DNA of 63,138 bases, the filler included, from Rhabdomonas costata (lineage: Eukaryota): assembly GCA_019059605.1 (NCBI GenBank). It is 31 parts of 31 records of this genome, joined end to end, with 100 filler letters (N's around TTAATTAATTAA, not from the genome) between each part and the next. Parts side by side here need not be neighbours in the genome. Positions count along the whole stretch, not along the records: positions 4,082 to 6,026 come from JAHMHO010007150.1; 30 more parts are not named here. One strand, given 5' to 3'. The notes beneath the pieces are model-generated. The model made no database searches and was not told where the DNA came from. It worked only from the letters and a program-made list of their open reading frames with translations. The translations under genes were made by a program, and so were the position numbers. Positions 1 through 63,138 of the stretch are shown here, piece after piece; within the stretch, counting starts at the first letter, position 1; each line of letters starts with the position of its first letter.

Positions 1-60
1 GTTGTTGTGTATACGTCTGAAATGAATTACAGGGCGTCCAAGAAGACCACAGGCAGACAC

Positions 61-1932
61 CTTCTTCATCCGCTCGGGGTGTTCCAGGTCTCTTTGGTCC
101 AGAAAGTCATGCCCAGACAGCACACCCCCAGGCTTCAGCTTGGGCCAGTAGAGCCTGAGGTCTTCTTGGACGCCCTGTAATTCATTTCAGACGTATTCAC
201 AACAACACGAGTCGTGAAGCAGCCAGCCAGCCAAGAAACGAGAAAACAGTGGAGGTCTCGCAAGCCAGCTGGAATTATTAGCTGTTAGCTGTTGCGAATT
301 TGCTTCGGTTTCCTTCAGCACTATGGGCAACAAATCCACTCGAAAGAATGGCCGGAATGCAGCCGCCATCGAACGAGAGACGAGAGGTACGAGCAAAGAT
401 GACCTTAGCACCCATCCCCCGGATTGAGTGGGGATGCCCGGATGGTGGCGTGATCCACTTTCATTGAAAGTGGAGACAAGATTGCCCAGAGGCGACTAAC
501 AGGGTCGTAATGTCACCCTCGCCAGTCGCATGGCACACAGACAGTTCAACCAGTCAGGAAGCCTTTTCCCGGTGCGCACCTTGTAGTCATGCCGAGCATC
601 GATGTAAATGAAATCTACTGACTCGTCGGCAAACTGCAGCACGGCAACATTAGAAAAGGCCCGGTGGAAGTGCACCTGAAACCCCACCCAACTCGCCTCA
701 CCCAGAAACAAAAATATGATCACCACCACCCGAGGGGGCCACCAGAGACAAAAATACCGATGGGGTGCGCTTCCATGGGTTCATTGTTTTCGATGCTTTT
801 TGATTTTCTAGTGTTTGCAACCACCCGGCCCACACCTTGGAAGCGAAGGGTGCCAGCCTCTTCTTGGTCGTGTCAAACAGAGAGTCGAACTGCTTCTGAG
901 GACGGTTTGCGATGTCCTTGTAGTTTTCCTGGAACAGCGCACATCCCACAACAATTCCTCTCTTTTGCCGAAACTCAATAAGTACAACAGACGCTCATTC
1001 AACGAACCATTTTCTTGGCCAAAAAATAGTTCCGGGACGCGTTCCGAACTCCGAACAACGTCAAAATCAGAGGTCCCATTTGAGCATAGCCCGTTTGACC
1101 TTTTTCCCGTCATTATCGTCCAGGGGTTTAGACAGGATGGGTGATGACCAAGGCAAATTTCTCAAGGAGGGACGGTTGTTTTTATTGCCCTGATGATGTC
1201 AGGAATTTATTAAAATTAAATAGAGAGTGTGTGAGAGCACACACGCACTGACATCATTTGAGAGAGAAAGGAATATTTAGTCGAGAGCGTGCAAAAATAA
1301 TACAAATTAAGCCAAGACGTGACGATAAAAGCGCCCAGGCTGAAAGATTCCACCGAGCAAACCCAAAAGCTTTGCCGTCGCCTTGTAATTGCCTCTTGCC
1401 TCGCCACCTAACACCCTCCAATAACTCTGTTGGCATCCGGGGCTTGCGCAACGTGGAAAAAGTCGCTTGCACGTGTTTAACATTGCCTAACCCAACCCAT
1501 CTAAACACCTGGTGCTTCCAGGCATCCACACAGTGGTACGCCTTAGCTTTGCTCCACCTCTCCTGTGTAAAGCGAAAAAAACCCAAACCATTGTCTCGTG
1601 CAACTCTTCCATTCCGACAAGCAAGAGAGAAACGCAGCTTCGACTTGAGCGCAAAGCAGGACAGCAGACTGACGCCAGGAATGCAAAGTTATCCGATTCC
1701 AAATTCCCCGCAAAAATGCGTTGGGATGGCTCCATGTTGAGGTGCTAAGTGCAACTTGCGTAACTTCAGAGCAAAAAAAGTTCAGAGACACTGACTGCCA
1801 CTTTAAGACTTCTTTGAAGTGACGTACGAGAATAAAAAAAGAGCATGACGTCACTGCAGCAGAGCCTCGCACCAAGACAGACAATGCGAAGACCCCGGCG
1901 CACACCCCGATTTCCACCCCCACCCCAAACAC
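61..1932 (-). CDS. Class I SAM-dependent methyltransferase (Methyltransf_24-like), partial, 5 exons: ~1932-1873, 1562-1509, 928-836, 675-580, 174-61
   Basis: Phase-0 GT-AG splicing gives GVEIGVCAGVFA (motif I) / ERWSKAKAYHCVDAWKHQ / ENYKDIANRPQKQFDSLFDTTKKRLAPFASK / VHFHRAFSNVAVLQFADESVDFIYIDARHDYK / GVQEDLRLYWPKLKPGGVLSGHDF, with the family-typical DFIYIDARH and LKPGG..SGHD motifs. Confidence 0.9.
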
Positions 1933-2755
1933 ACCCCACANNNNNNNNNNNNNNNNNNNNNNNNNNNNNNNNNNNNNNNNNNNNTTAATTAATTAANNNN
2001 NNNNNNNNNNNNNNNNNNNNNNNNNNNNNNNNNNNNNNNNGTTGGTGTTGGCTCGCGATCCTCATCATCCGCCCATGGGGTCTCGCTGCCACACGGAACT
2101 TTCCCCTGCCTTTCCCCGGTTGGGGGGGGGGGGGGTTGGGTTTCGGATAAAGTTCCAAAGAATTCCTTGGGGCCCCCGCAACCCCCAACACGACTTTCAC
2201 ATGAAAACGCGAGGTGAAGGGGATGACCTGGCTAAATTACCCTGGTCGATCCCTTCATGGCTCTACTCACGGCAGTTTTGGATTTGGGGTACAGCGGTCT
2301 TAAAGAAGGAATCAGAAAGCGAGAACACGAAAGATGGATGAAAGAAAAGACGTCTCTGGCATAATCTGCATAATCCTGTTGTGCGCCGCAGGGCACCCGT
2401 TCACCACACAGCACGACAGGAATCTCCGCCTGCCCTGGGGGTCCCACCACACACAACGCGTACATGTCAAAACAAAAAATCCCACCCGAAAAACACCCCC
2501 TGGCAAGTTGCCAAAAAGCACACCTGCAGCCCACCAAAAAAGACGAAGCGGACACCAGCGGCGTGCCCACATCCTTACTTCAACTCAAAGAACCAACGCG
2601 AGGAGGAAGCCTTGCTCTCGGCATGGCACTCAACTCCTGCTGCTCTCATACGGAGAAAAGGGAAAAGGCGCACGCTCGCCCCGCACACAGTTTCCCGCCC
2701 TTCCTGTGCGCGAAGGCGCCGTGGGGAGGACACCGGGCCCTCCACTCACTCACAG

Positions 2756-3461
2756 CTTCCCTAGAGGTGGTGCAGGATCACGCCTCTCTGACACAAGCGT
2801 TGCTCGAAGAAGTGGATGTGAGGGGAGGACCCCGAGTCACCCATTCCGGCGGTGATTTACAGTGAGGGGAAACACAGTCCGAATCTGTGACGATTTGTAC
2901 CTTATCCGAACCGCTGCTCAACACACAGCCCCCAAAGGTGGGAGGGGTGGTGGTGATATGGTCCCTTTGTGGCGGTCAGACAAACAGATCCGGCGGATGC
3001 AGCGCCTACGGCCCTACTACAGGCCGTACCAGTCATTCGAGGACCGCGTCGCGGAGGCGACCTTCCTGAAGATCCCGGAGCAGCGTGTGCTGCTGCTGAT
3101 GCAGGGTGTGCGTGTGCTGTGATCCAACGGTTGCGAGTGAGCGGGTGGGACTGCTTATCCTGGGCCGATCTTGCTTGTCAGAAGCGGACGAGAAAGAGCT
3201 CTCGACTGACTTTAGGCTCCCGCTGTGCACGACCCAATGTGATGACTCAGACATGCTAAAAAAAAGCAGCTCAAAAGAGAAGGGGAAGGGATTCTTTGTT
3301 TCGAGCCCCGAACAACCCCTTCTCATCTGTGGGTTGAGCCACGTGGGACCCTTAAATAGCACGCGGACAACGCGTGTGCATGGTATTGGGGTGGGTTTGT
3401 GTTTTCAGAGAGTGACAAGCGCAAGGAGATCGAGGCAGAGATGACCGCGGGGTGGGAAACG
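2756..3461 (+). CDS. Hypothetical protein, internal exons 2756-2851, 2980-3105, (3182-~3238?), 3409-3461
   Basis: AG/GT-bounded, phase-compatible GC3-rich exons (SLEVVQDHASLTQALLEEVD.., DKQIRRMQRLRPYYRPYQSFEDRVAEATFLKIPEQRVLLLMQ, ESDKRKEIEAEMTAGWET). No recognisable domain. Confidence 0.55.
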
Positions 3462-4091
3462 GTGTGCCATACCCCCTCCCCTCCTCTTTCTTCTTGTAAT
3501 CTCTCCCGTGCTTCCCCAACGAAGACCCTGTGAAACCTTGGGAAGTGATGGAAAATCAGCACCCCAGAGAGTGGTTCCCACACCTCCGCGCATTTGCCTT
3601 GTCTTGAAATTCTTCGCTTGTGCAGTCAAGACCTTCCCGCCCCCTCCTACCGATCGATCGCCAAGTTAATCCTGAGGTTAACACTTCACATACAGGTTGG
3701 AACGAAGGGTAAATCTTGCAGTTGAACCCCGCACAAGGGGTACAATGGCCAAAACTGGGGTACAACGACATTGGCACATAGGCGCCCTCTGTCATACTCA
3801 TGTTCAGCCACCGCCGGTTCCCCCATTACGGGTGCCGCTTGCTAGGTCCCAGCCTGGGGACATACGATGGTTTTGAGCTTTCCCTCTCCCAGCTTTTCTT
3901 TTCGCACCGGGATCACCTTCCGTGTTTTTAAATACGCACTTCAGATGTTCAGTTCATTATCAATTTGAAACCCACCCACAANNNNNNNNNNNNNNNNNNN
4001 NNNNNNNNNNNNNNNNNNNNNNNNNTTAATTAATTAANNNNNNNNNNNNNNNNNNNNNNNNNNNNNNNNNNNNNNNNNNNNGGAGATATGG

Positions 4092-5027
4092 ATGAGCTGG
4101 ACCCCCAAGGAGAAGGGCCTGGTGTACGTGGTGAGCAAGCGGACCTTCAAGGCGGAGCAGAAGCAGTGGAGAGGCCAGCATGAGCGCAGCTCCCGCTCTC
4201 AACCAAGCGAAGCGGTGCAGCTAAGCCAGCCTCCCAGTTCCCCATCGCAGGCTGATGCTCCGCAAGCTTCGCAGTGGGAGAGGGATCTCTCCGTGGACGG
4301 GGACGTGCACAAGAACCCGGGACCTCCCAAGCCGAGTGGAGGCCGTGCATCCCCGCTTTCCGCACGAGGAGGACGAGGAGGAAGAGGAGGAGGACGTGGT
4401 CGAGGGACACTGCCGGCAAGTCAGTACTCCAGCCGGCCCCAGCAGAGGCCCAAGCCCAGAGCCCGACAAGCTCAGGCCCCCCGAGCCTCGCCGGAGAATC
4501 GGGTCCCCTCAGTCACTCCTCAAACTACACCGAGATGCAGTGCGGGCTTCAGCTGCCTGCACTGCGGGCACACTACTAATAGCTCCGGCTCCTATTATGA
4601 CGGCGCGAGCCTGAACCCGTGGAGCCACCCCATGCATGTCCCTGTATGTTGTTTGCATGGGTGCTTGTGGCATGGACGGCAGTTTCCCTGCCAGCCTCCT
4701 CCCTCCTACCTCGAAGCCCTTAGATCAGGCTTCCCTCCTCTCCAACCACCCCAGCAAGCACACCGAGCAGAGCAGGCGCAGCAGCAGCAGCAGCAACCAC
4801 AGCGGCGGGCTGCCCCTCGGCAGCCCGCCACCAGCCATTCTCGGGGCCCCCAAGCTCCGGAGCTCGACGACGCGAAGAGCAAGAACAACGAAACCATCAG
4901 CCAGCACCCATCCACGACGCCATCCACAACCATGGGGTGGGTCATGGTGCTCGTGCTCGTGCCGGTGCTGGTCGTCGTGCTCCTCCGGGGCGTCAAGCCC
5001 CATGTGTTCGCGCCTGTTCTGACATAG
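4092..5027 (+). CDS. Intronless 311-aa ORF (open from contig start) with a 2A/StopGo-like motif, RGG box, Cys/His cluster and polyQ; probable leader ORF of a non-LTR retroelement
   Basis: Longest ORF in the window. WERDLSVDGDVHKNPGP at 4275-4325, then RGGRGGRGGGRGRG and CSAGFSCLHCGH..HVPVCCLHGCLWH. Confidence 0.6.
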   Translation: MSWTPKEKGLVYVVSKRTFKAEQKQWRGQHERSSRSQPSEAVQLSQPPSSPSQADAPQASQWERDLSVDGDVHKNPGPPKPSGGRASPLSARGGRGGRGGGRGRGTLPASQYSSRPQQRPKPRARQAQAPRASPENRVPSVTPQTTPRCSAGFSCLHCGHTTNSSGSYYDGASLNPWSHPMHVPVCCLHGCLWHGRQFPCQPPPSYLEALRSGFPPLQPPQQAHRAEQAQQQQQQPQRRAAPRQPATSHSRGPQAPELDDAKSKNNETISQHPSTTPSTTMGWVMVLVLVPVLVVVLLRGVKPHVFAPVLT

Positions 5028-5184
5028 GTGTGGATCTGCTCTACTCGCCCTCCCCCGTGCTGCACGACAGGGTTGTGGCGGTGAGGGGTGGGTCCATGAG
5101 CATCACCATCACCACCATGAACGGCATCCGGAAGAAACACAACGAAAACGCAAAGAAGCCATCAAAATTACTAAAGAGGACACA

Positions 5185-5228
5185 TGCGTCGCCTTCTAAC
5201 CCCATGCATCGCCTTCTAACCCCATGCA
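5185..5228 (+). repeat. 20-bp tandem duplication (TGCRTCGCCTTCTAACCCCA x2)
   Basis: Read directly from the sequence. Confidence 0.9.
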
Positions 5229-7174
5229 AAGTTTCTATTTGAATCCTGGGTACATATGTTCCCACCTAGGCGGAAATGAATTTGAAATGCAATTTATTTT
5301 CATGCAAAGAAGCTCAATTTTGGGTGGTATGGCTCTTTACAAAGTGTGACTTTTACATCATTTTTTTTTGCATTTCTGGAACTTTAACAGATTCCGCGGC
5401 TGTCTTTATACCCATCCCGTCATTGTGCATTCCCTTGTGGTGAAATGGATGTGGGTGGCCTGGATTCGGACGAAGGAAAGCGGAGGAGTGAAGAGGAAGT
5501 GGACAGGGATGGGTTAGGAGAGGTGTGATAGGGGATTGCCTTTCTGGCCTTGTCAGGATCTGCAAGCCCCTGATCGAAGATGTGAACAGGTGCCCAGTGG
5601 AGAGCTCTGGAGGTGGCGAAGGAACTGGCGGCAAGGCTCCTCTTGACGATGAACTTTGAGCGGGCCCCCGACCATCTGGACCATCTGGCATAGGCTTGGT
5701 CGTTCCCGCCCTAATGACGCCGAAATGGGGCGGAAGGCATGTAGTGGCAGCGCAGCGGACACCTCGTTGGCATTCTTCCAAGGGGGTACCGCAGAAGTGC
5801 CTTTGAGGAGGGGGGGGCGTGCATTGATGGTTCACTTCTGCACTGCTCCACAATGTGATAGAGTGTGCTGCCTCTATTGGTGTGTTTGATCAATAATTTT
5901 GAGTTCATTACGCAGGCGGCCGCGTGCTCCTGTCCAGCGCGGAAAGACCCAACCCAATCCGAACCGGAATGGGTTGGGCCTAGTTTTCTGGGTTTATTTG
6001 AGAAACAAGTATCTGTACCAACCACCNNNNNNNNNNNNNNNNNNNNNNNNNNNNNNNNNNNNNNNNNNNNTTAATTAATTAANNNNNNNNNNNNNNNNNN
6101 NNNNNNNNNNNNNNNNNNNNNNNNNNGTCACCTCCCGCTTTGGAGAGGTGCACTGAGTTTCGTGCTGGTTGTTGTTGTGTGACAGATAGATCTTCCTTCT
6201 GCTCTGGAAGTTGCAAACGGTAGCGTTATCTGGGGTTTATGCTTCTGTTGGTGCCTACGCAAGCTTTCCGTTGCAGCTCGTTCTGCAACCTACGGAGGGA
6301 CAGAGGGTGGATGGATGATAGCGGAGTGAAAATAGTTTCCGCTGAAGACGTTTTGAACGTTGAACGTTGGCGTTTTAAGTGAAGGGTTGCGATGTTGTTG
6401 TTTTTCTAATCAAAAACGGTCGTTGGGCATTTTACGGCAACGCCAGCTTCAGTCGAAACGATAGAAATGGGCCGACCGTGCAGGTTTGGGGAGAAATGGA
6501 GGCGAACCTGTCCTCGCACTTTTCAGTCCCCCTGAGTTTTTTCCTGGGAGTGTACATTTCAGTGCATCCTGGTGCATTTTTTCGTGTCACAAAAAGGTCT
6601 TCATTGAATCAGTTCGGCGTGAGCGTGGTGAACTTTGCTTTGGAATCATGATAATTCTCATACTCTGGACGCGTTCTGGTTGGCTTTCCGCTTGATTCCT
6701 CGCTTTCTCAGCAACCTGCCAGCAGCAAATACTTCTTTCGTGTTTTTTTTCGGTTACGTATCCCTTGAACGAATCCTCATCATGTCACGGCCGGTTGGAC
6801 TGATATTCGTTATAACGCTGAATTTTGCTGCCCAGCATTATTCTCCCGCACGGCGCTCGGGCTGTCATCGTTTTTGAAGATCTCTCGCGCTCTCTATCTC
6901 TCTCTTAGCTTAGCTGTGCTGCAACTTTGCTTCGTCGAAGTGCGACAGCCTTGGGTACACCCTTGTGCCGTACCGCTCCTCTTGCGCAAGCACCCCATGC
7001 TCTGCAACAGACTGCTGTGCTGGTAGGCGTGCTGAACCCCCCCCCGCCGATTTCACTCCCCGGGCGCGTGATTTGCGAAATAAAGAATTAGATTTTTGTA
7101 AAAGTAAAGAAGCAAAAGAAGAGAGAGTTGGGCTCAGGGCGTTTCCGGATCACCAGTTCCCTCCTTACCTGTCC

Positions 7175-7222
7175 TCAACTGACCTCAACTGATCTCACCT
7201 CACCTCACCTCACCTCACCTCA
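7175..7222 (+). repeat. Imperfect (CTCAC)n / CTCAACTGA intronic microsatellite
   Basis: ctcacctcacctcacctcacctcacctcac preceded by a ctcaactga duplication. Confidence 0.85.
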
Positions 7223-7263
7223 CGTTTCCTCGCTTCATCTCACCGTACTCTGCACCTGTGTAG

Positions 7264-7446
7264 ATTTGGTCTGTGCCCTCGCCTTCCCGCTGCCCTCCGG
7301 TTATGGCTACTCCGGCAGTTGCTGTGATGGCTATGTTTCCCCGAGTACCTGTGGGGGGCTCTCCTGCGGCTCTGGCTACGGCGACACCGTCACGAAGATG
7401 TGCAGCTCATCCCTCGGAACCATTGTGCTGTCTGGGTGTACAAGCG
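7264..7446 (+). CDS. Symmetric (phase 1-1) exon encoding a Cys/Gly/Ser-rich extracellular module
   Basis: tgtag|...agcg|gtgtgc, 183 nt; LVCALAFPLPSGYGYSGSCCDGYVSPSTCGGLSCGSGYGDTVTKMCSSSLGTIVLSGCTS. Confidence 0.65.
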
Positions 7447-8242
7447 GTGTGCCAGATTTGTGCATGAGTGTGTGAGTGAGGGCTTGTGATTGGTCAAGGA
7501 AATTCCAGTTCGTCGTCTTTTTCGGTGGTTGCTATTGATTCGCGTTCATGTGCACCAGCAAGCGAGAATTTCGTCAGTAAAAACGCCTGGGGATTCCGAA
7601 AGTATGAGCTTTTTTGTGATGACGGGTTAGGGAAAGCTCTTCGCCTGTGCATCAGAGGCAGTTTGCTTTGTCGATAGCTTTTTAACGTGCGAAGAACTAT
7701 GCTTCGCGGTGAAGTAATATCAAGTTCCATTTGCTTAGACCATAAACTCCAACTGCACCATAACACTGACTGGCTCAAACCTGAAAGATGCATACGTCCC
7801 ACCAAAACATGCATTTCGGATTTCACTGTTCGGCTCAAAAATCGGCGCAAACACAGAATCATCTAGCCAATAAAAGAAGCTGAAGACGCTGAAGTCGCTG
7901 CATTTTTAATTTTGGCGAGGTGTGGCACCCCGAAACCTTTCCGGGTTCATGACAGAACAGATAGTTATCGGGTAAAAAGGCCAATGGAAAACTTTCACAT
8001 GCTATTTCTGACTTTTCGGCTGCAATATACCTATCTGATTTTGACAGTTTGCTGCCACAACCAAAANNNNNNNNNNNNNNNNNNNNNNNNNNNNNNNNNN
8101 NNNNNNNNNNTTAATTAATTAANNNNNNNNNNNNNNNNNNNNNNNNNNNNNNNNNNNNNNNNNNNNCGGGGGTTTGTTGTTACTGAGTTGGAATTTGGTG
8201 CACGGGCGTCGATATTTTGAGGAAATGTGCGGGTGGGCCCAG

Positions 8243-10106
8243 GTTGCGGAGCAGATGCGGGAACTCAGCACCACTCTTGAGGGGGCCCGTATGAAGCTCG
8301 ACGCGGCCACCGCTGAGGTAACCGAGTGTTGCGGAGCATTATTGCCTCCAGTAATGCTTTCATGGATTTCTTGCGACATCATTCTTCATTTTTCACTTTC
8401 GTCTATTCGCATTGGTAGTTCTGTTGCAATGTCTCATCCAGTCCAGGGTACCCCTTTTGCGGCGGGCGCAGTGGCGAGCGTCTGCGGTCTGTCCTCCTCC
8501 TTTCTTTGCTCTTTTTTTTTGGCGTCTTCATCGACGCAACCACGAGGATTGCGGCAGAAAGCGAAAGGGGAATGCTCTGTGCGTGCGATTTGCTCGTGAA
8601 ATGAGTGCAATGTGCTGCCTACGTTATAGCTGCACAGGCGGGTACTTGAGGACAAGGCCTGTGAGTGAGTGTGGCTTGCATTGACTAGGCGGGTGGTTTT
8701 TATCGCGGAGTAGATACTGTTTCCGTGTGCACAACGCTCTTTGTAATTGGTCTTTGTAATTCCTCGGGGAGTCAGTCCCCGCGGCGAAAGGGGCCTTTCT
8801 TCCCCTGGTCTTTGTTAGGGCTGTCTTTCTGTGGCAAAGTATTCGTAACCGTTTAGGAAAATCACATCATACTGGATGGTGTCCATGCAGGCACTGGATG
8901 ATGCGACCCGCCTCAACCGTCCGTCGTGGCCTCCGCCCCTAAAGTGATGTTGTCCCAATCGATACAGAAAGTCGATACAGAAAGTGAAACGACCCCCCCC
9001 CCCGGAATACAAATGTCCTTAGTTTTTGAAACAAAACCATGGGGAAGTGGTGCCCTGTGTAGACCACCGTGGTCGAGCTATTCAATGCAGAAATTGCACC
9101 AGCGCAGCCGGTCAATCGAAGCTGCAGACTTAAATGGTTTGCTTGGCCAGAGGTGCACAGCTGCGATGGAGCTCACGGTTTCGTACCTTTTAACCCTGAA
9201 TGCTTCTCACTCTTTCTATACGAATACCCTTTGAACGTCCCAACCCTGTATCCCTCCACGTTGTGGCTGAGAGAATTACCTCCAATTCTTTCTGTCTGGG
9301 TGGGATAGTTGCAGCGGCTGTCGGGGAAGGTTCCCGTGGCAAACCCCGCGAAGTACGCCGACGGGCTGGATGTGGCGCAAAAGAAGGCCCCTTTGGAGTA
9401 CGCCCCACCCACGGAGAGCATGGCGGAGGTGTTGGAGACGCTCCCCTTGGATCACCTCGAGCAATACGTCGTTTGCCACATCTGCCATCGAAGCACCAAG
9501 TATGTGCCCTTCAAGGGCCCCTCAAGGCCCCGCTGTCCTATTCTTGATGCCGCTCCGAGTTTCCTGTGGGGACTTTTCAGTATCAGATCAGATTGGGTAC
9601 TGGGGAGCGGTTAGGAATGTTGGAGGTGTTCAGGACCCAAGTTTTGCTGGAGGAACATTTGTGGCTGATGGGATAAAGTTTCAGAAGTGGCGGAAATGGT
9701 TGGAAGCAAACAGGGAAGAAGGCTCGGCATAAAGAAAGGTCAGATCAATTACTGATCTACAGTATCACCTCAATCCACTCCTGCGCGGAAGAATAGCTGC
9801 GGCCTGCGGAAAGATTACAGGCAGTATTAGGCGAAAGCCCGCCCCCGATACCTCCACCCTCCTGTGTGGTGGCCTTCTGCTTCCTGTTTTCTGGGTCACA
9901 GCTCTTTCTCTTGTCATCGTTTGCTTTTCCCTCTCTCCTATTCATCTTTCGTTCTTTCTCTTGAAACTTCTCCTTCTTCTGACGGGTCCTCCCTCTTTTC
10001 TGTGCATTATTGTGTGTATGGTGTGGCGCAGCGATTTGGCGACCCACTTGGACGACGAGAAGCACCACCTGACTTGCCCCGACCCCACTTGCCACCACCC
10101 ACCACC
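8243..10106 (+). CDS. Coiled-coil plus C2H2-like zinc-finger protein, exons 8243-8317, 9309-9499, 10032->10106
   Basis: Phase-consistent splicing: VAEQMRELSTTLEGARMKLDAATAE / LQRLSGK..YVVCHICHRST / NDLATHLDDEKHHLTCPDPTCHH (CxxC..H..H followed by a second CxxxxC). Confidence 0.65.
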
Positions 10107-11327
10107 NNNNNNNNNNNNNNNNNNNNNNNNNNNNNNNNNNNNNNNNNNNNTTAATTAATTAANNNNNNNNNNNNNNNNNNNNNNNNNNNNNNNNNNNNNN
10201 NNNNNNGGGGTGGTGGCCTCATGTTGAGCTTTCGTCTCCAAATCAACCCGAAGATGGCACTACCGCTCTACTGGAGTTGTGGACTTCGCAAATAGCCACA
10301 TCACAGCGAACCTTAGTGCGAAAAAGTGGAACTCTTCACAATAAATTTGCTCCTGAACCACCCCTCTGGTTCATGCACCATAAACCACTAAACCACGTGA
10401 TTAACGCACGTGAACGTGCCTTCACGTTGTAAGTAATTCGATTCCTCAGCACGAGACTGAAGGAAACAAAAAAACGGTGAATCATTCGCGTTGGTGTGGG
10501 GACTTCTTTCTCCGCCACAGCATCGCCACAGCTTGAGTAAACAGATGCAAGCATAGCCAGAGCGGGTGGAGGGTTCGACAGCGGCACTCCAACGCTTCCA
10601 GCTCCTCCACCTGGCGCAGCAGGGCGTCCCGCTGGACGCCACATCCACGTCACTTTTACCTCACAGGGGGCCCATGGATGGTTGGCAGGGAACCATGGTG
10701 GGTTGATAAATGTAGTTTCAGCCCCACAACCACTTTCTGGGTTCAGCTTCTCCAAGTTGATACTCAGCAGTCGTCAAGAAACGTACTGCAAGTCCAACCC
10801 CAAGACAACTTCCTGGAGTTGGAGATGAGTTTGGGTTCCTGGGGTGAGTGCGTTTCTGCTGTATTGCTCACGTTACCTTCACCAACTTTGCTCACCATGG
10901 TGAGGCAGACGTCGCAATGGTGGGAAAACGGGGGCAACCTACAACTGTTTTTTGTCCCTACGAAAAATTTTGCTTCCTCGGGGCAATCCCTTTGACCTTC
11001 TTACGGCATAATATTTCTTCACCGGAGGCCCCTGGCGGCGGCTCTCTAGTACAGTGCCGTTTCATGGACTGGGGTTCCGGGGCGCTCTGCTTCGGGCTCC
11101 TTGCTGTATTGGAGACAACCCTCGTGGGGAACCTCGTTCGGGAGAAGTGAAGTTGAATAATGGGCTGGTGGGCGAAGAAAGCGGATCGAAACGATCTGGT
11201 TTCACGCTTTCCGTTTTCTTTTTGGTTTTTTGTTGAGTTCCTTATCTGGTCTGTCCCGCTGCCTTTGGTTTGGAAGTTGTCACCTTTGTATGCAACGTGC
11301 TATTCTCAGGTGTTTTGTTTGCTCACA

Positions 11328-11825
11328 ATGGCAAGCACTTTCATACAACGTCGAAGCACCCAGTGGGGATTCAGTACCACCTCGAGTCAGTATGTGCGGG
11401 TACCGGGGCTGAGCGTCGATCTTGACATCTCCACCGGCACCCGAGTCGTTCGGGTGCGTGTTGCAGGCCATGCGAAGGTGCACGGGGGCGAAGATGCTCG
11501 AGGTAACGTGGTTGTGATGCACGGCTCCAACCCTGTCGATTGGTTGGGGCGTCCTTCCACACACCCCGACTTTGGGCCCGCCATGACTCCCCAGGCCTTC
11601 GCGGGATACGCCCAAACCAGTGTTCCGGTTTCAAATGAAATTAACTGTGAAGCTGTGTTGGCGCTGGGCATCGGTCAACACACCATATGCGCGGGGGTTG
11701 CCCTGGAGTACCCCGCAACCAGCTTCGAGTTCCACGCGGCGCATATGACCGTCGAGGTTCTTCCCGTCGGCTCCAGCGTACAGGATGGGTTCGTCATCCC
11801 TGGTGAGGCGGCTCCGACGTTCTAA
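11328..11825 (+). CDS. Intronless 165-aa predicted beta-sandwich protein resembling C1q/TNF-like distal domains of phage tail fibres and collagen-like proteins
   Basis: ATG 11328 shortly after a ctcag acceptor-like site, TAA 11823-11825. Motifs FSTTSSQYVRVPGLSVDL..VRVRVAGH, LALGIGQHTI and MTVEVL recalled from such domains; no search was run. Confidence 0.6.
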   Translation: MASTFIQRRSTQWGFSTTSSQYVRVPGLSVDLDISTGTRVVRVRVAGHAKVHGGEDARGNVVVMHGSNPVDWLGRPSTHPDFGPAMTPQAFAGYAQTSVPVSNEINCEAVLALGIGQHTICAGVALEYPATSFEFHAAHMTVEVLPVGSSVQDGFVIPGEAAPTF

Positions 11826-12619
11826 CGTTTTGTTTCCTGTGTTGAATTCAGATTGCTTCCCCTGAGAATGGCAGGACTCTGTAGAAAGTAGAGTTGTTGC
11901 TGGATTGTCTCGGTTCACGCACTTTTCTACTTGACTGAAGAGTCAATTTCTGCGTTCTTTCTGCTTGCTGTGGAACTAAGCCTAGAGCTTTTTTTAGAGC
12001 TGACGGCGTCTGGTTTTCATTTTTCGGCTTTCATGCCTTATTTGTTTGCGGTATGCTCCTGAACTCTGTCACTTGCTTGCGATGTTTTCCTACCGGTTTG
12101 CCAAATGCTGTGCTGCAGCCTGTTCCCCCCCCCCCCTTTTTTTTTNNNNNNNNNNNNNNNNNNNNNNNNNNNNNNNNNNNNNNNNNNNNTTAATTAATTA
12201 ANNNNNNNNNNNNNNNNNNNNNNNNNNNNNNNNNNNNNNNNNNNNGGTGGTTTTCCTTATCCGCTCTCGTTTCTGTTTGTCTTCCCTGGTGCTTCTCTCC
12301 TTTGTTCCTCATATTTTGGTTCCCTTTGCCAGGCCTCAATCTTTCTTTTCTTTGAGATCGCTCTGCTCACTGTTCCTGTTTCCTGTCATTTTGTTCCACA
12401 ATATAACTGCCGGGGATTGTCCGTGATTGTCGCCAACCTTCGTCTGTAGTTCACATCAGTCCTCTCACTCCAGTTCGCGCTCTCCCCTTTCTCTCTCCCG
12501 CGTCTTGCTGACATTCCCCTTCTCTCGTGCTGCACCGTGCGGCTCCTGTCCCGCCGCAAACTTTGGCAAGAGAGCGCAGAGAGTTCACCGACCTGTTTAC
12601 CCATTGCTGTTCCCCATAG

Positions 12620-14185
12620 CGTTTATGTCCCCGGAGCTGATCACAGAGGGGCGGTTCGGCCACAAGTCCGACGTGTGGGCCTGCGGGTGCACCGTGCTGT
12701 GCATGCTGGCAGGCAACCAGGCCTTCTACAGCCACCTCAGCAGCCCAGCCGCTCTCCTGTACAACATTGGTGGCCACCACACACACACACACACACTCAC
12801 TCACTCACATACACGCAAGCAATTGTATGAGTACACCCAGGGAATTTATGCAAACACAAGCGACAAGCACATCCGCAGAAAAAAAAGACATGGACGGAGA
12901 AATAGCAGCCCTCATCAGCCGCGCCCAATGTGCACATCACGGAAATGTCATCCGTGCCTCGAATTGGTGATCAAGATCCGACGAGATGAGTGCACACACC
13001 ACAATCGTTTTGAAGTGTACCCACTGATACACCACTTGGTGGCTTTGTTACTTTTAACTCCTCTCCTTCTTATAGAAAAGTAGTGGTCTCGAAATATTAG
13101 CCGTGACAATTTTACAATTCTGGCATTCGAGGAATAACATTTGGAATGTTACGAGACCGTTACGACCCTCACCGACCCCGCCCCCCTGGCCACTGGTCCA
13201 GTGCGTTTGTATTTCCACTCACCGCCATCCCTTCGGTTTCCCTTGCAGGGCAAGGCTTTGCCAGGCCCCAGATCCCAACGTGGTGCTCGCAGTCCACGGT
13301 GGACTTTTTGAACCAGTGCTTCACAGCGGACTGGAAGGACCGCCCTGACGCCACCGGTCTCCCCCCACCTCTGCGATTTCCTTAAGCACCAAAGTCTAGG
13401 GACGTGTTCTTCAGTGGTGTTTTCGGACGTGTTCTTAGGTGCTGTTGGTTTACCGCACTTCTGTGTTCATGTCCTTTCGCCAGTCTCTCTGTGGGCCGAA
13501 CCAACCTCGGTGACCGAGTGCCGTTACCGATGGTGCTTGTTTCTATTGGTCGCGCATGCTCCGAAGGTCCTCTGCACCTCTTTGTGCAAGACCCCCAAAT
13601 CTTTGGTGCATTCTGCTGTTTCGCTTCTTTCGGAAATGGTGGGTACGAAGGTTCGGTTTGACCTTGCTTCGCCAAGGAGTGGCACTTGGCTTTTTGCCAA
13701 GGCTGCTGCGGCGTGCTATGGTTGGGGTAAGTGTGTGGGCTCCCCGTTCACGGGTTTCTCTCCGCCCTTGCGGCGGTGCAGGCTGCCGTGCTGGGGTGCT
13801 TGAAGGACGGTGTTAGAACTTTAAAGGACCGTGTGCAAAGCAGAAAACCGAACTACCTTTTTTTAAGGTGACATTCCTGCGTTTCACTCAGCAGGTTTGG
13901 TACCCTGACGAAGCTTTGCTGTTTTTCTGCTCTTTCTTGGTTGGTGAAAATCCGTCTAAGAAGGGGAAACCTGTCTTTCAATTCACTGAAAGCACAAGCG
14001 AAGTTTCAGAAAGGGGGCAAAGAAGCGAAGGGTCCATCAAATCTCCTGCCAACAGACCTCCTGGATCACCAGTTCATCGTCGAGCCCATCACGGCGCCTG
14101 GCACCCCCCCGATGGGCGACGGCGACGGAGGGGGGCTGGGCTTTGGCCCGCCCCCCTTGCCCGCGCTCTCCCTGCACACCCCAAC
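12620..14185 (+). CDS. Ser/Thr protein kinase (STE/MAP3K-like), subdomains VIII-XI; exons 12620-12769, 13249-13356, 14056->14185
   Basis: FMSPELITEGRFGHKSDVWACGCTVLCMLAG..AALLYNIG / QGFARPQIPTWCSQSTVDFLNQCFTADWKDRPDAT / DLLDHQFI; all phase-1 GT-AG introns. Confidence 0.9.
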
Positions 14186-14669
14186 NNNNNNNNNNNNNNN
14201 NNNNNNNNNNNNNNNNNNNNNNNNNNNNNTTAATTAATTAANNNNNNNNNNNNNNNNNNNNNNNNNNNNNNNNNNNNNNNNNNNNGTGTTGGGTGGTTTG
14301 GAACAGGCCGTTGGAGGGGTTGGGGCGACGAGACGTGTGGTCTGCTGCTGGTAAATGTTCGTTGCCTCTGACGCTGGTACGCAAAACATGGAAATGAGTT
14401 GTTTGCAAGGTTCAAGGTTTCTTGAAAGGTTCTGCTGGGGTATATAGTAAGATTTTTGTGGGTTTTTGATGCCCGAAGAGTGGATGTGTGCTGAAACGTA
14501 GAAGGGTGGGCTTTTTCCGTTGGCTCAGGTTTGCTTTGCTTCTTTAAAATATCCGAGGCTTCGAATTCCAAAAAGGTGTTCTCCTTTCATCCTTGTGTGT
14601 ATGCGTGTTGGGGGGGGGGTCAGTTTATATTCAGCGAATGGTGTGTTATGGCAATTCTCGCTTCTTCAG

Positions 14670-15815
14670 GCCTCAGGCTCACAAACATATGGAGTCGGAG
14701 TACAAGTTTGCCAAGCTGGGCTTTGAGAAGATTGACGTTCGGCGTGACAATCGGCTCTCGTACGCACAGCTTGCAGCGCTGGGTACCATCCCCAACTCTC
14801 CTGCTTCATTTCCCAAAAGTTGATGCTGGGCGTTGTTTGCAACGTGTACCCATATGTTTATGCCACTTTGTGGCTGCATTTGCTGGCTTCTGTATCTGAT
14901 TCCATCTGAGCGTGATTGTTCCACTGGTGTGTATCTGCGCGTGCCGTTTGTCACAGGGTACATGGTGAAGCGCAATGTTGACCTCCACGGCTTCAAAAGG
15001 ATGGACAAAGACCATCTGGGAAGCCTAGGCATGTCCCCGAACGTTGCTCGCCAGTTGTATCGTGTGCAGAATGCTCCGTAGCGGTGTATTTCTATGCCTT
15101 TGCATCCTTTCTGAATGGTGGTTGCTCTCGAGTATCCCCTCAAACGCGCACGTACACGTGAAAACAAGAGAGCAAAAAGGGGACGGCGTCAGTCAAAAGA
15201 AACCCATAGAATGATTACACTCACTGCGGTGTGATTCTCACTTCCCCGCGCTCCAACGCCCTCCTGTGCCTCCCACCGCCCAACAAGAATTTGTGTGATG
15301 GCTATTCACTTCTTTTTGAAGACCTGGGGGCTGGGGGGGGTGCTGCTTCGGAAAATAGGATAATATGGTTACATGGTAGAAGTGCGTGTGGTGGTGGTGG
15401 TCGTAGTTGTAGTCGTAGTCGTAGTCGTAGTCGTAGTCGTAGTTGCTACTAGTTTGCTGACCTTTCCATTGTGTAGAGTATTTGTCAGTCCCTTTGTTTA
15501 CCCGGAGGGCAAATTGCAGCCAGCCCGGCTAGCATTAAATTGTAGCAGCGAGCGAATCCCCAGGCGCTGGAGGGGGGAGGGGGACGGGAGGGATTTACTT
15601 ATCTTTGTATTCTAATTTCCTCAGGTTTATGTCTCGCATTTCATTTACGTTTTCATTTGTATTTGCGTCGCGGAAAGTTTTTCACTTCTTTTCTATTGTT
15701 CTGTAGAGTGGCCTCAGGTGTTGCGGTGCTTGTACGGGATGACTCGGGCAGAAGTTCGCGAGCACATCAAGCTGTGGGGCCCTCCTCACGTCCCCATTCG
15801 GCCCCAACTACCCAG
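14670..15815 (+). CDS. EF-hand pair protein, exons 14670-14782, 14957-15028, 15707-15815 (second intron GC-AG)
   Basis: Two EF-hand-like loops, FEKIDVRRDNRLSYAQL and FKRMDKDHLGSL|EWPQVL. The second is complete only with the GC donor at 15029. Confidence 0.7.
15387..15444 (+). repeat. Intronic (GTG)n + (GTAGTC)n microsatellite
   Basis: Read directly; it explains the spurious poly-Val and RS ORFs. Confidence 0.9.
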
Positions 15816-16506
15816 GTGTGTTGACTTGTGTGTTTGTGCGCGCGCACGCGCGAATTTTTATTCTTTTTTTCCTGTGAAATGACCTGGATTTTTCAACCCA
15901 AGTTTGACGTTGGATGATTGTTTTGGTGTCTGTTTACGCAACCCCCAACTCAAACCTTCTAAGTGGTGCTGAGCAGCAAACCCGTAGGCACACACACATT
16001 CCCAAATTAATGAAACCCATTCTCCTTACTTTAGCTGAGATTTTTAGGGCGCTAAAGTTTTGCCAGGTTTGCCTCGTGGATCCTCGTTTTGCTACAGGCG
16101 CATCCCTTTCTCACAAATGCAAGCCAGCAACCCACAGGGAGCTGCGACATGTTCTTTAGGGGATGATCGTTTTGCATTCTCAGCCCCACCCAATATTGTG
16201 GATCTCGTAGTTACGCCCACCAACNNNNNNNNNNNNNNNNNNNNNNNNNNNNNNNNNNNNNNNNNNNNTTAATTAATTAANNNNNNNNNNNNNNNNNNNN
16301 NNNNNNNNNNNNNNNNNNNNNNNNGGGTTTTTGTATTTCACCACTGGCACCCCTCGCAGGATCACACTAACACAGACAGGTATACCCTCTCCAGGAGGTT
16401 AGACGCGCCGCCGACCCCACATCCAGAAAAACTGCCAAGTTTTCTTTTTCCCCGGGTCCTGCACTCAGCCGCCAAGCGAGGGGTGCCAGTGGTGAAATAC
16501 AAATAC

Positions 16507-17973
16507 CACTAGAGTACAGCCGATCAAAGAACTCCAGCGACACTGCGGTGCACTTGAGACTGGTGAACTTGATGTTTCGCACCTGTCCGTAAAGGAAGTT
16601 CCAAGCGTGCGGAAATGCAGCGTGAGTTCCTTGCACAACATCTCACAGCAGGCTGAGCGAGTTGCTATTGAAAAGAGCAGTGAGGCATCAATTAATCTGT
16701 TGTATCCGACACCCGACGTGACGTCTGCTTTTGGTAAAGGCAGGGTCACACACAGTGGTCAGAGAAGCATGGCACAGTGGGTGCAAAGGGATCCCCGAAC
16801 ACGATTATAGCCAAGGAGCCAATTCGAGTCCTGTCTCGCCGCACCATCCTCGCGGCTGCCATTGGCAAAAACGGGTGCGGGCAAAATGCAATATTGAAAA
16901 GGAGAGGCGGAGCGCAGACAGGAACAACGACATCGCCTTGACGGAATATGGCAGTATAATCTGATTGTCTGTTTTGTGCCGACCCCAATAGTTGCCTGTG
17001 CCGCAGTGCCGTGACCTTCCATACATCCACCTTCCATAGCATTATTGTTCTTCTTTTTAATTCAATGCACAGTCGCAGCGTTGCAGAAACCTGTGGTTTC
17101 TAAGAGGCAAAACAGAAACATCTCCACAGTGTCACACACAATCACACAAGAACCTTTCCGGAGAGATGCAATGAGCCACCGTTGCGGTCACACATCTGAA
17201 AAATATAAGCAGGGCACCCATTGAGGTTTCGGTAGAGGGGTGAATGGTCTCCAGCAACCAAGACAAATGCTAAGCCGGTGTCTCTCCGGGGGAGAAAACC
17301 ACCCAGATTACATCTGAACCCCTGTTGAACGCAGAAGGTTGTGGAGGGACTTGGTGCGTGAAGGCGCATGCCATGATGCACTGCTGAACGTTGGGGTCGT
17401 TGAAGAAGTCAGAAACGAAGGCGGGTGCCTCGGAACGCAAGAACAGCTTGTCGAAGCGGAACCGGGCGACCTGGCTCCGAGTGATGTCCCTTCAGACAAT
17501 ACAAAAGTACAATACAAGAGAGAAGGAACCCAACACGCGAATCTCCCCCCAATAAATTTAGAGTCTTTTTGCCATGCCATATAAGAAAATCCCGAAAAAA
17601 TTCTCTCTAGGCAACTGCCCATCCTCCTGCGCCACAGGGGCAGCCTCAGCCTTCTCCGTTCAGCACCTCACCACCTCACCGTTGAATAAATTTGAGCAGT
17701 TTATTAACCCTAACCCCACCCTAACCCCGAAAAAAGAAATACGGGCATTCAGTGTTTAGCAAAAGAATTCAGGGAACAATCTGTCTGCCTTCATTAAAAA
17801 AAGACACCCCCTATCCTCCGCCCACATGCATTTATCCCGTCGTACCACCTGATGAAGTTCTTTCGGACCTCCTCGCCGTGCATCCCGGGGAAGGGTACGG
17901 AGGACACCTCAAAGGTGTATTTCTCAGGCTCCGAAGACGCGCCCCCAGGGGCAGGGGACGACACGGCAGCCAT
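16507..17973 (-). CDS. CFAP300: Cilia- and flagella-associated protein 300 (C11orf70) homologue, 5' part; exons 17973-17846, 17489-17372, (possible unresolved exon), 16582-16507
   Basis: MAAVSS..KYTFEVSSVPFPGMHGEEVRKNFIRW / DITRSQVARFRFDKLFLRSEAPAFVSDFFNDPNVQQCIM / VRNIKFTSLKCTAVSLEFFDRLYSSG matches the remembered CFAP300 pattern (F.F..KW..FSFD..F..FFND..V..V.CT..SM.FF.RL). Confidence 0.8.
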
Positions 17974-18366
17974 CGGCGGGGCAAAGAGAAAGGGTATAAA
18001 TGAGCACAGAAGTCTTTGAGCAAAGACCCCCAGTGCATTCATCGAACGACCGGTAACAAGAAATATGGGGCTTGCCTGCAAACTGCCGATCCCAACAATT
18101 CAATTTCCCTTAATGATAAGCAGCAAAGCTCCGATCATTGGGGCCCTGCAAAGCCCACCTTGAAGAACCACAGAGAAGAGAAATGATGTTCGGCAGCAAT
18201 TGGAGAAGACGAATAGTGCGAACGTGCGCGCTCAGAAAAGCTCTGAGAACGTCGAAACCCGAAAACNNNNNNNNNNNNNNNNNNNNNNNNNNNNNNNNNN
18301 NNNNNNNNNNTTAATTAATTAANNNNNNNNNNNNNNNNNNNNNNNNNNNNNNNNNNNNNNNNNNNN

Positions 18367-20046
18367 TGTGGGGGTGGAGGTGCAGGTGACGGTGGGGGTC
18401 CGGCTTGGGGTGAGGGTCTTCGTGATGTTGGAGTCGATGGTCACATCCCCGGTACCCGAGGGATAGCTGCTCAGCTGGCCAGTGGTAGTCACTCTGGGAA
18501 GAGTGCAGGTGTGAATGCCACGACCAGGATGCCAGATGAACCAAAATAGGCCCAATGGGGGCAACGGTAACAGAAACTGGCTATTTTTTTCTTCAAAATT
18601 TACCTAAAAACGGAGTCGTAAAGTATGTCAGCACTCTCGAAATGACTTCATTTTGTGTAAGGGGGTTAGGTAAGTACAGGTGGAAACCGTTACCAATCCC
18701 CCCCATCCAACTTCCACCGATAAATAAAATAAAACCAGATTCATTGGCTAATCTCCTCGCTTCAGAGAAAGAGACTCACCGAACCCGAATTCAATCAAAA
18801 ATACAAAACTAACATTATCCTACGACCAGCTCGAGGAATACCCAAACAATTGACCCGTATAATGGGGTATTATATAACCATTATGATGTTATAGCGTATG
18901 AAGCAATTATACTCCTCGTATGGGACTATCAGGGCATGATGATATAACAAAGGGCGGAACGGGGGGAGGGGAGAAAAGGGAAGGGGGCACTTACTGCACT
19001 CTCCAGGGCCCGCGAGCGCCTGGGGGAACCGTGAAGTTGCAGGTGATGTATTGTCCATCAGATTTGACCAGGGAGCCTGGAGAGTAACAGTAAGGCTCTG
19101 GACCGGAGTTGCTGGTAGGGCTGAAGGAGACCACATTGTCCGTGTTCACGAGGGTGTCGAAGTTGCTGCCCCAGATCGTGATGGTCTGCATTCGTGCACA
19201 CACCAGGACCAAAAGGAGTCCAAACATCATTTCAAACACTCACTCACACACGGAGACTCATGAACTCGGGTCGATTCCATCATTGCCAGCGGACCGACAC
19301 CTCGATCCACCCAAGCATTTAATCACTCAACCCCAATAAAGCACTCCTACCTTTCCATTGTGGCAGTCAACGGCGTTGGTGGCAGTGTAAAGGTCGAAGG
19401 GCCACGCGCAGCTGCTGGCACTTAGCGTTCTCACAATAGGGGCAGAAGCTGCATGAAAGCAAGAAAAAGAATAAGTGGGCAGAACACCAACGCCGCGAAG
19501 TGATTGCGGCTGGAATCAGGAACGGAGACAGTTTTCCTTGAGTCAAACGAAAAGGCAAACGGATGCAACACCTGCAACAACTTTCACGTTTACAGTATTG
19601 GTAAGGCTGACGCCACCAACGGCGACGGAAGAGGTCCATGTGCTTCCATCAGAGTCCCTATAAACTAGCAGGGCACACGTAAACCATTTCCCCGCAGAAT
19701 CCACAGAGCAGGACGTGCAATTCGGCACACACACGGGCGCAGTTCCAACACTGTGAAAGACAAAACAAAAACATGACGGAAGTATGCTCGCAAACTTTCA
19801 CCAAGCAGTTTGAGAATATAATTTCAAGAAAAATTGCTTGTATCAAAAAGCCATCGTTTCCTCGTAACCCCTCCCCTGCGGCGTACCCGCTGACGAATGT
19901 GACCGTGTTCTTCGTTTTATCTGCAGTGTTGAAGATGGTGGCGTCCGCGGTGACGTTGACCAACTGCAAGCCTGGGCAAGAGCTGGCCGTTGTTGAGGGA
20001 TTCCCGTTGCAGGTGCCTTGCGTTCCCACAAAGCTGACGTAATTTG
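18367..20046 (-). CDS. Surface protein with two tandem IPT/TIG-like domains and a Thr/Pro/Ser stalk; exons 20046-19887, 19750-19572, 19448-19351, 19185-18995, 18493->18367
   Basis: Five phase-consistent exons. TITIWGSNF..NVVSF..DGQYITCNFTVPPGARGPWRVQV parallels the preceding NTVTF..AGKWFTCALLV..TWTSSVAVGG. Ends in TLTPSRTPTVTCTSTPT. Confidence 0.8.
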
Positions 20047-20406
20047 CTGTGAAAAAATGAGAAGGAAGTGAAACGCGAAAAATGGACCCACCATCAGGCG
20101 TGGTTTCTGGTTCCGCTGAGTGTTCTCTGTCCCTCGGGGTTGCTCTTGGTGCCATCGTTCTCTCGCTTATCGACGACCTCCCAGTTTTCACAGGTATCCG
20201 TGAAAAGCCGGCTGACACACACAGTTTAGTGTTGGGAGAGGGGAGAGTATGCCCAAAGCCGACCTGCGACCAGGTCGCTAAAACCTACTGTAGGGGACAA
20301 AAAAACNNNNNNNNNNNNNNNNNNNNNNNNNNNNNNNNNNNNNNNNNNNNTTAATTAATTAANNNNNNNNNNNNNNNNNNNNNNNNNNNNNNNNNNNNNN
20401 NNNNNN

Positions 20407-20671
20407 TTTTGGGTGGTGCCGTGCGATTGAGGCGGGAGGCCAGAGCACCGGCCAGGCCCCGAGCAGCAGCGCCAAGTCCGTCGGAGAGGGAGACCAGTAC
20501 CAGGCGGTCGGGGAGGGTCAGGGAAGAGGGCGAGCTGGAGGCTGCAGCGCGCAGGGAGAGGGCCTCAGACACGCCCCGGGCAAGGAACAGCGCGGGCGCA
20601 GGCAGCAGGAGCACCGCAAAGGCGGCGAAGCAGAACAGGCGGGAGACGTTCTCGCGGCAGCAGAAGCTCAT
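20407..20671 (-). CDS. Probable first exon of a secreted or membrane protein
   Basis: ATG 20671 after a pyrimidine-rich tract; MSFCCRENVSRLFCFAAFAVLLLPAPALFL hydrophobic N-terminus; GC3-rich. Confidence 0.45.
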
Positions 20672-21317
20672 TTTAGGGGCGACGAGTCCGAGCGAAGAGA
20701 AAGAGGGAGAGTGTGATGAAGAAAGAGAACGAAAAAGAGAAAGAATCAAACACAAGAAAAGCGCAGTAAGGACAGAAGCAAGGGGCGATCAAACAGTTAA
20801 TGCTACAGCACAGGGGCGCGAAGCACTCTGCAGAAGCAAAAACAGCACAACAAATGCACCAAAAAACCTATGAAGTGAGCTGCTGTCATGGTGCGCATCA
20901 GGAAAAGCGCTGTTGTGGGGATGGTTGGGTGGTACAACGATCGCCGTGACCGAGAAACGGTTCATATTCTGAAAACAGAACTTTTAGCTCCGAACTAACA
21001 TCCGATGTGTCAAGGAAAATGTTTCGCTCCCATGTTCTTGAAGCAAAGAGCACACCACACAGTGCGGCAGCTTAAAACGTTTTTTATTTTTCTAGCCATC
21101 TGAGCTAGCGCCATGTGAGCATTCGAATACCGCTGATCAGGCACACGAGGTAGTGGAAGACCACAGGGGTACCATCCCGAACAAATGGAAACGTCTTTCC
21201 CGAATTCCGCATTTTCATCCCACACACACTGCCGCCACATTTCGACCTGTTGTTGAGTTCTCGCCTCCCTTTCTGTGAGTGCGGGGTCAGAGATCCCCAG
21301 GGGTTAGCTCTGGCCAC

Positions 21318-21944
21318 CCACAGGCCGCCCGAGATGTAAAGACCAAGATGTACCGACAGCGCTGGTCCTCGCGCAGCTTTATCCCCACCTCCTGAGTAGG
21401 ATCGGCCGCGCAGAACACCGCCACGGTGACTTGTCGGTTAGCTTGGCTCTGTCAACACACACACACACACACACACACAACACACAGAGAGAGAGACAAC
21501 ACTGTGAGCTTGGGTACGGATGTCGGTGGGCCGCTGAAAACCTGGAAGGGTCTCCTTTCATGAGTGCTGGTTTCTTCAGCAGCCACCGGCCTTGCCGGCG
21601 TCTGAAAGTTGTTCAACTGGGTTTTTTTTTACCATTTTGGCGTCTCAGCGTTGTATGTGCCTCGAACCCGTGGGGCACGCGGTGATTCTTCTCCTGTTGT
21701 TGGGTGAACCAGTACACAGCAGCTCATACCGAGAGCATTGGCATCTCCGCGAAGACACCCAAGGGCAACCGGCTTGGTACGCTGGACGTCCAAAAAAAAA
21801 GGGCAAAAAAACAATGTGATATGGAGCGTCCCATATAAAGCGTCCCGCGCCAACCTCTTCGCAGAACGTCCCGTCGGCCATCCAGGTCCGGTAATGAGCC
21901 TCCGTGGTCCGGGTCGCCGGCACCAGCTCCCACTTCCCAGTGGC
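21318..21944 (-). CDS. MRH (mannose-6-phosphate receptor homology; OS-9/PRKCSH-like) domain protein; exons 21944-21855 and 21448-~21318
   Basis: Phase-0 GT-AG join gives HYRTWMADGTFCEE|SQANRQVTVAVFCAADPTQEVGIKLREDQRCRYILVFTSRAAC, the G..C..R...V...C..E...C.Y.....S..AC pattern of MRH domains. Confidence 0.75.
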
Positions 21945-22626
21945 CTGACAACCCCCCACACACGCACACACGACTTTATCTTTGGGGAGGCGGTCGTCCG
22001 CCTTTTCGCCGCCAGTAAGATTGCAAACACTGTCGCACGCAGAGGTGAGTGATCGCGTGCTTTGTGCCCACACGTCCCCCAACACTACCTAATAAAGGAG
22101 AGGGGGAAGGGACTCCGGAATCCAATAAAACACCATATAAACCGTCCCACCCCATGGAACGTCCCAACTCATCTGCCCGCTCCGGCTGCGCCGCGGCGCT
22201 GGCCTTCGCACCAAGCTTGTTCCATTTGTCTGCCAAAGCCCAGCAACGACAATTCCGAAACTCCGCAGAAGCCAAAACCGTTTAGCAGTGCTAAACGTTC
22301 AGCGGAGTAAAAATTCAACTCCCCTCCCCCCCAAAAAAACTTTCATNNNNNNNNNNNNNNNNNNNNNNNNNNNNNNNNNNNNNNNNNNNNTTAATTAATT
22401 AANNNNNNNNNNNNNNNNNNNNNNNNNNNNNNNNNNNNNNNNNNNNTGTGGGGTGGGTTGACCGGCAAGCAGTGCCAGCGACTCACACCCATCCCTCAGT
22501 ATCCGTGAAGTGCCGAAAATGCACCGACACAGTGACCATGCTTGCCCCACTAAACTTGCCCATTAAGAGCACCCAACAGCGTTAAGTCCCAGGATCGGTG
22601 GAATGGGAGTGGGTGATGGAGGGCAC

Positions 22627-23208
22627 CTGCAGCCTCAGTTGCTTCTCCGCAGTGCCGTTGCTGCGGAGGGGAACGTGAACGACCAGGGACTCGTTCCAGA
22701 CCACAGGGATGTGCCACTGCTGGAAGTCGACCTGAACGAGAAGATGCAAACTATCTCACAAAAACTCCTTCGAAGGACGAAATTACATTCCGGGGCCCCG
22801 GCACACTTACACTCCACTGTACATGCTTCGGTTTGACGTGTATCGTGTATCGTCACGTACTACGTACTACCAGGGGGGAGGGAGCGTGTTACGTGCGACG
22901 ATGGATGATGCCTGAAAAAGGGCAGGAGATAAGGAATAATCGCTGGAGCTCGGTTTCCAACGTGATACTGTCAACTTCAGTTGCTGTTATTCTCAGAAGA
23001 TAATGAGCGAGGGAAGGAAAGGGTGACAGCGCAGAGCAAGAGAAGGGAGAGAAGGGATGCGCGTCCAAACCGACTGGGAATGCGTGGAGACAGGGGTGCC
23101 AGCGCCCGGCAGGAGAAGGACCACGGCCTGCGCCACGGAGGAGGGGAAGGGCGCGGTGTGCTTGGGCTGCAGGTCCCACGCCTTCAGCACCCGAACCCTC
23201 AGCATCCC
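22627..23208 (-). CDS. C2-domain protein; exons 23208-23071, 22731-22627
   Basis: GMLRVRVLKAWDLQP.. / ..IPVVWNESLVVHVP..KQLRLQ; C2 signatures LxVxVxxAxxL and PxWNE. Confidence 0.75.
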
Positions 23209-25766
23209 CTGCGAGGCGAAAGGAGCCCCCACCTCTCCCTCCAGCCCTCGGCCAAAAGCAAAGGATAAGAAATAAATAATTAATAATAACCTTGTAAGAA
23301 TACTGTCAGGCACCGAAATCGGCTCGAATCCAATCTAGTCTAACGCGATGGTATCGATTAGGCGTAAGAGGGAAGGCAACTCTGGCCCCACCCCAACCCA
23401 GTCTTCCCCTGTAAAATATGGGGGCCAGCAGGTGCTTGGTTCGGGACACAAGCTCCCTTAAAGCTCCAGCAGTCACGAAACTTGAGGTGATGACCGTGAC
23501 AGTTTTCTCGAGGCATTCTTCTGTCGCCCCCTTCCATGCCTCTTCGTAACTGCACTGGTCACACACACACGCCAGGCATGTGCAGCCATTTCCCCCTCCT
23601 GAAGAAACGCCTCACGGCGTTGGTCACCGTTTAAAAATGCTCTCGCTGGGGAGGTTAACTCGTGCACCCCATTCAAATGGGAAGTTCCTGACGACCACCA
23701 AAATGTTGGTAGCTCGCAAAGTGAGATCAGCGCAAACAAAGCACCGACTCCCAAAACAGGACGGAGAGGGCAGAAACCGTATTCGAAGGACGAGCCGGAG
23801 GAAGAGCGCTGACGTAAAAAAAAAAAAAGAAGAAGAAGAACAGAAAATTAGGCATGTGCGCGCACCAAAAAAGCAAAAGGAAGGCCACTCCATATCCCGC
23901 CACCGCACAGGACAAAGCGGCAAAGGTGAAAACACGGCTGCACGCTGAAATGCTTGTAGGACAACAAAAAGCATAGTTAGACTCGCTCTATTTTTTTGTC
24001 CCAATCATCGCATTGTTCACAATTGTATGTGCCGCGTCAGGTCAAAAGCGAGAACTCAGACAAAGCCTAAAGGAAAAAGGACCCATTTGAAAGAGCGATA
24101 TTTGTTTCGCTTTATTATTATTTAACTTGAATGTGCAGCGAGTCAAAGTTCTAAGTTTTGAGGTGACACGGGCAATACAGTTAGTATACCAAGTTACCAC
24201 ACCAAGTGAGAGAATGAGAGCCTGAGATGCCTGACACCTATGCTATCCTCGCAGAGGAGTTTCCGAGGTGCACATTGGTTGTGAAGGAGTGAAGTGGACT
24301 GTCTGTCTTCCCCCATGAAATAAACAAATACATGCAGCGGAGTTGAGGGAGATGGGGGGGGGGTGGCGGAGGAAAACCACAAAACCNNNNNNNNNNNNNN
24401 NNNNNNNNNNNNNNNNNNNNNNNNNNNNNNTTAATTAATTAANNNNNNNNNNNNNNNNNNNNNNNNNNNNNNNNNNNNNNNNNNNNGTGGTGGGGGTGGG
24501 GCTCTTCTTTTCTTAGAGGCGCTGGCAGAACCGGACGCGTTGGCCTCTGTGCTGTACCACGCCGCTGCGGTACTGCGGACGGCGGCGACGTTTGTGCTGA
24601 GCTCCACTCTCACCGAGGCCGCCACGAAGGCCAACCGCACCCCTCTGAGGGCCCTGGCGAGTCGCCTGCTGCGGGACCTTTCTGGTGTGTCGCGCCGCAC
24701 AGCCCCGCCACTCTTGTAAAGCAATACCCGCAAGCTTGCACAGGGATGTCGCTTGCTGCAGCTGGGATCGGCGTTGCTGCTGGATTTTTGGGTGGGGGTG
24801 AGGAAGGCGTTTTTTTCCATACTCCACTTGATGCGATGAACACACTACATCTCTTGGAGGATTCAACGTGACAATTATTCTCTGGTAACCTGCGTATTGC
24901 CACATTGCGGTTTTTCTTCCTTTCGCCATACGAGATGGCAAGTCCTCTTTGTTTCACCTTTTTGTGTCTTGTAGAGGATGGCACTGGTTCGTCGGCATCC
25001 TCGTTGGAGCTCATGGTACGCGTGAGGATGTGTGGAGAGAGTGTGTGAGTGCGAGTGAGTGTGAGAGGAGTGGACGTTCCCTCTTCCTCGGGTGTGCAGT
25101 TGTTTATCGTTGTAATAGTTTCGAAGTTGCCACGACGTGGCTCGAGCCAACGGTCGCCTAAAACACGGGCCAGTGTTGCAACCTGTAGGTATATCCACTC
25201 TCTTAAGAACGCCACCAAGGAATCGCCGCTCCTGGCCTGCTTGCCTCCCGCTGTGTGGTTTCTCATCTGCGAGAATGAGTTGTTGAATAGGGCGACATTT
25301 CAGGTGCCATGCAGGTCATTGAATACGTGAGGGGAAGAGTTCAACGCATCCTAACAGTGAGGACAAATGCGGGAGGCGAAATGGAAACAGCTGATTTGGG
25401 AGCCAATCACCTTTAGGTATACCTTCAAGCAAACATAAGGGAAGCATATTTTGTGTTTAAAGGCAACAATGTGGTCAGTTTGACTCAAGACTTACGAGGC
25501 CCGAAGGAGATACTCAAGCCCCTCGCGTGGACGCGCTGAATTGCAACAAAGGAGTAATCGAAAGCATCCGCGCAACTGCCAGACTTTTTGAAAGTGTAGG
25601 GCCTCATGTTAGGAACTCAACGGCCGGATCTCATACTCCCCTCCTTCTAAATCCTCCTTCTAAACATTACAGCAAAGTTTCACTGCTGCTTTGGCCACCT
25701 TTGCCTCGGGTGTGCTATTTCCTTCTCTTTGCACACAGCCCTTGTCGTCGATCTTCTCTCCGGTAG

Positions 25767-25978
25767 CCCCCACGGAGCCATCCGAGATCCTTGCCCGGCG
25801 CTTCCTCCGTGCCGCCGACCCCACGGCAGTGCTGCGGAGGTTCCCGCTGCCCGACCTCTAGCGTGGGGTGGAGGGGGTGGCTGGGCCTGAGGCCTTCACC
25901 GCGGCCACTCAGGTGGGCCCCCGCGGAGTGCCTGAGATCGACCTGCAAGCGCTGCTGAGTTCCCTGGCACACCGGATG
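25767..25978 (+). pseudogene. Exon-like GC3-rich block interrupted by an in-frame TAG (25859-25861)
   Basis: gtag|..PTEPSEILARRFLRAADPTAVLRRFPLPDL*RGVEGVAGPEAFTAATQVGPRGVPEIDLQALLSSLAHRM|gtgcct. Confidence 0.35.
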
Positions 25979-26672
25979 GTGCCTCCCCAGCTCCACGTCC
26001 CCTTCCCCCTATCTTTTGCATCACCTACTTCTTGTTTCTTAGTTCACTCTTTTCAGAGCCGTGTTCTTTAATTTTTTTTTATGTCGATCCTTTCATGGAT
26101 GGAGGAAGCTTGCCCTTGACCACTTCTTAACCACGGGAAGTATTTCTGTAACAGCTCAATGAACAGCGTACCTGGGCAGGGGAGGGGTTTATTTAATGTC
26201 GCTAAGGAGTGACCATTGCAAACCAGGAAATTACAAACAACCATAGTATCATGGACAAAGCCGGCAAAACCTAAAATTGGAAGGGAAATCGGAGAACACC
26301 AGAACCGGGATTGAGAGGTGGGAGGATCGAGGGTGGCACCAGCATATGTGTGGTAACGCAAGAAGTGGTGGGGAGGCGAACATGTAACTTTTAGACAGGG
26401 AGTCGGATAAGAGTGAACAAAAAAACNNNNNNNNNNNNNNNNNNNNNNNNNNNNNNNNNNNNNNNNNNNNTTAATTAATTAANNNNNNNNNNNNNNNNNN
26501 NNNNNNNNNNNNNNNNNNNNNNNNNNGGTTTTTGGTCCGTTTGGGTCCGTTTGGGTCGCATGTCCTTTTTCTTTGCTTGGGGGCTTTAATTCAGGGTGCT
26601 CAGTTTTTGGGTTTCCTCCTCTTCAAAGAATTTTTTAGTCGATCTCCTTTTTCTCACTCGGTGGTAAAAGAA

Positions 26673-26801
26673 ATGATGCAATGCGCTAGTTGCCGGGGCC
26701 CACTGGACTCGGCCTCCCTGTCGCGGTGCATGGGGTGCCTGGATTACATGCACAGTGGGTGCGGGGTGGAGGGCCGCTGCAGGCGCTGTGCCGCCACTGT
26801 G
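26673..26801 (+). CDS. First exon with a compact C4HC3 (PHD-like) zinc finger; possible Ser/Pro-rich exon at ~27902-28038
   Basis: MMQCASC-x11-CMGC-x4-HSGC-x5-CRRC, then donor gtgtgc. Confidence 0.6.
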
Positions 26802-29603
26802 GTGTGCTTTTTTTTATAGTGGGGGGGGGGCTGTTCAAGTGGTCTCTGCAAACGATGGTTCGTTCCCAGAGTTCAGATGATCTCGTAGTTGGTAGTTGGG
26901 CCAATGTTTGGAAGAAGGCCATGACATCTCGAGAGCTTTGCATCCGCAGCAGACCACACCCCTATCTTGAGAAATGTCCCGACCAATTTCATTCGAGCTG
27001 GTGAATTGATTGCATTCGTGTTGTTGGACATTTAACTCCTCTTTAAAACATTTAACAGCTCTTTAAAAGCTCCTGTTGGTGTATTTGCTCTCACCCTTCT
27101 TCGGAAATGACCGTGGGTGCGTCACCGTTCCGTTTCGTTTTGGTAGGGCTCCCCTTCCGGCCCGGCCCAGCCCCTGCGGGTTCCCTTCGACTCGCGCAGC
27201 CCCACTGCAAGGGTGGTCGCTGTCCCCACGGATGCCCGCCCCGTCACTTCCGCCCCGGCATCGGTTTGTTTTGCCAGTTCTCTCAGCCGCGTCTTTTCAA
27301 TCTCGTGCAGCGGCATATGATATTGACTGCATGTGAGCGGGCTGGAATAAGAGCCGGGAACAGGAGTACCAAAATGACACCAAAGGCCTCCTTTTTTTAA
27401 ATCAGGTTTGGCCAAAATTTCTAAATGAAACATCGTAATTTAGTCGCCTTCTGCCTGCACTGGGGATGAAGGTATTGCTGAATTGCCAGTCGGTACGTGG
27501 TGCAATGCTCGGATTCTGGTCAATGCTTGCATGACAGCAATTGGCGAGCAGAAACGCCTTCAGGATGTTCCTTAAGGGTCATTTTGCACCATCACAATCC
27601 CCCTCTCTCGTGTATTCTTCCAGAGGTCCTGTGGTTGTGGTGGACCTCTTGTAGGAATGAGGGCTCCGAACACTTAAAAAAGTTGTCGAGGACAATCCAA
27701 AAGAAAAGCTGTGGCGAGGAACCCAAGCACTGCTTCTTGGCTCCGTTTATAGTGTTTAAAAGATGCAATGATTCCTTGAAAGATTCAATGAGCGTGGGAG
27801 CTAGAACAGTCCCTGGCCTCGGGCAAAGCCGTCTTCCGGCCCCTTTGTTGTGCTCTGCGGATGTATGCCACTGTCGGTGTGGGATTGTGGTCTGCACTCA
27901 GCCCCCCAGCGTTGGGTCCGCCTCTGCCTCCCCAGTCCAGCGAGTGGTCAGCCCCGCAGCCGCGGCTCCGTCTCCCGTCCGCGACTCCTCTCCTCGGTTT
28001 CACGTTGCGGGGTACACATCCCCTGCCACAGCGACCAGGCAGCGCCGCCCCCTTCCCCTTTTCATACTTAGTCGTCGTCTTCTTCTTCCATCCGCTGTGA
28101 ATGAAGAAGCATTTGTGAGTATCAGCGGAGAAAAGGAAAAAGAAGAGAGATATCTGAGCGAAGCAAAGATATACCTGGGCGCGAGCATCAGAGAATGCGC
28201 TGTCCACTAGCAGACGCAGCTGACACGCATTTCTCCGCTTTCAGTTTTTTTCTGAAGGCCACCTCACATTTGATTTGTGGGGCAACAGAAAACGAAAAAG
28301 CATGCTACCAAAAAGGAGTATTTGCGAAGAGTCGCAGATGCAGCGGTTTTGTGCAACTTTTTTATGATACAAACCAAGTAAACGATCACATACAGAAGTC
28401 CCTGTGGGTACCCCTTAGGGACTTCTGTATGTGATCGTTTACTTGGTTTGTATCATAAAAAACNNNNNNNNNNNNNNNNNNNNNNNNNNNNNNNNNNNNN
28501 NNNNNNNTTAATTAATTAANNNNNNNNNNNNNNNNNNNNNNNNNNNNNNNNNNNNNNNNNNNNGTTGTTTTGGCTGATTTGTGAACCCCCTACCCCACCT
28601 ACACATCCAACCCCGAAAAATCAAGTGATAACCAAAAGAGCAGTGTAGGTGGGGTAGGGGGTTCACAAATCAGCCATTGCAAAAATAGCACGCCCAAGGA
28701 CAAATCAAACGAAAGCGGGAAACAGAAGACCCACGCGGGAGAAAGGCAAGGGCAACGGAAGCCAAAAAAGAGGTGGGGAATCGAAAGAAAGATGGTAAAG
28801 GGAAATTATCGTGGCAACCCCACAGGGAAGGCAAGAAAACGTACCACAAAGCGAGTCTCTGGGACTCCACGAGTTCTCCTCACTCGTCCAGGTTTGGGAG
28901 TGGCCTTGCACTGTTGGTTGAGAAACGCGCACGCAAAGCAAATAAAGGCCATCACCGTCGGAGGAGGTAGAAAAAGCAAAACAAAAATGCAACCATGCTG
29001 CATCCTTTAAGTTACCACAACCTGACGGAGGAATGTCCCGCACAAACAATTGTTAAGGCAGTCGTCCGTCATACGAGGGGAGTCTAATCCGGATCACCTG
29101 CCACCCTAAGCGGTCGCCATAAGGCAGTTTCATCATCAGACTGCATCTTGTCTTGGAGGGTTAAAAGAACACACCAACGATTGGAACACTAAGTAAATAA
29201 CTCACTCCACATCCATCCATCTCCATCCATCCAAGTCATGCTCGAGTGAAAGGCAAGGTCTCAACCAGGTGCCGAAAAAGTGGGGAAAAAAATGCAAATT
29301 TATCCGCGTTATCCGAGTTATTAATATTCCCCACACAGACGGACGGGAAACAACTTTGGTGCCGCAAAACGAAACTGGGCCCTCACCACAACACACTGAC
29401 TGTCCAGCGTGAAGGGTCTTCTAAATGACACAGCCCCACAAAAGAAAAATGAGGCAGGTAGGAAAACTGGGCGCTTCATCCCAACTGCACTTTACGTTAG
29501 CAATTTTCAGCCAACTCCATCTGACTCCATCTATCTCCAACTAACCAGATTTCTGAGCCATCCGACCACGTCCCAACCTTTGTTTGGGGTGGAGGGGGCT
29601 CAC

Positions 29604-29879
29604 CTGGCACTTGGGACCCTCGCCAACGCCCTCGAACCACATGAACACGGGGTTCAAGCTGACGTGGACTCGGAACAGTCCAAGCCGAACCACCGTGGGG
29701 GCGGGCCTCTGCGTGGGGCTATCGGCGCCCAGCAGGGACGGCGGAGGAGAGGTTGGCGCAAGCAGGGAGAACCCCGCGTTGCGGCTGTAGGTATCCCTCA
29801 AGGCGCGGGCGCGGCCCAGGAGCTGTGACAGGAGCAGCGCCGCGGCCTGGTCGCTAACCACCTCGGCCAGAGACAGACC
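29604..29879 (-). CDS. Hypothetical protein, 276-nt internal exon
   Basis: gtag|GLSLAEVVSDQAAALLLSQLLGRARALRDTY..GEGPKCQ|gtgagc; phase 0-0; GC3-rich. Confidence 0.5.
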
Positions 29880-30632
29880 CTACCGAGGGACAGAAAGGCA
29901 AAAAGCAGTAAGTAGAAGATTCGTTGCCAGGAGGAAAAGGCCTTGGAAATGGCGCCAAATAGCAGATGAGATCTACTCTAATATCAGCTTTAAAGTGAAG
30001 CGGCCATTTCCCGTTGTACGCATAGATTTGCAGGCCAACCAACCCGACCCGACTCAAACCGACTCATCTCAGAAGTACCACCCCACCACGAAATATGAGC
30101 CCCCTAAACAGCACCACTCTAGCCCGGTTCTATGGTCGGAACTATACTACCCAGCCAACAGGCTGGTTTCTGGGACCGGAATGACTGGTCCCCAGTTCCG
30201 ATGAGGGCACCCGCAACTGGTGAGGGATTGGAGGATGTAGATATTTCACCTATGGCAGGACCTGGAACAGCGATAAGAGGTAGAGCTGTGTAAGTATCCC
30301 AGAAACTCCCGCATTGACTTTTCACACACCGACAGTTGCCGGGGAAGTCTTTTCAGCGAACGATGACGCAAACTCACAACCTCACTTTGGCAAAAGCGTT
30401 GACATCCAACTAAAGCATTCATTAAGTCAAAATGTAATACGGGCAGATAAAAAAGTATCCCCCCTGCAAAAAGTACCCCCCCTCTAAAAGTATACCCAAA
30501 ACCNNNNNNNNNNNNNNNNNNNNNNNNNNNNNNNNNNNNNNNNNNNNTTAATTAATTAANNNNNNNNNNNNNNNNNNNNNNNNNNNNNNNNNNNNNNNNN
30601 NNNGCTTGCCGTGTACACCGTAAATAATTCAG

Positions 30633-30774
30633 CACGAAGTACGAGCGCAAGATGCGCTCGGAGCTGAAGAAGGACGAGAAGGGCGACCGCGAGGCGATCA
30701 TCAACGAGGAGACTACGGAGTGGCTGGCGATCGGCAACTACCACAGGGACGACCAGTCCATGTCCCAGCAAAAG
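30633..30774 (+). CDS. Exon of unknown protein; link to the downstream histidine kinase exon not established
   Basis: ttcag|..TKYERKMRSELKKDEKGDREAIINEETTEWLAIGNYHRDDQSMSQQK|gt; very high GC3. Confidence 0.5.
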
Positions 30775-31186
30775 GTCCTAACCGCTTCCTCTCATCTCCT
30801 TCTCTCAGATCTTGCTCACCTTCATGTTGGGTAGATTATCGGCGTACACCGTTTATTAAAAGGCATGGGTTAAATGTGAGGCTTTTCTTTGACGGCCTAT
30901 CGAACGAATCGATTGCCTCGATTGCCGTCCATGTTCCATGGCACAGGCCGCTGCCTGAGGGGAAGCGGAGGCCCCTTCTGCTACTGCAAATGTAAGCCCC
31001 ACTCCAGCACAAAGGTCTTGCAAAGTTGGCACAGAGAGTGACTTGGCAGAATATTTTTTTGAAAAAAAACTGGTGAACGTTTTGGTAACGATTCTTTGCA
31101 TTTGACCGTTTGCTCCTCCTCATAGCCTATGGAATCGGCGAGAGCACGTTGGCTTCCTCGCTCTATGCACCCGTTTTTTTTCGCAG

Positions 31187-31852
31187 GGTTGTACATTTCG
31201 AAGAAAATTGTCGGGCTTCTTGGCGGCAGTCTGTGCGTCCGCAGTGATGGTCTCAACAAGGGCTGCGCTTTCCACTTCAGCCTGCCGCACCAATCCCCAT
31301 CGCTGTCCCCTTGTCCTCCCCTTCCTCCCGGAACCACTTCGGCCGAAACCTTGGAAGCAGCCTCATCTTCCTCTGCCCAAGAGGCTGCTGTGGAAGATTG
31401 CCACGCACCCTCGCAAAGTCCTGTGTTGCTTGTCGTTGACCCCAAGCCGGAGCGACGTGAGGCAGTTCTGGAGCTACTTGCGTTCCTGGGGATCCCTTCA
31501 CATGCCTCAGACTCCTTCGAAGCCCTGCCTCCCTCCCTGCCTCCTTCACCAGGGGGCCAGCACCAGGAGCAAGTTGTACTCATTCATTTGGAGGAGACCA
31601 TGGGGCCCGTGTCGAGCGTGGTAAATGGTGTCGCCCACAATGGGAGTGGGGAGCACGACCCCAGGCGGAAGGTCATCGTTGTGACAGCAACCAAGAGCTT
31701 TGTCAGTGGGAACCCAACGGAGGGCTATGCATGCCTTTCGAAGCCATTGACGGAGGTGAAGTTACTGCGAGCTCTGGCACAGCTCTGCGCAGGCAATGTC
31801 TGCTGTCTTTTGTGTGCTCCACAGCGTTCATGTCGTCGTTTAGATCTGACAG
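31187..31852 (+). CDS. Hybrid histidine kinase exon: end of HATPase_c plus degenerate receiver domain
   Basis: GLYISKKIVGLLGGSLCVRSDGLNKGCAFHFSLP (G2 box end), then VLLVVD..VVLIHL..KVIVVT..CLSKPLTEVKLLRAL (receiver pattern with KP). 3' donor is either GC 31793 or GT 31853. Confidence 0.85.
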
Positions 31853-33255
31853 GTAAAGATTCCACTGGTTTTTGATTGAACACGCATTAAAATTTGCAAC
31901 AAATACAGTAGTTTAAGTCTGGGTTTCTCGCTGCTGTTTGGGAAATAGGGAATTCTTGAGGGAATGCGTTTGTGATGCGAGATGACGTTGTCCGATGTGC
32001 AGATGAGATGCGGGGAATGGGTTTTTAGGCCTTAAACCATGGTTTTTCTCTGTTCTTTGCGATTGAAAACAGTCTTTTAATTTTCCAAAAAAAAGTTATT
32101 CCAGAGCACAAAAGTGTTCATGGCCCGCGAGAAAACCAATGCAATAGGTTTTTTTTACAACAAAAGAAGACGAGAGGCCACTAAGTTAGAGGGGCAGAAG
32201 ATTGAGTAGAGGGCGAGTGATGCGGAGGTCAGACAGAATTTTGATTTTTTGGTGAATGTGCATTGCGATGTATAAGGTAATGAAATCCGGCGCTCCAAAT
32301 GAAGATACACCCCTCCCCTGCCCTGGCACACGATGAAGGAATCACTACATTTAATGAAACGCAAGAGAATGAATCCTGTCCAGCTGAAATGGTGCCCTGA
32401 CCTCGCGCGCATATCGCCTTTTCGCGTGCATCACTCACCAACCCCCTGCCAGACCAAATAATCCCACCTAGGGGCACGTGCACCGCTTCGTAAGCCCCCG
32501 CGAGCCCAAAAATTTCTCTTTACCCATACCCAACCCCCCCACNNNNNNNNNNNNNNNNNNNNNNNNNNNNNNNNNNNNNNNNNNNNTTAATTAATTAANN
32601 NNNNNNNNNNNNNNNNNNNNNNNNNNNNNNNNNNNNNNNNNNGTGGTGGGGGGGGAGATGACTGGCCCCCTGGCGGCTGAGCGGTTCCCGTTTGTTGTGC
32701 AGGTGCTGTTCTGTAAGGGAGCGGGCATGGCCGGACTTGGTTAATGATGAATGGTTGTAGCCTTGCTGTCAGGAAGTCATAAAAAAACTGGTTGCAAACT
32801 GATTTCCTTCTAGTTTTATGAGAACCTTGTGCTTACTTTTTTCTCCCCCCCCCTCACTCTTTACCTATATTTTACGTTTCGTTGCAATCTCTTTTGCGGT
32901 CTTGAGATCGCTGCATAACCCCAAGCCGCCGACAGGTTTACTCTCTGTGACACATTGAATGGGGAACGGTTTGTTTTCGCCTGTAATAGCGACATGCAAC
33001 GCCGTGGTGTGGCATTGAAGACGAAAAAAGGTTGAAAAAAAAAGGCAATTTCAGTTCAAACATGGTATTTTAGTATTATGGAGATAGTTTGCTTTATCAA
33101 TTCGGGTTTGGGTAAATCTACTCGGTTTCCTTGGTCGCACTGTTGCAGGGAAATACCGGCGAAGCGCGTTTCTATCAAATACATACGTAGATTGAGAACC
33201 TGAAACAGATTGGAATGCTATGCTTGCAGCACTTTCAGCCTTTCCCCTCCCACAG

Positions 33256-34156
33256 TGTGGTCTTCCTCACGGGCTCTTCATTGAGAGCTGTGAGCCGGAC
33301 GTGGTCCGGGTTCGGCCCAAGGTCTCCAACGATGACCCCTTCCGCAAGCTGGTGGGCACCCTCATCGTTGCAGTGGTTTGTGCTTGTGTGGCTGCCTGTG
33401 GACCTGCATGCCATGAGCGTGCTTCCTAATTCATGTCGTGGCATGTTCAAGGACACTAAAAACGGTTTTGATGCCACACATTTGCAGCAAGCACTGGTTG
33501 TGAAGAGACACCACTCATTAAGTGCAAGCAACACCGTTTTCCATGATGGAATTGAGCAACCCCCCCCCCATTTATCAATGTTGGTTGGCAAAGCCGTTAT
33601 ACCCAACATTGATAAGGTGTGGGATGGGTCTAAAAATTCAAAGTATTGTGGAAAACGGTGCAAGTTGTTAAGCACGCGATCCCGAAAAAAACCATTTCGA
33701 TGCCAAACTGCTTTCCGAGCTACCGTGTTTTTATCGGATCTCTTCCCAGATCTTCAGTCGGCCTGCGAACACTTACCAGTCTTCGGGGGGTCTCATCCGG
33801 AAAAGGGGTGTGGGTGTGGGGTGAGGAGAAACAACTCAAGTCGGCTGAAACACCACCCTTTTCGCTCGGTGACACACCGATGATCACTCCGGGACCAGAC
33901 CAGACCAGAGGAACACCTCAAAACTCGAGCCAGAGTGACAGGTTGGGGCTCACAACAGTAGTGAGATGGGTGGGCTGGCCGCGTCTGATCCTCGGGCCCA
34001 ATTTTTGGGTTCGCCCTCTGTTTCCTTGGGAAACACTTAATATTGTCCCTGAAGAAATGATTACGAGCCGGGGTGCACAAAAGTCGGTGCGTGGGGGGTG
34101 CACAGGTGGATGAGTTTCGCAACGTGGTCGACCTTCACACTCCGTGCCTGGTCAAG
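33256..34156 (+). CDS. Hypothetical protein (Ig-like VxVVDEFxN pattern); exons 33256-33375, 34106-34156
   Basis: Phase-0 GT-AG join ..KLVGTLIVAV|VDEFRNVVDLHTPCLVK. Confidence 0.5.
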
Positions 34157-35199
34157 GTTCGCTCCCGATGGGATTCTGCCTGCGGCTTCCCCCCCCCTCC
34201 CTCCTTTCCCACTTGCGCACCTCAGCATTGGTGCGTGAAAACGTCATACACTATCGATGGACAGTCTCAACTTGTTTTCGTGCTCTCTGTATATGACTAT
34301 GTATGTGACTGTGTGTATGGGACTGTGGGTGGCTGCATTTTTGTTCGACTATTTTATTAACACATAACCAATGCCTTTTGATTTCCCAGTTCCTGCAAAT
34401 CGGTCTCGCTCCCTTGTGCCTTTCCCGTTTGTTAATTACTCCGTTTGTCTCGAACTGCTCTCTGAACTGCTCTCTTTATTCCCCATGTAACTTTTTTTGT
34501 TGCCAATTAACGAGCGGTTTTTGGGCGTACGACTGCAACCACCCGCTCAGGCTTTGTTGCAGCACACGGGCAGCCAGCACANNNNNNNNNNNNNNNNNNN
34601 NNNNNNNNNNNNNNNNNNNNNNNNNTTAATTAATTAANNNNNNNNNNNNNNNNNNNNNNNNNNNNNNNNNNNNNNNNNNNNTGTGGTGATGAGCCTAAAC
34701 TAAAGCAGTTCTTTCATTACATACAGTGATCATTATGCAGTTATGCAGTTATGCCAGATAAACATACCCGCGGTGAAAAGCTTGGTAACCTTACACCCCA
34801 CCTGCCAAGCTTTTCACCGCGGGTATGTTTATCTGGCATAACTGCATAACTGCATAATGATCACTGTATGTAATGAAAGAACTGCTTTAGTTTAGGCTCA
34901 TCTCCACACAAAGCCTCATTATAAAAAACATACCTAAAAAGAGGAACGAAGAAGGATGCATCGCTACCTAACCCCAGGAAAGGTGCTGCATGTGCAAATT
35001 GTCCTAACCCCCCGAGATCAATGTTCTCACCTGTGGCCCGTCGTTTACAGTTGTGCCATCTATTTGGGTTTGTCCTTGCCCTCGTTGAGCATTGTTACCA
35101 TTGTTACCTGCTCAAGAGCCAAAACGGCATTCATCCCAAAAAAATGAGAGGGCCCGAGAATTTGTCAGAATTCCGTTGTTATCCGTCCGCCCTTTTTAG

Positions 35200-36472
35200 G
35201 CTTTGGATGCTCCTCTGACCCTTCCCGAAGCCCGACCCCGTGTCCCCGGGGAACGATCTCCGGGCCGGGGGGAGGCACCTGTCTGCCGTGCTCCCAGCTG
35301 AACTCCACCAGCTGTGCGGTGTGCCCGGCGGGGCACCAGTGCGCGGACCCCAGCGTCGCCCCAGTGGCCTGCGGGTCGGGGTTCTATTCCGCAGGAGGGA
35401 ATTGGAGCTGCACTCCTTGCCCAGCAGGTGGGTCATCACGCACTCATGCACAAATATGCAAATTGTGTGATGTTAGCAGACTTTGCCCCAAAACGTGGCA
35501 TCACGTGCATCACATGCATCCATGCGTGGGCCTGGAAAATCCCTGGAGTGGTGATCTGTTGATACACCACATTTAAACGTTGAGATCTTTCTCTTGTGTG
35601 CCCCTTTTCTTTTTCTCATGAAGTAGTGATGTGTGATAAAGGGGATGCGGCCCTTTGAAAGGCAAGAAGTGGGGCATTCCAAAATGTACATTGTCACTGC
35701 ATTCAATTTGCTCCAGGAACTTGCGTCGCCCTCCAAGTCTTCTGAAATACGCCACTTCTTCCGTTTCCACTGACCACGGAGCAATGAGACACCCGCTATG
35801 GAGGAAGTTAGAACCACAAACCTTCTCTTTCTCTCTCTTTCACACTCTGTGGTCTCATGGTTTCAGTACCCATCGTCGACATGTAGCGTGCCTGTGGCGT
35901 GCAGCCTGGACAGCTACATCTTGGGCGGCGTTGCGGCGTTCGCGCTGTGCCCGGCCAACCACTGGTGCCTCACCACAGCCGGCCTGCTCATTGCTTGCAA
36001 CCTCGCCATCGGGGAGTTCAGCTTTCCAGGACATGTCGTCACACACACACACGAACAACGGGCTCAGATTCTATCAGTGACTGGACGGAAGCCCACAGAA
36101 GCACTCCCGAAGTGTGCTGTCTTTTCGGGGTTTTTTGTACAAGCATTTTCAGGTAGGGAGGTCATCCATAACGCTCTCGGGGGCAAAATTTATTAGAAAA
36201 CCATTGACCTGTTTGTTCTTCTTTGTCTTTGTTCTCTTTTTGTCCAACTGAATAAGAAGCAACGGGCAGAACCCAAGGCCACGTTCTTATTTTCTACTTG
36301 TCTTTCGGTCCCCTACACACGTTTTTTCTGCCTCGCAGACCTACTGTTCTCTGTGCCCCGCGGGCAAGAGCTGTGCCATCTCTGGCGACAACTCCTCGTC
36401 CGCATACGTGGTGATCCGTCCGTGCGCCAGTGGGGAGTACAGCCTCTCTGGCAGTGCGGGGTGCTACGCCTG
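35200..36472 (+). CDS. Cys-rich GCC2/GCC3 (ephrin-receptor-like) repeat surface protein; exons 35200-35427, 35859-36034, 36339-36472
   Basis: Repeated CPAG..C..P..C..G.YS..G...C units (CPRGTIS, CPAGHQC, CGSGFYS, CPANHWC, CPAGKSC, CASGEYS). The second exon has an aberrant acceptor. Confidence 0.8.
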
Positions 36473-36742
36473 GTATTTCACCGCAGTGGCGCCAGTGGTA
36501 GTGGTTCTTTTTGTATAATTTTCTGGTAAAAAAAAAAGAGAGGTTCACTAGAAACACTAGTAGTCGACCCTGTTTCGAATAAAGATAAACCAGAGGTTTG
36601 GCTTTAGCACACAAAAAAAAACAANNNNNNNNNNNNNNNNNNNNNNNNNNNNNNNNNNNNNNNNNNNNTTAATTAATTAANNNNNNNNNNNNNNNNNNNN
36701 NNNNNNNNNNNNNNNNNNNNNNNNGGTGTTGTGGAAGTTACG

Positions 36743-36745
<3 letters not shown>

Positions 36746-36774
<29 letters not shown>
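36746..36774 (+). repeat. (GT)n dinucleotide microsatellite; similar (CA)n tracts at ~12779-12795, 21455-21485, 37761-37786, 52900-52945
   Basis: Read directly from the sequence. Confidence 0.95.
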
Positions 36775-36775
<1 letters not shown>

Positions 36776-37755
36776 CCGTCAGGATGCTGAGGTTGCATGA
36801 GAGGAGAGGGCGTTTCACGGGACTAAGAAAAGGAGAGTTGTGTTGTGGTTGGATACGTCGACTGAGGCCGAGGCGCTCGCCGGATGATGGGGTTTCTTTT
36901 TCTTTTCGTGCGCCTTATATCTTTGCACTAGTCAAGTACGGACAGAAACCAAGCCTGCTTTGTCTCCTTTTCTTGTTCTCCTTGTGTGTGCGCGTGTGTG
37001 CACCACTGAAAACTGAACTTTTGTGCTCCTGCTGCAGGTTTTTTACATCTTGATGTTGTGCTGTTTTTTGTCTGTGAGAGAAACAGGACCCAGGCTAACG
37101 CAAGGCCGTAAGCGAGACCGGGGTGGTGTATGAGCTCCTAGGGTGTGGCCCCCATGAAGAATACTTCAAACCCGCCAGTCGCAGTTCCCAAGGCCCCTCG
37201 TATGTCATCGGTCGTAGTGCCCAGGGTGACGCGAACCCTGTGAGGCAGGAAGAGTAACGTGTGGCAGTGAGTAACGCGGACAGAGAATTGGGTGAGGCCC
37301 GATGGGCCCATTCCCCATCGAGGGGAGGGAGCCCAGGGGTGAAGAGAAGCGTGAGTCTTCCCAGAAAGTCATTGTGGTGTGGGTGGGTGTATCTATGTGT
37401 GGCTTGGCGAATTACACGAAGCGTACTGTGAAAGCGACAGACCCTATGTATGGTCAACTCTCTTGGGAGTCTTAGCTCAGACAGCGTAGCGTAGCCTTCT
37501 CTTAGTGTGGCGCTGCAGATGTCGCACCTCGCACCGCTCTGAGAGAGGGACCTGGCGACAGCCCGGCACAAAGGGCGCACGTCACACTGGAAACGAGCAT
37601 ATACCTAAAGTAGAAATCATTCCCGAGGAGGGGTTGTGTGTTCAAGCGCACAGGACGCAGCTCCTGATGCTTCGGAACGTGAACATTACTTTGCACTAGC
37701 GACAAGCATGGCGGAGTCTAATCAAAAAGTTCCCCCACTCTGCCCATCCACCACG

Positions 37756-37787
<32 letters not shown>

Positions 37788-37935
37788 AGAGAAAACAAAG
37801 GAAGGGAAGCAGACACTGCCAGGATGCAGCCGCACGCAGAGATACAAAAAAACTACCCCCAAGGCAAACCCTGAAGGAAGCAAGCAAAGTAAAGCCAATG
37901 ACTTGGTAGGAAGGGAGACCGGAGGGAGGGATAAC

Positions 37936-38643
37936 CTGAAACTGCCGGTCCTCGAACTTCACGAGAGCCAGAAAGGGTTGCGCCCTGTGAGGTGGAAATA
38001 GCCACGACAGGTACTGCAGCGACCGATACAAATTTTGTCGACGGGAAAACAAGAAGAATTGGAATGGCATGTTCTTTCCATGTTCTTTCCCCAAATACTT
38101 CCTCATACCCTGAGTGCGGTACGATATCCAAAGCGCCGTACTCTGTGCCAGCTTAACTTCAGGTTGTGGCGCAACCCTCCACAGGATCTGTCACCTGCTC
38201 CACCAACTCCTGTCAATTTTATCTGGCAAGCTTTCCCCTTATCTCAACTGCCCATCCTTTGCAATTGCCAGCATCACCTCAAGCCAGAAAAGAAAGGAAG
38301 GGAAGATGGCACAGGAGCTTACCCCTCTGGAAGCTCCCCGGTGAAGTCAAGGTCACTATCCTGTTCCTGGTCCACCTCCCTGCCCCCACCGCGTTGCGAA
38401 TCGTCCTGCGCCAGGGCCGGGCACTGGCACTCCAGCCCGGACTTCTGGCACCGCCCGCAGAAGATTCCCCCGCAGAACGGGCACCGCAACACTCCATCCG
38501 AAACGTCGGACAAGAAGGAGTAGTTCCCACACCCCGGCAAGGGGCACGAGACGGCGCCCAGCGCGGCCGCGCCTTGCTCGAAGGCAAACCGATTGTATCG
38601 GGCGTACCCCGCAGGATCCAACAGCTTGAACAGATTGACGTCT
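37936..38643 (-). CDS. IBR-domain (RBR-type E3 ubiquitin ligase-like) protein; exons 38643-38323, 37984-37936, further exons unresolved
   Basis: LLDPAGYARYNRFAFEQ..VSCPLPGCGN..VLRCPFCGGIFCGRCQK..CQC, the RING1-IBR linker plus IBR Cys pattern. Phase-2 join EG|AQPFLALVKFEDRQFQ. Confidence 0.75.
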
Positions 38644-39241
38644 CTGTCCGGCCCATAAAAAAATGACAAACCCCCNNNNNNNNNNNNNNNNNNNNNNNNN
38701 NNNNNNNNNNNNNNNNNNNTTAATTAATTAANNNNNNNNNNNNNNNNNNNNNNNNNNNNNNNNNNNNNNNNNNNNTGTGGGCTCCCGAGGTTCCGAGAAT
38801 CAGTGAATTACGCGTTACTGTATTTCAGTAGTCTCTAGTCTGCCGAATTTTAGCGCCAAGCAGAGAAACGGTGTAGGATTTGACGCAAGGCCCCCTCTTT
38901 GTCCACAATTTCATCTACTTTACATTTGGTAGTGCCCAGCTCTAATTGTGGAGAACAGTTGCTCTAGCTGAAAATTGACCCGAACGATATAAGTTCACCG
39001 AAAGAATGTAACTTCTGATTTCAAACGGAATTTTCTGCTGTAGTGTTTCACAGAGAGTGTTGCAACCACCACCAGCTGTGTTGCAGATAAGCGCAGTGCA
39101 CTCCGCTGGCACCCCAGGAACCACAAAGATCTGTGATGGATAACCCTCCAGCACAGCTCTCCTTTCATAGTATATCTTTGTCCATATGGCCGTAGATCAT
39201 CGGCCCCATCCAATTTTTATAAGATTTGAGTTTTTGGCAGA

Positions 39242-40366
39242 GTTGTGCGGGGGGTTCTCAGTATGGAGACTCTAACCCGCATTGCTGGACTCCCTCCCCG
39301 GGAGGCTGCAATTGTGGAGGGCAAGCAGCGGCTGACCAGCCGGCTTAAGGAAATGGGCCTGAAGCAGGAGGTCCACCGTCGTCTTCTATGCCCTTGCCTG
39401 GGCTTTTCACTTGCAGTTGCTTGTTTGTGTGAGCAAGGTCAATCGATAGTTCTAACGATTGCAACCCCACAGGCTCGTAGTAGCTGGACGGTCACGACCA
39501 TAACTGTTGGAGGGGGGCCCTTTGGAACATTGTCGGCATTCACAAAAATCCGTTTTTACTCATTTATTTTTATCACCATCATCATTGATCATTCATTGGC
39601 CATCTCCAAAACTCCACACAAAACTCGCACTTTTCGTTCCGTCCGGAGCACCTGGAGGCGGTGGGTGGAGTTTCGGTCACTACGGGGTCAGAGTTTTTCG
39701 TCCCAGACGAGGGTTTTGTTTCACTTAAGGAGATGGACGACGACGGCAACTGCCAGTTCCGGGCTTTCTCGCACCAGATCTACCGCACGCAGGAGCACCA
39801 TGCAGCGGTGAGGCAGCGGGTGGTGAGGCAGCTGCGGGACCACCCCGAGCTGTACGAGTGGTTCTTTGCGAGCCGCGCAGAGATGGCGGAGTACGTTTGC
39901 ATGTTTTGCTGCTTTTTCCAGGGCACACACACTCTTCCTTTCTTCTTGTACTCTTCCTACTACTTCCCTCCTCTCCCTCCTTTCTCCTCGTTTCCTCCCG
40001 CCCTCCCGAAGTCAAACCTCATCGGCCCTCGTTTTTCCTAGTGGTTGAGTCGTGGTATCCTTTCTTTCAACGCAAAAAGACACTCTCCTTCTCATTGGCT
40101 GGGACACTTATCGTGGTCCCAGGTACCTCGACAAGATGGCTCGAGTTGGGGAGTGGGGTGATGAGATCACCCTGCGGGGGTTCTGCGATGTCTTTGGCGT
40201 CGCCGTGCATGTCGTGATGTCCTCGGCCTCGCACTGGCTGCTGACGTACAGCCCTCCGGAGGAGGTGCGTCCAGCCTCTGCGGGCGGCGGGGTGCGGCAC
40301 GTGTTCGTGTCGTACCTCAGCCCGATCCACAACAACCCCATCACGGAGGCCACCGGTGCGGGGTAA
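39242..40366 (+). CDS. OTU-domain deubiquitinase; exons ~39242-39370, 39730-39890, 40123-40366 (TAA)
   Basis: RLTSRLKEMGLKQE|EMDDDGNCQFRAFSHQIY..VRQRVVRQLRDHPELY..|EYLDKMARVGEWGDEITL..VFVSYLSPIHNN; catalytic D/C (DGNC), the WG motif and the His loop are present. Confidence 0.92.
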
Positions 40367-43300
40367 GCTGCAAATGTGAAATATTTTTTGGCAGCGGATT
40401 GAATGTGCGAGTTTGTCCGGTGGGGTGCATGTGTGTTGGGTTTACTTGTCAGACGTTTTGTTGTGGGACCGTGAGGCCCTTCTCTGGTTCCCACCGTTGG
40501 TGTTTGATCTGGCGTTGGCGGAACTGCGATTGGCCGTGCGAGTGCCGCGGCCGGTGCTTTTGTTAGAATAATTTAGCACGTGTGTGTTTCTTTTTTGATG
40601 ATGGGGAAGGCGTCCTCACGGTTTTTTTGTGCGCGACCTCTCTGAGGTTCTGAAGTTGTGCCTGCCGGTAGGGCTTCATTCCTGTGGAGTGCCTTCCCCA
40701 TCATCAAAAAAACCNNNNNNNNNNNNNNNNNNNNNNNNNNNNNNNNNNNNNNNNNNNNTTAATTAATTAANNNNNNNNNNNNNNNNNNNNNNNNNNNNNN
40801 NNNNNNNNNNNNNNTTTGTGGGGGTAGCCCCAAGTCTCCACAGTCTGGTCAAGCACAAGCTCAGCGGAGGGAGTTTCCCACCGCTCAGCCCTGACATATG
40901 TCGTTTAAAACACAAATGCAAAGGACAAAAAAGGTACCCTAAAATGGATTACGGACAAGAATACAGCTCATCTTGTCTTTCTATCCGTTGGAATTGGCAC
41001 TGTCTGTGTGACCGAAGAAACACCTTTGCGACTTGGCGGTGCGGCGGTATAAATAGGGCGGTGCAGTGAAGAAAGATTACGGGGACAGGGCGCACCAAGG
41101 ATGTGGTTTGCCGGGGAGGCGAAGCCGGTGGTAACCAGTATTCTACTACCTTACCCAGTCATCAGTCTCGCCAGAGGGACAGGGGGCGCCCCATTGTCCG
41201 ACTGGAGTGGAAGGAGCTCCGAGCTCCGGGGTCGATTCTATTCTTTGTGCTGGGACAATATTGAAGGGAGACAACAAAGCTTCGATTTACAGGGTGCCGG
41301 ACCCGACCCCTCCGCGGGTTTTTCTCAAACCCTGCACCCACAATTTCACCAAAAGGGAATTCGCTTGCCGCACCAACACATACAGCACCTCATCGGTACC
41401 GGCACAGCCCAAACAACAAAAAAAATACTTGACACGCGCAAAGGAGAGGGGGTGGGGGACCGCATACCAGGGAGCACGCCAGAAAAAAGATCTGCACACT
41501 GCATAAATAAGTTGCCGAGGAAGAGGGAAAAGAGGTGTGTGTGTGGTAGTATCCCAACCCTCTTCTGAAGTCTATGATAGCTATAGGTCTGCACTGGATT
41601 CCAGAGTGCTCTCCCCACCGCTTCCAAGGCCACCACATTAGAGAAGACACAGTGAAAGGTACGCAGAAAAAGCGCACGAGTGTGATCTGCCGCTGGCGCT
41701 GGGTAGGAGGGCCTCGCATCCAGCGTGCGTTCTCGGAGGAAAGATACTGCACAAATATGCAAGGCAACCGAGAAGGGGCGCCTGGTCATATTAACTTGGA
41801 GCTGTTGTCTCGAGGGGGGGGGGGTTATTGAACCCCGCGCAGCCCCACGCAGCCCCACCTCATCCCCCTCCCAACACTGAAACCACCAACTGCAAGAGAA
41901 CCCTCACCTACCACCACCCTTTCGGTGGTCACTAGCGTTGGCTCGATGCTATGTCAACATATCGACACGCTTGATACCACTTTATATCAACGAAATGTGC
42001 CCCAACTTCACCCCGATCACGTTCACCAGATATTCGCCGTAAATATGACTTCCAGCCAGTCCAAGCGACGATAACTTCGGATTTCCTCCGTCACTGGAAC
42101 CACCTTTTCGGTTGCCTGCGTGATTGCAGAGGAAACAAAAGAAAGAGCACTGAGCTGCACATCGCGCAGAAAAAAAAGGGGGGGGAGGTCGAGGAAGTTT
42201 CCCACAGTTACCACAGACAAGATGACCCCAAAAGGGGTCGTTTCCTGCCTATAACAAGGTTGCTACAAGTATGCACAACACAGAGCATATCAGCCACGCA
42301 CTGGTGATGCGACAGGCTTCACTGAAGCGAAGAGGCAACGGCTAAAAGGAGAGCATCACAGAGGACGGGCTGTACATAGCAGCCCACAAGGGCCCTTCAA
42401 ATCTGCTGGCAGATCGGAAAGGGAGCGGGAAGATATTTGAAACACAACAGGACTTCACGTCACCAGTGCGCCTCAGATGGAGTACAGGCGGGAGAGGGAG
42501 ACGGGCCCTCCCGAAACGGGGTCGGCGGCGCAGGGCTGCTCAGGAGGCAGGTGGAGTTCAGAAACTGCGTGCAGGTGAGTGTTAGTGAGAGGCGCACATT
42601 ATGAAATGATGTGAGCTATCGGGGCACCGGCATGGAAGGGGAGGCCATGGATTTCCGCAGCTTTCATCGGAACCATAAAATCCACCTGTAGAAATATGCA
42701 AGAAAAATAACGGCCACCTCCTAGGGGTCCTGGTTACCGGTTTACACACAACCNNNNNNNNNNNNNNNNNNNNNNNNNNNNNNNNNNNNNNNNNNNNTTA
42801 ATTAATTAANNNNNNNNNNNNNNNNNNNNNNNNNNNNNNNNNNNNNNNNNNNNGTGGTGGGTGTGTTTGGTGTTGGTTGGCTCCATAGGTCCAGAAAAAG
42901 AGGAGGAAGAGAAGGGTAAGGAGGGAAGAAACAGTCACCCCACCTGAACAAATCAAGAAAAACACATGTGGCGCATATGTGAAAGCACATCGAAGCGCTG
43001 ATTTCGAAGCATGCGCACAATCGGTGTCCCGGAAAAAGATGCGTGTCCTTTGTTTAGCAGCATGAAGCAAAAATCTCCATGCAGAAAAGCAAAGCATGCT
43101 TCGAACAAAATAATTTGGGAAGGGAAGGGATCGAAAGGAGAAAGATGGAAGATGGCGAATGTGAGGAAGGGAAAACAAGGGCTTGAAAGACAAACGCAGG
43201 GTGGGAACGAGCGATAGCAGAGCAGAAGATCGGATGCGGGTACAAAAAGGGAGTGGTCACCCAGGGAAGAAGGATGAAGACAGGACGTAGGATGAGAGTG

Positions 43301-44106
43301 CATAGAACCCGGGGGTTTCTGTTTGACTGTTTGACGGGGGCAGGTGGGGAAATAGCAACAACAAGCAACAACATCAAGGAGGCAGGATGACGGCGGAGGA
43401 AGGTTCCAGATCGGTGCACGGGGACAAGTGCAAAATCATCACAATCATCATTGTTCACCGGAAATTAGCAAGAAGAACAGCCATTTGTGGACCTAAAGAG
43501 AGGCTGTTTTCATCACGTGTCCCAGCCCACATGAAGTCCATACAAGTCCAGTAAGAAAACTCCGCATTCATGAACGACCAAGTGCGGCGCCAGCCACAGT
43601 ACCATAGTATCACATACACAGCAAACCACAAGCAGACGCCATCATCAATGCTGAAGTAGCCCCGACTCCGAACATTCACTGAGGGGCTCGAGAGTCAGAA
43701 AAGCAGTCACCAGTCGCCGCGTCATACGAGGCGGCTGCAGCTAAAGACCACATAGCAGCGGGAAGACCACAGAGCAGCGAGCCACCCCCTAAATGGACCA
43801 CAACGGTCGAGAGACTCTCAACCGCAAGCGCATAGAAGTACAATGCAGGAGGACTAGTTGCAAAAGCCAGCGCTGGGTGAACAGTCCAACCACTGCTGGA
43901 CAAACGGGGGTGTAGTGTAGTGGTGTTGGGGTTCACTGGTACCCACAGAAACAAAGAAGGTTGCAGCCTGGGATCGATGTATCTCAGGGTGATGCATCTC
44001 TGCTTCTTTTTCTTTTGGGGAGGAATGGGTGGAAGATCATGAAGAACGAAGCCTCACTCCACGTTCCCACCCTTCAAACAACGTAACACAGGTATACACG
44101 GATGCA

Positions 44107-44730
44107 TTAGGGGGAAGTGCTTGGGAACTTGGGGAGCCGATGGCCCTCTGTGTTGAGCACAAACTGGTCCAAGTCAAGCGCCGAGTCATCGGAGAAGAGC
44201 AGGAAGAGGTACTTCAGCGTCTCGGCGAGCCAGAAGCTCTCCATCCGGTCATCCATGGTCGGCGGTACCTGAAGGCGACCCCATCCACTACCAGAAGCAC
44301 CGCGAATATCAAAAAGGTGTACTAAACATCAAATACGATTGCTACCTTACAAAATTGGTATAAAAAAGGCCAAAGGAATACCGCACGGGACACGGTGGGT
44401 TCCGGCATTAGGGTGCAAGGAACGGCCTTGCATTGTTTCGGTGAGCCTAGTGAACATAGAAAAGGGGTCTGCTTTTCCTTTGTTCTCTAACGGATACAAG
44501 ATTAAAGTGTAAGGACACAGCAAACCGTATCGTCGATATATCTTCGGCGCAGGGAAAAAAGGAAGGTGTGGGGGGCGGAGGAGGCACACTTGGGTGACAT
44601 CCCGGAGGCCACTGTAGCCACCGGAGGGGACGTGACACCACCGGCGGATATTCTCGAACAGAGTCCAGCCCCATTCCCGGTACACGGGTTTCTTCGTGAA
44701 CCTCCACAGATAGAACAAGCTCTCTATAAC
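44107..44730 (-). CDS. GH47 alpha-1,2-mannosidase, last two exons 44730-44590, 44268-44107 (TAA)
   Basis: [31 protein letters not shown] / [28 protein letters not shown], diagnostic GH47 C-terminal motifs. Confidence 0.95.
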
Positions 44731-44999
44731 CTGAGAAAAGTGGAGGCACCTCACAGGGCAGGCGATGCAAAACCAACAAAAGCCCCACAAACNNNNNNNN
44801 NNNNNNNNNNNNNNNNNNNNNNNNNNNNNNNNNNNNTTAATTAATTAANNNNNNNNNNNNNNNNNNNNNNNNNNNNNNNNNNNNNNNNNNNNTGTGTGCA
44901 TGCTTTAAAGCATGCACACACTCACAAACGCCAGCGCAGCTTTCCGTCGCAGAACGTCTTCCTTGCGCACAGGTGCTCGCCTCAGGCTCAGATGCACAC

Positions 45000-45356
45000 C
45001 AAAATGAACGTCTTCTCGGTCTCGTAGTGGGCGTTCATGATCAACTTCAGCGCCGTGGTGGCCTCCTCCACGCCGTCCGTCAGTGTGAACACCATGAGGT
45101 CTGAGTCCAGCAGGGCCTGCTTCAGCTGCCTCCGGTACTGCGGATCCTCGCGGCTCAGCACCTGCTTCACAAACTTCGCTGAGGGGGCGACGGGCGGAGC
45201 AGGCAGCCCGGTCTCCCGCAGCGTGCCGTAGACCTCGTAGTCGCCCTTGTTGCACAGCGTGCGGCACACTACGGTGCCCAGGTGGGTGTCCGCGTCACTG
45301 ACAAAGGCCCGCAGCTTGAGCCCAGAAAGGTTGGGCTTCTTAGGTGAGTCTGCCAT
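45000..45356 (-). CDS. AK7: Adenylate kinase 7 homologue (flagellar), first exon
   Basis: RAFVSDADTHLGTVVCRTL..YEVYGTL..ALLDSDLMVFTL..EEATTALK..KTFIL|gt matches the AK7 N-terminal Rossmann-like region preceding ISTVMTW. Confidence 0.75.
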
Positions 45357-46150
45357 TGTAGCCACCAAAACAGAAAACACGCACAGAACAGAAGTGTAAG
45401 CAAGTGTAACAGGAAAAGCTCAAAAAGAAAACAGGCTAAATCGGGAAACGAAACCACACAACGGAAACCAGCATAAAATTAAATGCTAAAATTATAAAAC
45501 AATAATTTCAATAGTTTGCCTCGCTTTTTCCCGCTTTCCGGTACCCTGCTAATCGCTCACCACGGAACATTTCCCATGATCCCTGCAATGCTGCCGTAAG
45601 ACCGCTCTAAGGGTGGTTTCTCAGAGAACACTCTTTAAATGGGAGGAGTTACCCCCTTTCTTTGTGAGAAAAATAAGAAGTGCCCACTGCGACATTACTT
45701 TATTCTATTTTAGCACAAAACTCCGACGCACCTAACGAACAAGCGGATGGAAGATGAGAGGAAGAGGGGGCGTCTTTTCTTTGACCCACGGTCCTTGCAG
45801 AGTCCTTGTGAAGACCAACTGGGGGTGAGACTCTATAAAAATGGTGCCTCGTGTAGTTTGTTTTTGATGATTACGTTTCCTTTGCTAGTTCCTCACAACA
45901 ACAGCGCAAACGCCTGAAAACTCAAGTCATAGCCTAACAAAGGAAATGTATAGCACCGGGATGGACACTTAATGTGAATGTACCGATAACGACTGTTACC
46001 AGTACAAAGTTCTGGGGACCAGCACAGTATCTCACCCACTCAACCCAGCAGCAGTCTTTCTCCCCAGAGCGCAACCGCATACCTCAAGAAAGAGAAACTG
46101 CGCAAAAAAAAAAAGAAGAGGGGGGACAGAAGGTTTCCGCGAGATGCCCG

Positions 46151-46405
46151 TCACTCCGTCAGCTGCCGCAGCAGCTCCTTCAGGCTAAGCTTGTTGGCCC
46201 CCCGGATGCCCTTGACGGGCTGCCCGCCCTTGAAGGTGATAAAGCTGGGCACTGAGGTCACTCCGTAGCGGGAGGCCAGCTCATTGTTCTGGTCGATGTC
46301 CACTTTCAGGAAGACTACCCTGGGAAATTCAACACTCAGGGCCTCGTAAACTGGAGCAATGACCTTGCATGGGCCGCACCACGTGGCGAAGAAGTCCACA
46401 ATGAC
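46151..46405 (-). CDS. Thioredoxin, terminal exon (TGA)
   Basis: ggcag|VIVDFFATWCGPCKVIAP..FLKVDIDQ..GVTSVPSF..IRGAN; canonical WCGPC active site. Confidence 0.95.
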   Translation of the reverse strand, partial: VIVDFFATWCGPCKVIAPVYEALSVEFPRVVFLKVDIDQNNELASRYGVTSVPSFITFKGGQPVKGIRGANKLSLKELLRQLTE

Positions 46406-47171
46406 CTGCCAAACGGTTTGCATGAGGTTCTGGCAAAAACGTAGGGATCTACTTGGCTCGAATCCGAGGCAGAAATGCATCTGGGTACCAAAATACACTT
46501 TATCAGCATCGGTTCCAACCGAGGAGATCCAAAATCATACCCAGCAGGAACTTCGCAACTAGAGCTGCCTGCAACTCAGTAAAATGGAGAGCGAGAAGTC
46601 CATTCAACCAACCTACACCCTATTCTACCGTAACTCTACTATGCTTGATTCAACGTATGGCCAGATTGAGGTTCGGATCAACAAAAACCTCTCGGCTCCG
46701 GCCTGGCTTTCACTTTGCACACAGATTAAGGCAAATTTCCGGCATTTTCCAGTATTCCTTTCAAATGTTCCAGTCAGAATGACTCTCCCGCAGGCCACTC
46801 ACCCGAACGGAAAGCCGACCCACAACACANNNNNNNNNNNNNNNNNNNNNNNNNNNNNNNNNNNNNNNNNNNNTTAATTAATTAANNNNNNNNNNNNNNN
46901 NNNNNNNNNNNNNNNNNNNNNNNNNNNNNAGGCCAGGAAAGTCAGGACAACGGCCCAATGGCAGGGGTGGGGAGTGGTAACCGTCGTACCATTGGTTAAC
47001 TGTAGCCAGGGGAAACAGAAAACTGAATCAAGATTTGATTTCTTTTTTGCACATTTAACTGAAAAACGGTCCGGTAAAACTTGCCAGCACTCTTGAAATG
47101 TCTTTATTGTGTGTAAGTGGGTTAGTTAACATTTGTCAGTGCTCCCTATGACTGTTTTCACAGCGGATAAC

Positions 47172-47231
47172 TACTGCTGGCTAAGGACTCGCCAATGGTT
47201 AGATTGGGCCGGATGAGTTGGACAGCATTAG
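47172..47231 (+). repeat. Dispersed ~60-bp repeat, copy 1 (copy 2 at 55145-55205)
   Basis: tactgctgg..aaggactcgccaatgg..ggccgga.gagttggacagca.tag shared by two unrelated contigs, about 80% identity by eye. Confidence 0.8.
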
Positions 47232-50200
47232 GGGCGAAGGCAGACCGCGTCGTGGCCGGAGCGGGCCGCCAGGACGGGGACTTGACCTCGGGACTTGTTA
47301 AAATATGCTGTCATGGAAAACGTTGTTATCACCCTTAACCCTCCCAGCCTCCATTGCATCACGACTCACCGCTGCACATATAGCTGTCAGCTCAACGTGA
47401 CCCCGTGAAAGAGAAACAGAGACGCCGAAAACGAAAAGAGTGTGAGAGGAGGAGGGCCTGCTCCGCCCCCCCCCCTCCCCCATATCATCTCAGCCCTGCT
47501 CAGGGGCAATGCTTGTTTCGGTTTGTGTCCCTGTTTTGATGCTGCCCGGTTCCCCGGCGTGCCCAGCAACTGACCTTCCCCACCTTCCTGGTCCCCACCG
47601 CCTGCCGGTATGTCCTGCTGCACGCTCTCAGTTCATTGCTCAGGCTCTCTTTTGTTGTGCTGGGTCTCCTTCTGTTGGAGTAAGCGCAAGTGGCGAAGAT
47701 GCATTGCAGTCCAGAAAGGCTAGTCCGTCCGAATTCCTGTGTGCTTGTGCTTTAAGACATCGCACGGCCTTATGATGAACAGTCAATTCATTTTTCTCGT
47801 TGACTTATATTCACGAAATACGCGAAATGACAACTCTTGAATGGCTTTTTTGCGGTTGGATGTGAGTGCGCACCCGCTCACGCCCAGGCACTGGTACCAG
47901 GGCGTCCGAAAGCCTTAAAGCAGCTTTTCAGGGCCCTCGACGCGCTGCGTTGCGGTGCGGACTCGGAGGGTCTTGCTTGGTGTGCGGCTCCCTCTGTGTG
48001 CCCCTCCCTCTCCGCTTGTCCACATATGCCAACATTTCGAGCATCACGGCACTGCAGCACATGCGCATGAGTTTAGCAACGGCTAAGGCTCGGCAGAAGC
48101 CTGACAATTAACACGAAGCAACGTAAGATCTGGGTGGAATACGGCAAACAGACAAACAAAGCAGAAAACGGGAAACATCTGCGGTCGGAAAAATGTTGTT
48201 TAAGTGGGAAAGTGAAGAGGGCATATCGTTCTGCGGTACGCAGAATGAAGAAGAAAAGGAGGGTGGCACGAGAAGTAATTTACACACGGAAGTAACGCAG
48301 GATGGAAAACATATAAATATGTGGAAAGAAAAGTGGGACATGGGAAGGTGGAGAAGAAAGCGTCCTGTGCTCCGCACGATGAGGCGTGTGGTCTGACCAC
48401 CGTAGGGGTAAGTGATCATGATGTCCATGAATATTCCAAGGCAATCTTTAGGTGAAAAGTTCTTATCCCCAGTCTGTGAACTGCAGCGCAGTTTGGGTGG
48501 ATTTCGCTACGCCATCCTCCCGGGCATCTGCGCATTTTGCTACCCGATGTATGCAGAGAATCTCCCGCGATCGCCAATCCCCGGAGTCTTTTCTCTAGGA
48601 TCTTCTCACTCACCCACTTTCTGCTTCCGTGCCAATGTTGCTGCCACAATCGTTCACTCTTTTTATCTATCCTGTGTGCAAGCAAACCATGCGGACCTCC
48701 GCTGCTGCAGTGAGAGTTTTCTTTGTTCTCTCTGATTCTCGCGTTTTTTTTTTGCAGTGGAAAGGCCGCTCCCCAGCCTGTGCTCCCCACCCCACCCTCC
48801 GCTCCAAAGTTTTCTTCTCCTCGCGGCCCTCTGGTGGCCCGTGCATCCAGACCCACACCCCCCAAACANNNNNNNNNNNNNNNNNNNNNNNNNNNNNNNN
48901 NNNNNNNNNNNNTTAATTAATTAANNNNNNNNNNNNNNNNNNNNNNNNNNNNNNNNNNNNNNNNNNNNTTTTGGGGGTGCGATGGGGTGCGATCCACCTC
49001 GATAATGATAATTCAGAGGAGGAAAACTGTGGCGACCAAGTTTTTTAGGTTAGCTGGGTTAGTTATAGGAGAAGTTCAGTTTGGGGGTCTCATTTAGGGA
49101 GGATTGGGAGGGGGGAAGGTCGCAAAATCTGTCGACCGCTAAACAGCGCTTAAAGTCTGACAGTGTTAGTCGGTTAGGCAAAGTTTTTCAATGAACCCGA
49201 TCTCCGGGAGTTTCGGGAATTATGGTGCCCATCTGTGGAGCCCAGTGCAAGCGGCTGCCGAAACAAGGGGCCCCAATAATCTGTCCTACCCACAAATGCC
49301 CGGGTCACTGGTGCCCAACAGTGGTTCTCACACGGGGCCACGTTTGAACCATAAGGGGAAAACGTACATCGGCTTCTGATGGCATAAACTCAAGTGAAAC
49401 CACCGGTATAGGCAGAGATCAGATATCTCCCCAGAAAAAGTCTTGGCGGGGTTTCCCGTCCACTTCGGTGTGGGAAAGGCAGAAAACTCTCAAGGCAACC
49501 TTTCGCCCGGCACGGACGGCAAAAAGGGCTGATATGAACTCCCTTCTGAAGGACTGAGCTGGGCTGGGGGGGGGGTTCTGGAACAAAAAGCAACCGGTGT
49601 ACGAAAATAAAAGCTGTGGTAACAATGGGGGGCAGAGAGAGAAGGCGTTGTTCTGAACCACAGCCAGAGAACCGCCTCTGTGACCAATAGTCGTCTCACA
49701 AACACGAGAATGACAGTGTAGCGCCTGTCCGCAAGCAGCCATATTTACAACCGATGCGGGTCGAGGGAGGGCAAGGGTAGCATAGACTTAAATGCAGAGC
49801 CGGAATAATGGATTCCTCACTCATTCAAATCTCGGCTTTGGTGTCGCCGGATCCCCGGACAACATAGAAGTAGAAGTAGGCGTTGTTGGGAAAAATCTCC
49901 CCTACACTGATTAGTTTCACAGGTGCCCACCGATGGCATAAAATGCCAGCAAACGCACTGCACCTCCAACGCAAAGGGATTGTAAAGCTTGGCGGTGGCA
50001 AGGTCCACGTCATGCGCGTAGCGAAACCGTAGGGGCATGTAGGTGGGGCGTTCACCACAACACCTGATATGGCCCTGAGAGCAACGGATGAGACCGGGAG
50101 GGGGCCAGACGCGCAGATAGGTGCGGGGGCAAGCGAACAGTGGCGTCAGATCCGATACCGGTGCAAAATCAGCCACAGTGAATGTCCAGCGGAAAAGTTC

Positions 50201-51187
50201 AACTACATGGAACCGCCCCACAGAAAGTAGAGGGCGGGCAAAAAGGAGAGGAATTGTAGATGCGCACGTGCAAACATCTCATTGGGAACGGAAGAGGAGA
50301 GTGACGCACAGCCACTGAGTTGGGTGTGAAGGGTAACCACTGGTTCGGATACTGTCAGATACCAAAGTAAGTTCGAATTAATGCTCACGGTCCACCACGG
50401 CTGGTAGGGCGGGGGTGAGGTACACTACAGCGGCGTGGCGTGAACAGAAAAGCGATAGCAGCTGGGATTAACTACGCGCCCGCGAGACAACATTTATGGT
50501 GCATTTTACGGATCCAAGGTCTTTGAAGCACTTCCGTATGCATGGGACACGTGCACCGCAGCGTAACCCACTGCGAGGTCTTCGGTCATTTTCTGATAGG
50601 TGGAGGAGACGTTGACAGTGTAGTCAGTAAAATGTGTGTGTGGGTCCCCAACATGCCATTGACAGTGGTCCCCATAATGCACCAGACCAGCTGCTTTAAC
50701 TGCGGCCCTTTTCGTAACTCAAGGCAGGGGACTCAGCGTTCCATGGGATCCAGCATTCCTGCATCAAGTGGGCTTGTTCTTTTTCTCATGGGGCGCGCTT
50801 CTCGACTGAAATACACGTTTGTTCGAGTGGATTGTCTCCGATGAAAAGAACCAGCCGCTCAGCAGCCATTGCATGGCATCAATACTGTCCTCATTACAAT
50901 CCTGTTANNNNNNNNNNNNNNNNNNNNNNNNNNNNNNNNNNNNNNNNNNNNTTAATTAATTAANNNNNNNNNNNNNNNNNNNNNNNNNNNNNNNNNNNNN
51001 NNNNNNNTGTTTTTGTTGCTTTTCTCGCCAGTTCGGCTTTTATGCTTTTTTCCGTCTTTTCTGCTGTCTTAGATCCTCCGGCTGTCTTCTGACAAAGAAG
51101 AGTTGTAGCCGTGGCACCGTCCCTCCTGCTCACCATGTCACAGGCCTTCGGGACCTTCGGGACACACACATATGCACCCAGGCAGAC

Positions 51188-52767
51188 CTGGAGGTCAAAT
51201 AGAACGGTGTTATACGTAGTGAAGGCCTTCACGTACTCTGTCTTCGATAACGACCGCACGGTGGTGTCGTTGAGGAGCACCCCGGGCTGCGGGATGAACA
51301 CGTCCGCGTCCACCTGAGTTGGAGTGACACATTCACTGACTACATGATCTCGGTGGAAGTCTTTCCCGGTGGGACTTTCTCCCGCTGCCTGGCAGCGTCT
51401 GGGGGTGCGGATCACCCCTCTGCTGCTGCGGTACTTGGGAAACCTCAGTGGGCTCTCTCTCTCTGCTTGGAGCCTCTCCACTCTTCCATTCTTGAGCCTG
51501 GGATCTCAAGGTCATCTTTTCCCACCACGGAGAGCCCCAACTCTGGCGCCGTCCCTGGTGCTCTTCACGGCGGACTTCGGGAACTTTTTCGACCCTTGTC
51601 TCTATGGCTTTCGCAGATCTCGTCATGCGCCACACACATACACACACATGTGAACTGAACATTCTTTCCAAAGGTTGCTGACCTGTTGTGGTTGCGCCGT
51701 TTTGTGAACTGCTTTTTTTTCCGTAATTTTTCGTCGTCCTTGCAACCCCAAACGTGTTGACGTGCCGAGTCACGAGCAGACCTGGACGCACACAATCGGC
51801 CTTTGTCTCGCCTGCATCCCAAGCCACCACAAGTTCTGATCGGAGCTGAGATTCTGCCCCATTGTAGCCCCATTCAGAACTTCTCTTCGAGATGTCGGAA
51901 ATACCCAATAAGAGACATTGGGCCAAAATCATTAAACGTTAAAAAACAACGGTAACCACAAGCAAATGAAAAACACAAAATACAAACGTGCACGACATCT
52001 AGACCACGAAACGTGTCTGCCCTCATCCCCAATATCCGCCAGCCGCCAACCGACCCGCACGGCTCGCCACTCCCTCCAACCGACAGTCCATCAACCGACC
52101 AAGACCAAACCCCCACGACGTGCAAGATACGGCATGACGGCAGTCACCCCTAATGACCATCAGCGGTCAAGCAACCGACAGAAAAAAAACCCGGGCACCG
52201 TACCATCAGCTCTGGCCGGTCTAGCAGGAGCTTCCGCACCACCCGCGTGCGCTGCATCACGCAGAACTCAATCACCGTCTCCTCGTATCCCAGCACGTTG
52301 CACAGGAAGGAGGTGTCCTCCTTCCGAAGCGCCTCCCGCACGGCCTGCACCCCACGGGATCATGGTGCAGTGTTAAGGAATGAAACCAAAGAGCACGGCA
52401 GCGCCAGAAACAAGTGGCGAGTTGAGGTCGGGAGTGAGGGGGAGATGCTATAAAAGGCGGCAAGGCAGTGCGTTCTCCTTCTAATCCATTAATGAGGTTA
52501 AAAAGCATGTGCTCTGAGTTTACGATGCAACGTGCTGTATTATCCAGCAAAAATAGAATCACCACTGATACGGTGACCAGTTACCACTGGCTTCAACAAA
52601 CAGCTCTACAAACAGCCGCTATTAAGCACTGCACCCGGGCAATTTACACACACCAAATACCCCGCCCCACGCCAAAATATACCGCGTCGAACTTCCTGCG
52701 GTGGGACGACGTGTCCTGGTCCGTGATCCTTAGTCGACATGCCGAAGACTCCTCCGAAACACTCGAC
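51188..52767 (-). CDS. Hypothetical protein; exons 52767-52683, 52344-52204, 51313-51188
   Basis: Three phase-consistent GC3-rich GT-AG exons (..HRRKFDA|AVREALRKEDTSFLCNVLGYEETVIEFCV..PELM|VDADVFIPQPGVLLNDTTV..VLFDLQ). Confidence 0.65.
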
Positions 52768-52900
52768 CTGTGCAGACCCCCCCCCAAAAAAAAGAAACGT
52801 ACAACGCACAAAAACGGTCCCATGACCATATGCAGGTATACAGCCGTTGCACAAATTTAAATTTAACACTTCACCTCTTTTTTCCCCAATTATGTCCAAA

Positions 52901-52931
<31 letters not shown>

Positions 52932-53313
52932 CACACACACAACACAANNNNNNNNNNNNNNNNNNNNNNNNNNNNNNNNNNNNNNNNNNNNTTAATTAAT
53001 TAANNNNNNNNNNNNNNNNNNNNNNNNNNNNNNNNNNNNNNNNNNNNCCATTTGTGTAGGGAAGCACGTGATGTGATGTTTCCCAGGTAACCAACCAGAT
53101 CGGGCGCAATGCAGCATATACCAACCTCACGTGTGAGGGGCCGTTCGAGTTCCAACCCGGAATATTCGCTTGCCCGAAATGCGCTGGAAGTTTCCACTTG
53201 TGCTGATTGCATCCACTGCATTAAAATTCTCTAAGCTAAATTGTTGGTAAAAGCGTTGAAAACGTTCTGTGTGGAAAAGGTTCAGGACCCAATGGGAGGT
53301 CAATGATTCGTAG

Positions 53314-53411
53314 AGTTTGTCCTCACCATCAAGACGAAGAGCCGTGAAGTGTACGACTTCCTCTCCAAGGGGCGACGGGTGCCGCTACACCTGGAGGCCC
53401 CTGGGCAGCAG
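53314..53411 (+). CDS. Isolated exon, unknown protein
   Basis: cgtag|..FVLTIKTKSREVYDFLSKGRRVPLHLEAPGQQ|gtggag; GC3-rich. Confidence 0.4.
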
Positions 53412-55144
53412 GTGGAGCGCCGAGAAGATGCGAGTGTTCGAATGAACTTGTCAGAGATTACTCGGTTTTTCAAAGGTTTCATGTTGTATATGATAGGAAC
53501 CCAACGATGGTCATCGAGAAGCCTTCCGAATCAACAATGCTCTGGCAAGGGTCGGCATTCTTCCAGACGATGTAACCGGACTCGTCAGTAAAGGAGCTTC
53601 TGTGGGAAAGGCATATCCTGGGTTGTCCAAGTCCTTGTTCAAAAAATGAGCAACTGCCGTATATCGTCGTCGGACATGACCGAGGCCATTCCCGAGGAAG
53701 TGAAGGAAATGCTGAAATGCGGACAAGCTTTCCTTCATGCCAGGCAGTACGTAGCCGTTAGTTTGCTTGCTCAGAAAGGTTCTCAGAATGAGAGGGCTGA
53801 GCAGTCCGCTTCCCCCAACCAACCTAACCCACCCACGTGCATCTTCAGGGACTGTGCCTCGTGGTGGCCCGCTCGTATCATCCTTTTGCATACTTCGTGA
53901 CAGCGGAGCTTGATCGGATGCTGAAAACTATGGTAATCTAAAAAAGGATGCATAAGATACTGCAGCGGTAGACACACGCACTTGGGATTTCCTTGTCATT
54001 TTTGTTCTTCACACGAATTAAGGTTGAATGCGATGAAACGTTACTGGGTAGATATTGCTGCTTGTTTTGCAGTGCGGAAAGAAATCGTAGAGGTCGACAA
54101 GTTCGTCTCCAACACGAATTAAGTTGAGAACTTACTGCTATGTCTTGTTTTCTGTTTCCAGACAGCCTTGCGAGAGAAATGTCGTAGGAACCACTCAAAA
54201 GCATTTCTCACGGTAGAAGGGGCTGAGTAGGATCAAGCTTTGATTTAAAGCGACCTTCAACACGGCCACTCATTACGACATTTAGGTCAACCAGCTGAGA
54301 TACGAAAAACTCAGGACTGCTCGCAACGGCTCAGCGCTCATCTGCTCGTCCTCTTTTGCGCGCTGCAACAAACCACAGTGGTAACACCTATAAAAAAAGC
54401 TAGGGCAAAGCCAGAGCTGCGTCGCGCAGGTGAGTGATAACATTGACAACTGTGAGAACAAAACGTCACTACGACAGTTGCAGCAAGCAACCGCGCCATT
54501 CTACTGCTTTCGGAAGATCACAGTCAAACAGCACTGGTGGGATGTTACACATAGTAGGGATGGAGAAGTGGTGGCATTCGACTTCACCAGTTCCTGGGCA
54601 CTTCAAGCCGGCCGACAGCAGGCTGCCTCTAACTCCGGGGCATCACATCGCCAGCAGACGTAATAACATCCAGTGCGCCTCCGCAGCCTACCTAATGGTC
54701 TTGTCGTCCCTCTCTCCGTACTTGGCGGTGTATATATAGGAGGCCTTGGGCCTCTCCAGTGCACGATGAGTTGTGTTGAGAGTGCTCTCCGATTCCCGCA
54801 CTTTTCGAAGCCAACTGGCTGGAGCAAAACCTTCCTTGTGTTCCCCCAGACGTCCGGACTTTTTGCTTTTTTTCTGTGTGCAAAACTCAAAACTCAATTC
54901 TTTTTTCTTCCTTTTTCCGCAATTGTAAAAATCCCTGCATAGCACCCACATGCCTTCGTAGGTCACCCCACCCACCGCGACCAGAGNNNNNNNNNNNNNN
55001 NNNNNNNNNNNNNNNNNNNNNNNNNNNNNNTTAATTAATTAANNNNNNNNNNNNNNNNNNNNNNNNNNNNNNNNNNNNNNNNNNNNTGTGTTGGGCAAAA
55101 ACACTCATTACAGTAATGAGTGTTTTTGCTCAACAGCCCAAAAG

Positions 55145-55205
55145 TACTGCTGGACAAGGACTCGCCAATGGCTGGGATATGGCCGGACGAGTTGGACAGC
55201 AGTAG
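55145..55205 (+). repeat. Dispersed ~60-bp repeat, copy 2
   Basis: See 47172-47231. Confidence 0.8.
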
Positions 55206-55237
55206 TCTCTCATTCATGGACCCGTTCTCGCTCACAG

Positions 55238-55338
55238 CGCTCATCCGACAGCCGACCCGGGCCTTAATGTGGAAACGGAGCTCATTCGCCTCCAACCCGG
55301 ACGCAAGGTGGTGTTCCACGACACCGACTGGGGCTTCT
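55238..55338 (+). CDS. Isolated exon, unknown protein
   Basis: cacag|AHPTADPGLNVETELIRLQPGRKVVFHDTDWGF|gtattg. Confidence 0.4.
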
Positions 55339-57473
55339 GTATTGTCTTGTTTAAATCGGATGGGGACGTGAAGGAAATGTACTGCAATCGCCCACTCGGG
55401 TCCTCACCTGGGCGGACCCCGATGTGAGGAATCGAAGTATGTAAGTTTTATCTCAATCTCTTGCACTCGCTGGGCTGTGGGTAGGAGGAGGACCTTGATG
55501 ACCCCTTGGGTGGTGTCTGCCGGTCCCTGGGCCCGCTCAGCACCTTGTGGGGAAGGTTTTTGGTTGGAATCGCGTCCGCTGGTAAGGCATCATGCCCTCC
55601 CCAAAAAATTATTTTGAGCAGTGGGCCCCTAAATAGTATCAGGAATCGAGTATTTTGTTGACTGCCCTTGGTCTTCTATAATCAACATCTCCCGCACCAC
55701 CTTCTTCAGAAACCCGCAAAATCAAATTAGGGTCCATCAACTAAAAAGTCGTTGACGAGGCTCGGAGAGACCGAGAAAGAAATAGAGGCTTTTGGTTTCT
55801 CAGCCCATGACGGTATACCAATAGTATAAAGGTCAGCAAAAGGGACTATCGACCTCGGGTGTTGGGGTCGTGTAAGTTTAACGTTTTATGCATCCGTTAA
55901 ACGCCTGTCGTCTGCACCATTTTAATCGTTTGGAGACTTCGGATCGATTCGGACCATGAGGCGGAGAAGTGTCGCAGCGGGGGAAGGAGGGAGGGGCAAG
56001 CAGAAACTCGACTTTCGACGTTTAAGTTTTTCAAACCTTTTCAAACAGTTCAATACATAAATTTTCATGTTTTGGTGAAAAAACGCAATCAACTGCACTG
56101 AAGCATGAGAAAGAAATGTACACGTTATTGAACATCCCCCGCTCCTTAATGTTTCCGATTGTGGGGCCTAGCTTTTGAAGGCGACGTTTTTGTGCAAGTC
56201 CTTTTCCCCTCAGAGTGAGCCGCCGACTCTCCTCTAAGGTGGACAAGGGTGCGCAGTGCATAAATTGCGTGGTTTATATCTCTGCTTGGGATGGATTCTG
56301 TCCTCCACGTTTCCTCGTACCCTCCTCGCGCACAACCTTCCTTTCTTTTTCCCCACTGCCTCCGCTCCTGTGAGGATTTCTTTCCTCCGCACGTTCCCCC
56401 CGCTCCCTCCAGTTTCTTCGCCTGCTTCCTTATGGCACGCTCCTCTCACCTGCCTCTTACCTGATCCTGTGGTGGTGCCTTAAGCCTTCAGTGGTGCTGA
56501 ATGTTCTGCGCGAAATTTACTCTACTGTGGTATTTTTCGAGGCCGATCACCTCTGTTGGTTTTAGTTGGATGGAGGGGATGGGTGTGTGTGGTGGGTTGG
56601 TAGATGGGTGGGTGGGTTTCTCGACGCGCGCGCGCGCACACACACACACACACGCACACATGCGTGTTTCTCTCTTTCTGCCAGTGGCAAGGAATGGGGA
56701 GGGGTGTCCCGAGCAGCAATGACACGAATAGGCAGAAGGCCGATGCACTGAAGACACTACATGCGTGATGCGTGCAGACCGCTACACCCAGCCAAGACAT
56801 GATAAACATAGAGACAACCGTAGGAAGACACGAGAGAGTGAACTCAAAAGACCAATACCATAAACCACGTTTATACTTTCCGATATCATGATTTAGATTC
56901 ACGCCTTTTTGAGAGTAGTGCTGAGTGAAAGCAACATGAAGCCAGAAAAACAGTAAGAAACCTGCTCCTCTGGAGACACTCCGACTTGCCACCACCTCAA
57001 AGGTGCTACCGCTACACCCAAAACCNNNNNNNNNNNNNNNNNNNNNNNNNNNNNNNNNNNNNNNNNNNNTTAATTAATTAANNNNNNNNNNNNNNNNNNN
57101 NNNNNNNNNNNNNNNNNNNNNNNNNGGGTTTTGGGTACTCCACAGTGCTATTGGGAAGGGCTCGGAGTTGGGCTGTCGAAGTGACACCGCTGACGAAGCC
57201 CACGGTGTCTTCGGGAAAGCTGGGTGGGAACCTCCAAAAGTTTCCCAGCTCCCGCACGTCAGTAACGGAGACCGTGTCCTGAGCAAAAACGGAAGGATGC
57301 TCTCAAATATAGCTTGAAGGCATCGCTGAAAACAATCACATTTCATGCTCATCTAAATTTAACGGAAGTGTTCATGCTCATGACATATTCGCCTTTTCAC
57401 GCCAACAGCGCACAAACGGAGACTGCGGTTGCTGCTTTGGAAGTCTCGAAAAAAGAGAGGGCCTGAAGGCTAC

Positions 57474-57616
57474 CTCGGCAGCCAGCGCCAGCTTCAGTGC
57501 ACCTGCCACTGCGAGCTCGAAATGTCTCGGGAAAAGCCAGCTCAGAGGAAAGCCAGACAGCTCGATTTCGAACATCAAATCCGTCATGTACGGGGTGCTC
57601 GTCATGGTCGAGGTAC
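57474..57616 (-). CDS. Isolated exon, probably a surface protein (end of S/T stalk plus SEA-like start)
   Basis: tgacag|TSTMTSTPYMTDLMFEIELSGFPLSWLFPRHFELAVAGALKLALAAE|gtagcc. Confidence 0.45.
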
Positions 57617-60499
57617 CTGTCAAGTAAAATCGATAGTATAACCAGTAACACGAAAATCAAGTCGTCGTTATGAGACCGCATTGGTCAGTGCAGAAAGCAG
57701 CTCGAAGAAAGGTATGTGGTGTGTGTTGATAGACATTTAGGTACACCTTCCAAAAGAACACTTTGATCCGGCCATCCGACATCCACTCTCCAGATTGCTC
57801 CAGGGAAGGAGGGGTACCAAGCCAACCAGAGCGTTCTGTCATACATTGCCCTTCAGCGGCGGCCCGTAATCTGCAGACTGGAAAGCTGTTTATTACATGT
57901 TTAAAACATTCTGGCTTCGCGCAAGTCACCGGCAGAAAAGCATACGAACATGAACACGAACTGTGAAAACGAAATCGAAATTGTTATAAAAAATGGTAGT
58001 ATCTTATGGTTGGGAAGGTTATGGTAAATCTGCATCGCAGCAGGGCCTAAAAGGCATCAGTAAGAAATGTCTGGGAGGTTGAGGGTATGCCAATGGGATC
58101 AGACAAGCAGGGGGCAAGCCTTTGACCATCATCACTTCCTTTCACAACCAACATTTGAACGCGCACTCGCATTCCCTTCCTCAGGACAAAATATGGATGC
58201 ATAAACAACTGTTTACACATGTGTGTAGACACAGGTTTTCTTTTTACCCCAAATCAAGGACGGACCATCATTTTCATCGTCTCAAAGGCGAAGCCGCCTA
58301 AACACAGACCTGTGGCTGAAGGGGAGCTTGAAAGACTGCAGGAGACACTCGCTGAAGACGTTGAGCTCAACGAAAGCGATGTAGAGAGCTCTGAGTCATC
58401 AGAAAGATTTGTGAGAAGAATAAGGTTTGCAAGCAGAACGGAACTGTTTTTGCAGCTCCAAGCTCCTGGGTGAAACGCTGTTTTCTTTTCAATGTGGCCA
58501 GTGGAACCTGAAGAACGGTGTCTACACTTGACTGCTTGTGCATATCGGGGGTTGGCCGAGTTCTGCTATAGCTCTGTTTTCTCGCTTGGCATTGCTGAGC
58601 AGAAGAGAATAGAACAAAACGCAACCACAAATTGCTGTTGAGCACCTAAAAATTTCGAAACTGGCGGTGAAAAGTAATCTAAACTGACAGCGAAGCACAC
58701 AAATCCCTCTACCGAAGCCACCGTCCCCTTCCGATTTCCACTTCGAACAGCACTGTCTTTAAAGCCTCACTGAGGTGCTAGCTCGCTTGACTTTTCGAGA
58801 GAAAAAATTCCGTACACCCTCAAAAAGCAACAAACAAAAACTACATCAGGCAATTTCCGACTAGAAGGCTGAAAAGGGTGGTGAAAAATTTGTTCTTCCC
58901 AGGAACTGCTTTCATCGCTTTTTGTTATGCTACGATTCTCTTCTCGGCTCTAACTTTCAAGCGACACAGGTCACATGTTTTTACTTAAATTCCCGGAAAC
59001 AAGACATGATCAGCAATAGGGTGATGTCACACCAGCACTGAAAGATTTGGTGTACACCCACCCNNNNNNNNNNNNNNNNNNNNNNNNNNNNNNNNNNNNN
59101 NNNNNNNTTAATTAATTAANNNNNNNNNNNNNNNNNNNNNNNNNNNNNNNNNNNNNNNNNNNNGGGGGTTGTTGATGTCGCTCCATCCCTCCGGTATGCG
59201 TTCTTTCGAACACGTTGTAAGTGTATGATGATGTTGATGTTGATGTGTATGTTGATGCAAGGGGTGAAGTTGGAGGGGCGCGGGGCCCCCTAGAGATGTT
59301 TTGTGAAGGTCGCATCTCACTCGCATCAGCTCGTTCGATGCTCCCTACATGTGATGGTTCGTCGTTCCACCGCTACGCGCTTCCACTCCTCACGATGTAC
59401 AGAAGATGAACTCTCGGTACCTCGAGTGCAAAGAAGATGAAAGTGCATAGATGCTGATACCCCATGCCATCTCCTTACGTCGATGCCATGGGGCCCCTTC
59501 TTAACGCTTCGTCACTTCGTTCTCTCAAAGTGGTGGCTCGTGGACTGCAGCGTTTTCCCGCCACCAGCAGCATATCTCCTGCCCACAGCGAGGCAGGAGA
59601 GTGGGCCACTAATCCCACCTCTTTGGCTGGTTTGCTTTCTGATGTTTCACCCAGGCGAAGGCTTCTAGCGCCATCACGTGCACAGGAACGGGAAGCGGAT
59701 TGGACTTTTTATTCCAAATATAAATTGCCTCACGGTGGACACAATGGAAGATTTTTGCGTCAGAAACCGTGGGCACCGAAGCACGAGCCTTGCAACCAAC
59801 CACTTACCTCACAAAAACTGTCCATTGTGTTCCGGAACCGCCACCCACCCTACAAGTACGTTTCTGCGGACCACTTTGTGCTTTACCATGACCCTCGCCT
59901 CCGGTTATGAGACGCGTTTCATATAAGCCCTGCCCTGGGGGGAGGTTTCATATACGCAAACGCTTCGTTTCGGAGCTTAGTGGGTTGGGTTGACGTCAGC
60001 TACACGCCTTTGAGTCCGGGATCGGAGCAAAACGCCCTACACGGAACTGTTCCGAGAGAAGAACAAAACACCAAAATGCGCAGCTGCGTGAAGCAACTTG
60101 AATCCTTGCCAATCTGATGCACCGTTCCCAGGTGTAAAACAACAATACCCATATTAGCACTAAATACTGAGAACAAAAAAGTGGGATTCTGACCTCTTCT
60201 TCTTCTTGATAAAAACACCGGGATATTTTTCACTCATTGTTTGGCGTATGTATGAGACCCCTAAGCAGTGACGCAACACTAAACCATTTAAACACTAATT
60301 TCCAGCAGCCAAAGGTAACTAATGAACGCAAATTTAATTAAGCATTTGTTTATCAGCTGCAATTAAGGTTGAATTTCATTGCCGATGGAAGTTATAACAG
60401 AGAGAGGGATGTTGGTAAGTGTGCTGGGTTTGATTACTTGATACTGCGAAGTTAAGTTCAAGGGAGTTTGAACGCGAGGTCTTTTCTCTGGCGCCCACG

Positions 60500-61000
60500 G
60501 TTGGAAGAAGTTCGGGTCTGCATGTGCTGCCTGAGCTGCGCAGTTTCCAACCACTTTCTACCCCCGGTTCAAGTGGTCTTCGGCACACGCATTTGCTTGA
60601 AGCTGTCGACGTCTCGTCGCCAGCCGACAAGAACTACTTCAAAAGCCTTTTGGTCCGTTGGGTCAGGCGGACTTCCACCTTGGTCCACGCTGGCAGCAGC
60701 GAAATTGAATCCACTTCTGAACCTGCGGGCGGCTTGAGACCGAGGTACTTCAACGTCTCACCTTAAAGGTATTTCCTATTTGCTCAGTGAAGTCTTGGCT
60801 CCCCTCCAGTTAGGTGTTGGGGTGCGAAGGAACAGATCAGCAGAAAGTTGCAGCGAATTCTGTTTGGCCATGCGTAATTGCATGTTCTCCAAATTGATTT
60901 TTCCAACGCGTTTAACGGACCCCCTCCGTCTCGGCGCCGCTGAGGAGGACGGGCCGCAAGGCATGCGAGCGTGTACGCGTGGTGCTTCCTCACTCCGCCG
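60500..61000 (+). mobile_element. Decayed CRE/SLACS/CZAR-like non-LTR retrotransposon reverse transcriptase; the element probably extends upstream through the contig
   Basis: Ordered, frameshifted motifs: EEV..LRSFQPLSTPGSSGLRHTHL (from 60536), GGLRP (60728-60742), LAPLQLGVGV (60795-60824), VLQIDFSNAFN (60884-60916), YAWCFLTP (60974-60997). Confidence 0.85.
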
Positions 61001-61621
61001 AAAAGAGGTCGGGGTGCGGCGAAGGCGGTCAGCGAGGTCAGCATGTCCGAACAGAATTCGCTGCAACTTTCTGCTGATCTGTTCCTTCGCACCCACAACC
61101 NNNNNNNNNNNNNNNNNNNNNNNNNNNNNNNNNNNNNNNNNNNNTTAATTAATTAANNNNNNNNNNNNNNNNNNNNNNNNNNNNNNNNNNNNNNNNNNNN
61201 GTGGTGGTTGCATGGTGCCGCGCCAAAGTGCAGCACATCGATCCACAAGCTTTCACTGGGGAGCCCCCGAGCCTTTATCGGTAAGCTGTTTTTGTGGAGC
61301 TCACCCAGACCATCTGTGGCTTGACCTTTTCCCCCTGACCTCTTTCGAGGGTTTTTGCTGGTTGTGTATGGTGAGTTTACTCAGCGAGCGATCTCTTTAA
61401 AGCACAAGGTGACCTCGCGAAAAGCCCCAAATCTGCTTCGGATTATAGTTGGCAGGGTGGGGGTTTCCCTGAAAAGGAACATGGGACTCCTATAGGACCC
61501 AGGTGGAGGCAGGCTGCGGGGTTTACGAAGTGAGCCATGAGTACGTTTGACACCTCCCTGCCGTGTCGTTTTTACGGGAAGCAAGCTGGGTGAAGCTAGG
61601 TGCCATGCTACTGGTTGCCAG

Positions 61622-62853
61622 GTGGATCGTGCGGCGGATCCGGGGCTGCGAGGCGCCCTTTCCCATGCTGGGCCGCGCCCTCGACAGCCCCACCGCCCCG
61701 CCCACGGACATCTCGCGGGCGGTGTGCCGACTGTGCGACCTGCTGCATTCCACGGACCCTGTGACCTGGCAGGGGTTTGGGCGGAGCCTTCCTCTTTGTT
61801 TCTCATTTGGGTTTCCTTGAGGACAGGCAGGGGTTTGCCGAGAATGTCTTCGGCTCGGCATCTGTTGTGCTGGTTTACGATTTTAAACACTGTTTGTGCG
61901 TTTTCGTCTTCCGTGAGACTGGATTGTCGGTATCCAACCCCAGCAACATTTTGAGCACATTTCCGACCATTCCTGTGAAAGCCCCGGTAGTCGTGCATAC
62001 GACCCTTCATTTCTTTGGTTGTCCCTTTCCGTTTATCGTCCGCATATCGCTAAATATCACTGCGTTTCCTTTGTGAATGATTCTGCAAAAAAAAATGTCG
62101 TGCATGATGATGAAAATAACAAAAAAAATTCATCCGAAAACACACCTGGCCACCGGCATGTGCAGCGGCTGCCAAAAAACATACCCGCAACGCACGAAAG
62201 GAGACGTGGCGGTCACCAGCGGCACCCACAATTCAAAGAACCAAAACGAGAAATGAGTTGATCATTTCCAGCTAAAATAACATGATAACCTCTAAGCATT
62301 GTTTTGGCCGTTAGACCACAAATCGGACTAGACCCCCTTAACGGATTTTGTTTTGATTGCTACTGATTCTTGGTTATGTTTGCCCAGACCGAAACGTCCT
62401 CACACACTTTGTCGCTGCGCAGGTACTCCGTGGCCACTGTATACGGCGCGGGGAACTCTAGTGCAGGCCAAGGTACTCTGCTTGACCTGGTTGGAATGCA
62501 GGTGTGGTGGTGCACTTCCCGGTTACTGCAGATTTCTTTCACATCCCTTTTCCCTTGCGTGTGGCATTCAGGTCTGTGTTGTGGTTTTGCCGCTCTGACT
62601 TTTTTGCAACCTGCGAGCCCAAGGAAGCGTCACGAAAAAGGAATCAGCGTAGTGTGGCCTTCCCGCATGCGGCATGAAGTGAGTTGTTGCGATCTATTGT
62701 ATGTTGATGCGATTTCACCACGCGGGACCACACCGGACGTCGCATGAGGAGAATTCGAATCCATTGCCCCTCTTCGTTGTATTTCATTGCAGGACTGCAG
62801 CTCAGGAAGTGAGCGCGTGGTGATTGGCATGGTGTCGGAGGGAATCACTGTCG
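61622..62853 (+). CDS. Hypothetical protein; exons ~61622-61774, 62423-62501, 62793-62853
   Basis: Phase-consistent GT-AG joins ..STDPVTWQG|YSVATVYGAG..LVGMQ|DCSSGSERVVIGMVSEGITV. Confidence 0.6.
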
Positions 62854-63014
62854 GTGCGCGGTGCCCCCTTGTGTTCTTTGTGGTTGTTGATCGCCACTCA
62901 TGGTCTTCGGGGTACGGCAAGGCCTATGGACAAAATGGACCTAAATCGGACGTGGCGGATGGGTCTTTCACCTCTGATCTTTGGTATAAATATATGCTGG
63001 TGTGTATTGACCGT

Positions 63015-63074
63015 GAGAACCGACCTCTGCCCTCACGCTTTGGGGCAGCAAGGGTCAGTTCTCCAAGGGGGAAG

Positions 63075-63138
<64 letters not shown>
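63015..63138 (+). mobile_element. LINE/SINE-like 3' end: stem-loop (63015-63063) followed by a (TTA)~20 tail (63077-63138)
   Basis: gagaaccgacct/gggtcagttctc and ctgccct/ggggcag pair around an 8-nt loop, 13 nt upstream of a pure trinucleotide tail. Confidence 0.5.

Follow-up and report, generated by a model that had tools for sequence, protein, structure and literature searches.

The analysed window is a 63,138-nt stretch of Rhabdomonas costata DNA (assembly GCA_019059605.1), composed of 31 contigs of ~1.94 kb each. Because the contigs are joined by artificial linkers (N44-TTAATTAATTAA-N44), neighbouring sequence in the window is not genomic context. The finding is carried by one unplaced 1.9-kb contig (JAHMHO010007150.1, window positions 4082-6026), which is flanked by linkers at 3982-4081 and 6027-6126; the rest of the window is unrelated DNA. 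The main stop-to-stop frame on the plus strand (4083-5027, 314 codons) exceeds every other ORF of the window in length and is still open at the 5′ edge of the contig. Its residues 1-32 match a profile HMM of a conserved module that precedes the 2A site in related sequences (E = 4e-14). This stretch (4083-4178, +) encodes the C-terminal part of the module (IW.SWT..EK.LVYVVS...FK.EQK.WR), the remainder being truncated by the contig end. The window therefore holds the 3′ part of one copy only, cut inside the module.

Within this frame, as stated in the initial annotation, lies the StopGo/2A element WERDLSVDGDVHKNPGP (4275-4325, +), encoded by the codons TGG GAG AGG GAT CTC TCC GTG GAC GGG GAC GTG CAC AAG AAC CCG GGA CCT. 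In the 2A register the residues are W3 E R5 D6 L7 S8 V D10 G11 D12 V13 H14 K15 N16 P17 G18 / P19, and the predicted skipped bond is that between the Gly (GGA, 4320-4322) and the final Pro (CCT, 4323-4325). The core octapeptide DVHKNPGP (4302-4325) is canonical at seven of its eight positions, the exception being His at position 14 (codon 4308-4310), which is outside the strict consensus. The upstream context is also in register, with W3, R5, D6, L7, D10 and G11 all present, Ser replacing Thr at position 8 and Glu replacing Val at position 4. The peptide resembles viral motif 4, given by Li et al. (PNAS 2026, PMC12846837) as WV(R/K)DLTx[acidic]G followed by D(V/I)ExNPGP, and, once Ser in place of Thr at position 8 and His at position 14 are allowed, all 14 positions that define this class agree. 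The sequence and register originally reported are thus borne out. The description of the His as non-consensus stands, but it is not new in itself, since the available text of the same paper reports His at position 14 as a rare viral variant that is over-represented and more than 95% active in vitro, the assay being in a viral context in rabbit reticulocyte lysate only. The peptide is a conserved signal of the 2A/StopGo class, with skipping itself predicted.

The match is far better than expected by chance. With residue frequencies taken from the six frames of the window itself, the expected number of D[VI][EH]xNPGP matches per window is 2e-4, and for the core combined with the W.[RKH]DL[TS].[DE]G context the expectation falls to 9e-13 per window, or 2e-7 over 250,000 windows. 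The six-frame motif search suggested in the initial annotation gave nothing further in the window itself, where NPGP occurs once in all six frames; it was in public collections that intact in-frame sites were found. In a HMMER search of 1.8e9 representatives, the 2A stretch alone was matched to picorna-like and toti-like polyproteins (P0010, P0012, P0018 and P0019), which bear W.RDLT.DGD(V/I)E.NPGP sites.

The reading that begins with the Pro (4323-5027, +) encodes a protein that we call X. An RGG box (4365-4406), a conserved island RPKPRARQAQAPRASPENR (4446-4502) and a Cys/His cluster of the form C-x5-C-x-H-C-G-H (4536-4571) follow on the plus strand, together with a PPSYLEALRSG motif and a poly-Q stretch. 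The RGG box and the cluster had been noted previously, as had the possibility that a Pro-starting nucleic-acid-binding protein is released; a basic RGG/Cys-His protein that would start with Pro is indeed encoded, and its release is predicted. In relatives X is basic and ~300-390 residues long; a stretch that is RGG or rich in Arg, the conserved island RPKP.ARQAQAPRASPENR and a Cys/His cluster with CxHCG are its common features. An AlphaFold2 model of one relative (P0011, 14 aligned sequences) gave a mean pLDDT of 52.5 and a pTM of 0.17, so that X appears to be mostly disordered. Because this model is of low confidence, the function of X is read from composition alone; most likely X is disordered and accompanies a reverse transcriptase (RT) as a Gag-like partner that binds nucleic acids or serves as a chaperone.

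The frame of X is broken in the window. When P0006, a related protein, was compared with the contig, tblastn matched two different frames (window 4632-4922 and 4847-5167), as did local alignment (4632-4922 and 4814-5167), placing a frame break, which may be a genuine mutation or a fault of the assembly, in the interval 4814-4922 (+). Beyond ~4922 the main-frame reading loses its resemblance to relatives. The homologous C-terminal end of X (..APPGRQAPC..SDIGVD..) is found in another frame (4724-5242, +), which ends at a stop codon at 5240-5242; in P0001, P0003, P0006 and P0011 a single frame contains both the SHSRG and the IGVD motif. The sequence after this stop (5243-6026, +) is presumably a 3′ untranslated region or flanking DNA: no coding similarity was detectable 3′ of the stop, with no tblastn match past contig position 1086. 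A hairpin with 17-nt arms (an inverted repeat) lies at 5945-5981. Rfam gave no match for the whole window at the gathering threshold or for the contig at E ≤ 1, and hence no hammerhead ribozyme. Truncated at the contig end and with its X frame broken, the window copy is probably dead or mis-assembled, and being incomplete and frame-broken it may never be translated. In a tblastn search of 69 retrieved proteins against the 31 contigs only this contig was matched, and the other contigs of the window contained no further copy and no RT or endonuclease piece. For the window ORF, Pfam gave only two sub-threshold, irrelevant matches and the ESM Atlas no usable match. A dinoflagellate spliced-leader motif had no matches in the window, a result that neither points to a host nor speaks against one.

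The relatives come from public metagenomes. A first, word-indexed search returned only two relatives, both lacking the 2A site, and it was an exhaustive HMMER search that found the family. The adjacent conserved module is present in 24 non-viral sequences. The conservation in frame among other copies that had been anticipated was seen here: D[VI][EH]x[NH]PGP is intact at the same place in 16 of these 24. Those 16 relatives contain 17 intact sites, nine with His and eight with Glu at position 14. Trp is present at position 3 in 15 of the 17; the Ser found at position 8 in the window contrasts with Thr in 14 of the 16 other intact sites, and one sequence (L001) has the sole site with His at position 16. 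In our alignment (A2), W65, D68, D72, G73, D74, N78, P79, G80 and P81 are invariant, whereas the flanks are 26-45% identical. Four copies available as DNA, ~30-35% identical to one another at the protein level, use differing synonymous codons at six of ten invariant residues, and we count this codon turnover as sequence evidence for selection on the 2A peptide. Decayed copies also occur (P0004, P0025, P0015 and P0021), among them the nearest relative of the window copy, P0004, whose site reads DVHKKPGP and lacks the Trp. In a poorly resolved tree of 16 rows, with L006 left out, the motif columns kept in and three of 13 inner branches well supported, the state of position 14 changed at least twice.

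The longer relatives place the site behind a reverse transcriptase, in agreement with the initial proposal that it is borne by a retroelement. Two relatives (P0029 and P0042) encode RT, module, 2A and X in this order in a single ORF, and two DNA loci (L002 and L006) have the same order. The module was found in seven of the ten RT-family ORFs that reach at least 390 residues beyond the RT thumb; the three others are P0051, P0056 and the OTU-bearing P0060. In these seven long relatives it lies 356-493 residues past the thumb, and the 2A site is ~400-500 residues C-terminal of the RT in the longer relatives. The part upstream of the site had been taken for a leader peptide, but it is not short: in the full-length P0029 and P0042 it is the C-terminal end of a ~1000-residue endonuclease-RT protein. 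Three further relatives (P0032, P0036 and P0041) end 21-24 residues past the module and have no 2A. Conversely, P0001, P0008 and P0011 are X-only ORFs with a Met start at the aligned junction, and P0003 has the same Met internally, after a 94-residue upstream extension. There is thus a 2A-less sub-lineage with an apparent stop/ATG junction, as read from protein ends only.

The consensus of 14 long relatives begins, upstream of the RT, with G.IY...HF..GR.YVGQT ... RER.WV..LN..WP.GFN, and continues with D.L..C.C..AL and KGKKFRL, then GMPMG.P.APQIANL and RYIDD. Between the predicted endonuclease and the RT there is therefore a CxC and a GxKF/Y motif (NCQCR and VKGKKFRL in P0030 and L006). Pfam RVT_1 matched 12 of 13 long relatives (E = 3e-5 to 2e-2), below the curated cut-off, and Pfam GIY-YIG (PF01541) matched two of the seven relatives with an N-terminus, also below the cut-off (E = 0.0065 for P0030 and 0.063 for P0052). 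Among the Atlas neighbour clusters, GIY-YIG was present in 16-38% of members. An AlphaFold2 model of P0047 had pLDDT values of 80-95 across most of residues 370-960, and in a Foldseek search with this model every one of the top 16 ranks was a telomerase RT (E = 1.3e-8 to 5e-6), group II intron RTs coming lower. The RT-family profile had no match among PDB sequences, and NCBIfam gave for the RT family only a 16-bit match to a group II RT. Judged by motifs and predicted RT fold, the host element has the layout of a Penelope-like element with an N-terminal endonuclease, of the Naiad/Chlamys type.

The Naiad and Chlamys elements described by Craig et al. (MBE 2021, PMC8557442) have the order GIY-YIG, CxC, GxKF/Y and RT, which the relatives share with a GIY-YIG domain that is putative here, and the core consensus of this putative domain, being without Cys residues, is Chlamys-like. 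Other features in common are partial tandems, insertion in (CA)n, with P0031, P0035 and P0048 starting MCVCVCV and so inside a (TG/CA)n repeat, variable C-terminal Cys/His extensions and the lack of a hammerhead match. There are also differences: the block corresponding to the DKG/DK motif reads FL.DDRAPHG...VCKRWY, giving DDRAPHG here, and no extension of the module-2A-X kind appears in the available text's list of accessory domains for Naiad/Chlamys. The terms ‘NPGP’, ‘2A-like’ and ‘skipping’ do not occur in that text, and a literature search, with most subscription journals and supplements outside its reach, found no link between Penelope-like and 2A-like or between Penelope and NPGP.

The reading we favour, with a probability of about 0.72, is that the site is a StopGo (2A) recoding signal that gives two proteins from one ORF, in a Penelope-like retrotransposon family whose GIY-YIG endonuclease is N-terminal. 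The full-length ORF would encode, in order, the endonuclease, the CxC/GKKF linker, a telomerase-like RT with its thumb, a variable linker of ~350-490 residues, the conserved ~50-residue module, the 2A peptide and the basic protein X, followed by a stop codon. The nascent chain ending in ...DVHKNPG would, in the exit tunnel, block bond formation to the next Pro, with tunnel contacts supplied by the W-x-R-D-L-S/T-x-D-G context. The enzyme part would then be let go while translation carried on, so that a single ORF would yield an endonuclease-RT protein ending in ...NPG and an X protein starting with Pro. We infer that skipping occurs in the host, and His at position 14 would be expected to function in the window context.

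An unlikely alternative, though the strongest of those considered, is that the gene order is in fact module-2A-X-endonuclease-RT, the site stripping off a short leader or the product of an upstream partial copy (pseudo-LTR), and that the continuity from RT to 2A in some ORFs arises from head-to-tail partial tandems. Partial tandem insertion is typical of Penelope-like elements (available text of PMC8557442). One locus, L006, the only tandem locus seen, has the expected appearance: the X tail at the start of the contig runs without a stop into the next endonuclease, and positions 1-240 repeat 5247-5462 at 96-98% identity. With a stop-free passage from X to endonuclease and directly repeated contig ends, the L006 unit reads as a cycle. 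Against this order, seven of the ten long ORFs reach the module at a fairly constant distance, and three of them (P0032, P0036 and P0041) end at a homologous spot directly after the module, so that one ORF, finishing at that spot, holds both RT and module. In addition, P0047 and P0052 have a common start, MP(S/P)P..RP, ~35 residues ahead of the conserved LP.AEPYDKH that precedes the endonuclease, and what lies upstream of the P0031 endonuclease is a microsatellite instead of X. At the other end, X in the window terminates at the stop (5242), followed by DNA that looks non-coding, and the predicted ORFs of P0029, P0001, P0006 and P0011 also finish after X, at either a stop or a contig edge.

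Slightly less probable again is that the motif is conserved but serves mainly to lower or tune output, by pausing, drop-off or ‘reduction’, without clean separation of the products. Such an effect has a precedent, since the retrotransposon 2A-like peptides tested in a recent preprint (bioRxiv 10.64898/2026.06.17.732966, available text) mostly reduced protein abundance (70% of ORF1p, 59% of ORF2p), and both His at position 14 and Ser at position 8 are non-consensus here. Against this, His at position 14 gave more than 95% separation in its viral context (PMC12846837), and the sub-lineage in which a stop and an X ORF of its own occupy this junction speaks for selection having favoured the making of two distinct proteins.

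The initial annotation had pointed to the 2A-like sequences of APE-type non-LTR elements (L1Tc/ingi); on a reading along these lines, a 2A near the N-terminus would cut a short leader off a nucleic-acid-binding protein. Such elements are known to carry 2A-like sequences (bioRxiv 10.64898/2026.06.17.732966, available text), and the downstream protein is basic with Cys/His residues, like some ORF1 proteins. This assignment is nevertheless very improbable: no APE or exo-endo-phosphatase Pfam domain was found in the 13 distinct long relatives scanned, which have instead GIY-YIG, CxC and GKKF motifs and a telomerase-like predicted RT fold, and the site sits behind the RT, not ahead of an endonuclease. 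A chance match, or a functionless relic of an integrated RNA-virus fragment, is hardly credible and is contradicted by the conservation data, for although the 2A stretch is the sole similarity to viruses and many copies have decayed, the chance expectation is minute, the 17 intact sites occupy the same position in otherwise divergent sequences with synonymous codon turnover, and the flanking sequence resembles the ORFs of retroelements and neither capsid nor RdRp.

If the recoding reading is correct, StopGo behind a telomerase-like RT would extend the hosts of the signal by one further class of retroelement, and a basic protein would be a second product of some Penelope-like elements. To our knowledge, Penelope-like elements have been regarded as single-ORF elements without a Gag-like partner, and the few cellular StopGo sites that we know of lie for the most part at the start of the ORFs of APE-type LINEs or of a few immune and signalling genes. 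The stop/ATG sister lineage would then be a natural demonstration that a 2A is equivalent to an ORF boundary, and the near-even split of His and Glu at position 14 would provide natural contexts in which to probe a residue that is rare in viruses yet active. A broader proposition, to which we give somewhat less than even odds, is that this is the first translational recoding signal in Penelope-like retroelements, marking a two-protein lineage in which StopGo and stop-plus-new-ORF are interchangeable ways of splitting the RT from a disordered RNA-binding partner, and in which His and Glu at position 14 are equally fit and have been swapped repeatedly. The family would on that account offer naturally occurring variants of the core position that is understood least. 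A bolder extension, drawn from the stop-free cyclic unit of L006, is that the protein ends in tandem copies may be fixed by the 2A site instead of by a stop codon. As the window copy is probably defective, the value of the finding lies in the family and not in the window locus.

Among known 2A systems, the site shares with viral motif 4, in the same register, Trp at position 3, R5, D6, L7, an acidic residue at position 10, G11, D12, V13 and N16-P19. The hosts of viral motif 4 are RNA viruses, whereas the site described here is in a cellular retroelement, and His at position 14, rare in the viral set, occurs in 9 of the 17 intact sites of the Penelope-like family (viral data from the available text of PMC12846837). 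On the broader proposition above, the common motif-4 context would point to an exchange of the signal between RNA viruses and retroelements. The class B 2A peptides (Rao et al., Cell Rep 2025, PMC12338488, available text) likewise have a Trp upstream, and their activity depends on both its identity and its register. Their consensus differs, having an EEGIE-type centre, Gly at position 12 and often His at position 16, in contrast to the G11-D12 and Asn at position 16 of the window site. Many class B members are unnamed metagenomic proteins, and the supplementary tables of that paper may already list members of the Penelope-like 2A family.

The 2A sites of APE-type non-LTR elements (L1Tc/ingi, CR1, L2 and Crack) are also StopGo signals in a retrotransposon ORF that separate a nucleic-acid-handling protein. 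These sites precede the APE endonuclease, near the start of the ORF. Unlike them, the site in the present family follows the RT, in an element with a GIY-YIG endonuclease and a telomerase-like RT. A parallel in position is a Ty3-like LTR retrotransposon, a different retroelement class, in which a 2A-like peptide at the RT's C-terminal end likewise comes after the RT (bioRxiv 10.64898/2026.06.17.732966, available text).

The window (1-63138) consists of 31 contigs, each 1937-1951 bases long, with N44-TTAATTAATTAA-N44 between them. These linkers (for example 3982-4081 and 6027-6126), in which TTAATTAATTAA is a three-frame stop linker, are artificial, so that no feature can be read across one. 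The stretch 4275-4325 (+), TGG GAG AGG GAT CTC TCC GTG GAC GGG GAC GTG CAC AAG AAC CCG GGA CCT, encodes WERDLSVDGDVHKNPGP, exactly the 2A-like peptide of the initial annotation. Its ORF runs on the plus strand from 4083 (the contig's first base, where it is open) to a stop at 5025-5027 and, at 314 codons, is the longest of the window, as had been claimed. The RGG box and the Cys/His cluster (C-x5-C-x-H-C-G-H) reported behind the motif are also present, at 4365-4406 (+) and 4536-4571 (+), respectively. NPGP occurs once in all six frames of the window. Given the residue frequencies of the window itself, the expected number of matches per window is 2e-4 for the core D[VI][EH]xNPGP and 9e-13 once the upstream W.[RKH]DL[TS].[DE]G is required as well. 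A chance origin of the motif is excluded.

In the core numbering of Li et al. (PNAS 2026, PMC12846837; accessible portion), D12 V/I13 E14 x15 N16 P17 G18 P19, the peptide reads W3 E4 R5 D6 L7 S8 V9 D10 G11 D12 V13 H14 K15 N16 P17 G18 P19. That portion lists p14 = His with the rare variants of the octapeptide that are enriched in RNA viruses, gives a natural example with >95% separation in reticulocyte lysate, and describes an upstream motif 4, WV(R/K)DLTx[acidic]G, whose Gly is at p11 and which is associated with Asp at p12. Given Ser for Thr at p8, the peptide matches all the positions specified there. For Trp-bearing class B 2As, activity requires Trp itself and its correct register, according to the accessible part of Rao et al. 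(PMC12338488). The 2A stretch by itself, in an exhaustive HMMER search, matched picorna-like polyproteins (P0010 and P0012, each with several 2A sites) and toti-like polyproteins (P0018 and P0019), all with W.RDLT.DGD(V/I)E.NPGP; here P-numbers are proteins obtained in the searches, and L-numbers are DNA loci.

Pfam and a first word-indexed search gave little information on the ORF. HMMER against 1.8 billion representatives matched 19 proteins, and loci L001-L003 and L006 were added by scans of metagenome and genome contigs. An HMM built from the ∼50 conserved residues before the site (the module, ..EYE.Y.....R..IWL.WT..E.R.VY..S...F..EQ..WK) matches 24 non-viral sequences. In-frame copies keeping the motif were found elsewhere: counting the window's own, an intact D[VI][EH]x[NH]PGP lies at the same place in 16 of the 24 (17 sites, two of them in P0005, a count that takes in the near-copy groups P0009/P0068/P0069/L001 and P0013/P0020). 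The residue at p14 is His at nine of the 17 sites (window, L002, L006, both of P0005, P0013, P0017, P0020, P0029) and Glu at eight (L001, L003, P0007, P0009, P0016, P0042, P0068, P0069), and 15 have Trp at p3. A poorly resolved tree of 16 sequences (L006 left out, motif columns kept in) has at least two Glu/His changes forced by well-supported branches, its best version needing five. The residue at p15 varies with p14, being Lys (3), Pro (5) or Ser (1) at His14 sites and Ala (4), Ser (2), His (1) or Leu (1) at Glu14 sites; the L001 site, DVEAHPGP, combines Glu14 with His at p16. The two sites of P0005 (residues 95-102 and 128-135, 33 apart; ..YQKDLSACGDVHKNPGP.. / ..WTRDLTQDGDVHPNPGP..) resemble the tandem 2As of some picornaviruses.

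Among the other module-bearing sequences, the site is decayed in P0025 and in P0004 (DVHKKPGP; at 51% identity, this is the closest relative of the window), and divergent in P0053 (GEAKNPGP). P0015 and P0021 are short ORFs that diverge behind the module, and the ORFs of P0032, P0036 and P0041 end 21-24 residues behind it. Identity to the window across the whole protein alignment with relatives is 26-45%, and around the site columns S63, W65, D68, D72, G73, D74, N78, P79, G80 and P81 are invariant. Synonymous codons differ at six of 10 invariant motif residues among the four DNA copies compared, which places the constraint on the peptide, not the RNA.

The contig at 4082-6026 starts inside the module, so that a reverse transcriptase (RT) part, if present, lies off it; related pieces were absent from the window's other contigs. 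In L002 (3.1 kb), a C-terminal RT part with GMPMGMPAAPQIANL and RYIDD lies upstream of an ORF for the module, the 2A and X, the basic protein encoded behind the site, the two being separated by an in-frame TAA and a change of frame. This RT fragment was matched by 46 longer proteins. P0029 (1326 aa, core DVHKNPGP) and P0042 (663 aa, core DVELNPGP) are single ORFs running from RT through thumb, linker, module and 2A to X. The module is present, 356-493 residues past the thumb, in seven of the 10 RT-family ORFs that reach at least 390 residues beyond it; those lacking it are P0051 and P0056, both ending about at the expected module start, and P0060, a divergent OTU-bearing lineage. In P0060 (about 638-694) and P0065 (905-968), both divergent members of the RT family, a match to an OTU/otubain-type cysteine protease (Pfam E 3e-4 and 2e-3, both below cut-off) replaces module, 2A and X behind the RT.

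The consensus of 14 long relatives gives the order GIY-YIG-like block, C.C, KGKKFRL and RT motifs, with an N-terminus (G.IY...HF..GR.YVGQT ... RER.WV..LN..WP.GFN) that is GIY-YIG-like with a core without Cys. Pfam matches, all below the curated cut-offs, were obtained to RVT_1 in 12 of 13 long relatives scanned (E 3e-5 to 2e-2) and to GIY-YIG in two of the seven relatives with an N-terminus (E 0.0065 and 0.063). Foldseek ranks 1-16 for an AlphaFold2 model of P0047 (mean pLDDT 68; 80-95 across most of residues 370-960) are all telomerase RTs (best E 1.3e-8), with group II intron RTs lower. The 5.5-kb locus L006 holds an almost complete unit arranged as a partial tandem, with 96-98% identity between its first 240 bases and its last 216. 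The ORFs of P0031, P0035 and P0048 start within a (TG/CA)n repeat, and Rfam gave no hammerhead match in the window. The layout of the Naiad/Chlamys clade of Penelope-like elements in the accessible text of Craig et al. 2021 (PMC8557442) agrees with this in its CxC, GxKF/Y and telomerase-related RT, and further in partial tandems, (CA)n targets (the insertion target reported there for Chlamys-type elements) and the lack of a hammerhead match; its N-terminal GIY-YIG would correspond to the GIY-YIG-like block, whereas its DKG block reads DDRAPHG in the window family. The carrier is therefore filed as Penelope-like with a Chlamys-type layout, an assignment by layout, not tree, that with the DDRAPHG block stops short of proven clade membership. 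The initial annotation was right to place the StopGo site in a retroelement, but the APE-type LINE it proposed is rejected on this layout.

The favoured gene order would be endonuclease (EN), RT, linker, module, 2A, X and stop, with the site separating an EN-RT protein from X. We put the probability that the site functions as StopGo within this architecture at roughly 0.7, a figure that excludes activity of the window copy. A rival order that puts the 2A close to the N-terminus would fit L006, where the tail of X enters the next endonuclease without a stop, but it is unlikely. In favour of the first order, the thumb-to-module distance is fairly constant in seven ORFs, P0032, P0036 and P0041 terminate at a homologous spot behind the module, and the X-only ORFs P0001, P0008 and P0011 begin with Met at the aligned junction (in P0003 this Met is internal, behind a 94-residue extension). 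In addition, a start ∼35 residues ahead of the endonuclease is common to P0047 and P0052, and the window's X, read in the other frame, ends in a stop at 5240-5242; P0029, P0001, P0006 and P0011, as predicted ORFs, likewise finish after X. From the P0032/P0036/P0041 ends and the X-only starts, the junction in the favoured EN-RT-X order appears to carry a StopGo site in some members and, in others, a stop plus a new ORF; of the indirect evidence that the site separates two proteins, this interchange is the strongest. L006 itself (1-5462) reads as an endless cyclic ORF, interrupted only by 100 Ns in a VPVE repeat, over which no frame can be assigned, and its 2A (..AIRKKDLTIDGDVHPNPGP) has no Trp at p3.

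X is basic and carries, besides an RGG or Arg-rich stretch and a conserved RPKP.ARQAQAPRASPENR island, a CxHCG cluster and P.SY..A.R.G and SHSRGAF motifs. Most of it is predicted to be disordered (pLDDT 52.5), and by composition alone it would be a candidate nucleic-acid-binding chaperone. Comparison with P0006, P0001 and P0011 places the homologous C-terminus of the window's X in another frame (4724..5242, +), the reading frame shifting within 4814-4922, whether through a genuine defect or through an assembly error at a homopolymer. A 20-nt unit, CATGC[G/A]TCGCCTTCTAACCC, is tandemly duplicated at 5183-5222, at the end of the X frame just before the stop. A near-perfect hairpin (5945-5981; 17-nt arms, 88% complementary, 3-nt loop) lies ∼700 nt past the stop, near the contig 3′ end, and could be a retroelement 3′ element or mere flanking DNA.

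Elsewhere, several microsatellites of the (AC)n/(GT)n type, and (TTA)20 at the end of the window, occur at 21455-21486, 36747-36775, 37761-37787, 52901-52946 and 63077-63138. An open frame at 12427-13083 (+), on the contig at 12246-14185, contains ..FMSPELITEGRFGHKSDVWACGCTVLCMLAGNQAFY.., resembling subdomains VIII-IX of a Ser/Thr protein kinase exon; a (CA)n-derived HTHTHT stretch follows. The only sequence common to two different contigs (46930-48868 and 55087-57025) is a 73-nt stretch, 82% identical, at 47160-47231 and 55133-55205.

2A-like sites in APE-type LINEs and a 2A behind a Ty3-like RT are already published (accessible part of bioRxiv 10.64898/2026.06.17.732966), and both His at p14 and the Trp-bearing upstream class are already in print. 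Metagenomic members of the 2A-bearing family might already be in published supplements. No paper joining Penelope-like elements with 2A-like sites or NPGP was found, with coverage thin for subscription journals and supplements, and the accessible text of Craig et al. 2021 (PMC8557442) makes no mention of NPGP, 2A-like or skipping. What is new relative to these systems is the class of the host element together with the position of the 2A behind the RT, the exchange between 2A site and ORF boundary at one junction, and the almost even split of p14 between His and Glu.
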